64,000 nucleotides of DNA from Bdellovibrionales bacterium (GTDB lineage Bacteria > Bdellovibrionota > Bdellovibrionia > Bdellovibrionales > JAGQZY01). Below are positions 1 to 64,000 of this stretch, piece after piece (within the stretch, counting starts at the first letter, position 1; every line of letters starts with the position of its first letter). The stretch lies in the NCBI GenBank assembly GCA_031426555.1, contig JANPLN010000031.1, positions 1 to 64,000 of the forward strand, written 5' to 3'. The notes under the pieces are model-generated. The model saw only the letters and a list, made by a program, of their open reading frames with translations. It ran no database searches and had not been told where the DNA came from. The position numbers and the translations under genes are program-made.

Positions 1-1
1 G

Positions 2-877
2 CAAATCGTCACCACATCACAGTCCAACATTGCCAGTGCCCGAAATCGGGGAATTCAACAGGCCACCGGCGACGTGGTGTTGTTTTTAGACGAAGATTGT
101 TTTTTACCGCGCCCCAACTATTTACAAGATTTGGCGGATTCGCATCAGAAAAACCCCACCCTTGCTGGCGGTGGACTTTACCTCAATAAAAAAAATTCAT
201 CTCTGAGTGACCAATTTTATAATTTTGTATGTAATACTTGGGTAAAAAGTCGCCAAAATCTAAAGGAATCACCACCCGTCCTCCTTGGAGGATGCTGCTT
301 TTACCCACTTTCTCTTCTTAAAAAGCATCAAGTTTTTTTTGACGAACAAAATGCGAAAGCCGGTGAAGAATATCTTTTGAACTCTCAGTGGACCGAACTG
401 GGCTTTCCGCTGCTTCTGGCTGAGCGATGGAGTGTCGTTCATCGTCCCGAAACATCTTTTTATCAGGTGTTTAAAAAATCGTGGACCCAAGGCACTCAAA
501 TCCAACCGCAAAAAGCTTTTTTTCGATCGGAGCAGCTTAAGAGTGCCTGCAAATTTTTCTTAGCAGGAAACGAAACTAAACTGATCTATCTTCCATTGCT
601 GGGTCTTTATGGAACCATTGGGCGAACTTCTTTTCTAAAGCAATTCGCGCTGACCTACTACAGCCATTATACACACCAAAAGCGTAAAAAACGTGTGTTG
701 CCAGCATTCTTAAGAGAATCAAAAAAAACAATTGTAATTTCGGCCGACGTAGCGAGCAAAAAACACAAGCGGCTAAATAAAAACCAAAAAACACAAAAAA
801 CAATTTCTCAGACAGGCACCAGCTTACGAAGGCCAGTAGTAAAAATAAAACCGGTAGAATCGCTTTATAAGAATTAA
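2..877 (+). CDS. Glycosyltransferase family 2 (5'-partial, begins before window)
   Basis: Frame open from base 2: ...SARNRGIQQATGDVVLFLDEDC (GT2 ARNxG and DxD motifs). The K-rich tail after ~660 is antisense to the convergent gene. Confidence 0.8.
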   Translation, partial: QIVTTSQSNIASARNRGIQQATGDVVLFLDEDCFLPRPNYLQDLADSHQKNPTLAGGGLYLNKKNSSLSDQFYNFVCNTWVKSRQNLKESPPVLLGGCCFYPLSLLKKHQVFFDEQNAKAGEEYLLNSQWTELGFPLLLAERWSVVHRPETSFYQVFKKSWTQGTQIQPQKAFFRSEQLKSACKFFLAGNETKLIYLPLLGLYGTIGRTSFLKQFALTYYSHYTHQKRKKRVLPAFLRESKKTIVISADVASKKHKRLNKNQKTQKTISQTGTSLRRPVVKIKPVESLYKN

Positions 878-1595
878 GAAATCCATACCTGTAAAGGATC
901 TCTCCCCGAGCCGTACCATACAAAAACATTTTCCCGCACCACGACGGCAAAGAGGTTGGCAGCTGATGCTTGATTTTTAAATTGGGAATGTACTCAATTT
1001 TGAAGCCATGTTGCGCAAGCCGGCAGCTCAGATCGAGGTCCTCTCCCACTTTGGGGTGGAGGGACGAAAACCCTCCGACGCGCGTAACGCGTTCAAGATG
1101 GTAAATGATGTTGGCGGTGGGTAAGTGCTCAACATATTTTTTTTGTCTCTCGTTGTTTAAGTACGGGTTTCCAAAGTGCCCTAAAAATGTGGCAAACAGT
1201 CCTTGGTAAATAGTGGCTGCGCCGCCACTGATTTCCCACGGCCCGCCAAACGCGGCAACTCCTTCAACGTCTACTGCAATCCGCCGCTGGAGTTCAGAAA
1301 TCCAGTCATTATCAATTCGACAATCGGCATCAACAAAGCCCACCCATTTGGTCGCGCTGGTTTGCAGTGCCTGCTGTCGTGCTTGCGGGAGATGGTTTTG
1401 AACTCTCGTGAGGTATCTTGCACCATACTTAGCACTCAGTGCCTGGAGAGCCTGCGGCGATCCGTCCGTGGAACAATTATCAATGAGAAGAAATTCTATC
1501 GGAGGAGACATTTCCCGCAGCAAATGCAGGTTGTGTTCGATGGTCGAAAGATTTCTTTCTTCGTTGTAAACAACGGTGCAGATCGTTAGACTCAT
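576..1595 (-). CDS. Glycosyltransferase family 2 with C-terminal TM helices
   Basis: MSLTICTVVYNEE...IDNCSTDGS...FVDADC...GEDLDL; likely ATG at 1595. Confidence 0.88.
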   Translation of the reverse strand: MSLTICTVVYNEERNLSTIEHNLHLLREMSPPIEFLLIDNCSTDGSPQALQALSAKYGARYLTRVQNHLPQARQQALQTSATKWVGFVDADCRIDNDWISELQRRIAVDVEGVAAFGGPWEISGGAATIYQGLFATFLGHFGNPYLNNERQKKYVEHLPTANIIYHLERVTRVGGFSSLHPKVGEDLDLSCRLAQHGFKIEYIPNLKIKHQLPTSLPSWCGKMFLYGTARGEILYRYGFLNSYKAILPVLFLLLAFVSWCLSEKLFFVFFGFYLAACVFCSLRRPKLQLFFLILLRMLATHVFYAFGVYNGCSRSARIALEKKFAQWFHKDPAMEDRSV

Positions 1596-1607
1596 AGTTA
1601 AGTATAT

Positions 1608-3314
1608 ATGCGCACCGCCTTCGAAAAAGTTCAAACATTTTATTTGCTTCTTTGCTTAGCTTTGAGCGGGATGTTTCTATACCTCGCCACAGTCTGTTAT
1701 TTTTCTGATTCGGAAATATGGCTGCTTGCCGTGAGTAAAAAAGCATTTTCTCCGGGATCGCTTCAATCAGTCTATTACAAATGGGCTCTCCACGCCGTGG
1801 TTTTCGTTACGTCTTTTTGGTCGAAAAACAATCTTTTGATCTACGAGATTTCACGCATCGTGTTTGCATTCATCGCTCTCGCCTCCATTGCGCTGATTGC
1901 GACCTGCTTCTCCAAAATCTATCAAAAAAAACAACTCTGTCTGCCTATTTTTCTTGTCTGCCTCACTTCCAGCGTATTTTTTAATCAAGGCTTTCGCATC
2001 CGAGCCGATATCTTAGCTCTGTTTTTTCACGCCTGTTTTTTGCTGGCTGTTTTTAGTCATTTTAAAGAATTTAAAAAAATCGCTTTGCTTTTAACAATAG
2101 TTAACGCAATTCTTTTGCTCACCACGCCCAAATCTGTTATTTTCATCGCGCTGCATGTGCTGATCGGACTCTATTTTTTTTCGCAGGAAAGCAAAGTCCA
2201 CAAACATCTGGGTAAAAAAATCCTCGTTTCCATTCTGGCACCCTTGACCCTGGGCCTATTTGTTCTGTCCAGCTTGGCTTTTTTGCATCCGGACAACTCG
2301 ATTCTTTTGGCAATTCAATCGGCCGGTGATTTTTATCTAAAAAGTTTCGATCCGGCATTGGGCGGAGCAGATTTTTTCAGGTCGATGGACTTTATGTATG
2401 TTATCCGTTTCTTGCGGCTGAGCTTGGTCCACACTTTGCTTTTTTTAGGCTGGTTCATTTTATTTTTTCAAGATATTTTTTCGAAGAATAAAAATTCTCT
2501 GCATTCGTTTTTTCATATGTACTGTGCCTGTTTGCTTGGTTTAATTTTGCTGTACAATCAAAAGCTGCCATTTTTTCTTGGTCCATTTTTAACCCCGGTC
2601 ATTGCGATTCAATTTTGCTCTCTGGACCGATTTTTAAGTTCACGTCGTGTGATCAAGTGGCTTCCTCCTCTTCTGATCACTGTCGCCTGCTGGCTTTGCT
2701 GGAAACAATTTATGGTGAATATGCAATTTAATAGCAATACCCTACAAAAAGAATTTATTTCGCAATTGCAAACCTACAAGAAAAAAAATCCAGCGGTTTC
2801 AATTTACGATATCGTCGGCCTGCTTCCACAGGATAACACTTATTACCTTTTTATCGGACCTGGAGAAGTGTCCCGAAACCGCGACATTCTATCAAGGATT
2901 CAAGCAAATCCGCCGGATATTTACCTTTACACGTACAAAAATATTTTTTTTACTGAGGATCTTCAATCATTTTTACAGTACAACTATTTGGAATACTCTC
3001 CGGGCGTTTGGCTGAAGGCGCAACACTTGCAGACGGATCCAAAGCAGTCACCCCAAGCGAAAATTATCCAAATGAATAAAAAAAGTTACTGGCTGTTTCC
3101 GTTCAACAAACCGCATATCATTTACTCGCATCACACAAAAAGGGATATATTGAGCGAGTGCCTATTCCTGGACTCGGAGCTTCAGCTGACTCAAATTGCA
3201 ACACAATGGGTGGCTGTTCCACTCGCCCACACCAACTTTTCCATGGTCATGTTTCCAGCTCCAAAATTTTATCAGAATCCTTTTCAAGTGTTTCGTTTTG
3301 ACACAGCTTTTTAG
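1608..3314 (+). CDS. Polytopic membrane protein, GT-C/ArnT-PMT-like glycosyltransferase candidate
   Basis: About 10 hydrophobic segments, acidic first loop (YFSDSE), GFRIRAD motif, soluble C-terminal domain; next to GT2 genes. Confidence 0.5.
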   Translation: MRTAFEKVQTFYLLLCLALSGMFLYLATVCYFSDSEIWLLAVSKKAFSPGSLQSVYYKWALHAVVFVTSFWSKNNLLIYEISRIVFAFIALASIALIATCFSKIYQKKQLCLPIFLVCLTSSVFFNQGFRIRADILALFFHACFLLAVFSHFKEFKKIALLLTIVNAILLLTTPKSVIFIALHVLIGLYFFSQESKVHKHLGKKILVSILAPLTLGLFVLSSLAFLHPDNSILLAIQSAGDFYLKSFDPALGGADFFRSMDFMYVIRFLRLSLVHTLLFLGWFILFFQDIFSKNKNSLHSFFHMYCACLLGLILLYNQKLPFFLGPFLTPVIAIQFCSLDRFLSSRRVIKWLPPLLITVACWLCWKQFMVNMQFNSNTLQKEFISQLQTYKKKNPAVSIYDIVGLLPQDNTYYLFIGPGEVSRNRDILSRIQANPPDIYLYTYKNIFFTEDLQSFLQYNYLEYSPGVWLKAQHLQTDPKQSPQAKIIQMNKKSYWLFPFNKPHIIYSHHTKRDILSECLFLDSELQLTQIATQWVAVPLAHTNFSMVMFPAPKFYQNPFQVFRFDTAF

Positions 3315-3358
3315 CTAGACCATATTGAGTTTCTGTCAAATAAAACCGATACTTATTT

Positions 3359-5491
3359 ATGCTTTTCATCAAATCCCAAAAGGGGTTCTCTCTCATCGAA
3401 GCCGTTGTGGGAATGGTTTTACTTGCCATTTTGGTGGGTGCCGTTCTGACCGTCACCATGGGAGATAAAACGGCCGGACGAAAAAACCTCACCTTCAACG
3501 CAAGTTGCAAAGCCGAAGCGCAGAGATTGATGAGTGAATTTAAAGGCAAAGGGTTGATTCGAGATCATTACAGTTTTCCCTCTCAAGCCGCTGCACCTGC
3601 AGGTCCGGGAGGCGCTCTGCCTGCGCCGGGAACTCACGTCGTTGTTCCTATTGAGCCTTCTGCCGATGAGGTCGGATTGAACTTTGCAGATCGTTGGACT
3701 GATGCTGGATCCGCAGACGTCATCAACACACCTTTCACCACCGGAGATCCATCGTCAGCGTTGGCTGCAGATCTCACCATTCTTCGCCCTTATACATTAA
3801 TCATGGGCACCATTACGGCTCTCGAAACCATTCACAATAACTTTCCCGCCGTTTGCACAGCTCCAGGAATGCTAGCAACCTCTGCACCGGCTCCGCTGAG
3901 CACTATTTTTCCGAATCCATTCGGCGTTGAAGACTCCGCCATTTCCAACACAGGGCTCTTTAATCCGGACGCCTATCTGTATATTCGAATGTTTGATACG
4001 GCAACGGGCGCCCCGTTTGCACTGGATCCCTGCGGCGGGACTCACGATCATGTAGCTATGCCGAATAGCAGTCCCACAGGGATGCTTAACGTATTTCCTC
4101 CAGGAATGAATAGCGGCGTCAATTATCCACCGGGTGTACCAGTGCCGGGGATGAGAATCGGTCAAATCCACTCTGGTCCACCAGCGGTTCGGTTCAACGC
4201 CGGTTATGAAGTCACGATCACCATTGATTACGACGGGAGAGACGGCACTCGACCGTCTTGTTCAGTCACCGAAAAATTCCAATATCCGTTAAACATGGCC
4301 GACCCAACAAGACCACTTTTGCTTCGCGATTTGGACCTCCCAGACGAAAACGCCGGTGCGGACGATTTCGACACGTCCGAAGCAATCAATTCCTTTATTC
4401 CAACAGCGATGCCGACAACGTCTCCCTCGGTGGCCGCGAGCATCGATTGGGGGGCCAATGGAGGCACCAGCCCCTTTCTCGCTTGCAACGATGCCAATCC
4501 GCGCACACTCAACTTTCGCGTTGCCAATGCGCGACCGGGAAGTGTTTTTATGTGCCGAAATCTCACGCGCCAAAGAAGCCTCAACGACACCGCCGGACTC
4601 AACACACACAACATCACCACAATTACGGCCAACCGGCACCGCTTGAATGTTTTAACACCCAGAGGACTTCGGCAGTCGTTTTACTCGTCTGAACTCAATC
4701 AAAATACCACAAGCTATGACAACGACGACACCTCGGTGACAAACGCCGACCGACCCGCGGCGGGCCCTAATGCGTTTGGCTTTCGACAGTTTAACGGTTT
4801 GTATTACCCCTTCGGTTCGTATTTTTGCGACACAACAGCAAATTGTCCTAATCTTCCACGCTTTAACACCCAAGGCACCGCCTTAACAATAGGAAATTAC
4901 GATGTGTATTTTCCGTCGCGACACAGCTCGCAGCTAAATACGCCCTGGGACCCTAATTTAAAAACGGGACGATGGGTTCCGTGCGAGCATGCGCAAATTT
5001 CCTGTGCGACCGATGATTATTCGGCCTCAGGGTTTCCCAATGAAAAGCTCTTCAGTCCCAGAACAGAATTTGTCAAAGGCTCCGGAACCGTGGCCGACGG
5101 TTACCATATTACCTACGGTCTCGCGCCCGCCGACCTTTTACCCGCCGGCTGCGAAGTGCACATGCAGGTGGCGGAAGTGGATTCTGCTTACAACGTTCGA
5201 ACCATCGAGTTTTATGAATACACTCAAGAAGCCGCTCCCGGAAATCGTCTTGTACACATCGCAACTCGACCGCCCCAAGAATGGAATTTTAATTGTTTTC
5301 CGTCGGGAAATGCGACGTTGGACCCTGCCGTTCCGTGCCCCATCAGCACAGCGCGCACAGCGGGTTTTCCACAGGTGGCCGCGACCTACGACGTCAGCGG
5401 TCCTACGTGCTATGTCAATTATCCAGGTTCACCCGTGGGAACAGGCGGCGTATGGAAGGCCAACCCGGCCACAACCGAAGCGGGCCCTTAA
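3359..5491 (+). CDS. Large prepilin-type N-terminal cleavage/methylation protein (minor pilin/adhesin-like)
   Basis: KSQKG|FSLIEAVVGMVLLAILVGAV class III signal with Glu5, then ~680 aa Pro/Thr/Cys-rich domain. Confidence 0.8.
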   Translation: MLFIKSQKGFSLIEAVVGMVLLAILVGAVLTVTMGDKTAGRKNLTFNASCKAEAQRLMSEFKGKGLIRDHYSFPSQAAAPAGPGGALPAPGTHVVVPIEPSADEVGLNFADRWTDAGSADVINTPFTTGDPSSALAADLTILRPYTLIMGTITALETIHNNFPAVCTAPGMLATSAPAPLSTIFPNPFGVEDSAISNTGLFNPDAYLYIRMFDTATGAPFALDPCGGTHDHVAMPNSSPTGMLNVFPPGMNSGVNYPPGVPVPGMRIGQIHSGPPAVRFNAGYEVTITIDYDGRDGTRPSCSVTEKFQYPLNMADPTRPLLLRDLDLPDENAGADDFDTSEAINSFIPTAMPTTSPSVAASIDWGANGGTSPFLACNDANPRTLNFRVANARPGSVFMCRNLTRQRSLNDTAGLNTHNITTITANRHRLNVLTPRGLRQSFYSSELNQNTTSYDNDDTSVTNADRPAAGPNAFGFRQFNGLYYPFGSYFCDTTANCPNLPRFNTQGTALTIGNYDVYFPSRHSSQLNTPWDPNLKTGRWVPCEHAQISCATDDYSASGFPNEKLFSPRTEFVKGSGTVADGYHITYGLAPADLLPAGCEVHMQVAEVDSAYNVRTIEFYEYTQEAAPGNRLVHIATRPPQEWNFNCFPSGNATLDPAVPCPISTARTAGFPQVAATYDVSGPTCYVNYPGSPVGTGGVWKANPATTEAGP

Positions 5492-5527
5492 ATAATCTGA
5501 TTGGGAGTTCCGAGCAATTGTTAGAAC

Positions 5528-7099
5528 CTACTTTTTAAAACGGCTTTGCAAACGCTTAAATAACCACTGCGCTTCTTCCACGCGGAGTATTCGAGCCGCA
5601 ACAAAAAATAAAACGCCGCTTAAAAAAACCACTGAGAACAACGCAATTGCTTTTTCTAAATAATGGGTCGGCGCAAATAAAGTACTTTGCAACCAACAAA
5701 CGCCAACAATGGCGGTGCTGGCTAGGAGTATTTTTACGCAAAACCAAAAGAGCTCAGCGAAGTACAAACTCCCGTGGCGCACGTAAAACCAAATCACCAA
5801 GGCAAAACAATTGATAAACGTACTAAAAGCCGTGGAGATCACCAGGCCCTGCACGCCCCACCGGCGCATCAGGAACGGCGCCACAAAAAGATGGATCACA
5901 AAGCCCGCCGTCGCGGCTAGCGCCGGAATGACTGTGCTTTTTTCGGCATAAAAGGCTTGTCCCAAAACCCGGGTCAATGAAGCTCCTATCAGCGTAAATG
6001 CATAGACTTTTACTATGGCTGCAACGATCAATGTTTCCTTTGCCGCAAAGGCGTCCCCCTCGTAAAGAACAGCCACAACAAGCTCGGAGGTCATCCACAT
6101 GCCAACAGACGCAGGAATACACAATAAAAGAAGAAGTTTTATGTTTTTAAAAAGCTCAAACTTAAAAGCAGTCTCATCGTTTTGACTAATGGCTTCGGAG
6201 AGGGTTGGCAAAATTGCGGTGCCCAAACTGACTGCCACTAAAGATAGAGGCAACTCTAGCAAGCGATCTGCCAAGTAGATGAAGGTCACGGAGCCTTCAG
6301 GTAATTCACTGGCAAAGGACGTGTTCACTAACGCCATAAATTGAATAATTCCCAAACCAAAGACGCTTGGTAAAAAGGCCCGCAAAGTTCTTTTGACTGG
6401 AACCGAAATCAAACTGCTCCACATCCATACGAAAGGCACTTTCAGCTTTAAAAATGATGGAATCAAAACTACAAATTGCACAAACCCGCCTGCAATCACC
6501 GACCACGATAATAAAATCGGCGAAATAAAATCGGCGTAGTAGCAATACAAACTTGCGATGACAATGATCAGATTAAAAAATAACGGCGCCATTGACGACA
6601 GCCAAAACTGTTTATGCGCATTGAGCACCGCCATCACGTAGGCGTACAAAACCATTAACAGCAAAAATGGAAACATGATTTTGGTCATGCTAATGGTCAG
6701 ATCCACTTTGCCGGGAACATCGACAAAACCGTCTCCGTGCATCGTATAACGAATGATCGGATCCATTCCGCAAATAATCAAAACCGTTAACGGTAGCAAA
6801 ACAACTAATAGCAAACCCAATACACCCGCCGTCAGTTGGCCGAGGGCGTTCTCATCTTTACGATCTTTGTACTCCGTGTAGAGCGGAATAAAGCAGGCAG
6901 AAAGCGCTCCTTCACCAAAAATACGACGGAAAAAGTTGGGAAATCGAAAGGCCGCCAACCAGGCATCGGAAATCGTGGGTCCGAAAATATTAATGAGCAG
7001 GCGGTCGCGCACCAGCCCTATCACGCGGCTCATAAGCGTGCCCGATGCAAAATAAATAGCTGATTTTGCTACGGAATTTTTTATTTTTTGTTCGCCCAT
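5528..7099 (-). CDS. murJ: Lipid II flippase MurJ
   Basis: SRVIGLVRD, AFRFPNFFRRIFGEGALSACFIP, YLADRLLELPLSL motifs; ATG at 7099. Confidence 0.95.
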   Translation of the reverse strand: MGEQKIKNSVAKSAIYFASGTLMSRVIGLVRDRLLINIFGPTISDAWLAAFRFPNFFRRIFGEGALSACFIPLYTEYKDRKDENALGQLTAGVLGLLLVVLLPLTVLIICGMDPIIRYTMHGDGFVDVPGKVDLTISMTKIMFPFLLLMVLYAYVMAVLNAHKQFWLSSMAPLFFNLIIVIASLYCYYADFISPILLSWSVIAGGFVQFVVLIPSFLKLKVPFVWMWSSLISVPVKRTLRAFLPSVFGLGIIQFMALVNTSFASELPEGSVTFIYLADRLLELPLSLVAVSLGTAILPTLSEAISQNDETAFKFELFKNIKLLLLLCIPASVGMWMTSELVVAVLYEGDAFAAKETLIVAAIVKVYAFTLIGASLTRVLGQAFYAEKSTVIPALAATAGFVIHLFVAPFLMRRWGVQGLVISTAFSTFINCFALVIWFYVRHGSLYFAELFWFCVKILLASTAIVGVCWLQSTLFAPTHYLEKAIALFSVVFLSGVLFFVAARILRVEEAQWLFKRLQSRFKK

Positions 7100-7219
7100 C
7101 GTCGACGGATGCGTCGGTTTTTTAGCTGACAACTCGTGAACCCTCAAAGGCAAAAAGGCTTGTATCCCCGCGTCTTTTATAATAGAAACTTCCATTCAGA
7201 CTACTGTGGAGGAATTACC

Positions 7220-7477
7220 TTGGCAAATATTAAGTCAGCCGAAAAGCAAGCACGTCAGGCTCTTGTAAGAAAAGACCGCAACCAAAAAACAAAGAGTGCT
7301 GTTCGCACTGCTGAAAAAAAGCTGCGCACAGCCATCGCCACAGGTGATAAGGACGCAAAAGCCGCAGCCCTCAGCGCCTTTTCTAGCGCCATCGATAAAG
7401 CCGCTCAAAAAGGCGTTTACAAACGTCAAACGGCGTCTCGTAAAATCGGCCGCATGAGCATCCAAGTCGGCAAATAG
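7220..7477 (+). CDS. rpsT: 30S ribosomal protein S20
   Basis: TTG start after GGAGG; (M)ANIKSAEKQARQ...IDKAAQKGVYKRQTASRKIGR. Confidence 0.95.
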   Translation: MANIKSAEKQARQALVRKDRNQKTKSAVRTAEKKLRTAIATGDKDAKAAALSAFSSAIDKAAQKGVYKRQTASRKIGRMSIQVGK

Positions 7478-7519
7478 GTACCAAGTACCTTTTCCGTGAG
7501 CCTATTGGTTCTCACGGAA
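7476..7519 (+). terminator. Tandem hairpins after rpsT (possible terminator or stabiliser)
   Basis: AGGTAC-caa-GTACCT, then TTCCGTGAG-n10-CTCACGGAA; no clear U-tract. Confidence 0.35.
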
Positions 7520-7675
7520 CGTAGATGTGGGAGCCACATAGCTCCTTCTCAATTGTCAGATCTACGACCTGCCTTCTATATTCTTTACAAGTCCCATTTC
7601 AATGAGCACCCCTTAAAGATAAAATCGTAGCAACCTTCACAAACGCTGAAGTCACTATATCTGCGGGAGCAATCA

Positions 7676-8722
7676 ATGCGCACTTTCAATTTTTTACTCA
7701 CCCTTCTTATCTCAACGTCGGTCTTTGCAGGAGACCTTTCGTTTTCCGTCGTTTTTCCAGAGTTTGCAAAACTGAATATTGCTGCCAACGTGGAAAAGAA
7801 AGAGTCTAAAAGGTTTGCCGAACTCGGTTACGAGCAAGACCGCTATTATCTTTCTGTCAATCTTGGGAAAATTTCCCAAACTCAATTCAATTCTCTCCAA
7901 GCCTTTTACGGCTCTCGATCGCAAGTAAGCTACGAAAGCACTCGCAACTATGATTTAAGCGACTTTCTTCCTCCAAGCATTCAGGCTGTGACCAATCAGA
8001 CATTCGCACCCATTGAGTACTCGTTTGGTGCTCTGCACGAAGCAACAGAGTATGATTATTTACAAGATACTGACAGCGCTGTGGATCTTTGGGCATTATC
8101 TAAAAATGGATTGATGACTCAAACAAACTGCTGGAATACGACATTTGAAAACCTAAATGCTATTCTATTTAATAAAACAACGTATCGCCTTTTTTTACCA
8201 GGCCGTTGGACCGCAAATGATGAAGTAGACTCTTCATCACAGCTTATTCAAGAAAAAGATTTACAGCCTTGGGACATGCTTATTATTCGTGAAAAATCAT
8301 CTGTCGCCCCCGACACCGCAATGCTTATGCACACGGCTCTGTTCATAAATAAAAATGTCGTATTTGAAAAAACCGACACTTCCGAAAATGATCCTTACCG
8401 ACTCTCTCTTGTTCAAGATGTGCTCACGAAGTACAAAGAAGTTTTTGGTGATCAACTCGTTGTTGAGCATCGTCGAGCCACGCAGCCGTTGTTCAACGAA
8501 ATTCCCTATATGAATGATCCAATCATTCAGGAGATTATCAAAAAATACCATCCCGATGTTAATACCAACTTTATCGCGTCTGGCTGTGAGACTGGGATGG
8601 GTGGAGGTTGTGATATGTACTTAGAAGCCGTTGTACCCACCGAAATCATCATCTACAAAAAAACAGGACGTGGAATTCTTAAAGGTCCAAAAAACGCTTT
8701 GGACCGTTTTTCACCACTTTAA
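7676..8722 (+). CDS. Secreted hypothetical protein, possibly NlpC/P60-like fold
   Basis: Signal peptide (SVFA|G); TNCWN and LMHTALFI could form a Cys-His pair. Confidence 0.55.
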   Translation: MRTFNFLLTLLISTSVFAGDLSFSVVFPEFAKLNIAANVEKKESKRFAELGYEQDRYYLSVNLGKISQTQFNSLQAFYGSRSQVSYESTRNYDLSDFLPPSIQAVTNQTFAPIEYSFGALHEATEYDYLQDTDSAVDLWALSKNGLMTQTNCWNTTFENLNAILFNKTTYRLFLPGRWTANDEVDSSSQLIQEKDLQPWDMLIIREKSSVAPDTAMLMHTALFINKNVVFEKTDTSENDPYRLSLVQDVLTKYKEVFGDQLVVEHRRATQPLFNEIPYMNDPIIQEIIKKYHPDVNTNFIASGCETGMGGGCDMYLEAVVPTEIIIYKKTGRGILKGPKNALDRFSPL

Positions 8723-8745
8723 CCGGAGTCCATGCGGACGACGCC

Positions 8746-9738
8746 CTACAGGCAGGTTTGCAGAACAAAATTTTCCAACCAAATATGCGACGACATGGGC
8801 GACGATTTGAGCGCTCTATCGGTATCGACCAACGCCTTAAACGCATTTTCGATTTTCTTTTCACTCCAGCCCCGAGCTTGGCTTTCGTATTCTTGCAAAA
8901 AGTACGGAGACACTCCCACTTTGGCTGCCATTTGCGGGCCACGCAAACCTTCGCGCTGCGCTTTGCGCACGGCCCGTAAAATTCGCACGTGCCGAGAGAC
9001 CAGTGCAAGAATTCCCACTTCATTCTGTCCATGGGACAACAGCTGGGATAAACACAGCAGTGCGCGCGCCTTGTCCCCTTCGCCGATGGCACGGGCCAAA
9101 TCGAAAACCGATTGCACTTTGATTTTCGAAACAACTTCGATCACATCTTTCACAAGAATCTGATTTCGCTCGCCGATATACTGCGACAGCTTGATCACTT
9201 CGCCTTCAAGATCCTTCAGCTGGCTACCAACAAACTGATGCAACAACTGAATCGCATCGGGCTCTATGGTCACTTCGCTTTTTTGCGCCATGTACTGAAT
9301 CCAACTGGGCACTTGATTGTCGTAGGGCTTTTTAAACTCCAAAGCTTCGGTTTTTTCGAGGAGAAGCTTGTGGGCTTTTTTTCGTTTATCCAGAGTACGT
9401 GCGGTTAACACCACAACTGAGGACTCCGAGGGGTTGCCAATGTAGCTGGTTAGCACATCCCAATCGGCCTCTGTCCACTTCTCAATACCTTTTACGATGA
9501 CCAATCGGCGCGCCGACATCATGGGCAAAGTTTCGGCCACATCGAAGATTTGCGAGGTTGGAGTTTCCTTGGCGTAGTAGGAATCGTAGTTGAAGTCCCG
9601 GGTACCGCCGTCGAGGACAACATTTTCGAGAACCCGCAGGGCTTCTTGCACAAAAAATTCTTCTTCGCCAAAAAATAAATAAATCGGACAAATTTTAGCT
9701 TTTAATGTTTTTTCAAAGGACGAAAGTTGAAACTCCAT
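8746..9738 (-). CDS. holA: DNA polymerase III subunit delta
   Basis: PIYLFFGEEEF, ETLPMMSARRLVIVK, EVIKL, DRALKSS; follows lptE. Confidence 0.93.
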   Translation of the reverse strand: MEFQLSSFEKTLKAKICPIYLFFGEEEFFVQEALRVLENVVLDGGTRDFNYDSYYAKETPTSQIFDVAETLPMMSARRLVIVKGIEKWTEADWDVLTSYIGNPSESSVVVLTARTLDKRKKAHKLLLEKTEALEFKKPYDNQVPSWIQYMAQKSEVTIEPDAIQLLHQFVGSQLKDLEGEVIKLSQYIGERNQILVKDVIEVVSKIKVQSVFDLARAIGEGDKARALLCLSQLLSHGQNEVGILALVSRHVRILRAVRKAQREGLRGPQMAAKVGVSPYFLQEYESQARGWSEKKIENAFKALVDTDRALKSSPMSSHIWLENFVLQTCL

Positions 9739-10290
9739 TTAAAAATTCTCCGTCATATCAGCCATCACTTCGGTGGCCATATCCTTGGCGATCAACTTCA
9801 TCACTTGCCGACGGGCGCTTTGATTGTAAATCGGGTTGGCGGTGCTTAAGCCAAGCACTCTTAACTGTGGTGCTTTGTAGTTTCGTTCCCCGAGGATCTG
9901 CCCCTGCCATAGTTCCTTTTTTTGTTTGTCTAGCAAACGGAAGACCACATTGACATGGGTTTGATACTCCGAAATCAAACTTCGATCTTGTCCTGGCACC
10001 GTCTGAAAACTCACGGCCGATTTACCGAGATAGGAAACCGCGTGAATCACCGCTTCTAAGACCACTTCCGCGTTGCCTTCAGTGGTCACCGTGGCCACGC
10101 CGGTGCGCGCGAGCTCCTGAATACACGCATTGGTAAAGTCGGATTCAATTCCCACTTCGTGGGTTCTGTTTTCGAAAATTTTTACATGGATTTTTTCATA
10201 TCCGCCGGGAAGCTGCCTTTGGTGAGGTCCAAAGCGATAGGCGCAGGAGCACAGGCTCATACAGAATAAAATTAGCAGCGCTTTTTTCAT
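9739..10290 (-). CDS. lptE: LPS assembly lipoprotein LptE
   Basis: Lipobox LCSC-AYRF, FENRT motif, position upstream of holA. Confidence 0.8.
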   Translation of the reverse strand: MKKALLILFCMSLCSCAYRFGPHQRQLPGGYEKIHVKIFENRTHEVGIESDFTNACIQELARTGVATVTTEGNAEVVLEAVIHAVSYLGKSAVSFQTVPGQDRSLISEYQTHVNVVFRLLDKQKKELWQGQILGERNYKAPQLRVLGLSTANPIYNQSARRQVMKLIAKDMATEVMADMTENF

Positions 10291-10343
10291 GCTCAAATAA
10301 GCTACCTTTTGACTTTTGCGCTTTCAAGGCAGAAATTAAAAAA

Positions 10344-11438
10344 ATGAATGATTCCAAGCTCATGTATAAGCTTATGACGCCGGGCCCGGTGCCGCTCTCC
10401 GAGGAAGTGCTCAAAGAATTAGCTCTTCCTGTTATTCACCATAGAACGGACGAGTTCGAAGCCATTTTTGCGCAAATTTTAAAACGCCTAAAAATTGTGT
10501 TTATGACGGGGCAGCCGTGCTTTGTGCTCACCGCAACTGGCACCGGCGGCATGGAAGCGTCCATGGTGAATACTCTCAAGCGCGGTAACACTGTGATCTC
10601 CATAGACAGCGGAAAGTTTGGAGCGCGTTGGCACGAATTGGCGGTGGCCCTTGGTTATAATTCCATTCATCTCAAATTCCCCTGGGGCTCCGTCATTGAT
10701 GTGCAAAAAATTGCCGACACTCTCAAGCAACATCCGGAGGTTCGAGCCATTTTGTGCCAAGCTTGCGAAACCAGCACCGGAGCGCTTCTTCCGCTGCATG
10801 AGATTGCCAAACTCACTAAGAACACGTCGTGCCTTCTGATTGTGGATGCGGTCACAGGCTTGGCGGCATTTCCTCTCAAGATGGACGAATGGGGGTTGGA
10901 TATTGTGATCAGTGGCTCGCAAAAAGCACTCAGTCTACCAACGGGCCTAACTGTGCTCAGTCTTTCACAGCGTGCTCTTGAAGTGGCAAAAAATATAGCG
11001 CCAACGCAAACCTTTTACTGGAATCTCATCGAAGAATTAAAAGCCAACGAAAAAGCGCAAACCCGCTTTAGCTCTGCTGTCAGTTTGCTGCGCGCTCTCA
11101 ATGTGGCGCTCGCGCACGTTGAACGAGTGGGCTTAGAAAATATTTTTAAAGAGCATGCAAAGCGTGCTGAAGCTTTTCGCCGTTCGGTTCTCAAAAACGG
11201 CGTTACACTTTTTCCACAAATTCCCAGCCCCAGTCTGACGTGTTTGTCTGTGCCGGTGGACAGTCAAAAGTTGCAAAAACTCTTGCAGGACAAATATAAA
11301 ATTGTGGTGATGGGTGGACAGGACGAGCTCAAGGGAAAAGTTTTACGCGTCGGCCACATGGGGTCCATGACTCTTCAGGATCTCGAAGAAACCAGTGTTG
11401 CCATTCACAAATCTCTATTAGAAATCTCTAATGTTTAA
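10344..11438 (+). CDS. Class V PLP aminotransferase (alanine-glyoxylate/serine-pyruvate family)
   Basis: LMTPGPV, GTGGMEAS, ETSTG, IVDAV, SGSQKAL (PLP Lys), RVGHMG. Confidence 0.92.
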   Translation: MNDSKLMYKLMTPGPVPLSEEVLKELALPVIHHRTDEFEAIFAQILKRLKIVFMTGQPCFVLTATGTGGMEASMVNTLKRGNTVISIDSGKFGARWHELAVALGYNSIHLKFPWGSVIDVQKIADTLKQHPEVRAILCQACETSTGALLPLHEIAKLTKNTSCLLIVDAVTGLAAFPLKMDEWGLDIVISGSQKALSLPTGLTVLSLSQRALEVAKNIAPTQTFYWNLIEELKANEKAQTRFSSAVSLLRALNVALAHVERVGLENIFKEHAKRAEAFRRSVLKNGVTLFPQIPSPSLTCLSVPVDSQKLQKLLQDKYKIVVMGGQDELKGKVLRVGHMGSMTLQDLEETSVAIHKSLLEISNV

Positions 11439-12396
11439 ACTCATCGTCGCCAATCGATTTTCGCAGTCCTCGCTCATCCAACTCAAAAAAAGTGGATTGG
11501 TTGATGTATCCACCTGCGAAAACATCAGCGAGCTCAAAGACCAGTGGCCCACCTGCAAAGGACTTTTGATCCGCAGTGGTGTGCACGTGACCCAGGAACT
11601 TCTCACGCAGATGCCACAACTTCGGGTGATCGTGAGTGCGACGAGCGGTTTTGATCATATTGATTTAAAATCGTGCCGCGAAAAAAACATAACTGTGATG
11701 CACACGCCCGCTGCCAATGCGCAGAGCGCGGCCGAACACACGCTGGGCTTGATTTTGGCCACTCAGCGCAATTACGAACGCGCTAGTCTTCAGATAAAAT
11801 CGGGTCGCTGGGAGCGTGGAGCTCTCATCGGTGAAGAACTTTTAGGAAAGACGTTAGGTCTCATCGGCTTAGGTCGCATAGGTAGCAAAGTTAAAAAAAT
11901 GGCCGAAGCTTTTGGTTTAGAAATCCTTGTTCACGATCCTTATGTGGAGCAAAGTCTGCACCCCAACACGGTGTTTTTGGGCTTCGAAGAAGTGGTTCGA
12001 AAATCCGATATCGTGAGCTTTCATGTTCCCCTCACTTCCGAAACCTTTCACATGATTAAAGCGTCCACACTGGAGTGGTTTCATGAGTCCGCGACTCTCA
12101 TCAATGCTAGCCGCGGTGATGTGATCTGTTTTAGTTCGCTGCTCAATCATCTCATCGAAAACCCGCAATTTCGCCTGGGACTTGATGTGTACGCCGCCGA
12201 GCCCCTGGATAAATCCACGGCGCTTCTTGACCATGCGCAGATTTTTTTTACTCCGCATATCGGCGCCACCACCCACCAAGCCATCGCCAGAGCCTCGCAG
12301 GAGGCCGTAGAAAAAATTCTGCTCTATATTCACTCAGGAAAATCCTCTGACACACTCCCTCCCACTGCTCTTTGGGCAAGTAAAATCATTCTGTAA
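11431..12396 (+). CDS. D-2-hydroxyacid dehydrogenase, SerA-like (no ACT domain)
   Basis: GFDHID, GLIGLGRIG, INASRG, TPHIGATT. Confidence 0.88.
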   Translation: MFKLIVANRFSQSSLIQLKKSGLVDVSTCENISELKDQWPTCKGLLIRSGVHVTQELLTQMPQLRVIVSATSGFDHIDLKSCREKNITVMHTPAANAQSAAEHTLGLILATQRNYERASLQIKSGRWERGALIGEELLGKTLGLIGLGRIGSKVKKMAEAFGLEILVHDPYVEQSLHPNTVFLGFEEVVRKSDIVSFHVPLTSETFHMIKASTLEWFHESATLINASRGDVICFSSLLNHLIENPQFRLGLDVYAAEPLDKSTALLDHAQIFFTPHIGATTHQAIARASQEAVEKILLYIHSGKSSDTLPPTALWASKIIL

Positions 12397-12462
12397 GCCA
12401 TCAATTTTTGACTTCCCTCCGAGGCTTCGTTAGATTGGTGCCGCTTTAAAAAGGGAGGGGAT

Positions 12463-13737
12463 ATGCCCGCAGTTATTATTGTCGGTGCGCAGTGGGGCGA
12501 CGAAGGCAAAGGCAAATTTGTAGATTATTTTTCGCAAGACTCCGATGGCGTTGTGCGCTTTCAGGGCGGAGCCAATGCCGGCCACACACTCATCGTCGGC
12601 GGTAGAAAAACCGTTCTTCACCTTGTTCCCTCAGGAATTCTTCATGCTCATACTCAATGCTTTATTGGCAGCGGCGTGGTGCTGGATTTATTTGGCCTTA
12701 AAGACGAAATGGAAAAAGTAAAAACCGCAGGCTACAACATCGGTCCCGAGCGCTTTCGCATTGCCGGTCAGGCTACGCTAGTTTTACCGTTTCATAAAGA
12801 TCTCGATGCCGCTCGCGAAAACCGCAGCAAAATTGGCACAACCAAGCGCGGAATTGGTCCCGCTTACGAGGATCGCTCCTCTCGCCGCGCCATTTTATTT
12901 CGCGATCTTTTCTCGCCGCAATTGATGAGCAAGCTTGAATTATTGATCGAAGAGAAAAACTGTCTCTTTCAACATCTCTATAAAATCCCGCCCATCAGTG
13001 CCACGCAAATTTACGATCAACTCCAGTCGGTGGCAGAATATTTTAAACCGTATCTGATCGACAACCTCAGCGAAACTCTCAACACCTGGCTGGATAAAGA
13101 CAAAAAACTTTTATTCGAAGGCGCCCAAGGTGCGCTCCTCGATATTTTTCACGGATCCTATCCGTTTGTAACAAGTTCATCTACGGTGAGTTCATCTGCT
13201 TGTTTGAGCTCAGGCATTGGCCCGCAGAGAATTTCGAAAGTGGTGGGCGTGACCAAGGCCTACTGCACCCGCGTTGGCGAAGGACCCTTCCCCACGGAGC
13301 TGGTTGATGCCGTTGGCGAAAAACTTCGCGCCGAGGGCTCGGAGTTCGGTGCCACCACTGGCCGCCCTCGCCGTTGTGGCTGGTTGGACCTTGTGGCGTT
13401 GAAGTACTCCGTACAAATCAACGGAATCAACAGCATTGTCCTGACGAAGTTGGATGTTTTAAACACGTTCGACACCATTAAAGTGTGTCACAGCTATCAA
13501 ACGGATGGTCACGCATCGAACGACTTTTTATTTGCCCAAAATGGCAAAGCCACACCAGTCTATAAAGAGTTTAAAGGCTGGATGAGCGACATCAGTGGCT
13601 GCCGCACCCGCGAGGCTCTCCCGGGCGCTGCAAAGGCATACGTGGACTATATACAAGAACAAGTGGGCGTTGCTGTGGACGTGGTTTCTGTGGGTGCAGA
13701 TCGCAGCCAAACTATTGGCCTCGCGTCTATATTTTGA
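12463..13737 (+). CDS. purA: Adenylosuccinate synthetase
   Basis: GAQWGDEGKGK, QGGANAGHT, GTTKRGIGPAY, GATTGRPRRCGWLD. Confidence 0.98.
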   Translation: MPAVIIVGAQWGDEGKGKFVDYFSQDSDGVVRFQGGANAGHTLIVGGRKTVLHLVPSGILHAHTQCFIGSGVVLDLFGLKDEMEKVKTAGYNIGPERFRIAGQATLVLPFHKDLDAARENRSKIGTTKRGIGPAYEDRSSRRAILFRDLFSPQLMSKLELLIEEKNCLFQHLYKIPPISATQIYDQLQSVAEYFKPYLIDNLSETLNTWLDKDKKLLFEGAQGALLDIFHGSYPFVTSSSTVSSSACLSSGIGPQRISKVVGVTKAYCTRVGEGPFPTELVDAVGEKLRAEGSEFGATTGRPRRCGWLDLVALKYSVQINGINSIVLTKLDVLNTFDTIKVCHSYQTDGHASNDFLFAQNGKATPVYKEFKGWMSDISGCRTREALPGAAKAYVDYIQEQVGVAVDVVSVGADRSQTIGLASIF

Positions 13738-13798
13738 GCACTTAAAAGTCATTGACAAGAGAGCGATAAAATAAGAAAAGTTCGGTTCCGCAATTTAT

Positions 13799-13873
13799 GA
13801 CCCGTTAGCTCAGCGGTAGAGCATCTCCCTTTTAAGGAGAGGGTCCATGGTTCAAATCCATGACGGGTCACCA
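13799..13873 (+). tRNA. tRNA-Lys(TTT)
   Basis: Acceptor GACCCGT/ACGGGTC, anticodon arm TCTCC-CTTTTAA-GGAGA, TTCAAAT T-loop, encoded CCA. Confidence 0.97.
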
Positions 13874-13885
13874 TTTTTTAAAAAG

Positions 13886-13910
13886 AGCCAACACCCGTTG
13901 GTTTTTTTTT
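13886..13910 (+). terminator. Intrinsic terminator-like hairpin after tRNA-Lys
   Basis: GCCAAC-accc-GTTGGT followed by a T-run. Confidence 0.6.
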
Positions 13911-13941
13911 GAGAGAATGCGGATATTTATAAAGTTTTTAA

Positions 13942-14017
13942 GTCCCCTTCGTCTAGAGGCCTAGGACAACTCCCTTTCACGGAGTAGACACCGATTCGAA
14001 TTCGGTAGGGGACGCCA
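13942..14017 (+). tRNA. tRNA-Glu(TTC)
   Basis: Acceptor GTCCCCT/AGGGGAC, anticodon arm ACTCC-CTTTCAC-GGAGT, TTCGAAT T-loop, encoded CCA. Confidence 0.97.
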
Positions 14018-14035
14018 CTTGCGCCTTCGGCGCAA

Positions 14036-14074
14036 CGGATATCAGAAATCAGATGTCCGAATTCTGATATCTGA
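14036..14074. repeat. Degenerate 7-nt tandem repeat forming a palindrome
   Basis: cggatat-cagaaat-cagatgt-ccgaatt-ctgatat-ctga; overlaps the stop of the four-helix-bundle gene. Confidence 0.7.
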
Positions 14075-14381
14075 ACGGTTTAATTTCTGATTGTAATAGT
14101 TTATACAAACAAGCACCTAAATGATCAGCTTTTTTTAAAAGTTCCGGATCTTGTATCTTTGCCAGTTTAAATATTGTCTGACACTCACGAAGAGAACCGT
14201 AAGCTGTTTGAATATAACGTGCCTTATCTTTTATAGAAGCTTTCGCATTCCCCTCCGACAAATTCAGCGAAATCGATGAGGCGGCTCGCAACAGCTGATC
14301 ACGTAAATTGCCCGCAATTTTTTGCTCTTCGGCTTTGCTATAAAACTCAATAGCTAATTCCAACGTTCTAAATGTTTTCAT
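14049..14381 (-). CDS. Four helix bundle protein (23S rRNA IVP/Avd-like family)
   Basis: LRDQLLRAASSISLNLSEG...AYGSLREC signature; AAGGAG RBS. Confidence 0.9.
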   Translation of the reverse strand: MKTFRTLELAIEFYSKAEEQKIAGNLRDQLLRAASSISLNLSEGNAKASIKDKARYIQTAYGSLRECQTIFKLAKIQDPELLKKADHLGACLYKLLQSEIKPFRYQNSDI

Positions 14382-14579
14382 CAAAATCTCCTTTGTTTTT
14401 TCGAGAGTTCACAATTTGTGCCCTCGATAAAAACAAAGGTCGTATCAGTGCTTTAAGTTGGTTTGGATCTCGGACATTTGCCAGTTGTAATAACGCTAGA
14501 AAAGGAGCACCATCACGCGTTCGGCTTCAGATCCTTCTTAACCCCTCCAACCACGATAATGCCGGCAGTAAAGAGCGAA

Positions 14580-16223
14580 ATGTCCAAACGGCCGATGGAA
14601 ATTCTTTTGATCGAAGACAATCAGGGCGATATCGAACTGACGCAGACGGCGATTGCCAATCATAAAATACTATCAAATCTCCACGTTGTGAAAACGGGGC
14701 AAGAGGCACTGCAGTTTCTCTATCGCACTGAAAGCTTCGCGAAAATGTTAAGACCCGATTTGATCTTGCTCGATCTAAATCTGCCCGGAATGGACGGACG
14801 CGAAGTCCTAGAGCGAATCAAAACGGATCGCGATCTTCGGCAAATTCCGGTCATTGTTCTCACCTCTGCGCAGGCCGAACTCGATGTCTTGAAATCCTAT
14901 TCCATGGGCGCAAGTTGCTACTTACTGAAACCGGTGGGCCCTGATAATTTTTCTCAGTTAATTCATCATATTCAAGATTTTTGGTGCACTCATGTTCAAT
15001 TGCCAGAGTACGAGTTGATCGAGAAATACAAAATATCTCCGCTTTCATCTGTGCCACTAGTTTTACAAAAAAAGACGTCCGAAGCACCCCTTGAAGTTCT
15101 ATTTATAGAAGATTCAGATGCGGACGCAGACATTGTTTTATCAAGTTTAGACAACTTGCCAAACCCGGGCTTTATCGCGCATCGAGAAATTCGTCTGGAT
15201 GATTCCTTTAAATACCTCGAAAATCATAAACCCGACGTGGTGCTGCTAGATCTTTCGCTCCCCGACAGTGAGGGCTTCGAAACAGTCCTTCGATTTCGTG
15301 CGAGCCATCCCTTTCTTCCCCTAGTGATACTCACTGGAGCGGGCGAAAAGACCTTAGGGGCTCGAGCCATTGCCGAGGGCGCTGATGATTTTTTAGAAAA
15401 GAGCGAAGTTCAAGACGAGCTGTTGGGACGAACTCTGCGCTACGCTATTGAAAGAAAAAACCATGCTCTGGGGCTCTTAGAGGCTTTAACCAGAGAGAAG
15501 GTCGCTCGCAGCGAGGCGGAGAAAGCGGCCGAAATCAGAGATGAGTTTCTTTCCATTGCCTCCCATGAACTTCGCACCCCTTTGACATCACTCAAATTAC
15601 AGGTGGAACTTCTTGTTAGGACTCTCCGGATGGGCGAAAAAGATTTGATCGCAAAAACAGTTGTTCAGGATTTCGCAGTAAAAACGGACGGACATATTGA
15701 TCGATTTTCTAAGCTGATCGATTCCCTTCTTAATTTTTCACAAATCCAATCTGGTCGGCTCAGGCTCGATTATCAAAAATTTGATTTAAACCAAGTCGTG
15801 CGCGATACCTTAGAGCGGTTCACCCCCGAACTTAAAAAAGCAGGCTGTGAATTGACTTTAAATCTGGGTGAGCCGGTCGACGGCGAATGGGATTTGCTTC
15901 GGGTCGAGCAGGTTTTAACGAATCTCATCTCCAATGGAATAAAATACGGCCCCGGTAAGCCCATTACTGTTTCTGTGACCGCAGATGCAGAAAAAGTTTG
16001 GATTCTTGTGAAAGATGAAGGTCCGGGCATTGCAGCCCAAGACAAAGAGAAAATTTTTCAACGCTTTGAACGCGCGCAGATAAATAAAGCGGTGCCGGGA
16101 TTGGGCCTTGGACTTTATGTTGTGAGGCAAATTATTGATACCCACGGAGGCACAATTCAACTGGAGAGTGAACTCGGCGCTGGATCCACGTTTACAGTCT
16201 GTTTACCCCGCAGGAGATTTTAA
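14580..16223 (+). CDS. Hybrid sensor kinase REC-REC-HisKA-HATPase
   Basis: Two receivers (ILLIED..LLDLNLP; VLFIED..LLDLSLP), SHELRTPL H-box, NLISNGIKY, GLGLGL. Confidence 0.92.
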   Translation: MSKRPMEILLIEDNQGDIELTQTAIANHKILSNLHVVKTGQEALQFLYRTESFAKMLRPDLILLDLNLPGMDGREVLERIKTDRDLRQIPVIVLTSAQAELDVLKSYSMGASCYLLKPVGPDNFSQLIHHIQDFWCTHVQLPEYELIEKYKISPLSSVPLVLQKKTSEAPLEVLFIEDSDADADIVLSSLDNLPNPGFIAHREIRLDDSFKYLENHKPDVVLLDLSLPDSEGFETVLRFRASHPFLPLVILTGAGEKTLGARAIAEGADDFLEKSEVQDELLGRTLRYAIERKNHALGLLEALTREKVARSEAEKAAEIRDEFLSIASHELRTPLTSLKLQVELLVRTLRMGEKDLIAKTVVQDFAVKTDGHIDRFSKLIDSLLNFSQIQSGRLRLDYQKFDLNQVVRDTLERFTPELKKAGCELTLNLGEPVDGEWDLLRVEQVLTNLISNGIKYGPGKPITVSVTADAEKVWILVKDEGPGIAAQDKEKIFQRFERAQINKAVPGLGLGLYVVRQIIDTHGGTIQLESELGAGSTFTVCLPRRRF

Positions 16224-16225
16224 AA

Positions 16226-16660
16226 ATGATTCACAAAACAGTCGATGTTCTCTTGGTTGAAGATAGTGAAGCGGATATTGATCTGGTGAGAGAAGCCATC
16301 GAGGGCGGAAAACTGCTTATTAACGTCAATGTGGTTCGGGATGGCGAAGAAGCCATGGACTATTTAAGAGGCCAGGGCAAATTTAAAAACGCCACGCGTC
16401 CCGACTTGGTCTTGCTCGATCTCAATTTGCCTAAAAAAGACGGTCGAGAAGTGCTGCGTGAGGTGAAAGCCGATCCAGCTTTAAGCCTGATTCCCATCGT
16501 CATTCTCACCACGTCTTCTGCAGACGAGGATATTCTTCAGTCCTACCAACTGCATGCAAATGCTTATATTGCAAAGCCGGTGGACTTCGATTCGTTTATC
16601 AAAATTGTCAACCAACTGACCGAGTTTTGGCTTTCTTTAGTTGTTCTCCCAAAAAAGTGA
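16226..16660 (+). CDS. Rcp1/CheY-like single-domain response regulator
   Basis: LLVEDS, LVLLDLNLPKKDGREVL, IPIVILTTS, C-terminal EFWL typical of phytochrome-linked receivers. Confidence 0.92.
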   Translation: MIHKTVDVLLVEDSEADIDLVREAIEGGKLLINVNVVRDGEEAMDYLRGQGKFKNATRPDLVLLDLNLPKKDGREVLREVKADPALSLIPIVILTTSSADEDILQSYQLHANAYIAKPVDFDSFIKIVNQLTEFWLSLVVLPKK

Positions 16661-16667
16661 AGATTGT

Positions 16668-18200
16668 ATGAAACTTGAGATTCAGGCACCCGACTTTAAA
16701 AAAATATTTGAAAATGCACCCAGCATGTATCTGGTTTTACTTCCTGATTCACCAAGATTTACAATTGTGGCGGTCAGTGAGGCCTACTTAAAAGTAACAC
16801 GTCTGACGCGAGATCAAATGGTCGGTCGCAGCCTTTTAGAGGTTTTTCCCATGGATGATCTCAAAAAATCGCTGGATCAAGCCATGAGCACCCGTCTACC
16901 AACAAAAATGACGAACACGAACCCTTTTGGGAGTTCAACCACGACTCCAATTTTCGGTGAGGACGGACAAATTTTAAATTTGGTTTACAATTTAGACGTG
17001 GCTCACCCTGAAGGATCGAAGGATCGAATGATCTTTCTAGAAAACGAGCGAATCCTTTTAGATTCGATCACCGATCTGGCTATTTATTTATTAGATTCCA
17101 GCGGCAGAATTCTGAGCTGTAACGCAGGAGCAGAGAAGATCAACGGTTACTCAAGTTCGGATCTTATTGGAAAAAGCTTTTCAACTTTGTACTCCATGGA
17201 AGAAGTCAAAGAGGGAAAGCCTATTCGTGATTTAGGAAGCGCCCAAGCTCAAGGCAAGTTTGCAGACGTGGTCCATCGCCTGCGAAAAGATGGAACAGAA
17301 TTTTGGTCGAACGTCGTGATCTCGGCCCGTTACGACCAAACTGGGAAGACAATTGGTTTCGTGAAGGTCGTGCGCGATATTTCCCGTCAGAAAGAGGATG
17401 CCCTTGCGCTCGTCGATGCCAGAGGGATGCTCGAAGCTCGCGTTCTTAAGAGAACTCAAGACCTTTTACGATCCAATACGGAACTTGAACAATTTGCTTA
17501 TATCGCCTCCCACGATTTACAAACCCCACTAAGACATGTTTCGTCCTACGTTCAGCTTTTGACCAATAGGATCAAAAAGACCCATACTCTCGATGACAAA
17601 ACAGAAAAGTGGATTGAGTATATCTTAAAAGGCACACAACAGATGAAGAGCTTAATTTCTGATCTGCTCTCCTACTCGCGCATCGGTCGCGTAGATATTA
17701 AAATCGAAGAAATTGATACGGCCGAAGTATTTGCGCACATCATGGACGACCTTCAAGAATCAGTTCGCGCCACAAATGCAAAACTTGTGTACAATAAACT
17801 ACCCCCTATCTTCGGAATTAAATCCCAGATAGAACAACTTTTTCTAAACTTAATCGAAAATGCCATTAAGTTTAGAACTGCCGACATCGCCCCTGTCGTC
17901 ACTATCAGTTGTGAGGATGACGGTGAATTTTGGAGGTTCTCGGTCTCTGATAACGGTATAGGAATCGACCCGAAATACTCCGAAAGAATATTTTTAATGT
18001 TTCATCGACTGCATTCTCAAGATCAGTATTCGGGAACTGGTATTGGCCTCGCTATCTGTAAAAAAATCGTCGAATTTCACGATGGAAAGATCTGGCTGAC
18101 TGCCATAGAAAATAAAGGAGCTATTTTTACTTTCACTCTACCCAAGAAAGAGCGAGTCACCTCGACCAACTTAGTCAAAGACAACCAGCTACCGGCATGA
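16668..18200 (+). CDS. PAS-domain histidine kinase, Cph1/BphP-type kinase core
   Basis: PAS (NAGAEKINGYS..RKDGTEFW), ELEQFAYIASHDLQTPLR, FHRLHSQDQYSGTGIGLAICKKIVE. Confidence 0.92.
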   Translation: MKLEIQAPDFKKIFENAPSMYLVLLPDSPRFTIVAVSEAYLKVTRLTRDQMVGRSLLEVFPMDDLKKSLDQAMSTRLPTKMTNTNPFGSSTTTPIFGEDGQILNLVYNLDVAHPEGSKDRMIFLENERILLDSITDLAIYLLDSSGRILSCNAGAEKINGYSSSDLIGKSFSTLYSMEEVKEGKPIRDLGSAQAQGKFADVVHRLRKDGTEFWSNVVISARYDQTGKTIGFVKVVRDISRQKEDALALVDARGMLEARVLKRTQDLLRSNTELEQFAYIASHDLQTPLRHVSSYVQLLTNRIKKTHTLDDKTEKWIEYILKGTQQMKSLISDLLSYSRIGRVDIKIEEIDTAEVFAHIMDDLQESVRATNAKLVYNKLPPIFGIKSQIEQLFLNLIENAIKFRTADIAPVVTISCEDDGEFWRFSVSDNGIGIDPKYSERIFLMFHRLHSQDQYSGTGIGLAICKKIVEFHDGKIWLTAIENKGAIFTFTLPKKERVTSTNLVKDNQLPA

Positions 18201-18772
18201 ATCCCCCTGATCTTTTCTTAATGTTAAAACAGGAGACCTCGGTGATTCACGAAAAAGTGATGCAGGAATCATGGGCTCAAAGAGTGATGTCCTTGGATTA
18301 CACGCGGCACGAATACAGTGAACTTTTACAAAAATACTATGGCTTCTATTTACCGATCGAATCCCAACTTTTGGATTTTCACACACCGGTATTTCCTCCG
18401 TCTCGAGCAAAGCATAACTTGCTCCAAGAGGATTTAAGTTTTTTAAACTTGGGGCCCTTTTTTGCTCCGGCGATTTGCCAGAAATTACCACAAATCGTTG
18501 ATGTTCCTTCTGCGCTTGGGATTTGTTATGTTTTGGAGGGCGCAACCCTCGGAGGCCAGATAATTTCTAGGCACTTAAAAGACTCTCTTGGCCTTAAGGA
18601 GAACGATGGGCTCAAGTTTTTCCTTGGTTACGGTTCGGAAACTGCAAAAATGTGGAACAGCTTTAAGGCACAGGCTCGAGATATTGTGCGCTCGCCTCAG
18701 GAATCCCATGCCATGTTACAAGCTGCCATAAAAACTTTTAGCTCCCTCTCAGATTGGATGCACACTTCATGA
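18197..18772 (+). CDS. bphO: Biliverdin-producing heme oxygenase (BphO/HemO-like)
   Basis: LKQETSVIH proximal His, YVLEGATLGGQII distal helix, FFLGYG; ATGA-coupled to the phytochrome module. Confidence 0.88.
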   Translation: MNPPDLFLMLKQETSVIHEKVMQESWAQRVMSLDYTRHEYSELLQKYYGFYLPIESQLLDFHTPVFPPSRAKHNLLQEDLSFLNLGPFFAPAICQKLPQIVDVPSALGICYVLEGATLGGQIISRHLKDSLGLKENDGLKFFLGYGSETAKMWNSFKAQARDIVRSPQESHAMLQAAIKTFSSLSDWMHTS

Positions 18773-20235
18773 GTATCAATGACAAAACAACCGAAGAGAT
18801 TATTGACTATCGAGAATGCGAAAAAGAGCCGATTGCCACCCTGGGAACAATTCAATCCTATGGCGGTCTCATCGTGATTCGCGGTGGGGAAGTGATCGCT
18901 TTTTCTAAAAACATCCGGTCATTCCTACCCATCGATTCAAACAACTGCCTTCACAAAAAAGTGAGCGAAGTGAGTCCTGAGCTCTATCAACTGCACAGTA
19001 TGGTTGTTCCCCAGGTTACTTTAGGAAAAACTTTTTTTAAAGATTTTGGTCCATGGATCGTGGGATTTCGAAGAGAAGAGAACGAACTTTTTTATGTCGA
19101 ATTCTTTCCACAGCCGACTCACTTATTTGATCTGCAAGGCCTAGAATTAGAGATCGATCAAATGGGCCGTAAATTTCACTACCCGACCAAGGACCGAGCG
19201 GAATTTTTAAATGAAATCTGTCATATTTTTCAAAAATATTTACGACTGGATCAGGTTTTCGTGCAAGCTCTGAATGAAGGAGAAATTATTGAAGTTATCG
19301 CTGAGGCGAATAATGGGAAAATTGAGCCCGTCTTGGGATTGCACTTTTCCAGTAAAGAAATCCCCAGCCAGGCTCGCGACCTTTATCTTGTACAGCTGAT
19401 TCGCTTTAAGCAAGCGGCACTTGAAGCTCCGGTGGAAATCGTGAGCGAAGAATCGGTCAACTTAACACACTCTTTTTTGCGCGAACCTTCGAAATTTATG
19501 ACAGTTTACATGCAAAATATTTTAGCTTCGACTCTGGTTTCGGCCTCCATTGTCATCGATAAAAAACTATCGGCGCTTTTGACAATGCATAACTCAACAC
19601 CTCTACTATTAGACCCCCGGAGTTTTGAGCGTATCGTTGAACTCGTGCGTAAAGTTTCTTTAGAGCTTTTTCGAGTTGACGATCTGATCAAAAAAAATGC
19701 GGACTCAAAACTGTGGGAACTGCTCAAACAAGATTTTCCACTCAACCGACTCGCAGCCATTGAGAAATTAATTTCCACACCCACATTAAAAAAAGCTCTC
19801 GAGCATACGGGCGCTGTGGTGGTTAAAGACGGTAAGTCCGTGACCAAGGTTGGCGAATGCCCAATGGGTGAGTGTTTAGAGGCCCTCATCCAAAAGACAG
19901 CTCATTGGAACGGATCTATGAATTTCAGCTCCGAACTGACAAAAGATTTTGATCTTTCCGCGACCTTGCTTGGAGACTTTGCGGGTGTGATGAGGATCCG
20001 TTTTGAAGAGATATCTGTTTTATTCTTTAGAAAGAGTTTTCAATCGGAGTTGAAGTGGCGAAGTGCGACCCCCGAAAGCTTCGAGAACGATTCCCACTTG
20101 CCGCGATTTTCGCCTGCTGGATCTTTTCGGTTTTTTATTGAAGAATTCAAAAACCAAAGTCGACCTTGGACAGAAAAGGACGTTGCCTTTGGACACGTCC
20201 TCGCGCAGTGGATCTCGGAAGACTTTGAATCCTGA
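18769..20235 (+). CDS. Stand-alone, divergent bacteriophytochrome photosensory module (PAS-GAF-PHY, no output domain)
   Basis: CEKEPIATLGTIQSYG, GLHFSSKEIPSQARDLY, LREPSKFMTVYMQN, FFR..LKW..PAGSF..QSRPW; stop right after the PHY helix. Confidence 0.85.
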   Translation: MSINDKTTEEIIDYRECEKEPIATLGTIQSYGGLIVIRGGEVIAFSKNIRSFLPIDSNNCLHKKVSEVSPELYQLHSMVVPQVTLGKTFFKDFGPWIVGFRREENELFYVEFFPQPTHLFDLQGLELEIDQMGRKFHYPTKDRAEFLNEICHIFQKYLRLDQVFVQALNEGEIIEVIAEANNGKIEPVLGLHFSSKEIPSQARDLYLVQLIRFKQAALEAPVEIVSEESVNLTHSFLREPSKFMTVYMQNILASTLVSASIVIDKKLSALLTMHNSTPLLLDPRSFERIVELVRKVSLELFRVDDLIKKNADSKLWELLKQDFPLNRLAAIEKLISTPTLKKALEHTGAVVVKDGKSVTKVGECPMGECLEALIQKTAHWNGSMNFSSELTKDFDLSATLLGDFAGVMRIRFEEISVLFFRKSFQSELKWRSATPESFENDSHLPRFSPAGSFRFFIEEFKNQSRPWTEKDVAFGHVLAQWISEDFES

Positions 20236-20267
20236 ACTCGCGGGTCCTATTATCTGTGGACTAAAAT

Positions 20268-20654
20268 TTAGGCGATGAGCGTGCGAATCGTATTTAGCAA
20301 AAGATCGATTTTGAACGGCTTTTTTATAAAGGCCTGGGTTTCAATTTTATCCATTTGATGCTCTTCATTGGCGGAACAGGCAATCACCGGAATTTGACGA
20401 ATATTTTCCATGGTTTTTTTTATTTCAATAAACTGCCACCCATTTAAGTCTGGCATCATCACATCCATAAGGATCAAGTTTGGAGCTGGGTTTATTTCCA
20501 ACAGATTGAGACCAACTCTGCCGTTCTCCGCTGTAAAAACTTTATATCCTTCGATTTCTAAGAGCTGCTGGACCAGCTCTCGGATGTAAAGGTCATCTTC
20601 GATAAGTAATATTGATTTTTGTTCATCTTTTTGCAATTTACATACCTCTGGCAT
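20268..20654 (-). CDS. CheY-like response regulator
   Basis: ILLIEDD, ILMDVMMPDLNGW, IKKPF. Confidence 0.9.
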   Translation of the reverse strand: MPEVCKLQKDEQKSILLIEDDLYIRELVQQLLEIEGYKVFTAENGRVGLNLLEINPAPNLILMDVMMPDLNGWQFIEIKKTMENIRQIPVIACSANEEHQMDKIETQAFIKKPFKIDLLLNTIRTLIA

Positions 20655-20705
20655 CTAATTGGTTATGGGTTCAGCGTAGCACATAATTGATCAAGAAACG
20701 AGCAC

Positions 20706-20942
20706 TTATATCAGCTCGCTTTTCTTTAGTCCTCGTTGTTTTATGACCCATTCGACCATTGCCCCCAAAACGGGTTCTAAAGACTTTCCCATAGACGTTA
20801 GCGTGTATTCAGTTTTTGGCGGGACCACAGGATATTGTTTTCTCGAAACGAGCCCACTTTGCTCAAGCTCTTTGAGTTGATGAGAAAGCATTCGATCACT
20901 GATTCCCGTCGTTAGTTTTCTTAACTCAGAAAATCTTTTGGT
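20706..20942 (-). pseudogene. 5'-truncated HxlR-family regulator
   Basis: TKRFSELRKLTTGISDRMLSHQLKELE...VPPKTEYTLT; in-frame stop just upstream, N-terminal helices missing. Confidence 0.8.
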
Positions 20943-21402
20943 TGACGAGGCCTGGGTTCAAAATGCCTATCTTCCTCTTGATCAACAAAACCCTGAGGCT
21001 TTGGCTGTTTCTAACGAGCTCACTCAAGAGTTCATCGATTCAGATTACATTGTGATCGGAATGCCAATGTACAATTGGGGTGTTCCCGCGAGTGTAAAAG
21101 CTTGGATCGATCAAATTGTAAGGGCTGGACTGACATTCCAAATGACCTCTGAAGGAATTAAGGGACTAGCAGATCCCCATAAAAAAGTGATTGCTCTGGT
21201 TGCTCGCAATGGCAGGTTTCTTACTGGCGAGCCCTATGAAGGAGCGAACTTTCAAGACCCCTACTTAAAAGGCATCATGGGATTTTTAGGCGTCAAACAA
21301 GTTTATGTCGAAGCACTTCAAGATGTTTTTAACCACGAAAATTTTGAGCGCGATTTAGCGCAAGCCATTGAACGCGTTAAGACTCTCGCAAAGAATATTT
21401 AG
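20938..21402 (+). pseudogene. azoR: 5'-truncated FMN-dependent NADH-azoreductase
   Basis: PMYNWGVPASVKAWIDQIVRAGLTF motif; N-terminal flavodoxin strand and FMN loop absent; no RBS. Confidence 0.75.
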
Positions 21403-21482
21403 TTCCGTTGGCTATACTGGGCAATTCCTTGCGGACAATGGATCAATTCTTTGGTAAGTTTGTCGTCAACAAAAGGAAAATT

Positions 21483-21893
21483 ATGAAACTCGCTGATAAA
21501 GGTCCAATCGTGAAACCACCAGTTTTAAAAGGCTTAGCGCAAAACCTTTCGGTAAAAATTCAATCGTGGCCTGAAGTTATTTCGGCCACACATTGGACTA
21601 TTGGCGATTCGACAAAAGTGAACGGTGCAGATTTTTATGTCCTAGAGAGCGAACTTGGTCACATTCATCTTGACGGCGAGATACACCTTCGGCTGACAAA
21701 GGCGCTTTGCAAATCGTTGGTCTCGGCCAAACTGGCTGAAGCGTTTCCATGGGGACAGGACTGGGTGCAGTTTCGAATAACAAATCAGGCAAGCTTAGAT
21801 CATGCCGAGTGGCTCTTTCGTTTAGGCTACGACAGATTGCAAGGCCGAACTGATATCAGTATCCAGCAAAGAATCAGCGGTAAAATGTCTTAA
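21483..21893 (+). CDS. DUF5519/luciferase-like family protein
   Basis: ELGHIHLDGEIHL...WVQFRI...AEWLFRLGY; ATG after AAGGA. Confidence 0.65.
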   Translation: MKLADKGPIVKPPVLKGLAQNLSVKIQSWPEVISATHWTIGDSTKVNGADFYVLESELGHIHLDGEIHLRLTKALCKSLVSAKLAEAFPWGQDWVQFRITNQASLDHAEWLFRLGYDRLQGRTDISIQQRISGKMS

Positions 21894-21902
21894 TCGGTAA
21901 CA

Positions 21903-21930
21903 AGCCTCACCCGAAAGGTGAGGCTCTTTT
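21903..21930 (+). terminator. Intrinsic terminator
   Basis: AGCCTCACC-cgaaa-GGTGAGGCT then CTTTT, between convergent genes. Confidence 0.8.
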
Positions 21931-21933
21931 GAT

Positions 21934-23544
21934 TTACTGAACGGATTCAGGATTCCGCATGATCAAGATCGCCGCCATCACTTTTGGCAGGTAATCTTTG
22001 TCACCCTCATGACCGTTGCGAATGAGAGTCCACGCATCTCTTGAACCAAGAGCGTTCATCCCTTTCTGAACTGCATTTTCGCCCATGTTGTAGGCGAGAG
22101 CTGAAAGATGCCAGTCTTTAAATCGCAAATTGTTGGACTGAAGATACCGCATCGCTGCGTCTGTGTTCAGCCCCACATCCAGGCGTTCGTCTTTCTGACT
22201 GTCCACCCGCAAGCCGTAATTTCTTGCGGTTCCAGGAATGAATTGCCAGATACCAGCGGCTTTCATTGAGGTGTTGTGGTTCTCAGTTAAGTTCTGATAG
22301 CCCGATTCAATGATGGGTACAGCCATGATTTCCGCAGGCAAGCCATACTTCTGCAGATGTTCACTGACGGTCACTTTGTAATTCTCCATGCGAGCCAACG
22401 AATCTCGCATGAACTCGCGGCCCTCGGGTGTACCGATGTAGCGGTTGAGTTGCTTGAGTACGAGATCATTGACGACAACGGGGAATCCCGTTTCACTCTG
22501 GGCGCGAACGGCCATTGCTTTGGCTTGTGCCATGTTCACTCGGCGATCTTGAACCAGTCCTTTGGATGCAAAGGCTGTGGCCCCCATGATCGATACAAGT
22601 AGTACCCCCACAGAAACGCTGATCGAGCTTCTAATTCTGTTTGATGATTTTGCTAACATTTTTTCAATCCTCCTCTTAAGGATATTGCGTTCAAGCAAAA
22701 ATGTGAGACCTGTCGCGCAAACAGGAACATACTTTTGATCGATTGCGGTTTGCGCCACCTCGACGAGGCAGCGAGCATATGCCTGAGACTCGACTTTATT
22801 TTGGTCGACCAGAGTCTCATCGCAGGCAAATTCTTGAATCTCTGAGATCCAACAATTCCAAAAATAAATAGCGGGGTTCATGATGCAAATGATTCGCATC
22901 CCCCACATGACATAAACCCACTGAGTATCACCGTGACGGTGATGCTGAAGTTCATGGGTAACCGCCATCTTATAGTCTCTGCGACGCTCAACTAGTGACG
23001 AGGGTACAACAATGTTCGCCTGGCCCGGCAACCAGTACGAAAACGGCACTTGAATGGCATCGTTAACTAAAATACGAACACGCCCCAGTCTCCTCACCAA
23101 AAACGAGTTCTTCTTTGTTTTATATAAAATTCTGAGATCACGGCCAATGAAAAGTCCTCCCAAGATCAGTACCATTGCACCCAAAATGCCCCAGGTGAAT
23201 GCCACCTGATCTACCTTGAGTGTGGATGTCCCCAGTGGCGTGGACAGACTGAGAAAGCCGCCTTTGTCGGAAGCTGTGTAATCTCGCCCGAAACTTTTGA
23301 TCGATTGGGCCGACCATACTTTTGCGGCAGGAGAAAAGACTTCGTTTTTTGGGAGCAATGGATGAATCACGGTCAGAATCAAAACAGTCGTCATCACTGC
23401 ATAGTGAAGTCGGAGCTCTGTTCCCGCACCCAAGCTGGTCTTTGCTCTTCTCACTGCAAATGAAAAAAGACTCAGGCCTGCAAACCCAATCAGAATCAAA
23501 AGATTCATGTTTAAATAAGTGGAGAGGACTTGGGCCAAGCTCAC
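21934..23544 (-). CDS. BlaR1-type M56 peptidase fused to a MltD-like lytic transglycosylase (SLT) domain
   Basis: TM helices, HELQH, NP..W..EFACD, LKRRI (M56); then IESGY, AAGIWQFIPGTARNYGL, LAYNMGE (SLT). Confidence 0.9.
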   Translation of the reverse strand: MSLAQVLSTYLNMNLLILIGFAGLSLFSFAVRRAKTSLGAGTELRLHYAVMTTVLILTVIHPLLPKNEVFSPAAKVWSAQSIKSFGRDYTASDKGGFLSLSTPLGTSTLKVDQVAFTWGILGAMVLILGGLFIGRDLRILYKTKKNSFLVRRLGRVRILVNDAIQVPFSYWLPGQANIVVPSSLVERRRDYKMAVTHELQHHRHGDTQWVYVMWGMRIICIMNPAIYFWNCWISEIQEFACDETLVDQNKVESQAYARCLVEVAQTAIDQKYVPVCATGLTFLLERNILKRRIEKMLAKSSNRIRSSISVSVGVLLVSIMGATAFASKGLVQDRRVNMAQAKAMAVRAQSETGFPVVVNDLVLKQLNRYIGTPEGREFMRDSLARMENYKVTVSEHLQKYGLPAEIMAVPIIESGYQNLTENHNTSMKAAGIWQFIPGTARNYGLRVDSQKDERLDVGLNTDAAMRYLQSNNLRFKDWHLSALAYNMGENAVQKGMNALGSRDAWTLIRNGHEGDKDYLPKVMAAILIMRNPESVQ

Positions 23545-23942
23545 TTGCGACCACCCGCTTGATCAATCAAGTGCTTCAACTCCAGCAAATCTTTTTCATC
23601 CAATTTGACAGAGTCGAGAAGCTGGCGCACCAGCGCCACTGGCGTTCCGTCAAAAACACGGTCAACAACATGTCTCACTGCCTTGGCTTCGTAAGCATTT
23701 TTTTTGAGCTGGGGAGTATAGATATGACCTCGCCCTTCTTTGCGAGTTTTTAAAATCTCTTTCTGCTCTAAGATCCGAAGGATCGTAGAAACTGACGTGT
23801 ACGCAAGATCTCGTTCTTTTGGCAGTTGCTCGAGCACGTCTGTAACAGACCCCTCACCTAGTTTCCAAAGAATGCTCATCAGCTCCAATTCGGTTTCGGT
23901 CAACAGTTTGCCATCGGCTTCTTTGTGCTTTGCTTTTTTCAT
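23541..23942 (-). CDS. BlaI/MecI/CopY-family repressor
   Basis: LTETELELMSILW, LAYTSVSTILRILEQK, VFDG; 4-bp overlap with the M56 gene. Confidence 0.92.
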   Translation of the reverse strand: MKKAKHKEADGKLLTETELELMSILWKLGEGSVTDVLEQLPKERDLAYTSVSTILRILEQKEILKTRKEGRGHIYTPQLKKNAYEAKAVRHVVDRVFDGTPVALVRQLLDSVKLDEKDLLELKHLIDQAGGRK

Positions 23943-23967
23943 ATATCCCCCCACATTTAAAAGACTA

Positions 23968-24003
23968 ACTAAGAGTTTAGTAGTTAACAACTAAAAACTT
24001 AGT
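23968..24003. promoter_or_regulatory. Twin palindromic operator, candidate BlaI-family sites
   Basis: ACTAA-gagt-TTAGT (23968) and ACTAA-aaac-TTAGT (23990), 22 bp apart, just upstream of the repressor. Confidence 0.7.
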
Positions 24004-24076
24004 TACCAGGACTTTAGGTGAAAAGACCTTGAACATGGCTTCCAAATGTTTACCATATTCTTTTACGGGGGATTTA

Positions 24077-24817
24077 ATGGACGATATTCTTTTTGCTCGC
24101 ACCTTTATGATTGTTGGTGCGATGCTCATCCTGACAGCGATCACCGCAAAAAAGAATCGTGTCTTTGAAACTTCGGCTGAGATGTGGATAACAGTCATAG
24201 CCTCCTTTGCCCTCCTCTTTGCGGTGATGGGGTTTGCCAATCAATTTCCAATCAACCTTATTTTAGTGGGCGCCTTTTCATTAGTTATCGGCTGGAGTAT
24301 CGGCCCCACCATCGAATATTTTGGAACTCGCTTTAAACTGCGTAAGTTTTTAAAGGATAAAGGCACCCCACTCAAAAAAGCGGGAACCGCCACGCCAGAA
24401 CAATTGGCAGACTTTAATAATTCTTTTGATAAACTGAATTATCACAACGAGTGGCAAAATATTGTCACGCAGGCTTTTTTGGGGACGGCCCTTGCGGTGA
24501 TTGCAACGGCATGCGTGGTGTTTACAACGGACATTAATTTTGATTTTTTAGGCGGCTTTTTATTTATCGCTCTCCTTATGCTTGTAGTTATGGGATTGAT
24601 TAATGCCTTTTTTATAAAGTCGAAAATGGTCTCTCTGGTAAAAGCCTATGTGGGAGCAATTATATTCACCCTTTATCTTCTTTATGACTTTAACCAACTT
24701 GAAAAAAAGGCCGGAGATGAAAGTTGGGCGACCGCTGTTAACATTTCCGTTAACATCTACCTCGATATTATTAATCTATTTTTAGATCTGCTCGAAATTT
24801 TATCTGAAACTGACTAA
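24077..24817 (+). CDS. Bax inhibitor-1/YccA family membrane protein
   Basis: YLLYDFNQL...AVNIYLDIINLFLDLL-type C-terminus. Confidence 0.85.
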   Translation: MDDILFARTFMIVGAMLILTAITAKKNRVFETSAEMWITVIASFALLFAVMGFANQFPINLILVGAFSLVIGWSIGPTIEYFGTRFKLRKFLKDKGTPLKKAGTATPEQLADFNNSFDKLNYHNEWQNIVTQAFLGTALAVIATACVVFTTDINFDFLGGFLFIALLMLVVMGLINAFFIKSKMVSLVKAYVGAIIFTLYLLYDFNQLEKKAGDESWATAVNISVNIYLDIINLFLDLLEILSETD

Positions 24818-24898
24818 CAAAGCCTTACGCTGTAGGTCGCATGGGTTCATTTAAGTATTCGGTGTACCGTGAGCCCACTTCGGTATATACCGTAGCGC

Positions 24899-25603
24899 AT
24901 GCAGCAAAAATTTTCTAAAAAAACACTCGATTTTCTTGTGAAAGCTGGAAAACAAAAAAATCCAAAATGGCTTGAAAAAAACATGCAGGAATACGAAGCC
25001 GTTTTACGCGGACCATTTATTGATTTGGCAGAACAGGTCAAAGCGGCTCTGCAACCCATCGCCAGAGATTATCACTTCCCCAGTAAGGGCTTAGCGCGAA
25101 TAAAGCGCCCCGACTTTAAAGTTGCCGGCGGCCAGACTCAGTACAAGGACTGGATCTCGATGATCGCTACTCGTCCCTCGAAATCGCGCTTCGAAAGCAA
25201 CCCGCATTTGTTTTTTGGACTTTTTCCAAACGAGGACCATAAAGTTTTAATCGCCGGTGGCCTTTGGCAGCCAACATCACAACAAACTCGCCTTATTCGT
25301 GAAGCCATTAATAAAGATGCTGAACCTTTTCACGAACTTTTCTCTGACAGGCAGTTTAACTCCTGCTTTAAAGCTGGTTTTTACATGGAAGACGTTTCAA
25401 CGCGTACACCAAGAGGATTCTCTGAGAGCCATAAAGATATTGCTTTGATCAAATTGAAAAAATTTGTCGTTTACAAAGTCATTTCAATGAAAGATTTTTC
25501 ATCAGCAAAATTCGGCGACGCTGTGGTCAAGGACTTGAGGCAGGCCCTGCGACTGAATGAGTTGCTGGATCAAGCCCTTAAAATGCAATGGCCTCTTCGC
25601 TGA
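24899..25603 (+). CDS. DUF2461 family protein
   Basis: FL..A..N..W....YE, GGLWQP, PRGF, LKKF pattern. Confidence 0.75.
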   Translation: MQQKFSKKTLDFLVKAGKQKNPKWLEKNMQEYEAVLRGPFIDLAEQVKAALQPIARDYHFPSKGLARIKRPDFKVAGGQTQYKDWISMIATRPSKSRFESNPHLFFGLFPNEDHKVLIAGGLWQPTSQQTRLIREAINKDAEPFHELFSDRQFNSCFKAGFYMEDVSTRTPRGFSESHKDIALIKLKKFVVYKVISMKDFSSAKFGDAVVKDLRQALRLNELLDQALKMQWPLR

Positions 25604-25741
25604 GCGAGGACGGTGGCGCTTTACAGGTTTACATCGTGAAATATTTAGAATTTGTTAAGAGAACATTTTTTTCATAGTAATCACGACAACCAACGTGGTA
25701 ACACCCCACCTAACGGTTCATTTATCACAAAGGAGACTTTT

Positions 25742-26050
25742 ATGAAATTTTTAACATTAAACATTTTTTGTTTATTTTTTGCTTCTGTCAGCTTCGCGAC
25801 TCAGATAAATGCCGCTTGTGAAAAAAAGCTCACTAGCGCTGCCATTAAGCAAAAGGAAAGCCATCTTTTTCTGGAATATACCGTGGAAGGCGTGGTGAGA
25901 AGTGATCTTTTTAATGATTACGTGCAAGTCGTAGGCTTTTTCTCTGATGCCGACGAAGACTACAGTTACACCGAGATTTATGAAGTGGGAATTACAAAAA
26001 ATACCTGCGACATTCAAAGCGTTGAGATTGTCGAAATCATTGAAAATTAA
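25742..26050 (+). CDS. Secreted hypothetical protein
   Basis: AAGGAG RBS, signal peptide (VSFA|T), two Cys. Confidence 0.65.
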   Translation: MKFLTLNIFCLFFASVSFATQINAACEKKLTSAAIKQKESHLFLEYTVEGVVRSDLFNDYVQVVGFFSDADEDYSYTEIYEVGITKNTCDIQSVEIVEIIEN

Positions 26051-26122
26051 TCATAATTGGTTGGCATAATTCGTGTACTAAATTGCGTATTAAGTTCCGC
26101 GAAATAAAAAGAATGAGGTCCC

Positions 26123-28231
26123 ATGAGATTTTTTTATGCAATAGTGACACTTTTTGTAATTTCAACGGCGGCATTTAAGGCTGGGGCACAACCAACCTGT
26201 GGACAGATCTTTAAACGAATTGAGCCTGCCAAGCTACCTAAGGAGCTTGTCGATTTCCCACCTCAGCCCGAATCTATTAAAACTCTTTCAGAAAAAACGC
26301 TCAAATCCCTCGAAACGAATATTCCTAAAGTGGAAGCAGAAATCAAAGCCCTGGGTTACAAGCAAGCCGTCGGTGAAATGCATTTTCGAAACGGCAGCCT
26401 TTTTATTGATGCAGGAAATTTAATGTGGAAAGGTTTGGATGGTCAGTTAGTAAAACTTGTCGATAAACTTGAGCACCCAGATCGCGGGATTGATCAAATT
26501 CTTGTGAGTCCTGATGGCAAAAAAGTGGCCTACTCAACAACACTCAGTCTGTCCGATCAGCATGTTTGGTATGTGAAAACCATCGCTGCACAAAGCAGCC
26601 ACCTTTTAAAAAACCCACTTTTAGTTCGCATGGATGGGTTTTCCTGGGGACAAAACTCAAGCACAATTTATTTTAGTCATTTTGCAAAACTTGAAGATGC
26701 GATTGCAAAGAAAAAACCGATTCACACCGTTCGATCTTTGAATTTAAACACTGGTCGAATCAGAAATATTTTTAAGCATAATGAGCACGCCAATTTCGCA
26801 GTTTATGATGTGGATGGTGGAAACACCCTGATTGTGCATCGTATTTTGGGCCCGGGTGCCGGTATTAAAGCCCTCCTGTCAGTTCACAAAGGTGTTAAGC
26901 AAAGTGATGGCTCTTATAAATGGAACCCCTTAATCGCACCAAACAGCACAATGGGACACTTTTTAGGGGTGATTGATAAAAACGGCGAATCCTTCGCTGT
27001 TATGCACACAAATCAGTTTGGCAAAAAATATGGGATTGCCATGATTCCGTTGTCCGCCAAATCGCCTGGAGCCGGTTTATCCAGTGTTGTGAATCCACAA
27101 AAACGACTTGTTTTGCATAATTCGCAAATGTTAAACGGAAAACTCTTTCTCGAATATTTTGATCCGGTGAATTTGCGCACGAGCATGCATATCGCCGACG
27201 CTGCCACCGGAGGTGTCGAAAAGGTCATCCGTTTTTCTGACTATGGTGTTCTCAACAATGGCGGGCTCAGCTTACCGGTTTCCTTTGACGGACCTGAGGT
27301 GACATTTAAATATGCCGATGTGCTCGGAAATGCTCGTACGTTTAGCTATAATGTTGCAAAAAAATCAGTTGTAGCTTTAAAAAATCCGCAGCCTAATCCG
27401 TTCAATACGGCTCAGGTGCGCGTTGCTGTGGAATCTTTTAAATCGCAGGATGGAACGACCGTTCGTGGATTAAAAATTTACCCAGTTGATCCTGCAGGAA
27501 ATCCAGTAAAACCTAAATTCTTTTTTATGAAAAGCTACGGAATGATTGGAATCAAATATGTGGCTGAAGCGCTCGAGGCCCAATTGGTTCTTCAGCGTGG
27601 TGGAGTGTACTTTGTACCAGACGTAAGAGGTGGCGCTGGACCCAACTCCGACTGGCAAGTGCAAGGCTCTCGCGATTTTAATTTGCGCTATCAAGACATG
27701 ATGGCAGCTGCGACATACATTACACAATTAGATCCGATGTATGCTAAATATGGTTTTGATCCAAAAAAAGATCTTGTCGCTTTGGGCCGGTCCTATAACG
27801 GAGCAGGAATATTAAATGTGGCGGCTCGTTATCCCGAGATGGCCAGAATGTTTGTTTCTGTTGTTCCCCTTTGGGATCCCTCACGATCTCTTCGCGAGCA
27901 GCCATTCGGTCTCATCGCACACTCTGATTATTTCCCGAACATTGACCCGAAAACAGGTAACTTGATTTTGGATGCTGATTTTTTTGCGCGCATCGAGGAG
28001 CACAATCCGGTCAATATCTTAAATCAGATCCCCAAAGATACGACCTTGGTTGTATTTACTGGTGGTCGTGACGATCGAGTGGGGCAGTACCATCTTGAAG
28101 AGGGCTATATTCAAACTCTTTTGAACCGATTGGGTTCAAATTTACATTATATACAAAACCCGACCGCTTCGCATATACCGCGTTGGTATTTTGAAGAGCT
28201 CTTCTCAATGATTGATCAAACATTTCCGTAA
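26123..28231 (+). CDS. Secreted S9 (prolyl oligopeptidase-like) serine peptidase
   Basis: Signal peptide, VSPDGKKVAY propeller, FKSQDGT, DVRGG, GRSYNG nucleophile, DDRV, C-terminal His. Confidence 0.8.
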   Translation: MRFFYAIVTLFVISTAAFKAGAQPTCGQIFKRIEPAKLPKELVDFPPQPESIKTLSEKTLKSLETNIPKVEAEIKALGYKQAVGEMHFRNGSLFIDAGNLMWKGLDGQLVKLVDKLEHPDRGIDQILVSPDGKKVAYSTTLSLSDQHVWYVKTIAAQSSHLLKNPLLVRMDGFSWGQNSSTIYFSHFAKLEDAIAKKKPIHTVRSLNLNTGRIRNIFKHNEHANFAVYDVDGGNTLIVHRILGPGAGIKALLSVHKGVKQSDGSYKWNPLIAPNSTMGHFLGVIDKNGESFAVMHTNQFGKKYGIAMIPLSAKSPGAGLSSVVNPQKRLVLHNSQMLNGKLFLEYFDPVNLRTSMHIADAATGGVEKVIRFSDYGVLNNGGLSLPVSFDGPEVTFKYADVLGNARTFSYNVAKKSVVALKNPQPNPFNTAQVRVAVESFKSQDGTTVRGLKIYPVDPAGNPVKPKFFFMKSYGMIGIKYVAEALEAQLVLQRGGVYFVPDVRGGAGPNSDWQVQGSRDFNLRYQDMMAAATYITQLDPMYAKYGFDPKKDLVALGRSYNGAGILNVAARYPEMARMFVSVVPLWDPSRSLREQPFGLIAHSDYFPNIDPKTGNLILDADFFARIEEHNPVNILNQIPKDTTLVVFTGGRDDRVGQYHLEEGYIQTLLNRLGSNLHYIQNPTASHIPRWYFEELFSMIDQTFP

Positions 28232-28237
28232 AGCAGA

Positions 28238-28609
28238 CTATTTTAAAGAATGCGATCTCAGAGTTTCTAGAGTTAAGTATTTTAACGCTTTCTCATGCGT
28301 GGATTCAAGCAGGACAGGCGGCGCTACGCCTGCTTCTTGAGCTTCCTTCCATCGAAGTGCACACAAACACCAACGGTCACCCGGTGTGAGCCCTGGAAAA
28401 TTGTACGCTGGCACGGGTGTCATTAAATCATTACCTCGCGATTTACTAAACTCTAGAAACTCCTTCGTCACAGCGGCCGCTATAACATGGCTGCCAGTGT
28501 CTTCTTTCCCCGTGCGGCAGTAACCGTCTCTGTAATACCCAGTCATCGGTTTTGTACAACATATTTTGAGTGGCTCACCAAGCACATTTTTTGCGGTTTC
28601 ATTGGCCAT
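28238..28609 (-). CDS. DUF2237 family protein
   Basis: NVLGEPL..C...PMTGYYRDGYC, GNDL.TP, PGDRWCLCALRW. Confidence 0.9.
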   Translation of the reverse strand: MANETAKNVLGEPLKICCTKPMTGYYRDGYCRTGKEDTGSHVIAAAVTKEFLEFSKSRGNDLMTPVPAYNFPGLTPGDRWCLCALRWKEAQEAGVAPPVLLESTHEKALKYLTLETLRSHSLK

Positions 28610-28683
28610 TGCGCCTCCGGCGATCATCATTAAAAATAAATATATATTTTGCATATTTTAACAATCTACTTTCATATAAGGAT

Positions 28684-29133
28684 ATGAAATACCCAGTATC
28701 AGAACCAATAAATAGCAGTGTTTGGCTTGCAGATCAATGGATTGAACTCCATGCGTCTCCTCGTAAAATTTGGCCGTGGCTCGCTCAAATGGGAAATGGA
28801 CGGGCCGGTTGGTACAGTTATGATTGGATAGACAATTTGGGTAAAAAAAGTTTAACAGTTATAGACCCTCAACTTGGTGTTTTGCAGAAAGGCCAAAAAA
28901 TCCCTTTGGCCGAGATATCTGATTTCGTCGAGAACAAATTTATTACTTTTAAATTTGGCTCAAAGGCTACATTTACTTATTATTTAGAGCCCATTGAAAA
29001 TAGAACTCGGCTATGGACACGCCTTAGGGTCACAGGCCCTCGTTGGTTGTTAAAATTCACTTTAGGCCCAGCTCACAAAATAATGCAAAATAAGCAGTTT
29101 CTAGAAATTAAAAAAAGAGTAGAGCCTAGTTAG
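28684..29133 (+). CDS. SRPBCC/START-like protein
   Basis: IWPWLAQMGNGRAGWYSYDWIDNL...IKKRVE. Confidence 0.75.
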   Translation: MKYPVSEPINSSVWLADQWIELHASPRKIWPWLAQMGNGRAGWYSYDWIDNLGKKSLTVIDPQLGVLQKGQKIPLAEISDFVENKFITFKFGSKATFTYYLEPIENRTRLWTRLRVTGPRWLLKFTLGPAHKIMQNKQFLEIKKRVEPS

Positions 29134-29154
29134 TGGTTGGATCGATTCAGCCAT

Positions 29155-29691
29155 TTAAACTAAAAGCCGTAATTCTTTTCTTACTTTTTGATCAATGATT
29201 TGAAAGTTTTTTTGCTCAACACTTTGTCCGGCGTTCCGCGAATGCCCTTTCACCCAAATGATCTGAGGCTTTATTAAATCATAAAGTGCATAAAACTCTT
29301 TGTACAAATCGGCATTGGCTAATTCGGTTTTCTTTTTACCGCTGACAAAGTCGTTAGCTTGCAGCTTATCGCGACGTCTCAATAAATCAGTCAGCGTTTG
29401 GCAATCCGAGTATAAGTTTATTTCTACGTTTTTATGGTCAATATCTTTCAGATTTATTTCATCGTTTAATTTTTTTAAAATATAATTCGCACCGATAATC
29501 TCGGCACGAATATTATTGTTCACTTGAAACGAGCGAGCTTGGATGTTCGCCTCTACAACTTCACTCATCTTATGAGAAGTTTCGCTGCCAAAAAACAAAT
29601 ACCCCGACACAGCTAAACCCAATGAGGAGCTAAAGCTTGCGTCCGTGTATATAAATATTTTTTGCAACGACGTCTGTTTTAGTAAAAACAA
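29155..29691 (-). CDS. Ribonuclease HI-family protein
   Basis: IYTDAS, NNIRAE, YSDCQ, WVKGH, IDQ (DEDD set present). Confidence 0.8.
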   Translation of the reverse strand: MFLLKQTSLQKIFIYTDASFSSSLGLAVSGYLFFGSETSHKMSEVVEANIQARSFQVNNNIRAEIIGANYILKKLNDEINLKDIDHKNVEINLYSDCQTLTDLLRRRDKLQANDFVSGKKKTELANADLYKEFYALYDLIKPQIIWVKGHSRNAGQSVEQKNFQIIDQKVRKELRLLV

Positions 29692-29692
29692 A

Positions 29693-29938
29693 CTAGTCTT
29701 TGGTTTTTAACCGGCTGTCGTTTTCAGAAATGAATTTTTTAAGTTCGTCAGATATTCCCAACAACTTCAACCACTGCTCTTTGTACAAGGTCACAGGGAA
29801 ACGGCCCATGCCGTAAACGGACAAGGCGCCTTTTTCGCTGACTTTCATCGAAAGTGTACCAGCTGCTGGTTTCTTGCTTTTAAGAGCTTCGTTTTCAGCT
29901 CTCAATCTTTCTAATTCTACTTTCATATCTTCTGACAT
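29693..29938 (-). CDS. Small conserved hypothetical protein (coiled coil plus beta-hairpin)
   Basis: ELERLRAENEALK...KVSEKGALSVYGMGRFPVTLYKEQW. Confidence 0.8.
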   Translation of the reverse strand: MSEDMKVELERLRAENEALKSKKPAAGTLSMKVSEKGALSVYGMGRFPVTLYKEQWLKLLGISDELKKFISENDSRLKTKD

Positions 29939-30010
29939 TTTCACCACCTGTTTGGTCTGTATTCACAAAACCATTACCTATCACAACGAGTCCTTTTTCG
30001 GAAGGCTTAG

Positions 30011-30209
30011 TTATTCCGGCGAAGGAAAACGTTCAAACTCCGGAAGAGTATGAATGCCTGTCATCCATGAGAGCCTCTGGAAACATGGCCCAACCCACCA
30101 TGGGGGCGCCCGCGTGCCGACGACAATCGGTGCAGTGACAGAGCGCATGGTTGATGGGTTTACCCGTAACTTCGTACTGAACCGCACCACAATGACATTG
30201 CCCCTTCAT
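30011..30209 (-). pseudogene. GFA-family (glutathione-dependent formaldehyde-activating/CENP-V) gene with internal deletion
   Basis: MKGQCHCGAVQY..LCHCTDCRRHAGAPMVGWAMFPEA, then a different frame reads SWMTGIHTLPEFERFPSPE*; absent from the ORF track. Confidence 0.8.
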
Positions 30210-31423
30210 CGGCTCTCCTCTTTTAAAATAAATTCCGCAGCCATGCGCCCTGAACGCAAAGCGCCGTTGATGGAAGGCGATGCCCAGCGGTCTCCGCAGT
30301 GCACGATGCCATCCATAACTTTAAACCCTTGGGGTTCGTCTGTTATTTCAGGCAAGGCTCTTTGCACGAAAACACGTTCGATGAGTTCCAGCTTAAGTTC
30401 TTGCTTTGCAATTTGATTCATTTCCTTTTGAACCTGCGAAAGCGTTAACTTTTTATTGCCGATGATCGAAACACTGAGCAGCGGCTTTCCTTGTCCGTAG
30501 GTTTCAGCAACCGAAGTGAGTAAACAAAAATGATTAATCCCTAAACCTAACTTCTGGGGAACAAGAACCAACCATTTACCCCATGGCATTGTTTCTAAAT
30601 GCGGACTGGTAAAATAAATGGTTTCCACAGAATGATAAGCGGAGTTTTGCAAGTTTCCCAAGGTCGATGTAGAGGTATCAAACGCGCAGACAACTTTTTT
30701 AGCTTTTAACTTTTGCCCATCGCCAAGAATAACTTCAGTGGCCGTCCACGACTTTGCAGATTGCCCTAGTAAAATCGATTCTTTTGGCAAGTCGGCCGCT
30801 ATCAGGCGTGGCAATGCCATCATCCCGTGAGCTGGAATCGTTACATTGCCCGAGGCAAAGCAGCGTAGCAAAAATTTAAAAAAATTCTGCCCCATGCTGA
30901 GTTCAGAATCCAAATACACACCTGCTAAGAAAGGTCGCCAAAAAAGTTCGATGAAGTTTTCACTAAAGCCAAATTCTTGCAGGAATCCGAATGTCGTTTT
31001 GTTTCCAAGCGGAAAATCGCTTGTTTGAGATTGCACGATGACCAGCAGTTTAAGCACCAAAAATTTGTCCATTGCCGTAATATATTTTTGAAAAGCGGTC
31101 GAGACCAAGTGTTCAGGATGGACCACAGGGTTGGCTAAAAGATCCAAGCCTTCACCGTTGTAAATCAGTGCTCCGGAATTAAACTTTTTTAAATCGAGCT
31201 TCGTCAAATCTACAAAATTTTTAAGCTCGGGATAGGAGTTTAAAAGGACTTGAAAACCTTTGTCGATGATAAAACCGGATTCGGTGGTGTGACTTTGAAC
31301 ACGCCCCCCAACGGCGCTTTGGGGCTCAATGAGCAGCGACTGGATCCCGCTTTTTTGCAGAGTGCGCGCGCAAGCGAGGCCGGAGAGCCCAGCACCTAGA
31401 ATGATGACGTTGTGATTTTCCAT
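30206..31423 (-). CDS. FAD-dependent oxidoreductase (amine oxidase/protoporphyrinogen oxidase-like)
   Basis: ILGAGLSGL, VGGRV, DKGFQVL, CGD..SINGALRSGR. Confidence 0.88.
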   Translation of the reverse strand: MENHNVIILGAGLSGLACARTLQKSGIQSLLIEPQSAVGGRVQSHTTESGFIIDKGFQVLLNSYPELKNFVDLTKLDLKKFNSGALIYNGEGLDLLANPVVHPEHLVSTAFQKYITAMDKFLVLKLLVIVQSQTSDFPLGNKTTFGFLQEFGFSENFIELFWRPFLAGVYLDSELSMGQNFFKFLLRCFASGNVTIPAHGMMALPRLIAADLPKESILLGQSAKSWTATEVILGDGQKLKAKKVVCAFDTSTSTLGNLQNSAYHSVETIYFTSPHLETMPWGKWLVLVPQKLGLGINHFCLLTSVAETYGQGKPLLSVSIIGNKKLTLSQVQKEMNQIAKQELKLELIERVFVQRALPEITDEPQGFKVMDGIVHCGDRWASPSINGALRSGRMAAEFILKEESR

Positions 31424-31432
31424 AAAGGCCCT

Positions 31433-31534
31433 TTACATTTTTTTTCCGAATTCGAGACGGAAAAAAATATAGGAACCTGTCATAAAAATCACAAAAACGA
31501 TAAGTCCTGCGAATAAGATAAACTCTTTACTCAT
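31433..31534 (-). CDS. 33-aa single-TM microprotein
   Basis: MSKEFILFAGLIVFVIFMTGSYIFFRLEFGKKM; overlaps the upstream stop and exactly fills the operon gap. Confidence 0.6.
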   Translation of the reverse strand: MSKEFILFAGLIVFVIFMTGSYIFFRLEFGKKM

Positions 31535-31736
31535 TGTAACCTACAAGCATCAGCGATCCCGCAGACAAAATGGATGGAACCCATATCCCTACGAATATGC
31601 CATTTTGCGTGTCGCCTGAATAAAAAAGAAAAATAGAAAAGACCATAGAGAGAAAAGCCGCCAAAAAAATAAGACTCTTCGCCAATCTTACCTGCTTAAT
31701 TTTTTCGCTAGTTATTTCTTTATTAATTTGTTTCAC
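31527..31736 (-). CDS. Small two-TM membrane protein
   Basis: AAGGAG RBS plus GTG; GIFVGIWVPSILS. Confidence 0.7.
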   Translation of the reverse strand: MKQINKEITSEKIKQVRLAKSLIFLAAFLSMVFSIFLFYSGDTQNGIFVGIWVPSILSAGSLMLVGYNE

Positions 31737-31810
31737 AGATTCTCCTTGAAAAGAAGCGCACCATAGCGCTGGGCTGTGAGCCTCACTTTAATTGTTTAAT
31801 AGAGTCGTGT

Positions 31811-32536
31811 CTAACTTATTCTTTTCGAGATATCCTTTAAAATGTAACTACGAGTAAACCATTTGCTATCTGCAGGTACCACGGTCCACGGACTGTCCGA
31901 GGTGGAAGTTCGCTTGGTCATTTCTTTAAACGCCTTTTGATAGGCATCCCACTTTTTGCGATTTCGGTAATCCTCATCCGTCATTTTCCAAGACTTCAGC
32001 GGATCCTGCTCGCGTTCTTTAAAACGGCGACCTTGCTCCTGATAAGAAAGATCCAACAGATATTTTAAAACAAGGACGCCGTCGTCAGATAACATTTTTT
32101 CCAAATTATTGATTTCGCTGTAGGCACGTTTCCATTGGTCCGCTTTGGCGAGCCCCTCAACCCGCTCCACTAATACCCGCCCGTACCAACTGCGATCGAA
32201 TACACAAATTTCCCCGGCATTCGGTAAGCGAGCAAAAAAACGCTGTAAATAGTGTTGTGCCAATTCGTCGCTCGTAGGCTTGCCAATCCCGTAGACATGG
32301 AATGTCCGTGGGTCTAAATACTGCGCCATTCGACGAACCAAGCCACCCTTGCCCGCCGTATCACATCCTTCAAGAACAATGATTACTTTTCTTTTGGTGC
32401 GAAATATTTCTTGTTGGCTTTTTAACAAAGCCGTCTGCGCTTTTAAAAGTTCGCTTTCGTATTGTGATTTGTCGGCAAAAAACTGCGTCGCTCGTTTTTG
32501 CGCGGCCGCCGAAGATTGACATATAACTTTAGCCAT
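31811..32536 (-). CDS. ppk2: Polyphosphate kinase 2 family
   Basis: EGCDTAGKGG, FDRSWYGRVLVERVEG, WKMTDED. Confidence 0.92.
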   Translation of the reverse strand: MAKVICQSSAAAQKRATQFFADKSQYESELLKAQTALLKSQQEIFRTKRKVIIVLEGCDTAGKGGLVRRMAQYLDPRTFHVYGIGKPTSDELAQHYLQRFFARLPNAGEICVFDRSWYGRVLVERVEGLAKADQWKRAYSEINNLEKMLSDDGVLVLKYLLDLSYQEQGRRFKEREQDPLKSWKMTDEDYRNRKKWDAYQKAFKEMTKRTSTSDSPWTVVPADSKWFTRSYILKDISKRIS

Positions 32537-32732
32537 TAAAACATCCTTACTGTCTCATAAACAGCCGAATGTACCGCAGGCGCTAGATGGGTTCAACCGT
32601 TTGCAGATTAAAATGGCATTGACGCTTTTAATACTCTCCACAGCCACGGCCATACAGCACTCGCTCGATCTACCCTGCCATCGCTGGCAATCTCCAGAAG
32701 TGCGCCCCTGCGAGTCATCGACGATCAAAATT

Positions 32733-33056
32733 TTAAAATTTAACTTTAAATAAAGCTTCGAGAATGGGGATCAGTTGTTTTCCCTTTTTGGTGAGTTTAT
32801 AGGTGAAACTTTCGTTGCCTTCGATTTTTTCGATCAGGCCATCGTTGAGCAGATCCCGAAGACGAAGCGCGATCATTCTTTCTGTGGCGATGGGCACTGA
32901 CTTTCGGATTTGCCCGAACCGCTGCGGCCCTTTGCGCAAAAACCATAAGATATGACTCCGCCAACGCGCCGAAATCAATTGTGTGGCCGCATAAATAGGA
33001 CAATCGATGAGGACCTTTTCTTCATTGAGATAATTGGTAGAAGTTTTTTTTCGCAT
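32733..33056 (-). CDS. HxlR-family transcriptional regulator
   Basis: CPI.....ISARW...ILWFL..GPQRF...YKLT.KG; divergent from ohr. Confidence 0.85.
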   Translation of the reverse strand: MRKKTSTNYLNEEKVLIDCPIYAATQLISARWRSHILWFLRKGPQRFGQIRKSVPIATERMIALRLRDLLNDGLIEKIEGNESFTYKLTKKGKQLIPILEALFKVKF

Positions 33057-33180
33057 AAAAATCTCCTTATGATTCATGATATCTGATCCTGATTTCCTAG
33101 TGCACTTACAATTTAAACAGTACTTACATTTTTTTCAGAAAGAACCGAAAATATTCTAAACAAATACAAAAGGAGATTTT

Positions 33181-33597
33181 ATGAAAAAACTCTATACAGC
33201 CGAAGTTATAGCCATCAGCGGCCGAGACGGATCTGTTCAATCCAACGATGATAAGTTGTCCGCTCGTCTCACCTTTCCGAAAGAGATGGGGGGCACGGGC
33301 CAAGGCACCAACCCTGAACAATTGTTTGCCGCGGGGCACGCCGCCTGTTTTGGTTCTTCATTATCTCACGTCGCTAAAAGTCAAAATCAACCCGTCTCGG
33401 ATGTCCGTGTTAAGGGGCTAGTGAGCGTTTTCGCAGCTGATGACGGCGGATTTGATCTCGAAGTTGTACTCGAAGTTTCTGCCAAGGGCCAGGATCGCCA
33501 AACAATGCTGGAGCTCATCGAAAAGGCAAAAAATGTTTGCGCCTACTCGCGCTCCACAAAAGGAATGGTGAGATCTACCGTTAACTACAAAGAATAA
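33181..33597 (+). CDS. ohr: Organic hydroperoxide resistance protein
   Basis: GGTGQGTNPEQLFAAGHAACF, VCAYS. Confidence 0.9.
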   Translation: MKKLYTAEVIAISGRDGSVQSNDDKLSARLTFPKEMGGTGQGTNPEQLFAAGHAACFGSSLSHVAKSQNQPVSDVRVKGLVSVFAADDGGFDLEVVLEVSAKGQDRQTMLELIEKAKNVCAYSRSTKGMVRSTVNYKE

Positions 33598-33694
33598 ATT
33601 GGAATTGAAGGAACTAACAAAATTATAATTTGGCGCAGTGGTGATGTTTTGATAATGTCACCTTAACTTTAATTCTTTAAAAAAAGGGTTCATT

Positions 33695-34765
33695 ATGAAT
33701 AACAACCATATTCTTTCTCCCGTCCAACTTGGCTCACTACAACTTGCGAATCGAGTTGTGATGGCTCCCCTCACTCGCAGTCGTACCGAACAGAACCATG
33801 TTCCCAATTCCATGATGGCTGAGTATTATTCCCAGCGCGCCACGGCGGGCCTGATCATTGCCGAGGCCACCATTGTGATGAAAGGCAATTCTGCCTTTAT
33901 CGCGGAGCCCGGTATTTATTCCAGCGAGCAAGTGACTGGCTGGAAAAAAGTGACGGAGGCCGTTCACGCTAAAGGCGGAAAGATATTTTTGCAACTATGG
34001 CACGGCGGACGCGCCTCTCATCCCAATCTAAATCAAGGACAGGAAACCGTGGCGCCCTCAGCTATTGCGGTGGAGGGCGACATCTTTACTCCGCAAGGAA
34101 AAGTGCCCCATGTCACACCTCGGGCCCTGAAAGACGAAGAAATTCCGGGAATCATCGAGGGCTTTCGTAAAGCCGCACAAAACGCCAAAGACGCGGGCTT
34201 TGACGGCGTTGAAGTGCACGGCGCCAACGGTTACTTGCTCGATCAGTTTCTGCGCGATTCCTCCAACAAACGACAAGGTCCTTACGGTGGCTCCTTACAA
34301 AATCGGGCGCAGTTATTACTGCAAGTGACCGACGCTGTCATTGCAGTTTGGGGTGCGGACCGCGTCGGCGTTCGCATTTCGCCGCTCAATAGCTACAACA
34401 GCATGAAAGACTCGGATCCCGTGGGACTCACTCTGTATGTGGCGCAACAACTCAATCGCAAAAAAATTGCCTATTTGCATCTGATGCGCGCCGATTTCCT
34501 TGGCCTCCAACAGGGCGATGTGGTCACTCCGGCCCGAGAGGGTTTCCAAGGAGTGCTTATCGGAAATATGGGCTACACCCCTGTCGAAGCCCACGAGGCC
34601 ATTGGTAAGAAACTTCTGGATGCAGTGGCCTTTGGACATCACTACGTGAGCAATCCCGATTTGGTGGCGTGTATCGAAAAAAATCTACCCTTCGTAGAGC
34701 CCGACGCTTCCACCTTTTACACCCCGGGCGCAAAGGGTTACACCGACTACCCAGTGCAAACATAA
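33695..34765 (+). CDS. Old yellow enzyme/alkene reductase (NemA-like)
   Basis: MAPLTRSR, QLWHGGR, EVHGANGYLLDQF, GYTDYP. Confidence 0.93.
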   Translation: MNNNHILSPVQLGSLQLANRVVMAPLTRSRTEQNHVPNSMMAEYYSQRATAGLIIAEATIVMKGNSAFIAEPGIYSSEQVTGWKKVTEAVHAKGGKIFLQLWHGGRASHPNLNQGQETVAPSAIAVEGDIFTPQGKVPHVTPRALKDEEIPGIIEGFRKAAQNAKDAGFDGVEVHGANGYLLDQFLRDSSNKRQGPYGGSLQNRAQLLLQVTDAVIAVWGADRVGVRISPLNSYNSMKDSDPVGLTLYVAQQLNRKKIAYLHLMRADFLGLQQGDVVTPAREGFQGVLIGNMGYTPVEAHEAIGKKLLDAVAFGHHYVSNPDLVACIEKNLPFVEPDASTFYTPGAKGYTDYPVQT

Positions 34766-34815
34766 AAGCCTAAAAAACTAGAGACATCTTTCCGTCAAAA
34801 AGCTAATGTCGCTGC

Positions 34816-36648
34816 ATGAATCTCCTGCAGCTCAATAACGGCTATAAACAGTACGGCACAAAAGTTCTTTTTGACGACGCCCGCTTCGCTATTAACGAAA
34901 GCGAGCACGTAGGGGTCATCGGTCCCAACGGCGCTGGCAAAACCACGCTGTTTAAAATCATCGTCAACCAGATTTCCCTGGATTCAGGGGATCTGGTCAA
35001 ATCGCAGCGGTTAAACATCGGCTACTTGGAGCAAGAGGCCCACGAGCCCTTAGATATTTCAGCGGAAGAGTATTTACAAACAACCTGCACAAAACCCCTC
35101 TGGGAACTTCAACAACTTGGCACGGAATTGGGCCTTTTGGACAGTCACTTCGCTGTGCCCTTTCATAAGCTGAGCGGTGGCTATCGAATGCGCATGAAGC
35201 TTTTGTCGCTCATCGGTCGCGAGCCTAACTTGATGTTGCTGGATGAACCCACAAACTTTTTGGATTTAGAAAGTATCTTAGCGCTAGAAAAATTTCTACA
35301 GCGCTATGAGGGCGCCTTCATGCTCATTTCCCACGATCGCGAGTTTCTTCGCCGCGTGACCGATCACACCTTGGAGGTTGAAGGCGGCGAGATCACAAAA
35401 TTTCCCGGTCACATCGACGACTACTTTGAGCAAAAGGCCCAATTGCGCACGATCCTTGAAGCACAAGCTGCCAATCAAGAAGCCAAACGCAAACATTTGC
35501 AAGATTTTGTCGATCGCTTTGGAGCGAAAGCCACCAAAGCGCGCCAGGCACAAAGCCGCGTGAAGCAACTTGATAAAATGCAAAAGATTGAAATAAAAGA
35601 TCTACAATTGCGTGCGCGAATCAAAATTCCACCACCTCTTTCCACAGGCAAAGAAATCCTCAACATGCGAGGAGCCTCTCTTGGTTATCCCGAAAAAACC
35701 ATCATTGCCGGTTGCGAAGTCCGCCTGGAACGAGGCGTGCACCTTGGTGTCGTCGGATTCAATGGCGCCGGAAAATCAACTTTTCTTAAATCCTTAGCGG
35801 GGCGCTTGCCTTTGTTAAAGGGAGAACTGCAACTGGGTCACAATGTAAGTTTGTCGTATTACGCCCAGCACGTCAGTGAGGAGCTGGATCCTAAAGAAAC
35901 TGTACTGCAAAGTCTTCAGCGGGTGGCCAATCACGACATTCCTACGCAGGACGTTCTCAATATCGCGGGCTCTCTGCTTTTTGCAGGCGAAGCCGTTCAA
36001 AAGAAAGTGGCTGTTCTCTCTGGTGGTGAAAAATCCCGTGTGGCCTTGGGGCAAATTCTCTTACAACGAAGTCCGCTGATTCTGCTCGATGAGCCTACCA
36101 ACCACTTGGATTTTGACACCGTTGAGGCCCTCACCGAGGCGCTAAAGAATTATCCAGGAACCGTGGTTGTGGTGAGCCATGATCGCAATTTTATTGGTCG
36201 CGTGGCTACAAAGATTTTGGAAATCCGCGACGGCCGCGCCGAAATCTACCCCGGCACTTACGATGATTATTTATGGAGTCTTGAAAAAGGTTCGCTGAAG
36301 GATCGCTTCGCGACTTCCGCTCCGACAGTGACCACTGCAACAGCAACGACAACAGCGGTAGAAAAAATTCCGCAGTCCAATCCCGAAAAAAACAGTACCT
36401 GGGCAGATAACAAAAAATTAAAAGAGGAAATCAAAGATCTTCAACGGCATATCAAAAAAGGCGAAGAGACTCTCCAGAAGCAAACGCAAAAATTGAGTCT
36501 ACTCAGCGAAGAGCTTTTATCTGCAAAGGGCCCTCGCGCTGCGGAGCTCTCAAAGGAGCTCAACTCCTGCGCCCAGCAAATTCAAACGCTCGAAGAGAAT
36601 CTTATGAACCAAATGGAACGCCTAGCGACCATCGACGGCTCGAACTAA
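34816..36648 (+). CDS. ABC-F family ATPase
   Basis: Two NBDs (GPNGAGKT, LSGG, LDEPTN), FVDRF linker, no TM segments. Confidence 0.93.
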   Translation: MNLLQLNNGYKQYGTKVLFDDARFAINESEHVGVIGPNGAGKTTLFKIIVNQISLDSGDLVKSQRLNIGYLEQEAHEPLDISAEEYLQTTCTKPLWELQQLGTELGLLDSHFAVPFHKLSGGYRMRMKLLSLIGREPNLMLLDEPTNFLDLESILALEKFLQRYEGAFMLISHDREFLRRVTDHTLEVEGGEITKFPGHIDDYFEQKAQLRTILEAQAANQEAKRKHLQDFVDRFGAKATKARQAQSRVKQLDKMQKIEIKDLQLRARIKIPPPLSTGKEILNMRGASLGYPEKTIIAGCEVRLERGVHLGVVGFNGAGKSTFLKSLAGRLPLLKGELQLGHNVSLSYYAQHVSEELDPKETVLQSLQRVANHDIPTQDVLNIAGSLLFAGEAVQKKVAVLSGGEKSRVALGQILLQRSPLILLDEPTNHLDFDTVEALTEALKNYPGTVVVVSHDRNFIGRVATKILEIRDGRAEIYPGTYDDYLWSLEKGSLKDRFATSAPTVTTATATTTAVEKIPQSNPEKNSTWADNKKLKEEIKDLQRHIKKGEETLQKQTQKLSLLSEELLSAKGPRAAELSKELNSCAQQIQTLEENLMNQMERLATIDGSN

Positions 36649-37040
36649 CCGGCAACGCTGAAGGTGATGAGGGCACTCATCACCAGCATTAAACCCGCAG
36701 GCATAGATTTCATAAGCGGATCGCCCACTTTGAAGTGCATGGCGAGCGCCCCAATCATCAACAGGGCGACCAATGTGGCCGCCGGGAGCACCAGTGCAGG
36801 AAACCAAACGCCTGCCAACAATGCCAAGGCGGAGCCGATTTTTAGGGCACCGATTAAATAAACAAACCAGTCTGGCAAGCCGTAGGCTGCAAACTCTTCT
36901 TTAAGATTCTTGGCATTTTTTCCGCGGTATTCAGTGCTTTTGTTAAAGCGCAAAAGCCATACGTTCAAAAGCCCCAGAGCAACGATTATTTGAAAGACAA
37001 TTTGTAAAACAGACGCAAACGAATTCATTAGTAACCTCAT
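36645..37040 (-). CDS. DoxX-family membrane protein
   Basis: LNVWLLR..YRG..EEFAAYGLP..GALKI..MHFKVGDP. Confidence 0.8.
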   Translation of the reverse strand: MRLLMNSFASVLQIVFQIIVALGLLNVWLLRFNKSTEYRGKNAKNLKEEFAAYGLPDWFVYLIGALKIGSALALLAGVWFPALVLPAATLVALLMIGALAMHFKVGDPLMKSMPAGLMLVMSALITFSVAG

Positions 37041-37093
37041 TCTAAAAATATTTATTGTATAGCCCTTGTCGCCATATCATGGTCTAAACACCT

Positions 37094-37459
37094 ATGGCCA
37101 TCACTGCACTTTTTCTATCTTATAGCACCCAGTGGACCCTCATCATATCTTTTTTGATCTACGGAGCAAGCTGTTTAGTTTCGGAAAAAAATAGACAGGA
37201 ATTCGAACGCTATCAAATGCTCCGCTTTCGAAAAGTTGTTGGCCTTCTGCAGTTGGCGGCTTGCGTAGGACTTTTGTTAGGATTTTATTTGCCTTGGTTA
37301 GTTCCCCTCACGGCACTGGGACTTACCGCCATGATGTTTGGCGCTGTTCTTGTTAGGCTACGCATCAAAGATAATGCACTACAGACCGCACCGGCTTTAT
37401 TTTATTTTCTGTTGAGTTTATTCTTATTGCTGCACTCGTTTACACTACAGCTACATTAA
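37094..37459 (+). CDS. DoxX-like membrane protein
   Basis: EFERY..VGLLQL..MMFGAV.VR.RIKD. Confidence 0.75.
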   Translation: MAITALFLSYSTQWTLIISFLIYGASCLVSEKNRQEFERYQMLRFRKVVGLLQLAACVGLLLGFYLPWLVPLTALGLTAMMFGAVLVRLRIKDNALQTAPALFYFLLSLFLLLHSFTLQLH

Positions 37460-38147
37460 AAAGCATGCCGATGCCGGCTGTTGCCAACATTGCGAGAGCA
37501 CCCCAAAATCCAACGCGAAAAGCACCGATCCAAACATTCGCGCCACCCACTCGGGCTGCTAAAATACCAAGGCCCACCAAAAAACTCAGAGAGGCCACTG
37601 AAACATAAAGCACAAGATTTTCCTCCGGGCACAACAGCACCATGAGGAGTGGGAGCGTTGCACCCACCGCAAAGCTCACCGCAGACATTAGCGCGGCTTG
37701 TGCCGGGCGAGCTGCCGACGTATCTGTGATTCCCAGCTCATCGCGAGCATGGCTTCCCAGCGCGTCGTGCTCCATCAATTGAAAAGCCACCTGGCGAGCC
37801 AATGTCGCGTCGAGCCCTCGCTCCATATAAATTTGCGCGAGCTCTTCGCGCTCATGCTCCAAATTCGTTGCTAGCTCTTTGGCTTCGCGCCTCAGATCAG
37901 CGCGCTCCGTATCTGCTTGTGAGCTCACCGACACATACTCACCGGCGGCCATGGACATGGCGCCTGCGACCAGCCCCGCCACACCGCTCACAATAATTTG
38001 CTGATGGGTGGAATGGGCCGCAGCAATTCCAACAATCAGGCTGGCCGTGGACACAATCCCATCATTGGCGCCAAGCACCGCTGCGCGCATCCACCCAATT
38101 CTTTCGGATTTGTGGCCTTCTTTGTGTTTTCGCAGGGCGAGATTCAT
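37440..38147 (-). CDS. VIT1/CCC1 family Fe/Mn transporter
   Basis: RAAVLGANDGIVS, AGAMSMAAGEYVSV, HARDELG. Confidence 0.93.
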   Translation of the reverse strand: MNLALRKHKEGHKSERIGWMRAAVLGANDGIVSTASLIVGIAAAHSTHQQIIVSGVAGLVAGAMSMAAGEYVSVSSQADTERADLRREAKELATNLEHEREELAQIYMERGLDATLARQVAFQLMEHDALGSHARDELGITDTSAARPAQAALMSAVSFAVGATLPLLMVLLCPEENLVLYVSVASLSFLVGLGILAARVGGANVWIGAFRVGFWGALAMLATAGIGMLFNVAVV

Positions 38148-38214
38148 ACAGATTCCTTATCTTGAAAGCATGATAACAGTCGTTAAAATAAAATCAATGT
38201 GCTAAGAATTATTA

Positions 38215-38631
38215 ATGTCCAAGTATTCACCCGGTCAAAAAGTAGAACTCAAGATCCTTCGCGCCACTCCTCTCGGATTTGTGGCACTGATCAATGGAGA
38301 AGATGAAGGTCTTCTTTATCATAACGAAATCTTCGAAGTTCTGGAACCCGGCGATGAATTGCCTGGTTATTTTAAAACCGTTCGATCGAACGGCGCCATC
38401 GACCTCTTGTTGCAACCACTGGGGCACCATGGCGCTGAGGAATTAGGTCAACGTGTTCTAGAGGCTTTAAAAAAAAACAAAGGCTTTTTGCCACTCACAA
38501 GCAAAACCCACGCCGAAGAAATTTACCATCTTTTTGGAGTCAGCAAAAAGAAATTTAAAATGGCCATCGGTGGGTTATATAAAAAGAAACTTATAACCAT
38601 CGCCGACGATGGAATTTTTCTCGTTCCGTGA
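38215..38631 (+). CDS. Short CvfB-like S1 plus winged-helix RNA-binding protein
   Basis: GLLYHNE, FGVSKKKFKMAIGGLYKK. Confidence 0.8.
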   Translation: MSKYSPGQKVELKILRATPLGFVALINGEDEGLLYHNEIFEVLEPGDELPGYFKTVRSNGAIDLLLQPLGHHGAEELGQRVLEALKKNKGFLPLTSKTHAEEIYHLFGVSKKKFKMAIGGLYKKKLITIADDGIFLVP

Positions 38632-39560
38632 TGTTAAATTCTTCGTCACTGAAATCCGAGCCTCCATTTCAGCCCGTTATTCTTGTTACAGGTTGCGCCT
38701 CTGGTATCGGCTTGGCTCTTACTGAGATGCTCTACAAGCTGCCGCTTTATCGTGTCGTGGCAACTGCGCGTCCCCACTCACTGGCGCGCCTGCGCGAGAA
38801 ATTTCCAGAGTCAGATAGATTTTGGATTCGCCCTCTGGACGTGACTGTTGAAACCGAAAGAAACCTTTTAATTTCAGAGATCAACGAAAAATGGCAAGGC
38901 GTGAATGTTCTGATCAACAATGCCGGAGTCAGTTACCGAGCCGTCGTCGAACACATGAGCGTGGCCGAAGAGCAGCATCAGTTCGAGACAAACTATTTTG
39001 GCCCGGTGGGATTGATCCGAGCTGTTTTACCAAACATGCGAAGGCTTGGACGCGGAAAAATTATCAATGTGTCTTCGGTGAGCGGGATGCTCGCCATGCC
39101 AACCATGGGCTCTTACAGTGCTTCTAAATATGCTCTCGAGGGAATCAGCGAAGCTCTGTGGTACGAGGTCAGACCGCTCGGAATCAACGTCAGCTTGATT
39201 CAGCCCGGATTTGTAAAATCCAAATCTTTTTTAAATGTGCAGTACTCGCGCCAATCGGGACCCGAGCACGGTATCGATGGTCTGTATGCCGACTATTATG
39301 CTCACATGACACCGTTTATCGAACGACTGATGAATTTAAGTTTTACGACCCCCGAAGCTGTGGCGCGGAAAATTTTAAAAACTATTCAGCAAAAAAATCC
39401 ACCGCTATGGATTCCCGCTACGTTGGATGCAAAAATTTTCTATTACCTGCGTCGCTTCGTTCCGCGCAGGATCTTACTTGAGCTGCTGTTTGCAACCCTT
39501 CCCGGAGTACGGCGATGGGCTAAAGCCTACACCCAACGCAAAAAACGCTCCGCTAAATAG
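38628..39560 (+). CDS. SDR family oxidoreductase
   Basis: TGCASGIG, NNAG, YSASK. Confidence 0.92.
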   Translation: MMLNSSSLKSEPPFQPVILVTGCASGIGLALTEMLYKLPLYRVVATARPHSLARLREKFPESDRFWIRPLDVTVETERNLLISEINEKWQGVNVLINNAGVSYRAVVEHMSVAEEQHQFETNYFGPVGLIRAVLPNMRRLGRGKIINVSSVSGMLAMPTMGSYSASKYALEGISEALWYEVRPLGINVSLIQPGFVKSKSFLNVQYSRQSGPEHGIDGLYADYYAHMTPFIERLMNLSFTTPEAVARKILKTIQQKNPPLWIPATLDAKIFYYLRRFVPRRILLELLFATLPGVRRWAKAYTQRKKRSAK

Positions 39561-39599
39561 TTCTTAATTTTTACCAAAGTCCGTGATAGCGTTTTGCCC

Positions 39600-40832
39600 A
39601 TGATTACCCAGGCCGTTCCCATTTTTTCAACGCTCATTATTGTCATCGCTTTTGCACGGCTGATTGGTTTTCTTTTTCGCAAAGCCGGCCAACCCCCAGT
39701 CATGGGCGAAGTACTTGGCGGGATTCTCCTCGGACCTTCGGCCTTTGGATTGTTGTTCCCAGAAACTTCCACATTTCTTTTTCATAAAGACTCTCTCGTC
39801 TTTTTGAAGAATGTCGCCGATGTGGGCATTATGCTTTATCTTTTTGTGACGGGTTTGGAAATTGATCTCCCGCGACTGCAAAAGTCTGCACGTTCTGCCA
39901 TACTGATATCCCAACTCAGCATTTTATTACCTTTTATCCTCGGCCTTCTCCTTGCTCAACAAATTTACTCCCAATACGCACCACCGGGGTTTGATCTCCT
40001 GGCATTTTCGCTTTTTATTGGCGTATCGTTTTCCATCACTGCATTTCCAGTTCTCGCAAGAATTTTGGCAGACTCACCTCTACATAAAACCCGCCTGGGC
40101 GATTTAGCTTTAACCTGCGCCGCCGTCGATGATGTGACCGCTTGGGTCCTGATTGCAGTTGTCACTGGAGTGATGGGAACTGGTCTCTCCGGGGCGTGGG
40201 CAACCTTGGGACTCACCTTCGTTTATATTTTATTTATGTTATTCATTGTGCGCCCCCTTATTACAAACATGATCCCCCGGTTTGAAAAAAAATTCGAGCG
40301 CTTGCCCGAAGCTCTGTTGGCGTTTGCAATCTTGGGAGCCTTAACTTCGGCAATGCTCACGGAGGTCATTGGCATTCACGCGCTCTTCGGGGCCTTTTTA
40401 TTTGGTGCCGTGATTCCCCATGATAGTTTGATGGCACGCGATGTGACAGGGCGCCTACAGGATTTCGTCCGTATACTTTTTTTACCAGCGTTTTTCGCTT
40501 TGACCGGAATGAAGACTCAGATCAATCTGATTTCGGGAGGCCAGGAGTGGGTCCTTTGTTTGATCATTATCGGCCTGGCAACAGCTGGAAAGTTTTTCGG
40601 AGCTTTTACTGGCGCCATGCTATCTGGTCATAGCCCCCGCGAATCCACAATCTTAGGCATACTCATGAACACGCGGGGACTGGTAGAGTTGATCGTACTC
40701 AATATTGGTTTGTCTTTAGGAATTCTCACGCCCACGCTGTTCACTATGTTGGTGCTGATGGCTTTAGTAACAACTTTTATGGCGGGGCCACTCTTACGTA
40801 TTGTTGGCACCTATTCCGACAAACTTAAATAG
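39600..40832 (+). CDS. Cation:proton antiporter (CPA2)
   Basis: QPPVMGEVLGGILLGPS, SITAFPVLARIL, LMNTRGLVEL. Confidence 0.92.
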   Translation: MITQAVPIFSTLIIVIAFARLIGFLFRKAGQPPVMGEVLGGILLGPSAFGLLFPETSTFLFHKDSLVFLKNVADVGIMLYLFVTGLEIDLPRLQKSARSAILISQLSILLPFILGLLLAQQIYSQYAPPGFDLLAFSLFIGVSFSITAFPVLARILADSPLHKTRLGDLALTCAAVDDVTAWVLIAVVTGVMGTGLSGAWATLGLTFVYILFMLFIVRPLITNMIPRFEKKFERLPEALLAFAILGALTSAMLTEVIGIHALFGAFLFGAVIPHDSLMARDVTGRLQDFVRILFLPAFFALTGMKTQINLISGGQEWVLCLIIIGLATAGKFFGAFTGAMLSGHSPRESTILGILMNTRGLVELIVLNIGLSLGILTPTLFTMLVLMALVTTFMAGPLLRIVGTYSDKLK

Positions 40833-40857
40833 ACAAGCGTTCATCACAGGAGAATTT

Positions 40858-41412
40858 ATGAGTTCAATTGCAAATATTCCGCTGAAGACCATTAAAGGCC
40901 AAGATTCCAGTTTAGCTGCCTACAAGGGAAAAGTTTTACTCATTGTTAATGTGGCCTCCAAGTGCGGTCTCACGCCCCAGTATGAGGGACTCGAACGAAT
41001 CTACAAAAAATATAAAGCGCGGGGCTTTGAAGTCCTCGGCTTCCCGGCAAATAACTTTATGGGGCAAGAGCCTGGCACAAATGCCGAAATTGTTGAATTT
41101 TGCAAAAGTTCTTACGATGTGTCGTTTCCGCTCTTTCAAAAAATCTCAGTCAAAGGCAACAACCAACATCCCCTCTATTCGGCACTCACCAACAGTTCTG
41201 TGCCCGTGCAAGATTCAAACAAAGCTTCATTGTTAAAAAAAATGGCGTTTCGAGTTCTCGGTGGCTTTAACAAACAAGCGACCGATATCTCTTGGAACTT
41301 CGAAAAATTTCTCGTGGATCGCAACGGAAAAGTGGTCGCCCGCTTTTCGCCCACCGTGAGACCCGAAGAAGCGGCTCTCATATCTGCCATTGAGAAATTG
41401 TTGAAGGTTTAA
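40858..41412 (+). CDS. Glutathione peroxidase family (Cys-type)
   Basis: VNVASKCG, LGFPANNF, WNFEKFL. Confidence 0.95.
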   Translation: MSSIANIPLKTIKGQDSSLAAYKGKVLLIVNVASKCGLTPQYEGLERIYKKYKARGFEVLGFPANNFMGQEPGTNAEIVEFCKSSYDVSFPLFQKISVKGNNQHPLYSALTNSSVPVQDSNKASLLKKMAFRVLGGFNKQATDISWNFEKFLVDRNGKVVARFSPTVRPEEAALISAIEKLLKV

Positions 41413-41451
41413 GTTACTGGCCAAAAAATCTGGCCAGATCTTCTCGAGGTG

Positions 41452-41715
41452 TTAATTGCCTACGAAATTTGGACACTCACTGCTAAATCGCAGTTCTGCT
41501 TCACGGACTTGCTTCTGTAACACTTTCTGCGTTGCAAACCGATATCTCGACTTAGTAATAAACAGGTGTCTTATTGATTCCTCTATTATCGCTTTGTAGT
41601 TATCTAGACCATCTTTTTTTACCTGACACTCTTCCTGCGTCAGAGCAAACGCTGAGTGCGAAGTACAAATAGTGAACAAAGCAGCTACGAAAACTTTTTT
41701 GAAATTCAACTTCAT
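41452..41715 (-). CDS. Small secreted hypothetical protein
   Basis: Signal peptide (AFA|L), two Cys, GAGGGG RBS. Confidence 0.55.
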   Translation of the reverse strand: MKLNFKKVFVAALFTICTSHSAFALTQEECQVKKDGLDNYKAIIEESIRHLFITKSRYRFATQKVLQKQVREAELRFSSECPNFVGN

Positions 41716-41990
41716 ATTTTTCCCCTCTATTGTATCAATGCCTTCATCGGATCTCGGATTGAGATTTTACGCGAGACATACAACCATGGTAATTGCAAAA
41801 ATTAGTCCAACCTCATTCGAACTCAGGAATAGCTCTATTTGTTTTGAAATTATTTTCGTGGATATACTTTATACAATGACTTCTATTTCATCACTTTTTT
41901 GCCGAAGACTATCGAATCAATTTTGGATTGCGTTCGCAATTCAAAATGGTTAGAAAAAAAAATTTATGTTTCATTTTGAGCTTGAATCCG

Positions 41991-42542
41991 TCAGCCGAGA
42001 ATGAGGCTAGTTCCAAAAAAGATAAACAGCACCGCCGCTATCCGACGCAGATGTTTCATCGACATCTTCTTTAACAATCGCTCACCAAAAAACACCGCCA
42101 GCCCGTCGGCCACAATCATTCCTAATGTTGTTCCAATGGTCACCAGCACCAAGTGGTTGTAGCGTGCCGCCAATGCAACTGTTGAGAGCTGTGTTTTGTC
42201 GCCCATCTCGGCAATAAAAAAAGCCACAAACGTGGTTAAAAAAGCGCCCCATCGCCCGCTGGCTTTTGGCTCTTCTTCTTTATCGGGAATTAATACCCAA
42301 GCGGCAAAAGCGAAAAAGACCAACGCAAGGACCCAATTTAAGACCATGGGCGACATCTGCTGCGAAAGCCACTGGCCGGCGTAGGCCGCGAGCAAATGAT
42401 TTAAAATCGTCGCGGCGACGATGCCCGATAAAATCACCCACGGTTTTTTAAAGCGCACGGTCAGCAAAAGCGCTAAAAGTTGTGTCTTATCACCCATCTC
42501 AGTGGCGGCAACGAGGAGGAAGGAATTGATCAGTATTTCCAT
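41991..42542 (-). CDS. TMEM165/GDT1 family Mn/Ca transporter
   Basis: Two EMGDKTQL motifs. Confidence 0.93.
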   Translation of the reverse strand: MEILINSFLLVAATEMGDKTQLLALLLTVRFKKPWVILSGIVAATILNHLLAAYAGQWLSQQMSPMVLNWVLALVFFAFAAWVLIPDKEEEPKASGRWGAFLTTFVAFFIAEMGDKTQLSTVALAARYNHLVLVTIGTTLGMIVADGLAVFFGERLLKKMSMKHLRRIAAVLFIFFGTSLILG

Positions 42543-42616
42543 ACAATTCTTTAACAAAAAATCTGTAAAATGAATACATATTTGACCTTTTCGGGGGTTT
42601 CTGAGATCACAGTTGT

Positions 42617-43588
42617 ATGCTTTTACCCATTGGTCTTTTGACGATTTTTGGCTTCTCTGTTGGTTCCCTCACCTACGCTTATAAATATCGAGGAAAGGCA
42701 CGCTGGGAAAACCTCACCGAATATATGCGCAAGGGCTGGCCCATTTTTACGCCGTTCAATTGCCTGCTTTATTTATTCACCCAGCAGCGCGCCCAGAAAT
42801 CCATTATGAATGTGGCCGACTTTCCAGAACTCAGGCCTCTCCAACAAAACTGGCAAATGATCCGCGAGGAAGTGATCAACCTTTACAAAGGCCAGCACTT
42901 CGAAAAAACCAAACAAGAAGGGGCGCAGAGTTCCTACGACTTGGGATTCCGCACTTTTTTTAAATACGGCTGGAGTAAATTTTATCTTACGTGGTACGGC
43001 CACACTCATGAGTCCGCGCAAAAGCTTTGTCCAAAAACTGTAGCGCTCGTCAATAGCATCCCGTCGATCAACGGCGCCATGTTTTCGTTACTACCAGTAG
43101 GCTCACAGCTCACTCGCCACTTGGATCCCGTGGCATGCTCCTTGCGTTTGCACTTGGGCTTAATGACTCCTAACGACGACAGCTGTTACATCAACGTAGA
43201 TGGCCAAAAGTATTCGTGGCGCGACGGAGAGCTTTTTATGTTTGACGAAACATTTTTGCATTTTGCCAAAAATGATTCCGAACGGTACCGACTGATTTTA
43301 ATGTGCGACATCGAGCGCCCCATGTTTTTTATCGGCCACATCATCAACTTTTTTTACAAAGGACTGATGCGAATGACCGTTGTTCCCAATATGGATGGCG
43401 ATTCCCGAGGCCTGGTTAATAAAATTTTCTCCTTTCTCTCGCCGACGCTTAAAAAAACCAAAAGCCTCAAACAGACAAATCCATCGCTCTATAAAATCGT
43501 CAAATACAGCGTCAACTTCACGTTGCTGGGAATTGTGGTTCTTTTGCTCTTTGGAATTCTCAAATTTATCCAGTGGATTTTTTTGTAA
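42617..43588 (+). CDS. lpxO: Lipid A hydroxylase LpxO-like aspartyl beta-hydroxylase
   Basis: FFKYGWSKFYLTWYG, HLDP..LRLHLGL, FDETFLH; terminal TM helices. Confidence 0.82.
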   Translation: MLLPIGLLTIFGFSVGSLTYAYKYRGKARWENLTEYMRKGWPIFTPFNCLLYLFTQQRAQKSIMNVADFPELRPLQQNWQMIREEVINLYKGQHFEKTKQEGAQSSYDLGFRTFFKYGWSKFYLTWYGHTHESAQKLCPKTVALVNSIPSINGAMFSLLPVGSQLTRHLDPVACSLRLHLGLMTPNDDSCYINVDGQKYSWRDGELFMFDETFLHFAKNDSERYRLILMCDIERPMFFIGHIINFFYKGLMRMTVVPNMDGDSRGLVNKIFSFLSPTLKKTKSLKQTNPSLYKIVKYSVNFTLLGIVVLLLFGILKFIQWIFL

Positions 43589-43603
43589 ATACATTGAGGT
43601 CCT

Positions 43604-44719
43604 ATGAATGAAACTCAAGACAACCCAAACGCTTTCAAACATTTGATAAATGCGGATGTTGTGGAGCGGATGGCCGATTGTATTTCTTCAGCGGCAAAAG
43701 ATTTTCCAAAGGCCGATTTTAAAAAAGTAGCAAAAGAATTACCTCCGCTAGAACTCAAAGCCCGCGTGCTTCTTATCAGCCAAAGGCTCCACCAACATCT
43801 TCCACCGCATTTTCCACAGGCAGTGGATGTACTATTGAAATCTTTAAAAAAGAATAACCTTAAGGGTTTTGATCTTTGGCCGTACACGCACTATGTGCAA
43901 ACTCAAGGTACAGACCATCTTAAAATATCCTTGGACGCCCTCCGCACCATGACTCAGCTCTTCACCAGCGAATTCGCCGTTCGTCCATTTTTAAAAATGG
44001 AAACTGAAAAAAGTTTAGCTTATCTTATCAGATGCGCCAAAGACGAAAATGTTCATGTCCGCCGCTGGAGCTCCGAGGGCTCCCGACCTCGACTCCCCTG
44101 GGGAGAGCGCTTAGATATCTTTATCCAACAACCGCAACTCACCTTGCCGATTTTGGAACTTCTGAAATACGATGAGGGACTTTACGTCCGAAAAAGTGTT
44201 GCCAATCATCTTAACGACATCGCTAAAGACAATCCACAGGTGGTTTTAAAATGCCTCGCGCGATGGAATCAGAGCTGTCCAAAGCAACATCGTGATAAAA
44301 TTTTATGGATCACGCGACACGCTTTGCGCACCCTTATAAAGAATGGCGATGCTGCAGCTTTAAAACTCATTGGCGTTTCTAACAAAGCGCAAATTAAAGT
44401 GGCTCCAATGAAGCTTGCTAAAAAATCGATCAAAGTTGGCGATCGGCTGGAATTTGCATTAGCTATACAGTCAAAGAGCAAAAAGACACAAAAGCTCATC
44501 ATCGATTATGTGATTCACCATCAAAAATCAGGCGGCAAAACATCGCCAAAGGTTTTTAAACTGAAAACTTTTGATCTACAGCCAGGACAATCTCTCTCCA
44601 TCACAAAAAACCACTCTCTAAAACCTGTAACCACGCGGAAATATTATTTGGGCAAACACCGCGTCGAAATTCAAATCAACGGTAAAATCTACGCAGGCGA
44701 AGACTGGATTCTGTATTAA
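43604..44719 (+). CDS. DNA alkylation repair protein (AlkC/YhaZ-like HEAT glycosylase)
   Basis: SEFAVRPF, RRWSSEGSRPRLPW, YVRKSVANHLNDIAKD, Ig-like C-terminus. Confidence 0.88.
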   Translation: MNETQDNPNAFKHLINADVVERMADCISSAAKDFPKADFKKVAKELPPLELKARVLLISQRLHQHLPPHFPQAVDVLLKSLKKNNLKGFDLWPYTHYVQTQGTDHLKISLDALRTMTQLFTSEFAVRPFLKMETEKSLAYLIRCAKDENVHVRRWSSEGSRPRLPWGERLDIFIQQPQLTLPILELLKYDEGLYVRKSVANHLNDIAKDNPQVVLKCLARWNQSCPKQHRDKILWITRHALRTLIKNGDAAALKLIGVSNKAQIKVAPMKLAKKSIKVGDRLEFALAIQSKSKKTQKLIIDYVIHHQKSGGKTSPKVFKLKTFDLQPGQSLSITKNHSLKPVTTRKYYLGKHRVEIQINGKIYAGEDWILY

Positions 44720-44831
44720 TCACTGTATTCTTTTCATCGTGGAAGCTGAAAAATTGCAGTAACCCTCCGATTCCATTAGGTTTTACACGTGGTCTTAGGG
44801 GTTAAGACCACTATGACCTTGGGGATTCTAA

Positions 44832-46340
44832 ATGGGGATTTTTTTACTGACGCTTTGTCTGTCAGTGTTTTCTTATGCTGACACTTACACTTTGACCACA
44901 ACGGGGGCCGTTGATACGGGTGATTTTACCCTTCTCGCTGATCGTATTGCTAAAACGAATTACGCCGCTCTCGAAGACTTTCTTCGCGATTGGAAAACTC
45001 TGCGCCCCGAGTATTTTTCGAACTACGTGATGGCTTACAGAAGTCGCAGCCTCCAACACGCCACGCCGCAGTTTCCCCGTGTAATTCTATTTAATAGCAA
45101 CGCCGACGTCGTCATGAGTTTTAATGGTCACCAAGAGCACCGCGGTTATCAAAACATCGAGATGATGCGCTTTAACCACAACAAAGACACTTTCGAATTT
45201 TACGAGATGAGTTTTAAAAACAACCGAGCAGAGCTGTCTGGAGCAAATCCCGTGAAGTGTTTGGAGTGTCACCAAGGTTCCAACCGCGCCAATGTTGATC
45301 CTCGCCCTAACTGGGAGCCCTACAACGCCTGGTTGGGATTTTATGGAAGCATCGACGACGCCACAGCCCATATGAAATCAGGGTTTTTGCGCGAGCGCGT
45401 TCGCGACGATGAGAAAGCACTTATTGTTCAACAACTCGAGTCGGAGGATGAGTGGTACGCTGAATTTTGGCGCGACTATCAACCGAACAATAAACGCTAC
45501 GTTTTGTTAGATCCTGTGGCCAGAGTGCAACAGCCCGAGGCCACCATTAACGGCGAACTCACCAACCGTTTGGCCACACTCAATTATCGACGGGCGGCTC
45601 GGCTGATGACTGAGCAGGCGGAAGTCTTTGAATTTGTAAAATGGACTTTGTGGGCCAACAGTCGCTGCGATGGTGCATTTTACGTGGCAGATGACGTTTA
45701 CCAATGGTTAAAACAGACTACGCCAAACCCCGAGACCGTGGATGGTGAGATCAAGTATGATACGCCAGTCGGACGACCCCTTCGCCTGCGAAATTCCAAC
45801 GCGATTAACTTACTTTTTGAACCGTTTATGGTGAGCACCGAGGATTGGTCCATGGATTTTAAAACCCGCGGGCGTTTTGCGGCCTTTGAACGTTTTGGCT
45901 TAACTAACGATCCTCGTCCTGTGGTGCGAAAGGCTTTCGAACGTCATTTTTTCCGCGAGCAGGATTTTAAGAGTATGAACTGCGAAGAACTCAAAGCTAA
46001 GAGCTTAGAAAATTTTGGCTCCCTAGAAAAAGTAAAAGCCTTTGTGGCTCAAAGACAAATTCAACCCTTGGTAAACACTCGTAAGACGCCGCTCATTCAA
46101 AGATGCATTTCGTGCCACGTCGACGAAGCCAGTTACAGCACCATCCCAGTAATTCCATTTGATGATCCTGCGCGACTAAAAAGTATGTTGAATCAAGGTT
46201 CCTACAAGCGCGGCACGTTGATGTCCGAGATCCTCTATCGCACGGGATCCCACGCCGAGCAGGAAGATCAAATGCCGCCACGAGGGCTCCCTTCCAACGA
46301 GCAGCGCGATGAACTGCTTCAGTATCTAAGAGCGCTTTAG
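44832..46340 (+). CDS. Secreted diheme c-type cytochrome of unknown function
   Basis: Signal peptide, CLECH and CISCH, C-terminal MPP. Confidence 0.7.
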   Translation: MGIFLLTLCLSVFSYADTYTLTTTGAVDTGDFTLLADRIAKTNYAALEDFLRDWKTLRPEYFSNYVMAYRSRSLQHATPQFPRVILFNSNADVVMSFNGHQEHRGYQNIEMMRFNHNKDTFEFYEMSFKNNRAELSGANPVKCLECHQGSNRANVDPRPNWEPYNAWLGFYGSIDDATAHMKSGFLRERVRDDEKALIVQQLESEDEWYAEFWRDYQPNNKRYVLLDPVARVQQPEATINGELTNRLATLNYRRAARLMTEQAEVFEFVKWTLWANSRCDGAFYVADDVYQWLKQTTPNPETVDGEIKYDTPVGRPLRLRNSNAINLLFEPFMVSTEDWSMDFKTRGRFAAFERFGLTNDPRPVVRKAFERHFFREQDFKSMNCEELKAKSLENFGSLEKVKAFVAQRQIQPLVNTRKTPLIQRCISCHVDEASYSTIPVIPFDDPARLKSMLNQGSYKRGTLMSEILYRTGSHAEQEDQMPPRGLPSNEQRDELLQYLRAL

Positions 46341-46347
46341 ATTCGTA

Positions 46348-47640
46348 TTAAATTTCTCGGAGATAGCCCCAGTTGTGGAGCTTGTCGCTGTCTTCTGCCC
46401 ATCGATCGCCAATATCGGTGCGGTAGTACATATTTGGAATCAGAATATTTTTGATTTTTGAGTACACCTGGGCCTGTGCTTGCTTCATGGTTTGTCCAAG
46501 TCCAACCACAACCAACACGACACCCGACGTTCCCGCCACGAGCCACTGCCCATCTTTTTGTTTTACATCTTCGATATGAATATTTTCGGTCACCGGCTTT
46601 GTAAAAACAATGGTGGCGTTACGGGAGTAGGAATCAAACGTGTGTTCATCTTCAAAAGGAAAAGGTGGCACCACAATTCGCACACCAATTTGAAACCCGC
46701 TGCGTACGCGCAATTTAATACTTTTTCCAGCCGCTAACTCATAGAAAAACTCACCGATGGGATTAAGAATTCCTTCTTGCTGAATACTGATCGTTGGATA
46801 GCCAAAGCGGGCTGTGAACTCCAAGGGATACACACCATGGTGATTCACAATGCAATTCAGATCCATGTAGCCCACGTAGCCCTCTTCGCGCAGCTTTGTT
46901 TCCATCTTTTTAAGCGTAAGATTAAATAACTTATTGGGAACACTCCAAAACATCGAAGTTCCCATCTCTCCCGTGGGCGGGCCCAGATTGCCGGGAAATA
47001 ATTTTTTATGCTCAAAATTAATGTTAATAGGGTACACAAACTCTTTGCCATTGAAAAATGCACCCACGGCTACTTCCACGCCTGTCATGCGTCTTTGTAA
47101 CTGAAACTGTTTAATTTCTTTGGAAAACGCTTTCTTATAAGCTTCCAGCATTCGAATCACGTCGATGCCATCTTCTTCTTCGCCCACAAACAAAAGACGC
47201 TTGATGTTCTGCGCCTCGCCGCTGGGCTTGATCACATATTGCCCAGGATTTTGTTTTACGTGGGCGATGGCTTCGTCGAAACTAAAAAAATCTTTGTACG
47301 GGATAATATTCACGCCGGCTTTTTTAAGCTCTTCTTGCCCGAAGGAACGGTCGTCCTCGAGCATGTCGGTGTAGGCTGTTCCTCCGATGACCAATTTTCC
47401 TTTAGCGCGCAGAGCTTGGGCCTTTTCGCCTTGACCAAGAACGTCGTCAAAAACGATCACATCGGCCCAATCCACTTCTTTTTCCCAATCGCTGGTTTTT
47501 TTCACAAAACCATCGGCGATGTCTTGCTCAGTCTGGGCTTTGATATAATACAAAACCTCGTGGCCTTCTTTGGCAACCTGCCAAGCGATATCTCCGATGA
47601 GTCCAGACAACGACACAAAAAGAAATTTCTTTTTTTCCAT
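46348..47640 (-). CDS. PurD-like ATP-grasp ligase (non-canonical GARS family)
   Basis: YVIKP, EHKKLFPGNLGPPTGEMG, LEFTARFGYP, YRTDIG; lacks GxGGREH. Confidence 0.8.
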   Translation of the reverse strand: MEKKKFLFVSLSGLIGDIAWQVAKEGHEVLYYIKAQTEQDIADGFVKKTSDWEKEVDWADVIVFDDVLGQGEKAQALRAKGKLVIGGTAYTDMLEDDRSFGQEELKKAGVNIIPYKDFFSFDEAIAHVKQNPGQYVIKPSGEAQNIKRLLFVGEEEDGIDVIRMLEAYKKAFSKEIKQFQLQRRMTGVEVAVGAFFNGKEFVYPININFEHKKLFPGNLGPPTGEMGTSMFWSVPNKLFNLTLKKMETKLREEGYVGYMDLNCIVNHHGVYPLEFTARFGYPTISIQQEGILNPIGEFFYELAAGKSIKLRVRSGFQIGVRIVVPPFPFEDEHTFDSYSRNATIVFTKPVTENIHIEDVKQKDGQWLVAGTSGVVLVVVGLGQTMKQAQAQVYSKIKNILIPNMYYRTDIGDRWAEDSDKLHNWGYLREI

Positions 47641-47705
47641 AATCTAAAGGTAGCAACTCAGAAAAATAAATGCAACGCCTCAGATCGCGGCGAAAAGAAT
47701 AAAGT

Positions 47706-48764
47706 TTATTTTTTTTGAGCCCAGCGGAGCTTTGCGGCCTTTGAGCGCGGGTTGCGCGATTGCTCTTGCGGCGATGGGCGCGAGGGCTCGTCGGAAATCT
47801 GCGAGTAGATTTTTTCGCGGTACATGTGTTGAAAATATTTTTTTACACGCCGATCCTCTCCCGAATGAAAGGTAAGAATCGCGACCCGCCCTCCCGGTTT
47901 TAAGTAGTTGGGAATTTCGGATAAAAACGTCTCCAACACTTCAAACTCTTGGTTCACATGTATCCGTAGAGCCTGAAATGCACGTCGAATGGGGGTGTCT
48001 CCGTCCTGCTCTTGCACTTTGCGACTGAGTTTGCTTAAAACTTTTCTTACCGAATCAGCCATCTGCACTGTGGTTTGCGGACAATCTTTTAAAAGCTGCT
48101 CTGCAATTTGTCGGGCGTGGGGTTCATCCGAATACTCTCGCAATATCTCTTCCAATTCCAAAGGAGTAAACTCCGGCCAGCACGCGGCGGCCGCTTTGCC
48201 TTTGTGCGGATTCATGCGCAAATCCAACGGTGCCTCGGTTTTAAAAGAAAATCCCCTCTCGGGAGTATCGATTTGCATGGACGAGAGCCCTAAATCTGCC
48301 AGGACGCCATCCACCTTTCCTGCTCCGGATTGCCGAAGGTAATTCCAGGCTTGTGAAAAATTGATGCCGCCAACGGTCAGTTCCACATCCCATCCCATAA
48401 TCTTTTCGCGCAATCGAATTTCTGTCTTGGCGCGCTCGATAGGATCTTGATCAAAGGCAATGAGCTTTCCCCCGGGCTGCAGTTTTTGAAGGAGCGCCAA
48501 CGAGTGCCCACCATAGCCCAGCGTTGCGTCCACAAACGTTTGCCCCGCTTGAGGATTGAGGAGAGTTAATATTTCCTCCAGGCAAATGGGAATGTGCGTT
48601 CCCACGGGAGTCATACCCCGCGCTTTCACTTTGTCGATGTCGTCAGTATATTTATCTGGATTGAGTTCTTTATATTTTTCGTGAAACTTTTTAGGATGTG
48701 TTCCTTTGTAGCGAACGCGCCTGGTTGGTTTGTCTGGAGGTTGGCCAGAAGATTGGTCGCTCAT
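47706..48764 (-). CDS. rsmH: 16S rRNA m4C1402 methyltransferase RsmH-family, N-terminally extended type
   Basis: DATLGYGGH, DLGLSSMQID, FQALRI.VN.E, TFHSGEDR.VK, NPRS..AKLR. Confidence 0.9.
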   Translation of the reverse strand: MSDQSSGQPPDKPTRRVRYKGTHPKKFHEKYKELNPDKYTDDIDKVKARGMTPVGTHIPICLEEILTLLNPQAGQTFVDATLGYGGHSLALLQKLQPGGKLIAFDQDPIERAKTEIRLREKIMGWDVELTVGGINFSQAWNYLRQSGAGKVDGVLADLGLSSMQIDTPERGFSFKTEAPLDLRMNPHKGKAAAACWPEFTPLELEEILREYSDEPHARQIAEQLLKDCPQTTVQMADSVRKVLSKLSRKVQEQDGDTPIRRAFQALRIHVNQEFEVLETFLSEIPNYLKPGGRVAILTFHSGEDRRVKKYFQHMYREKIYSQISDEPSRPSPQEQSRNPRSKAAKLRWAQKK

Positions 48765-48765
48765 T

Positions 48766-50400
48766 TTAAACTTTTCTCGGCAAAAGATTGTAAGGGTCAG
48801 AATCCTTTAAAAGCGAATAAACATGGTTCGACATCAATCCCACGATGCGACGGTACTCTCCCAAAAGATCTAAATGGATGGACGAGGTATTGATGGACTC
48901 TTGACTGCCCTTCACCAAGCGCGAGATATGCGCCTCACGCATTTTTTGCTCCATCTTACGCGCATCGCGCTTAAGATAAATCACCTTGGCTGCAAGATCT
49001 TTATCTCGCGTTTGAAAGCAGGCTATGGACATGCTCGAAATGCGAATGGCCATTTCGGCCATTTCACACAGATCCTGCCAACCCTCTTCGGGAAAGACAA
49101 CTTTCAGATGATGAGTCTTGTTGGCGAGTTCGATGATTTGATTGTCCACCACATCGGCCGCCGCCTCGAGATCCGCAGAGTAGTTCATCAAACGAATCAT
49201 ATCGAGTTGAATCGAGGTCGGCGCCTGCTCTAGCTGTTGCGCAAGATACAAATTGAGCTCCCGCGAAAGCATGTCGGTCTGATCGTCACGCTTGCGAATA
49301 CTGGCCACCAAATCTGGCTCGGACTTTTTAACAATTTTTAAAGAGTCCACAATCATACTCGACACAATATCAGACATCCGTAACATCTCACGCTCGGCGT
49401 GGGCCACCGACACCGATGGCGACTCCCAATCGGTTTTCTTTAAAAACTGAGCCGAAAATTCTTTTTCCTCCTCTGTAGGCGGAAAAAGTTTTTGGATGTA
49501 AGCCGCGCCTTGATTGATCCACGGATAAAACATGATGGCGGCTACACAGTTGTAAAACGTATTGATATTTGCCACATCTCGCAAAGGTTCGCCCACGGCC
49601 AACCACTCCGCCATGGGTCGAGCCATGGGCAGAAACACAATCACCCCGACGACTTTGTAAAAACAATGGGCCCATGCAACTTGTCGCCCAATGGTATTGG
49701 CTCCTGCTGAGGCTAATAGCGCGGTTGCTGTCGTTCCTATATTCGCACCGAAGATCCAGTAAATACTATCCTCTATGGGAATCAATCCTTGCGCCGTAAA
49801 CGTCATCGCCAATCCAATGGTGACTGCGCTGGAATGAACAATGGCCGTAAATATACTGGTGACGAGAATAGCGAGAGCTGGTGTTTCCACCAGCGCATCC
49901 AGTACTATTTTAAACCCTTGATTCATCGCCAAGTTTTGTGTGCTCTCGCGAATGAGGTCTAAACCCCAAAACAACATGCCTACGCCCATCAACGCAGTCA
50001 TAGCTTCTTTTAAGGCTCTTCGCTTCGTTAAAAACTGTACAAAAAAGCCAAGTACAAAGATAGCGAGGCCGTACTTACTGATGTTAAAACTTAAGACCTG
50101 CACTGTGAACGTCGAGCCAATGGCCGTTCCAAGAATCAAACTCATCACTTGTGCCAGGTTAATAACCTTTGCAGCTCCAAGACCAACCAGCATGGAGGTC
50201 ACCGCCCCCGAACTCTGAAAGATCATGGTGAGTCCCATGCCTAAAAATACACCCCAGTAAGGTTTTTTGGATAAAATGCGAATGGTGTCGCGAATTCTTT
50301 CCGCTGAGAGAGCCTGCAAGTTTTCGCTGACAATATTTAAACCGAAAATAAAAATGGCGACCCCACCAAAAAAATACAATAAAGCGCTATGTTCCATCAT
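48766..50400 (-). CDS. Na/Pi cotransporter family protein with PhoU-like C-terminus
   Basis: QSSGA and HSSA repeats, GANIGTT, TSSIHLD. Confidence 0.9.
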   Translation of the reverse strand: MMEHSALLYFFGGVAIFIFGLNIVSENLQALSAERIRDTIRILSKKPYWGVFLGMGLTMIFQSSGAVTSMLVGLGAAKVINLAQVMSLILGTAIGSTFTVQVLSFNISKYGLAIFVLGFFVQFLTKRRALKEAMTALMGVGMLFWGLDLIRESTQNLAMNQGFKIVLDALVETPALAILVTSIFTAIVHSSAVTIGLAMTFTAQGLIPIEDSIYWIFGANIGTTATALLASAGANTIGRQVAWAHCFYKVVGVIVFLPMARPMAEWLAVGEPLRDVANINTFYNCVAAIMFYPWINQGAAYIQKLFPPTEEEKEFSAQFLKKTDWESPSVSVAHAEREMLRMSDIVSSMIVDSLKIVKKSEPDLVASIRKRDDQTDMLSRELNLYLAQQLEQAPTSIQLDMIRLMNYSADLEAAADVVDNQIIELANKTHHLKVVFPEEGWQDLCEMAEMAIRISSMSIACFQTRDKDLAAKVIYLKRDARKMEQKMREAHISRLVKGSQESINTSSIHLDLLGEYRRIVGLMSNHVYSLLKDSDPYNLLPRKV

Positions 50401-52070
50401 TTTGGACTCCTAACGCCGGGATCTAAAAATAAATCTTGGGGTCGACGTAAAAAATGTTTGGTCACGCTCCAAACGAGCTTTCGTCCCTGGGAGAATTTTA
50501 ATTTTCGCGATTGCATGGCCACCGTTAGCGAGAGCGAAAAACTCACTGCCAAATTCACCAGCCCCATCACAAAAATACTGATGGCGATGACGGCGAAGTC
50601 GGCCCAAGCCATTCTCTCCGGCTGGTGGATCCAACCAATTCCAAAGGCCGCTGAGGCAAAAGTGACGTGACGAATATCTAAAGGTAAGCCCACGATGCGC
50701 CCCACTGATGGCATTCCACCGAGCATAAAACCCAAAACTACATTCCCCGTGATGATGCCAAAATTGGCTTTCACCCAGCGGGAAATCGCAGCGCCTCGGC
50801 CGCCGCCAATGGAGTGACGCAAACGATAGGCAATGCGCTGATAGGAAAACCAATTGTCTGCCAGTCCAGCAACCAACCCAGCCATAAACAAACACACACC
50901 GGCAATGGCAGCATACATAAACGACAAGCTCCAAAAGGGATGCAAGTCTTCCACTAAAATTTTTGCTTTATCAAAACCAGCAAGTGGATGTTCGGCCACT
51001 AAAAAGGGGAACACCAACAAAATGGCTAGGGGAAATGCAAAGATATAATTTCCCAAAAGAGCGGCAATCTGCGTTCGCAGCAAACGGACGATGGTGCTCG
51101 TCACTTTTGCGAAGGACTCCTCAGACTCGTCAACGTTGCCAAGCTCGCCAGCGATGGTCGACGCGGTCATGGCAGGCTGTTTTGTTGCCAGCACGCCACC
51201 GACTAAATGAATCACCACAAATCCCGCAGCATAGATGGAGCCGAAAATAAAAAATTGAATCATGGGCGGATAGGAAAGTTTTGAGGCAATCACCTTAAGA
51301 AAGGCGAGAACGGCGACGACCATGGCACCCTTGATGGCTTTCCACCACATGTGCCCCAACTCTTTGCGAGTGGAGCTAATATAGGATTCACCGGTGCTGC
51401 TTGTGATGAGCGTCACTTGATAGGCCAAACGCTCTATGTTTAAAATAAAAAAGTCGCGAATTTTGAAGGAGTCTCGGTTCTGCTGCCAAATGGTTCGAAT
51501 CGCCGATAAAAATATATGCTTAAAACGCGGGCGGTGAATTTCTGCAAGAAGATTGCAGAGACAATCAGCTCTCGTCAGTAGCTCCTCAATCACAATCAGT
51601 TTGTAAGTGAGACTGATCGAAGTGCCCTGCTCCGCATGCAAACTCCGAATGTATTCCAAAATGTCGCGAACCTTTTCTAACTCTTTGCGAATCTCTTGGT
51701 CGCCCGGAGTGTAGAGTCCGAGTTTCAAGAAAACTTCCAAAAGATCTTTTCGGTCATTAAATTTTTCTGCGATCAGCGGATCCAAGCCCAGTCCCGCCAC
51801 TCTCAACATTAAAATATGGCAAGCTTCAAAAAGCTGCGGCTCCAGCGCATCCATATCTTCGCTCTGCAGATCAGGGAAGGCAAAGATCTCTTCATCTTCA
51901 GGAGAGGGAAAATTTTCTTCTAAAAAACGTACCACATCTTGCCCGCTGCGAAGTTTGGGCAACCAGCGCTCCTGCAGGCGGCGGCTCAATTCGGCAAAAA
52001 AGCTGGTTTCCTTGGTCAATCCCACCTGCGAAAAGAACCATACAAAATTTAAATCCTGAATCTTACGCAT
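50397..52070 (-). CDS. Gcr ('site-specific recombinase') family membrane protein
   Basis: TGESYI, LATKQPAMTA, GLPLDIRHVTF, VNLAVSFSL; many TM helices. Confidence 0.8.
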   Translation of the reverse strand: MRKIQDLNFVWFFSQVGLTKETSFFAELSRRLQERWLPKLRSGQDVVRFLEENFPSPEDEEIFAFPDLQSEDMDALEPQLFEACHILMLRVAGLGLDPLIAEKFNDRKDLLEVFLKLGLYTPGDQEIRKELEKVRDILEYIRSLHAEQGTSISLTYKLIVIEELLTRADCLCNLLAEIHRPRFKHIFLSAIRTIWQQNRDSFKIRDFFILNIERLAYQVTLITSSTGESYISSTRKELGHMWWKAIKGAMVVAVLAFLKVIASKLSYPPMIQFFIFGSIYAAGFVVIHLVGGVLATKQPAMTASTIAGELGNVDESEESFAKVTSTIVRLLRTQIAALLGNYIFAFPLAILLVFPFLVAEHPLAGFDKAKILVEDLHPFWSLSFMYAAIAGVCLFMAGLVAGLADNWFSYQRIAYRLRHSIGGGRGAAISRWVKANFGIITGNVVLGFMLGGMPSVGRIVGLPLDIRHVTFASAAFGIGWIHQPERMAWADFAVIAISIFVMGLVNLAVSFSLSLTVAMQSRKLKFSQGRKLVWSVTKHFLRRPQDLFLDPGVRSPK

Positions 52071-52216
52071 GCAAAAAGTATAGGCGCACGCAAATCAAGA
52101 GTCACTTTTTACTGTTGGGTCAACTCATGCAAGGTGTCACTTACTTTTACCCTTGCCCCGATTCAGGTGTTTGGACAGGATCTGATTTAAACCAAAGGAC
52201 CTCAAAGGAGATTCCA

Positions 52217-52603
52217 ATGAAAACAATTTTAATGTTTCTGATTCTGACCCCCAGCCTCGTTTTCGCGCAAAAAGTGGATATGAAAGACATAGAAACTGGC
52301 GACGAAGAAACCACCATTTCCATCAGTAAAGGCAAAAAATCTGCGACTGACAAATCCTGCGATCCGATTTGGGAAGTTGCCGAAGGCAATGCAGACATCT
52401 CCGGCGACTCCACAATTATGGCAAAAGACGCCAATCAATCGTGGAAAAAGGCTTGCGAAAAGTGGGAAAAAGATTTTCGCAAAGATAACAAGGAAAACAA
52501 AATTCTCAGCGTCAGTTGTGGCAAAGCGGATTGCACGACGGATGCCGCTGGCAAGGTTTGTACGTCCAAGGCGAACTACAAACTCAAAACAAAACTTAAT
52601 TAA
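52217..52603 (+). CDS. Secreted Cys-containing hypothetical protein
   Basis: AAGGAG RBS, signal peptide, five Cys. Confidence 0.7.
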   Translation: MKTILMFLILTPSLVFAQKVDMKDIETGDEETTISISKGKKSATDKSCDPIWEVAEGNADISGDSTIMAKDANQSWKKACEKWEKDFRKDNKENKILSVSCGKADCTTDAAGKVCTSKANYKLKTKLN

Positions 52604-52865
52604 TTTTTTTAATCAAATGGTAGCCAAAGCGAGATCGCACAATGGGTGAGATCTCGCCGATCGCAAGCTTACTTACCGCCTCCGAGAAGGCTTCATCCAA
52701 GCGGCCACTCTCCACCGGCCCCAAGTCGCCACCATTCGCAGCCGAACCGCACTTCGAAAAACGTCGTGCCAGGTCTAAAAAATCCGCGCCCTCATTGATC
52801 TTTTTGAGCAAATCCTCGGCTTCATACTGGTAAGTCACTAGAATATGCGATACATGTATTTTCAT
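52596..52865 (-). CDS. ppiC: Parvulin peptidyl-prolyl isomerase
   Basis: SHILV, LARRFSKC.S..NGGDLG, FGYHLIK. Confidence 0.9.
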   Translation of the reverse strand: MKIHVSHILVTYQYEAEDLLKKINEGADFLDLARRFSKCGSAANGGDLGPVESGRLDEAFSEAVSKLAIGEISPIVRSRFGYHLIKKIN

Positions 52866-54501
52866 GGTTCACTTATCCAATATCAGCAAGCAATATGGCA
52901 ATAAAGTTCTGTTTAAAAATGGACATTTTCAGATCAACCCCGGCGAAAAAATTGGTCTTGTGGGTCCCAATGGGGCTGGAAAATCCACTGTTTTTCGATT
53001 GATCATGGGCGAGGAATCGCCGGATGAGGGACAAATAGCAAAGCCGCAAAAAACGGTGATTGGCTATTTTTCGCAAAATATCGAGGAGATGAGTGGCAAA
53101 ACAGTGCTCGAAGAAGTGCTTTCCGCCAATGGCAACCTCCCTAAAATCGAAGCTCGGCTTAAAGTTCTCGAAGTAAAGCTTGCCGAACCCCTCGACGAAA
53201 ACGAAATGACAAAAGTCCTCGAAGAGTACGGCGAATTACAAAGTCAGTTTGAACAGCAAGGTGGGTACGAAGCAGAAGCCCGTGCCAAAGAGGTTCTTTC
53301 GGGCCTCGGGATCCCCGCCTCTGAGCAAGTTCGCGATACGTCCACATTCAGTGGTGGTTGGAAAATGCGAATTGCACTGGCAAAAATTCTGGTCTTGCAA
53401 CCCGATGTTTTGCTAATGGATGAGCCTACAAACCATTTGGACATGGAATCTATTCTGTGGCTTGAACAGTGGTTGGCGGCTTTTAAAGGCTCGATTCTTA
53501 TGACAAGCCATGATCGTGAATTTATGAATCGTCTTGTTGCAAAAATTGTCGAAGTGGCGTTTCAATCCATCACTGTTTATTCCGGCAACTACGACTTTTA
53601 CGAAAAAGAAAAGGTCTTGCGGAAAGATCAACTCTTAGCCGCGTCTCGCAGACAAGAAGAAATGTTGGCTAAAGAAAAAGATTTTATTGCACGGTTTGCA
53701 GCTCGCGCCTCCCATGCCGCACAGGTGCAGTCGCGAGTGAAAAAAATCGATAAAATTGACATCATCGCCATTCCCGAAGAGGAAGATATCATTCATTTTA
53801 CTTGGCCCCAGTCCCCGCGCGGAGGAGATGAGGTTCTCAAATTTGAAAATCTAAAAAAGATTTGGACCACTCACGACGACAAAGAAAAACTTGTGTTCGA
53901 AGGCGCCTCGGCCTTGGTAAAGCGGCAAGATCGAGTGGCTGTTGTCGGCGTGAATGGTGCTGGTAAATCCACACTCATGAAGGTTGTCACTGGCCAAGCC
54001 GAGCCCAGTGGAGGAACTTACCAAATTGGCGCGAGCATCGAAGTTGGTTATTTTAGCCAAAACTCCATCGACATTCTCAATCCCGATCTTACAATTTTCG
54101 ACGAGCTCGCTAACCGAAACCCCGGCGCCACCGTGGGCCACATCCGCAACCTTTTAGGGGCGCTCAAGTTTTCTGGCGACGAAGTGGACAAACGAATTGG
54201 TATTCTCTCTGGAGGCGAAAAAAGTCGCGTTGTGCTAGCAATCATCCTCTCACGCCCGGTGAATTTTTTAGTTCTCGATGAGCCAACAAACCATTTAGAC
54301 ATCGACTCTCGCGAAGTTCTGCTTGATGCCATCAAACGCTTCACCGGAACTGTCATGATCGTAAGCCATGATCGGCACTTTTTAAAAGCCATCACCACGA
54401 AGGTCTTTGAGCTTGATAAAAGCCAACTGACAGTCGTCGAGGGAACGTGGGATTACTACATCGAAAAACGCGGGCACCAGCTCTTTGCCCGCGAGCATTG
54501 A
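52864..54501 (+). CDS. ABC-F family ATPase
   Basis: GPNGAGKS, FSGGWKMR, DEPTNHLD twice, FIARF linker. Confidence 0.93.
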   Translation: MVHLSNISKQYGNKVLFKNGHFQINPGEKIGLVGPNGAGKSTVFRLIMGEESPDEGQIAKPQKTVIGYFSQNIEEMSGKTVLEEVLSANGNLPKIEARLKVLEVKLAEPLDENEMTKVLEEYGELQSQFEQQGGYEAEARAKEVLSGLGIPASEQVRDTSTFSGGWKMRIALAKILVLQPDVLLMDEPTNHLDMESILWLEQWLAAFKGSILMTSHDREFMNRLVAKIVEVAFQSITVYSGNYDFYEKEKVLRKDQLLAASRRQEEMLAKEKDFIARFAARASHAAQVQSRVKKIDKIDIIAIPEEEDIIHFTWPQSPRGGDEVLKFENLKKIWTTHDDKEKLVFEGASALVKRQDRVAVVGVNGAGKSTLMKVVTGQAEPSGGTYQIGASIEVGYFSQNSIDILNPDLTIFDELANRNPGATVGHIRNLLGALKFSGDEVDKRIGILSGGEKSRVVLAIILSRPVNFLVLDEPTNHLDIDSREVLLDAIKRFTGTVMIVSHDRHFLKAITTKVFELDKSQLTVVEGTWDYYIEKRGHQLFAREH

Positions 54502-54508
54502 GCCAAAA

Positions 54509-54985
54509 ATGGCTAAAGAAAAAAACTATATCACTCCCCCAGGTTTTCAGAAACTTCGCGACGAGTACTCGGAACTATTAACGGTAGAACGACCAAAACT
54601 TGTCGAAGTGATTGCCTGGGCGGCTAGCAACGGAGATCGCAGCGAGAACGCAGACTACATTTACGGCAAACGCCGCCTCCGCCAAATTGACGGCCGACTG
54701 CACTTTCTACAGGACAAACTCGAGCGAGCGGAAGTTATCGACCCGAAACAACTCAGCGGAACCAAAGTCATCTTCGGCGCCACAGTCACGATCTCCGACG
54801 AAGACGGCAACACCCTCGTCTACCAAATCGTCGGCCAAGACGAGTTCGACATCAAACAAAACAAGGTTTCGTGGAAGTCCCCCGTCGCCGCCGCACTCCT
54901 CGGCAAAAAAGTCGGCGACGAAGTGGTGATCAAAAAGCCCGACAGCCAGATGATCGTTTGCATCGAAAAGATCGAATTTGTTTGA
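54509..54985 (+). CDS. greB: Transcription elongation factor GreB
   Basis: NYITPPG, WAASNGDRSENADYIYGKRRLR. Confidence 0.95.
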   Translation: MAKEKNYITPPGFQKLRDEYSELLTVERPKLVEVIAWAASNGDRSENADYIYGKRRLRQIDGRLHFLQDKLERAEVIDPKQLSGTKVIFGATVTISDEDGNTLVYQIVGQDEFDIKQNKVSWKSPVAAALLGKKVGDEVVIKKPDSQMIVCIEKIEFV

Positions 54986-55156
54986 ATTTAATTAGTTTTA
55001 GAAATTCCTTGAGAAATTTTGAATGCCTCTTTTCGGACGCGCCCCTCCATGGGCTCAACTGCAACCCGTCCAAGGTCACAGAGGTCCGAAAAGAGGCATT
55101 CAAAATTTCTCAAGGAATTTCTAAAACTAATTAAATTCAAACAAATTTGATCTTTT
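54966..55156. repeat. Long inverted repeat, 73-bp arms and 45-nt loop
   Basis: 54966-55038 versus 55084-55156 are reverse complements with one mismatch (inner 64 bp perfect). Confidence 0.95.
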
Positions 55157-55196
55157 GGAACATGACAATGTCTATCACCGCTGCCATACTTTTTGT

Positions 55197-56123
55197 ATGG
55201 CAGCAAAAAAAATATTTCCACTCGAAAATTTTATCGTTGAAGCGCAAAAAGTAATTGTTGGCAAGGAGCAGGAGCTGAAGCTTTCGCTTTGTTGTTTGCT
55301 AGCTCGGGGGCATTTGTTAATTGAGGATTTGCCTGGGATGGGGAAAACCTCGTTTGTGCTTTTTCTTTCGCGAGTTTTGGATCTTCCTCATAAGCGGGTG
55401 CAGTTTACCAATGATCTTTTGCCGGCTGATATTATTGGGACGCAGATTTTGTCGGAGGATCGTAAATCGTTTCGCTTTCATCGTGGGCCTTTGTTTTCAG
55501 AGCTGGTGCTTGCCGATGAACTCAACCGTGGTACGCCTAAAACGCAAAGTGCTTTGTTGCAGGCCATGGAGGAGAAATCAGTCACCGTGGATGGCGAAAC
55601 CTTTGCTCTTCCTTCGCCGTTCTTTCTTATTGCTACGCAAAATCCTACTGAGCATGCGGGGGCGTTTCCGCTGCCGGAATCGCAACTGGATCGTTTTATG
55701 ATGCGGATCGAAATGGGTTATCCGCAGAAAAATGAAGAAGTCGAAATTTTACGGCGCGGTGACATTCGCAATAAAATTCAGGAGCTTCCGTCACTCATCA
55801 ATCGCCTGGAACTTTTGGACTTTCAAAAAGACGTGGATGCGGTTCAAAGCAGTGATGCCATTCTCAACTATGTGCAGGCGCTGCTTCAGACCACGCGCAC
55901 CTCTTCGCTTTTTAAAACTGGGCTTTCTCCCCGCTGTGGACTTTTACTTCTTCAGGCGGCCAAGGCCTGGGCCATGCTCGAAGGACGTTCAATGGTGCTT
56001 CCCGAGGATGTCAAAGCTGTCGCTCAAAGTGTTATGCATCACCGCCTGCAAAATACTCAGTCTCGACAAAACATGCAGGGCCTTATCGAGGAATTGATTA
56101 AAAATACCCCCGTACCCGTATGA
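55197..56123 (+). CDS. MoxR-family AAA+ ATPase
   Basis: HLLIEDLPGMGKT, RVQFTNDLLPAD, DELNR, ATQNP, LPESQLDRF. Confidence 0.93.
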   Translation: MAAKKIFPLENFIVEAQKVIVGKEQELKLSLCCLLARGHLLIEDLPGMGKTSFVLFLSRVLDLPHKRVQFTNDLLPADIIGTQILSEDRKSFRFHRGPLFSELVLADELNRGTPKTQSALLQAMEEKSVTVDGETFALPSPFFLIATQNPTEHAGAFPLPESQLDRFMMRIEMGYPQKNEEVEILRRGDIRNKIQELPSLINRLELLDFQKDVDAVQSSDAILNYVQALLQTTRTSSLFKTGLSPRCGLLLLQAAKAWAMLEGRSMVLPEDVKAVAQSVMHHRLQNTQSRQNMQGLIEELIKNTPVPV

Positions 56124-57016
56124 GGAAATTTTCGCTCCCCTATCGCAATAAACAGATTTTTATGATTCCCAATCGCTATGGGTTCGTCGCCATTTTTTTA
56201 TTTATTGTGTTTTCGCTGGTGGCAGCCACTTACTCAAACAATTTACTATTTTTGCTCGCCTTCGCCCACGTCAGTTTCATACTGGTTGGTATTTTGCAAA
56301 CGGCAAGAAACCTTAGGCACGTGGAAATCGGCACAGTGCAAATCCCTTCGGGCTTTCCCGGCGAGCGCGTGTCGGTGAATGTCGTACTATTACAAAAATC
56401 AAAATCTCTGAAAACTGGTTTGCTGATTCGCTGTGAAAAAAGCGAACTCCTTATCCCCGAGTTTGCAGCGCAGGATCAAAAAATCATAGCTTTGGACCTG
56501 GAGCTGCCACAAACCCGCGGCCAACATATTTTACGTCGCCTCCAGTTGAGTACCGAATCTCCCTACGGACTTTTTTATGGCTGGCTTTATTTTAAAGTGT
56601 CTGTTCCCCACTTTGTTTATCCTCAACCCGTGGGGCACTCACTCCCACAAACCCAGCAGAGTGAGGGGATCGATGAGTTTAGCGGGCTGAAGCCGTACCA
56701 AGCCGGAGATCCTCCGCAGCGAATTAGCTGGAAGCACTCATCGAAAACAGACCAGCTTGTAATCAAAGAATTTAGAGACACCAGCACGCCGACATATTTG
56801 CTCAACTGGGAGGACTGCCCTCAATCTGCGGACGAAGCGAAACTGCAACAACTCGCAAAATGGATTGTCGACTGCGAGGCCAGTCAGAATACCTACAAAC
56901 TTCAAATCCCAAACGCGGCTGCGCAGAATTCGTTCGATCGAGGATTTGCACACTTCCATCAATCACTCTTAAGCTTGGCCAAATGGAGCCCAACACCGGG
57001 GGATCCAACGCCATGA
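56120..57016 (+). CDS. DUF58 domain protein
   Basis: EFSGLKPYQAGDPPQRISWK..VIKEF. Confidence 0.85.
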   Translation: MRKFSLPYRNKQIFMIPNRYGFVAIFLFIVFSLVAATYSNNLLFLLAFAHVSFILVGILQTARNLRHVEIGTVQIPSGFPGERVSVNVVLLQKSKSLKTGLLIRCEKSELLIPEFAAQDQKIIALDLELPQTRGQHILRRLQLSTESPYGLFYGWLYFKVSVPHFVYPQPVGHSLPQTQQSEGIDEFSGLKPYQAGDPPQRISWKHSSKTDQLVIKEFRDTSTPTYLLNWEDCPQSADEAKLQQLAKWIVDCEASQNTYKLQIPNAAAQNSFDRGFAHFHQSLLSLAKWSPTPGDPTP

Positions 57017-58905
57017 TGTACGTCATGCTCCTCTGCAGTCTTGCACCGTTGCTCTATGAGTTACCCCTCTCGACCACAGGCATTTGCGCCACTCTTCTCT
57101 TGCTTTCGCTCAGTCAAACACCGCTTTCTTTTTGGGTTCTGCAAGGTCTCGCAGTTGCAACGGCAGCATTCGTTTATTTTTTAAATGAAACCTTTCAAAC
57201 CCCCGAGGCGGCAAGCTCACTCATCGCCTGTGCAGCTTGTTTAAAAGCCCTGAGCTCTAAAACACATAGGGATCAGATGATTCTTCTTATGATCAATCTT
57301 TTATTAGTGATGTGCTACGTGCTGTTTGCTCAAACATTGCTTTCAACCATGTTACTTTTTGTTAACTATCTCATTTTTATTTTGCGATTGTTCAATTTGC
57401 AAAAACAAAAACTCGGACTGCCGTCAACAGCATTAAACTTTAAGCAACTCCTCAGTCCCGAAACCTTGATCGCACTTCCTCTTTTGATTGCCCTCTTCAT
57501 TTTTTTTCCACGCTTTACCACACCCTGGGGAGGCATGGGCTCCACGGCAGCCAATCAAGTGATGGGATTTTCGGAGGACTTAAATCCCGGTCAAATCCAA
57601 AGCTTGGCAGAGTCCGAAAATATTGCTTTTCGAATTATTTTTAAAAATAACTTACAACCGAACCCCGAGTTTCTCTACTTTCGCGGCGCCGTGCTTCTAC
57701 AAAACAAGGAATGGAGTTGGAAAAACGCCAATCGCCAACTGAAACTCGTCCCACCCAACCCATTAAGCTCCGACGCAAGCTACGAGATCTTGCTCGAGCC
57801 GCGCTTCGACAAAATACTTTTCACACTGGATTCCACGCAGCAAATCGCTCTGCAACCGGAGCACTTGTCATTTTCAAAATCGGACGATGGAGAGTTTAAC
57901 CTTCGCTGGTCTGCTCAGAGTAAAATAAAAATCAACGGACTCCTTGGACCTAACGAGGGACCCATCCCGCTCAACGACGAAAAGAGCGACGTCTTACAAA
58001 CAGCCACCGCAATAACTCCGCAAATGCAGCAACTCGTTGATTCCTTCAAAAACAAAACCGAAAATGAAAAACTTAAAAGCCTGCTCAGTTTTTTTGGCAC
58101 CAACGACTTTAAATATTCCACACAAACTCCCGCCTACGCTTCGATCAACGATTTTTTATTCGGCGAACGAATTGGTTTTTGCGAGCACTTTTCCGCCTCC
58201 TTCGCCGTGCTTGCGCGACTTGCAGGACTTCCAGCGAGGGTGGTGACCGGTTTTCAAGGCGCAGAGTACAACAGTTTTGGTTCGTTCTATGTGGTAAGAG
58301 ATAAACACGCCCATGCCTGGAATGAAGTGTATTTGTCAGCAAAGGGATGGACCCGGGTCGACGTTACTGACCTAGTCGCTCCTGCGCGAATTCGCGGCGG
58401 CGCCCTTTTTAACAAACAAAGTGATTCTCTGCTTTTGCCAAAAAGCCTTGGTTTTATTGAAAGAGGCATCATGGCCTGGGATGCCGTTAACAATCGGTTC
58501 AACTTAATGCTGATGAACTATAATTTGGAAAATCAAGTGGCCCTTGTGGAGCAGTTTTCACTTTCAAAAATTGGTTTAACGTCTGTGTCTCGCGTGTTCT
58601 TTGTCGTCGTTGCCCTCTTTTTGATTCTTTTCTGGGGCGTTTCTCTGGGTAATAAAGTCACCCGCGACGACACGGCAAAGGGTTACCTCTTGCTCAATCA
58701 AAAAATACAAAAATTAGGCATCCACCGAGCGATCCACGAGGGGCCTAACGACTTGCGTAACAGTCTGCTGAAACTTTCAGAACCTCCGCGAAAAGTTCTC
58801 GAGCTTTTAGACCGTTACATCGTTTTACGATTCGGGTCTAATGCATCACCCCGCGAGGCCAAACGCTTTTATAAAGACGCGAAAGCACTCAAAGTGTATA
58901 AATAG
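57013..58905 (+). CDS. TgpA-like membrane transglutaminase-family protein (DUF3488 + TGc)
   Basis: GFCEHFS, PARVVTGFQG, HAHAWNEV, W.RVD triad; N-terminal TM helices. Confidence 0.88.
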   Translation: MMYVMLLCSLAPLLYELPLSTTGICATLLLLSLSQTPLSFWVLQGLAVATAAFVYFLNETFQTPEAASSLIACAACLKALSSKTHRDQMILLMINLLLVMCYVLFAQTLLSTMLLFVNYLIFILRLFNLQKQKLGLPSTALNFKQLLSPETLIALPLLIALFIFFPRFTTPWGGMGSTAANQVMGFSEDLNPGQIQSLAESENIAFRIIFKNNLQPNPEFLYFRGAVLLQNKEWSWKNANRQLKLVPPNPLSSDASYEILLEPRFDKILFTLDSTQQIALQPEHLSFSKSDDGEFNLRWSAQSKIKINGLLGPNEGPIPLNDEKSDVLQTATAITPQMQQLVDSFKNKTENEKLKSLLSFFGTNDFKYSTQTPAYASINDFLFGERIGFCEHFSASFAVLARLAGLPARVVTGFQGAEYNSFGSFYVVRDKHAHAWNEVYLSAKGWTRVDVTDLVAPARIRGGALFNKQSDSLLLPKSLGFIERGIMAWDAVNNRFNLMLMNYNLENQVALVEQFSLSKIGLTSVSRVFFVVVALFLILFWGVSLGNKVTRDDTAKGYLLLNQKIQKLGIHRAIHEGPNDLRNSLLKLSEPPRKVLELLDRYIVLRFGSNASPREAKRFYKDAKALKVYK

Positions 58906-58908
58906 CCC

Positions 58909-59346
58909 ATGTCGACAATTACCATTTGGGTTTTACTGGGCACTGGTCTGCTTGTTACTGAAATGCTGACAGGTACTTTTTTTCTCCTCTTTCTTTCCCT
59001 TGGAGCCTTCGCGGCCTCACTGGCGGCGCTGTTTGGCTTCGAATCCATGCCGCTGCAAATTATGATTTGTGGCGTGGTTGCTGGCCTCGGTTTTTTTCTT
59101 CTCAAAAAGCCATTACAAAAAAAGCTTCTTAAGACCGCCTCGGTGCAAATCGATCAAGGACAAGTTGTGCGCATAGAACAACCTTTGTCGGCTGGCCAAA
59201 CCACTCGCATCAGTTATCAGGGCACAACCTGGGAAGCTCGCAACACCGACTCCGCCGCCTTGAATCCCGGTGACGACGGGCTCATCGTAGGGACCGAAGG
59301 TCATATTTTGCTTTTGAAAAAATCAACACCACCAATAAACAGTTAA
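58909..59346 (+). CDS. NfeD-family protein
   Basis: W...G......E.....FFLL, C-terminal OB domain (YQGTTW.A); precedes SPFH gene. Confidence 0.85.
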   Translation: MSTITIWVLLGTGLLVTEMLTGTFFLLFLSLGAFAASLAALFGFESMPLQIMICGVVAGLGFFLLKKPLQKKLLKTASVQIDQGQVVRIEQPLSAGQTTRISYQGTTWEARNTDSAALNPGDDGLIVGTEGHILLLKKSTPPINS

Positions 59347-59354
59347 GAGGAGTT

Positions 59355-60284
59355 ATGGAACCCATGGTTATCGCAGTCGCATTTGTTATCGCTGTCTTTG
59401 TTGTTCTCTCGTTACTTATTAAAATCGTACCTCAGCAAAATGCTTTTATTGTTGAGCGCCTGGGCAAATACCATCGCACTCTGGAGGCGGGCCTTAATCT
59501 CATTATCCCCATGATCGACCGCATTGCTTATCGCAATAACCTTAAAGAAATGGTTCTCGATATTCCGCCGCAAGTTTGCATCACCAAAGATAACGTACAA
59601 GTGAGCGTTGACGGCGTTATTTTTTATCGCGTAATGGATGCTAAGACGGCGTCTTACGGGGTTAATAATTTCGAATTCGCCATTATACAGTTGGCACAAA
59701 CGACACTGCGTTCGGAAATTGGAAAACTCGATTTGGATCGTTCCTTTGAAGAGCGCGAAAAAATTAACAACGCTGTGATCTTAGCACTCGACGCCGCCAC
59801 TCAAGCCTGGGGCGTAAAAGTTCTGCGCTACGAGATCAAAGCCATCGTTCCACCGAAAGATGTTCTCGATGCCATGGAAAAACAAATGCGCGCCGAGCGC
59901 GAAAAACGCGCAAATATCTTGACCTCCGAAGGCGCTCGCGACGGTAAAATTAATAATGCCGAGGGTATCAAGCAAGATATGATTAAGCAGTCTGAGGCTG
60001 TGAAACAAAAGCAAATCAACGAGGCCGAAGGGCAAGCCTCCGCGATCTTGACCATCGCCAAGGCCAATGCCGACAGCATCCGTATGATCGCCGAAGCTTT
60101 AGGGCTTAAAGGTGGCCACGAAGCCGCCTCCCTAAAAGTCGCCGAAGAGTACGTCAAACAACTCGGCGCCGTGGCGCAAAACTCAAATCTGATCGTAGTT
60201 CCCGCCAACCTCTCAGAACCAACGTCGATGATCGCGTCAGCCTTTAGCGTGTTCGACAAGATGAAATCCCGCGAACAACCTTAG
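59355..60284 (+). CDS. SPFH/stomatin-like protein (QmcA-like)
   Basis: IVERLGKY, ITKDNV, QTTLRSEIG, MEKQMRAEREKRA. Confidence 0.93.
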   Translation: MEPMVIAVAFVIAVFVVLSLLIKIVPQQNAFIVERLGKYHRTLEAGLNLIIPMIDRIAYRNNLKEMVLDIPPQVCITKDNVQVSVDGVIFYRVMDAKTASYGVNNFEFAIIQLAQTTLRSEIGKLDLDRSFEEREKINNAVILALDAATQAWGVKVLRYEIKAIVPPKDVLDAMEKQMRAEREKRANILTSEGARDGKINNAEGIKQDMIKQSEAVKQKQINEAEGQASAILTIAKANADSIRMIAEALGLKGGHEAASLKVAEEYVKQLGAVAQNSNLIVVPANLSEPTSMIASAFSVFDKMKSREQP

Positions 60285-60287
60285 CAA

Positions 60288-60333
60288 GTCATCCTGAGCA
60301 CAGCGAAGGATCTATCGCTTCGCTCAAGATGAC
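60288..60333. repeat. REP-like imperfect palindrome
   Basis: GTCATCCTGAGC-acagcgaaggatctatcgcttc-GCTCAAGATGAC. Confidence 0.7.
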
Positions 60334-60444
60334 GTAAAACTTCCAAAGGGTGCCTCTCAAGCTTCTGTCCTTTTTTCACAGCTTTTTTAAAAGTGTGTTT
60401 TTGTAAAAGAAACCACCTACAAGAGCTGGATCAAGGGGGTCCCT

Positions 60445-61200
60445 ATGAAATTCGTGATGAGTCTCTGTTTTGTTTTCTCGGTGGTTTCGGTTTCCCATGC
60501 TGAAGTTCGCGGTGTTTTTCACACGGCGGGTGAAGTGTTCGCCACCATCAGCCCGACGATCGAGGAGGAATTCGACTCGTTCATCATCGCCAATACTCAG
60601 AAAAGCGGAACCGCCACCGATCCCATTCCTTTCCAGCACGCTCGATATATCGTAAAGAAATCTCCAGAGCTCAAAATTTTTAAACGCGACTCCCAAGGTC
60701 GAGTCACCGGTTTTATCGAAAGCAACATTACAACGCTGCAAGGTCTGCCAACGTTTCTCCCCATCTCATCAGGAGTTTCTGGCAGTGGAAGCATTCGCAG
60801 TTTCTCCGGCGTTTTCCGAGTCAATCATTCCAAATCAAAGAGCGGCCTCGCCACTTCCAAGGAAGCCCCTATGTCTTACGCCATGTATGTAGACGCCATC
60901 TACCCCGGCGGCCGCGCCTCTGGAGCTGCGATCCACGGAACCCCAACTAAAAACCACCGTCTTCTCGGAAACTCGCGCGCATCCCATGGATGTTTACGAA
61001 CGTTTCCAAGCTATGCAAAGCTCATTTATGCCCACGTGATTCAAAACCAAGATATGTTTAGCGACGATCTCATCGAGATCAACCGCCGAACCAATCTCCC
61101 CGGAGACGAGGCACAAAGCGGCCTCTTGGGAACTCGCACTGGAACCCGCACACTCTTTGTTATCTTTAATGGTTACTCACAAGAAACGAAGACGAAGTAA
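60445..61200 (+). CDS. Secreted L,D-transpeptidase (YkuD family)
   Basis: Signal peptide; AIHGT...LG..ASHGCLR. Confidence 0.85.
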   Translation: MKFVMSLCFVFSVVSVSHAEVRGVFHTAGEVFATISPTIEEEFDSFIIANTQKSGTATDPIPFQHARYIVKKSPELKIFKRDSQGRVTGFIESNITTLQGLPTFLPISSGVSGSGSIRSFSGVFRVNHSKSKSGLATSKEAPMSYAMYVDAIYPGGRASGAAIHGTPTKNHRLLGNSRASHGCLRTFPSYAKLIYAHVIQNQDMFSDDLIEINRRTNLPGDEAQSGLLGTRTGTRTLFVIFNGYSQETKTK

Positions 61201-61481
61201 AATCAGGATATCTCGGTCATAAAAATTTACGACCGCTTAGATGAGTACGTAAATAATCGGGGCAGAGCACGTTAGAATGGCACATCTTTCATAGACGGAC
61301 GAGGTCTGTTGGCGAGGGGTTATTTCATGCAAAGTCTGGTAACTTTTTGATGCCTTTAGTAAGTACCATTACGAACGATTAACCAAGAGTCAATTCGCGC
61401 GAATTCTAGGGGAGCAATATCTTGGCGTGCATTTTGTATGCTTTTTCTCAGTACGAGTACAAATTTTATAGGAGCTCTTAT

Positions 61482-62222
61482 ATGATAATTCTCTGCCAAA
61501 AACGGTCACTTCGGATCGCATTAATTGTGTTTTTCTTAAGCTTGCTGGCATTAAATCCTAATGCTCTGATGGCAGAGAGCCTCACAATTGAAGTTCCAGG
61601 ATTAATTAGGCGCGAGGCTCCCGTTGTTCAAAGAAATCAATTTACAGCAGCGGACTTTCTAATTCCTAACGAGAATGGAGAGAATCGCACCGAGCACCCG
61701 CAACAATTGCAGTTTGAATTAGATCATTCTATCAATACTCCAGACGATGCAAATAGAATCTTATTAAGCATTAGGAAATGGACACTTGTTTTACATTGCG
61801 ATGGACGTCCTCTGGATGCGGATTACGTACGTAGTAGTAACATAGCAGATGGCAAATTTAACGGCCGCATAGCTGCAGAATATCTACCGAGACCTGCTGA
61901 TGACAGACTTCCAAACTTGCGCGAATTTAAACTTATAGAGCGTCGTCTTGTTTACCCAGGAGCGCCAACAGTCGCCATATCATTGCAGTCCCAACCAGAA
62001 CAGGAAGATGAAGGATTTACGAGAATTTCCTTAGATCCAGAGACTGGTCTATTTGTCCTACGTAGAACTAATTTTTTTCAAACAAATAAAATGCGATTTA
62101 TCAAAGTAATAGAAACAGGAGAATGGGGCTTTGAAACAGAAGCACGTGAAGTTTTAAGAGAATGTAGCCCAGGAATCAGAACAAAAGCTTTATTTGTTCC
62201 GTTTGAGTCGTATACCTCTTAA
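61482..62222 (+). CDS. Secreted hypothetical protein (A/T-rich gene)
   Basis: AGGAG RBS, hydrophobic leader, no recognised motif. Confidence 0.55.
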   Translation: MIILCQKRSLRIALIVFFLSLLALNPNALMAESLTIEVPGLIRREAPVVQRNQFTAADFLIPNENGENRTEHPQQLQFELDHSINTPDDANRILLSIRKWTLVLHCDGRPLDADYVRSSNIADGKFNGRIAAEYLPRPADDRLPNLREFKLIERRLVYPGAPTVAISLQSQPEQEDEGFTRISLDPETGLFVLRRTNFFQTNKMRFIKVIETGEWGFETEAREVLRECSPGIRTKALFVPFESYTS

Positions 62223-62478
62223 TAACAATTTTAGAATATCAATAGATTTTAGACATTAAGCTTTGAGCTTTTTAGTCGTTTGAATCTAAGTCACTGCTAA
62301 AGTTTTACAGTCCTTGTTTCGATAAACATGGACTTCGTAGTCCTAGTCATTCCTAGAAATAATGCCTAAAGTTCCCCAAAATCGCTCTATTCAATAATAA
62401 GCCATTCTTTCCGATAAGCTTCAAACAGATTCATTGAGAATTTAAAGTGACAGTCTTACTTATGAAAAATCGGCTTTC

Positions 62479-63180
62479 CTATGGGAGGTCGAAAAACAAA
62501 AATTCACAGCTAGCAACACCTGTCAGAGAAAGCTGAGTTTCGTCAGAAATTGCCAGCCCGTCACCCTCGTTTAAGTCGTGAACGTTATTGACGCTCAAAC
62601 GGCCTTTCACGAGTTGCAACCAACCATAGCGCTGGGGTCGAAGGGTAAACTCTTTTTTAAAGCCGGCTTCAAAATTGCCAACGTAAAGATCAACGTCCTG
62701 ATGAATTTTTACCGAATCTTCACGTCCCGCTTTGGACGCCGTTAGCACCCAACTATTGGGTGTGAATTTATTTGAAAATGATTTTTGTTCGTAACTGGGT
62801 TCAATGCCTTCACGCTCTGGCAAGAGCCAGATCTGCAGCAGCTTCACCTCGTCTGTCACCGAGCTATTAAATTCAGAGTGTCGTATCCCAGTTCCCGCGG
62901 ACATCCGTTGCATATCTCCTGGACGAATCACAGCACTATTTCCCAGGGTGTCTTTGTGCTCGAGGGCTCCCGAAGTCACGTAGGTCACAATTTCCATGTC
63001 GTTATGAGCATGGGGAGGAAACCCTTTGCCCGGGGCTACGCGATCTTGATTGATCACTCTGAGAGCACGAAAGCCCATGTGCTTCTCGTCATAGTAGCTA
63101 GAAAACGAAAACGTGTGTTTAGCTTCTAGCCAGCCGTGATTGGCATGACCCCGATCTTCAGAACGACGCACAACAAACAT
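62479..63180 (-). CDS. Pirin family protein (YhhW-like)
   Basis: HGWL..KHTFSF, H.H.DMEIVTYV..G.LEH.D, MSAGTGIRHSE. Confidence 0.93.
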   Translation of the reverse strand: MFVVRRSEDRGHANHGWLEAKHTFSFSSYYDEKHMGFRALRVINQDRVAPGKGFPPHAHNDMEIVTYVTSGALEHKDTLGNSAVIRPGDMQRMSAGTGIRHSEFNSSVTDEVKLLQIWLLPEREGIEPSYEQKSFSNKFTPNSWVLTASKAGREDSVKIHQDVDLYVGNFEAGFKKEFTLRPQRYGWLQLVKGRLSVNNVHDLNEGDGLAISDETQLSLTGVASCEFLFFDLP

Positions 63181-63965
63181 TACAGAATCCTTTGTGTTTT
63201 AATTTTTAAATGGACCTTGGAAGCAGCAACATTTACCAGCAGCACTGAAAGACCCGCAAAGAAATGCTTTAGAGTGTGCCCGCTCAAAAAGAAATAGTCA
63301 AAAATAGCATGATCAAACATTTCGCAAAGTTTAGCCACGCCGTACATCAAAAAACTGAGTATCAATAGTTTGTTCGAAAGCCTTCCATCGCGAAAAAAGA
63401 AAATCAGGTACATACACGCCAGCAACGACCCAAACTGTAAAACAATATAGGGACGCAAATCCTTGGGTCCAGAGTCAATGCACAGGACTGCTGCCACAGC
63501 CAAAGCACTTAACACCGGCAGCATCACCCGCACGTACCTATCAGTCACCCTGTCTGCAAAGATAAAGCTAAATAAAGAGGCAAAACCAACGGCCATGGGC
63601 AACCGGTCCCAGAGCAGCGTTTGCGGCGAAGGACTCAAGTGAAAGTAAGAGGAGCCCCAGCAGGTCACAAAAATGCTGAGATTGAGAATGAGAAAGCTTT
63701 CCCAAAGTCCTAAATCGTAGGCGTGGTAGTTTTTTATAAAAATAAAAAATCCGAAGAGACTTACATACAAAAAGACCACGTTCGAAAAAACATTCCAAAA
63801 ATATGGCAATCCCCAAACTCGCTCCTGGTCCGAGAACAAGAAATAATCACTTGGGTCCACTGCGGGCAAGTGGTCCCAAAGTCCATAGGCAGCAATACTT
63901 ATAAGCGCAATAATTATGCTGAGCGTTTTGATCGTTAAAATGACGGAGGTGTGTGCTTTTGCCAA
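63180..63965 (-). CDS. Ceramidase-like (CREST) membrane protein
   Basis: WNVFSN, GSSYFH, WDRLPM, SGHTLKH. Confidence 0.8.
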   Translation of the reverse strand: MAKAHTSVILTIKTLSIIIALISIAAYGLWDHLPAVDPSDYFLFSDQERVWGLPYFWNVFSNVVFLYVSLFGFFIFIKNYHAYDLGLWESFLILNLSIFVTCWGSSYFHLSPSPQTLLWDRLPMAVGFASLFSFIFADRVTDRYVRVMLPVLSALAVAAVLCIDSGPKDLRPYIVLQFGSLLACMYLIFFFRDGRLSNKLLILSFLMYGVAKLCEMFDHAIFDYFFLSGHTLKHFFAGLSVLLVNVAASKVHLKIKTQRIL

Positions 63966-64000
63966 GAACCATTACTTAACTCTCGACGCCGTTTTAGGCA

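Follow-up and report, generated by a model that had tools for sequence, protein, structure and literature searches.

In bacterial phytochromes, signal transfer has been explained by a continuous helix that links the PHY domain to the kinase. Two bacteriophytochromes, RpBphP1 and BrBphP1, carry instead a C-terminal PAS/PAC and helical output part. These kinase-less proteins are reported to pass their signal to the repressor PpsR2 by protein contact. Other small sensors are encoded on their own beside a kinase on which they act in trans; H-NOX with HnoK is one example, and PixD-PixE and the short LOV and PYP proteins belong to the same kind of arrangement. In the literature searched, no characterised pair of a stand-alone phytochrome module and a trans-regulated kinase was found. 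The search, which covered journals other than subscription titles, turned up no work on phytochrome modules that naturally lack an output, on a Bdellovibrio phytochrome, or on contact-based signalling of an output-less phytochrome module to separate kinases; the papers listed on "no output domain" or "PSM-only" phytochromes appear to concern engineered truncations. A conserved natural system cut exactly in the PHY-kinase helix would reveal what share of the signal can travel by surface contact, and such a split system would offer optogenetics a two-part switch, ready to use, that responds to red light (or bilin).

Results

The window analysed here is a 64,000-nucleotide stretch of DNA from a Bdellovibrionales bacterium. 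Between positions 14580 and 20654, the ORF list and a Pfam scan place five co-directional genes and a convergent receiver gene, confirming the split-phytochrome-like gene set that an earlier note had described there. The first gene encodes RRHK, a 547-aa REC-REC-HisKA-HATPase_c hybrid kinase assigned by Pfam (14580..16223, plus strand), and the second REC1, a 144-aa single-domain Rcp-type receiver assigned by Pfam and a PDB sequence search (16226..16660, plus). They are followed by PAS-HK, a 510-aa kinase with the H-box FAYIASHDLQTPLR (16668..18200, plus), in which Pfam finds PAS-PAS-HisKA-HATPase_c, so that the kinase stands as first described and its single PAS domain becomes two. The last two co-directional genes encode a 191-aa heme oxygenase (HO; 18197..18772, plus) and an output-less PAS-GAF-PHY module with Pfam PAS_2 and PHY matches (PSM; 18769..20235, plus; 488 aa from its ATG); the convergent gene encodes REC2, a 128-aa single-domain receiver (20268..20654, minus; Pfam REC, 1.7e-19). 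The junctions read TAA-aa-ATG (a gap of 2 bp), TGA plus 7 bp plus ATG, and then two ATGA overlaps, which bears out the tight coupling claimed for the five genes. A scan for promoters and terminators did no better than chance, with 10 hits where 10.9 were expected and 9 where 8.8 were expected.

The module has a full phytochrome fold in its AlphaFold2 model (pLDDT 83.9, pTM 0.78), which Foldseek matches to the solved photosensory modules of PaBphP, Agp1, DrBphP and PsBphP with TM-scores of 0.67-0.80; the PHY tongue is of low confidence in this model. Residues 14-478 align to PaBphP 9-485 (phmmer, 8e-27). Pfam recovers the PHY domain (PF00360, 62.3 bits, cut-off 27) and profile positions 1-55 only, of 107, of PAS_2 (PF08446, 27 bits, cut-off 21.4), and returns no GAF match in the module. 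Thus the PAS-GAF-PHY architecture first proposed is upheld by the predicted structure, and the profile scan returns PAS_2, PHY and HisKA but not GAF.

The module stops at 20233-20235, 32 bp from the stop of the convergent REC2 gene, and neither the ORFs nor the sequence downstream contain a kinase frame, so the description of a photosensory protein that ends after the PHY helix holds. The alignment to PaBphP stops at PaBphP position 485, and the module continues for 10 residues beyond it, ending in the helix that continues into the kinase in fused forms. Such an end point, together with the GAF domain that Pfam misses, might be expected of a full-length bacteriophytochrome kinase that was recently truncated and is now decaying, with no function of its own. 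We consider this very improbable. A word-indexed search, which missed at least the member encoded in genome G157, gave a clade of 17 proteins of 484-511 aa, all stand-alone, and G157 adds one more; the output domain is missing throughout this 18-member clade. All 16 relatives at 45% identity or above are of this length and stand-alone, and no fused phytochrome more than 26% identical to the module was found in the same search, or more than 25% identical in one for longer proteins. The 17 members end within a few residues of one another and share the conserved tail W-I-S-E-D-F-E-S. In a quick tree of 35 chosen rows (17 from the clade, 15 canonical hits and 3 stand-alone modules taken from genomes), the clade is monophyletic with an SH-aLRT of 100. 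Recent truncation is therefore rejected: the close relatives are stand-alone rather than fusions, no kinase remnant lies downstream, and selection has been kept (module dN/dS 0.22).

Phytochrome modules dimerise, and the module could in principle pair with a full-length phytochrome from another locus and act as a mixed dimer. This is barely plausible and is rejected for this genome, which is 100% complete by marker count and has the module gene as its sole PHY match. The genome likewise holds one HO, the single PF01126 match, and its Rcp-type receivers are only REC1 and the first REC of RRHK.

HO matches PF01126 with 57 bits (cut-off 23; E 3.1e-15), and its His18 aligns with the proximal His25 of HO-1. 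The position of HO-1 Asp140 is Ala in HO, and the HO-1 chain compared is itself variant there. Orthologs are 84% identical in locus L002 and 47% in locus L003, both of which have the arrangement seen here, with the HO gene overlapping the module start by ATGA.

The pigment pocket combines conserved and altered features. The biliverdin-attachment cysteine (module Cys17, aligned with PaBphP Cys12) is present in 17/17 clade members, which also all keep Ile198, Pro199, Arg212, Arg238, Tyr247, Ser258, His274 and Ser452. At four hallmark positions, given in DrBphP numbering (PaBphP numbers were read from the alignment), the module has Gln166, Glu197, Met244 and Ala450 for Tyr176, Asp207, His260 and the PRxSF Arg. 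Across the 17 members, the Tyr176 position is always Gln; that of Asp207 (DIP) is Glu in 16 and Asp in one; that of His260 is Met in 15, Leu in two and His in none; and that of the PRxSF Arg is Ala (11), Ser (4), Gly (1) or Glu (1). By comparison, 11/11 canonical relatives keep each of Tyr, Asp, His and Arg. Published work reports that mutating the replaced positions in DrBphP and ReBphP keeps Pfr from forming or distorts its formation: substitutions of the DIP Asp abolish Pfr, DrBphP Y176H prevents it, His260 variants stall at Meta-Rc-like species, and some such pocket variants bind protoporphyrin IX. Since the pocket is non-canonical at four hallmark positions, red/far-red photochromism is doubtful. 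Light sensing by the module is thus uncertain, and it may not be a light switch at all.

These replacements open a further reading, in which the module re-uses the phytochrome scaffold to sense bilin, or perhaps heme or porphyrin, without responding to light, and informs the kinases of HO turnover (the status of heme, oxygen or iron). The clade-wide loss of the four residues, the behaviour of the published variants and the translational coupling of the module to the only HO in the genome all favour it. The same pocket, however, retains its thioether Cys, the two arginines that bind the propionates (Arg212 and Arg238), His274 (His290 in DrBphP) and the tongue residues Ser452-Phe453, which fits a working bilin pocket with a tongue. 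The Asp-to-Glu change is conservative and one member retains Asp, and Met244 cannot be a universal heme ligand because it is Leu in 2/17. We regard such a sensor as possible, if on balance improbable.

In PDB sequence searches, PAS-HK matches 8f71 (1.5e-42), DrBphP 8sgk (1.4e-33) and HK853 (~1e-29). DrBphP thus ranks second among solved chains for its kinase core, in line with the claim that a BphP-type core sits on a separate PAS protein. RRHK matches a DrBphP-response-regulator fusion, 8avv (1.2e-40), and RcpA (1e-30), the best 8avv stretch being its N-terminal REC, which is therefore Rcp-type; its kinase core is nearest HK853 (~1e-33). By these comparisons, the PAS-HK core appears the more BphP-like of the two. 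REC1, in which Response_reg is the only Pfam domain, matches 5te9 (1.8e-45), RcpA (5.2e-44) and Rcp1 (1.8e-38), with CheY at ~1e-10, as expected of the Rcp1-like receiver first described. Within the genome, REC1 has a single paralogue, the first REC of RRHK, at 43% identity. Among the PAS-HK orthologs (53-79% identical) the N-terminus is modular, and neither PAS domain is universally kept; apart from the kinase core, therefore, no domain stands out as a conserved docking site.

All six genes recur in G157, at 79-90% protein identity (RRHK 82%, REC1 90%). By blastn, positions 14531-16600 of the window are 83.2% identical to G157 contig C221, and positions 16611-16684 and 17041-20713 are 89% and 81.8% identical to L002; positions 16685-17040, which encode the first PAS of PAS-HK, are absent in G157. 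REC2 lies inside the similarity limits and is 81% identical in L002 at the same place. Beyond 14531-20713 no DNA match was found in the G157 comparison, and these limits define the six-gene cassette (14531..20713, unstranded). G157 belongs to another family, with a PurA only 55% identical, and the cassette DNA is 82-83% identical. None of five same-genus genomes matches the DNA of ~14423-21903. The six genes were horizontally transferred as one unit. Terminal direct or inverted repeats flanking the cassette were searched for and none were found. Purifying selection acts on the cassette genes (dN/dS 0.15-0.24), with dN and dS against G157 of 0.127 and 0.581 for the module, 0.091 and 0.615 for HO, 0.099 and 0.510 for REC2, and 0.134 and 0.567 for PAS-HK.

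A distant version of the operon is found in L003, whose module is 49% identical: it encodes an HK, a REC-REC-PAS-HK-REC hybrid, HO and the module with an ATGA overlap. The synteny of HO, stand-alone module and PAS-HK sought from the outset is thus found as a whole operon in G157 and as this variant in L003. Direct synteny comes from three loci; the genome-contig scan found only two, and two metagenome contig scans gave no cassette-like locus. By an indirect comparison, 6 of the 16 listed module relatives have a longest contig exactly as long as that of a PAS-HK ortholog, 53-71% identical, and may share a genome with it.

Discussion

We propose that the locus is a mobile signalling cassette of six genes: HO, encoded in the operon itself, would supply biliverdin to the stand-alone module, and the module would control the neighbouring PAS-HK by protein contact, with no fused output helix. 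We judge this proposal evenly balanced between right and wrong. Downstream, PAS-HK would phosphorylate both Rcp-type receivers, namely REC1 and the N-terminal REC of RRHK; this would then set the activity of RRHK, the second kinase, which would in turn act on REC2. The action of the module in trans on the kinases is our inference, and gene neighbourhood by itself is weak evidence of contact; the earlier reading of the locus as a split receptor is accordingly supported in part. With the four residues required for Pr/Pfr conversion in canonical phytochromes replaced clade-wide, the signal is predicted to be an atypical light response or a bilin-loading state rather than classical red/far-red switching. 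Because L003 has no match to REC2, conservation does not extend to the final step of this cascade.

The target could alternatively be the receivers, with the module binding or sequestering REC1 or REC2 or shielding them from dephosphorylation, much as PixD sequesters PixE. Three genes of the cassette bear receivers, REC2 was transferred with it, and the PAS-HK N-terminus is variable. On the other hand, L003 has no REC2 counterpart and carries REC1 only as a fused domain, and we hold a receiver target to be distinctly unlikely.

A bolder extension of the kinase-contact proposal, which we consider doubtful, would see here a natural split phytochrome with a rebuilt pocket (Gln/Glu/Met/Ala for Tyr/Asp/His/Arg) that either runs a non-Pr/Pfr photocycle, perhaps acting as a near-infrared fluorescent bilin protein of natural origin, or senses bilin or heme loading. 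Either would drive a two-kinase phosphorelay purely by contact and move between lineages of predatory bacteria as a plug-in six-gene cassette. The clade is a natural experiment on four residues thought indispensable for Pr/Pfr conversion, and it bears on near-infrared fluorescent protein design. Substitutions at the same pocket positions are described for engineered phytofluors and locked variants (Cph1/DrBphP Y176H, DrBphP D207H/L, WiPhy and iRFP). Those variants are laboratory-made, whereas the changes here are natural, combined and conserved across the clade; in the literature searched, no test of Gln, Glu and Met together was found.

The locus shares with canonical bphO-bphP(-bphR) systems, including Cph1-Rcp1, CphA-RcpA, DrBphP and PaBphP, an HO co-transcribed with a knotted PAS-GAF-PHY module bearing an N-terminal Cys, an adjoining Rcp-type receiver and a DrBphP-like kinase core in the operon. 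It has the adjacent heme oxygenase (bphO) of a bacteriophytochrome but lacks the fused output behind PHY. In contrast to canonical BphPs, a separate PAS-PAS protein carries the kinase and the module stops in the exit helix of PHY. Tyr176, Asp207, His260 and the PRxSF Arg are replaced, and the unit also includes a further receiver and a second kinase that bears two receivers. As in RpBphP1/BrBphP1-PpsR2, the signal would be handed to a separate protein through binding; those proteins, however, have a canonical pocket and a transcription-factor target, whereas here nothing lies behind PHY and the candidate targets are kinases. H-NOX-HnoK, PixD-PixE and the short LOV and PYP systems resemble the locus in having a small, cofactor-binding, output-less sensor in an operon with a histidine kinase, but differ from the phytochrome module in fold and cofactor.

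The nearest parallel in the same bacterial order is found in other Bdellovibrionales (G137 and G152), in operons that encode a giant CheB-CheR-PAS-HK-REC kinase, a stand-alone PAS_2-GAF-PHY protein and a heme oxygenase. They too combine an output-less module, of ~520 aa, with a coupled heme oxygenase and a separate kinase. Unlike the module described here, theirs keep Tyr176, Asp207, His260, PRxSF and WGG, have normal Pfam GAF matches, fall elsewhere in the quick tree, and pair with a 1600-aa methylation-type kinase rather than with Rcp-type receivers. The split design therefore recurs and is not unique to this locus, and the recurrence of output-less modules, canonical and altered, in Bdellovibrionales suggests that predatory bacteria sense light or heme in ways not yet studied.

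Gene Organization of the Cassette

The cassette (14531-20713) comprises five genes on the + strand, encoding a REC-REC-HisKA-HATPase_c kinase (REC-REC-HK; 14580-16223), a single receiver domain (REC1; 16226-16660), a PAS-PAS-HisKA-HATPase_c kinase with the H-box FAYIASHDLQTPLR (PAS-HK; 16668-18200), a heme oxygenase (HO; 18197-18772; PF01126, E 3e-15), and a protein of 488 aa that matches PAS_2 and PHY (the module; 18769-20235), and a convergent receiver gene on the - strand (REC2; 20654-20268). Genes and domains were assigned from the ORF list and Pfam scan. The earlier note described five tightly coupled co-directional genes with no kinase frame behind the PHY helix. Indeed, the junctions read as a 2-bp gap, a 7-bp gap, and two ATGA overlaps, and only 32 bp separate the end of the module from the REC2 stop, with no kinase frame. 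Directly left of the cassette boundary lies a gene for a 23S rRNA intervening-sequence protein (PF05635; 14049-14384), which is found at 83% DNA identity in one same-genus genome, G073.

The Module Is a Stand-Alone Phytochrome Photosensory Module by Sequence and Predicted Fold

The HMM scan suggested in the earlier note recovered PAS_2, PHY, and HisKA as expected, but there is no Pfam match for GAF in the module and PAS_2 is matched over half only, a sign that the module is divergent. Residues 14-478 align to PaBphP 9-485 (phmmer, 8e-27), with DrBphP, Agp2, and others next. An AlphaFold2 model built from 28 sequences (pLDDT 83.9, pTM 0.78), with a poorly defined tongue (about 431-455), matches the whole solved modules of PaBphP, Agp1, DrBphP, PsBphP, and RpBphP3 with TM 0.67-0.80 (Foldseek). 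Together, the alignment and the predicted fold identify the protein as a real phytochrome photosensory module.

If the close homologs were all fusions, the window copy could be a recent truncation, as the earlier note had allowed. This explanation is rejected. A word-indexed search returned 17 proteins of 484-511 aa, 45-100% identical to the module, which can be aligned over their full length and have the C-terminal tail W-I-S-E-D-F-E-S in common; the next matches are ordinary fused phytochromes at only 22-26%, and a length-restricted search among longer proteins found no fused form above 25% identity. An 18th member of this clade, 79% identical and absent from the word-indexed results, occurs in G157, a genome from a different family within the order. 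A quick maximum-likelihood tree built from 35 selected rows, with a midpoint root and long branches, recovers the clade as a monophyletic group (SH-aLRT 100) set off by a very long stem, and places four other stand-alone modules at two other points among fused forms.

The output-less split design indeed recurs beyond this clade. A PHY search of the order gave 27 matches in 18 of 201 genomes, about nine of them open frames of 515-543 aa. Two other Bdellovibrionales loci, L033 (7459-14405; genome G137) and L035 (8525-14950; G152), have an operon in which a CheB-CheR-PAS-HK-REC kinase of 1600 aa is encoded with a PAS_2-GAF-PHY module (523-529 aa) that stands alone, followed in G137 by a heme oxygenase. 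The pocket residues of these two modules are canonical and Pfam detects their GAF domains normally, whereas the window clade has a rebuilt pocket; the L035 module has Tyr at the position of the biliverdin-binding Cys. Another canonical module without a fused output, of 506 aa, lies at L034 (5565-9586; G069) and precedes a same-strand 825-aa ORF. In the protein atlas, PAS_2-GAF-PHY clusters with representatives of 489-514 aa have 383, 175, and 84 members; these may include fragments and serve as a lead.

The Pigment Pocket Is Rebuilt

We compared pocket residues, numbered from the PaBphP alignment, in 17 clade members and 11 canonical relatives. The clade keeps the attachment Cys17, Ile198-Pro199 of the DIP motif, Arg212, Arg238, Tyr247, Ser258, His274 (DrBphP His290), and Ser452-Phe453 of the tongue. 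Tyr, Asp, His, and Arg at the four hallmark positions are retained by 11/11 canonical relatives. In the clade, canonical Tyr176 is Gln (17/17), Asp207 is Glu (16/17; Asp in 1/17), His260 is Met (15) or Leu (2), and the Arg of PRxSF is Ala (11), Ser (4), Gly (1), or Glu (1); canonical WGG is W-R-x. The window copy itself has Gln166, Glu197, Met244, and Ala450 at the four hallmark positions. Published variant studies report that DIP-Asp substitutions abolish Pfr, that DrBphP Y176H prevents Pfr, and that variants at His260 become arrested in a Meta-Rc-like state (PMC4658570; bioRxiv 10.64898/2026.03.03.708993). Because these variants, altered at positions that are also replaced in the clade, fail to form Pfr or stall before it, classical red/far-red switching by the module is doubtful. 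Bilin binding is nevertheless likely, since neither the Cys nor the arginines that bind the propionates vary in the clade, and HO, the only heme oxygenase in the window genome, is translationally coupled to the module.

Kinases and Receivers

Among solved chains, the PAS-HK kinase core is closest to 8f71 (1.5e-42), with DrBphP second (1.4e-33) and HK853 at about 1e-29, in agreement with the earlier claim that a BphP-type kinase core resides on a separate PAS protein. The kinase core of REC-REC-HK is HK853-like. The PAS-kinase family to which PAS-HK belongs is very large (7971 matches at E 1e-20 or better), but PAS-HK has few close orthologs (53-79% identity). These occur as N-PAS+PAS+HK, PAS+HK, and N-PAS+HK; what does not vary among them is the coiled coil with the DHp and the catalytic core, the core of PAS-HK itself being residues about 250-510.

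REC1 is Rcp-type (RcpA 5e-44, Rcp1 2e-38, versus CheY about 1e-10), and so is the first receiver of REC-REC-HK (8avv 1.2e-40, RcpA 1e-30). The latter is the sole paralogue of REC1 in the window genome, at 43% identity. A 56-nt direct repeat of 79% identity (14754-14809 and 16400-16455) reflects this paralogy and suggests that part of the cassette was duplicated within it.

The Cassette Is Conserved and Has Moved as a Unit

The set of kinase, HO, and module recurs, as the synteny search proposed earlier established, in G157 and at the distant locus L003. G157 has the same gene order, with REC-REC-HK (82% identical), REC1 (90%, incomplete at the end of its contig), a shorter PAS-HK (79%), HO (84%), the module (79%), and REC2 (81%). 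By blastn, two G157 contigs abut within REC1, and similarity spans 14531-20713 minus 16685-17040, an insertion/deletion difference that corresponds to the first PAS of PAS-HK. L003, which carries the most distant verified clade member (49% module identity), encodes an HK of 452 aa whose kinase core is 41% identical and a REC-REC-PAS-HK-REC hybrid of 817 aa that resembles REC1 in its first REC (48% identity); the hybrid kinase is followed by HO and then the module, joined by an ATGA overlap, and no match to REC2 was found at the locus. Six further module relatives each have a longest contig of exactly the size found for a PAS-HK ortholog (9486, 16825, 100908, 109338, 6359, and 8749), which is indirect evidence that each pair lies on one contig. 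Among 201 sampled genomes of the order, only the window genome and G157 carry the clade, and a pattern scan of GTDB species genomes gave only two loci besides the window's own.

Comparison with G157 gave dN/dS values of 0.22 (module), 0.15 (HO), 0.19 (REC2), and 0.24 (PAS-HK), while dS is similar across genes (0.51-0.62); these four genes are under purifying selection. The six genes moved as one unit, because cassette DNA is 82-83% identical between the two genomes versus 55% identity for PurA, and DNA matching about 14423-21903 is found in none of 5/5 same-genus genomes. In the closest of these, G049, the flanks match at 90-92% identity. A search for repeats flanking the cassette found none.

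At the right edge, an HxlR-type regulator fragment (20706-20957, - strand; profile positions 17-86 of 91, no start codon) and a Flavodoxin_2 fragment (20938-21402, + strand; profile positions 51-196 of 198) lie head to head, both without 5′ ends, and together (20706-21402) look like a deletion scar. Next to them, a 161-aa protein with a Luciferase-domain match (21408-21893; PF17648, E 5e-13) falls within the stretch missing from the five same-genus genomes and outside the G157 similarity. Further right (21934-24817), a fusion of a BlaR1-like M56 peptidase with an SLT transglycosylase domain is accompanied by a BlaI-type repressor; in G121, these genes are rearranged relative to the window.

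Proposed Mechanism and Relation to Known Systems

For a cassette whose parts are coupled, inherited together, and held under purifying selection, we infer a contact and phosphorelay mechanism. HO would make biliverdin, which the module would bind at Cys17; the bilin-loaded module would then modulate PAS-HK by contact. The module ends precisely within the helix through which fused phytochromes connect to DHp. PAS-HK would phosphorylate the Rcp-type receivers, and REC-REC-HK would then relay to REC2. The input to the module may be light or bilin loading.

The literature searched contained no report of naturally output-less phytochrome modules or of phytochromes in Bdellovibrio. The system is real, conserved, and undescribed in this literature, as the earlier note proposed, and its split design recurs in other Bdellovibrionales. 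H-NOX/HnoK and PixD/PixE are analogous systems. The closest known systems are the bphO-bphP-bphR operons and RpBphP1-PpsR2. Rather than a new kind of system, the cassette represents a variant form of two-component signalling by phytochromes, distinguished above all by its rebuilt pocket and its cassette-like mobility.
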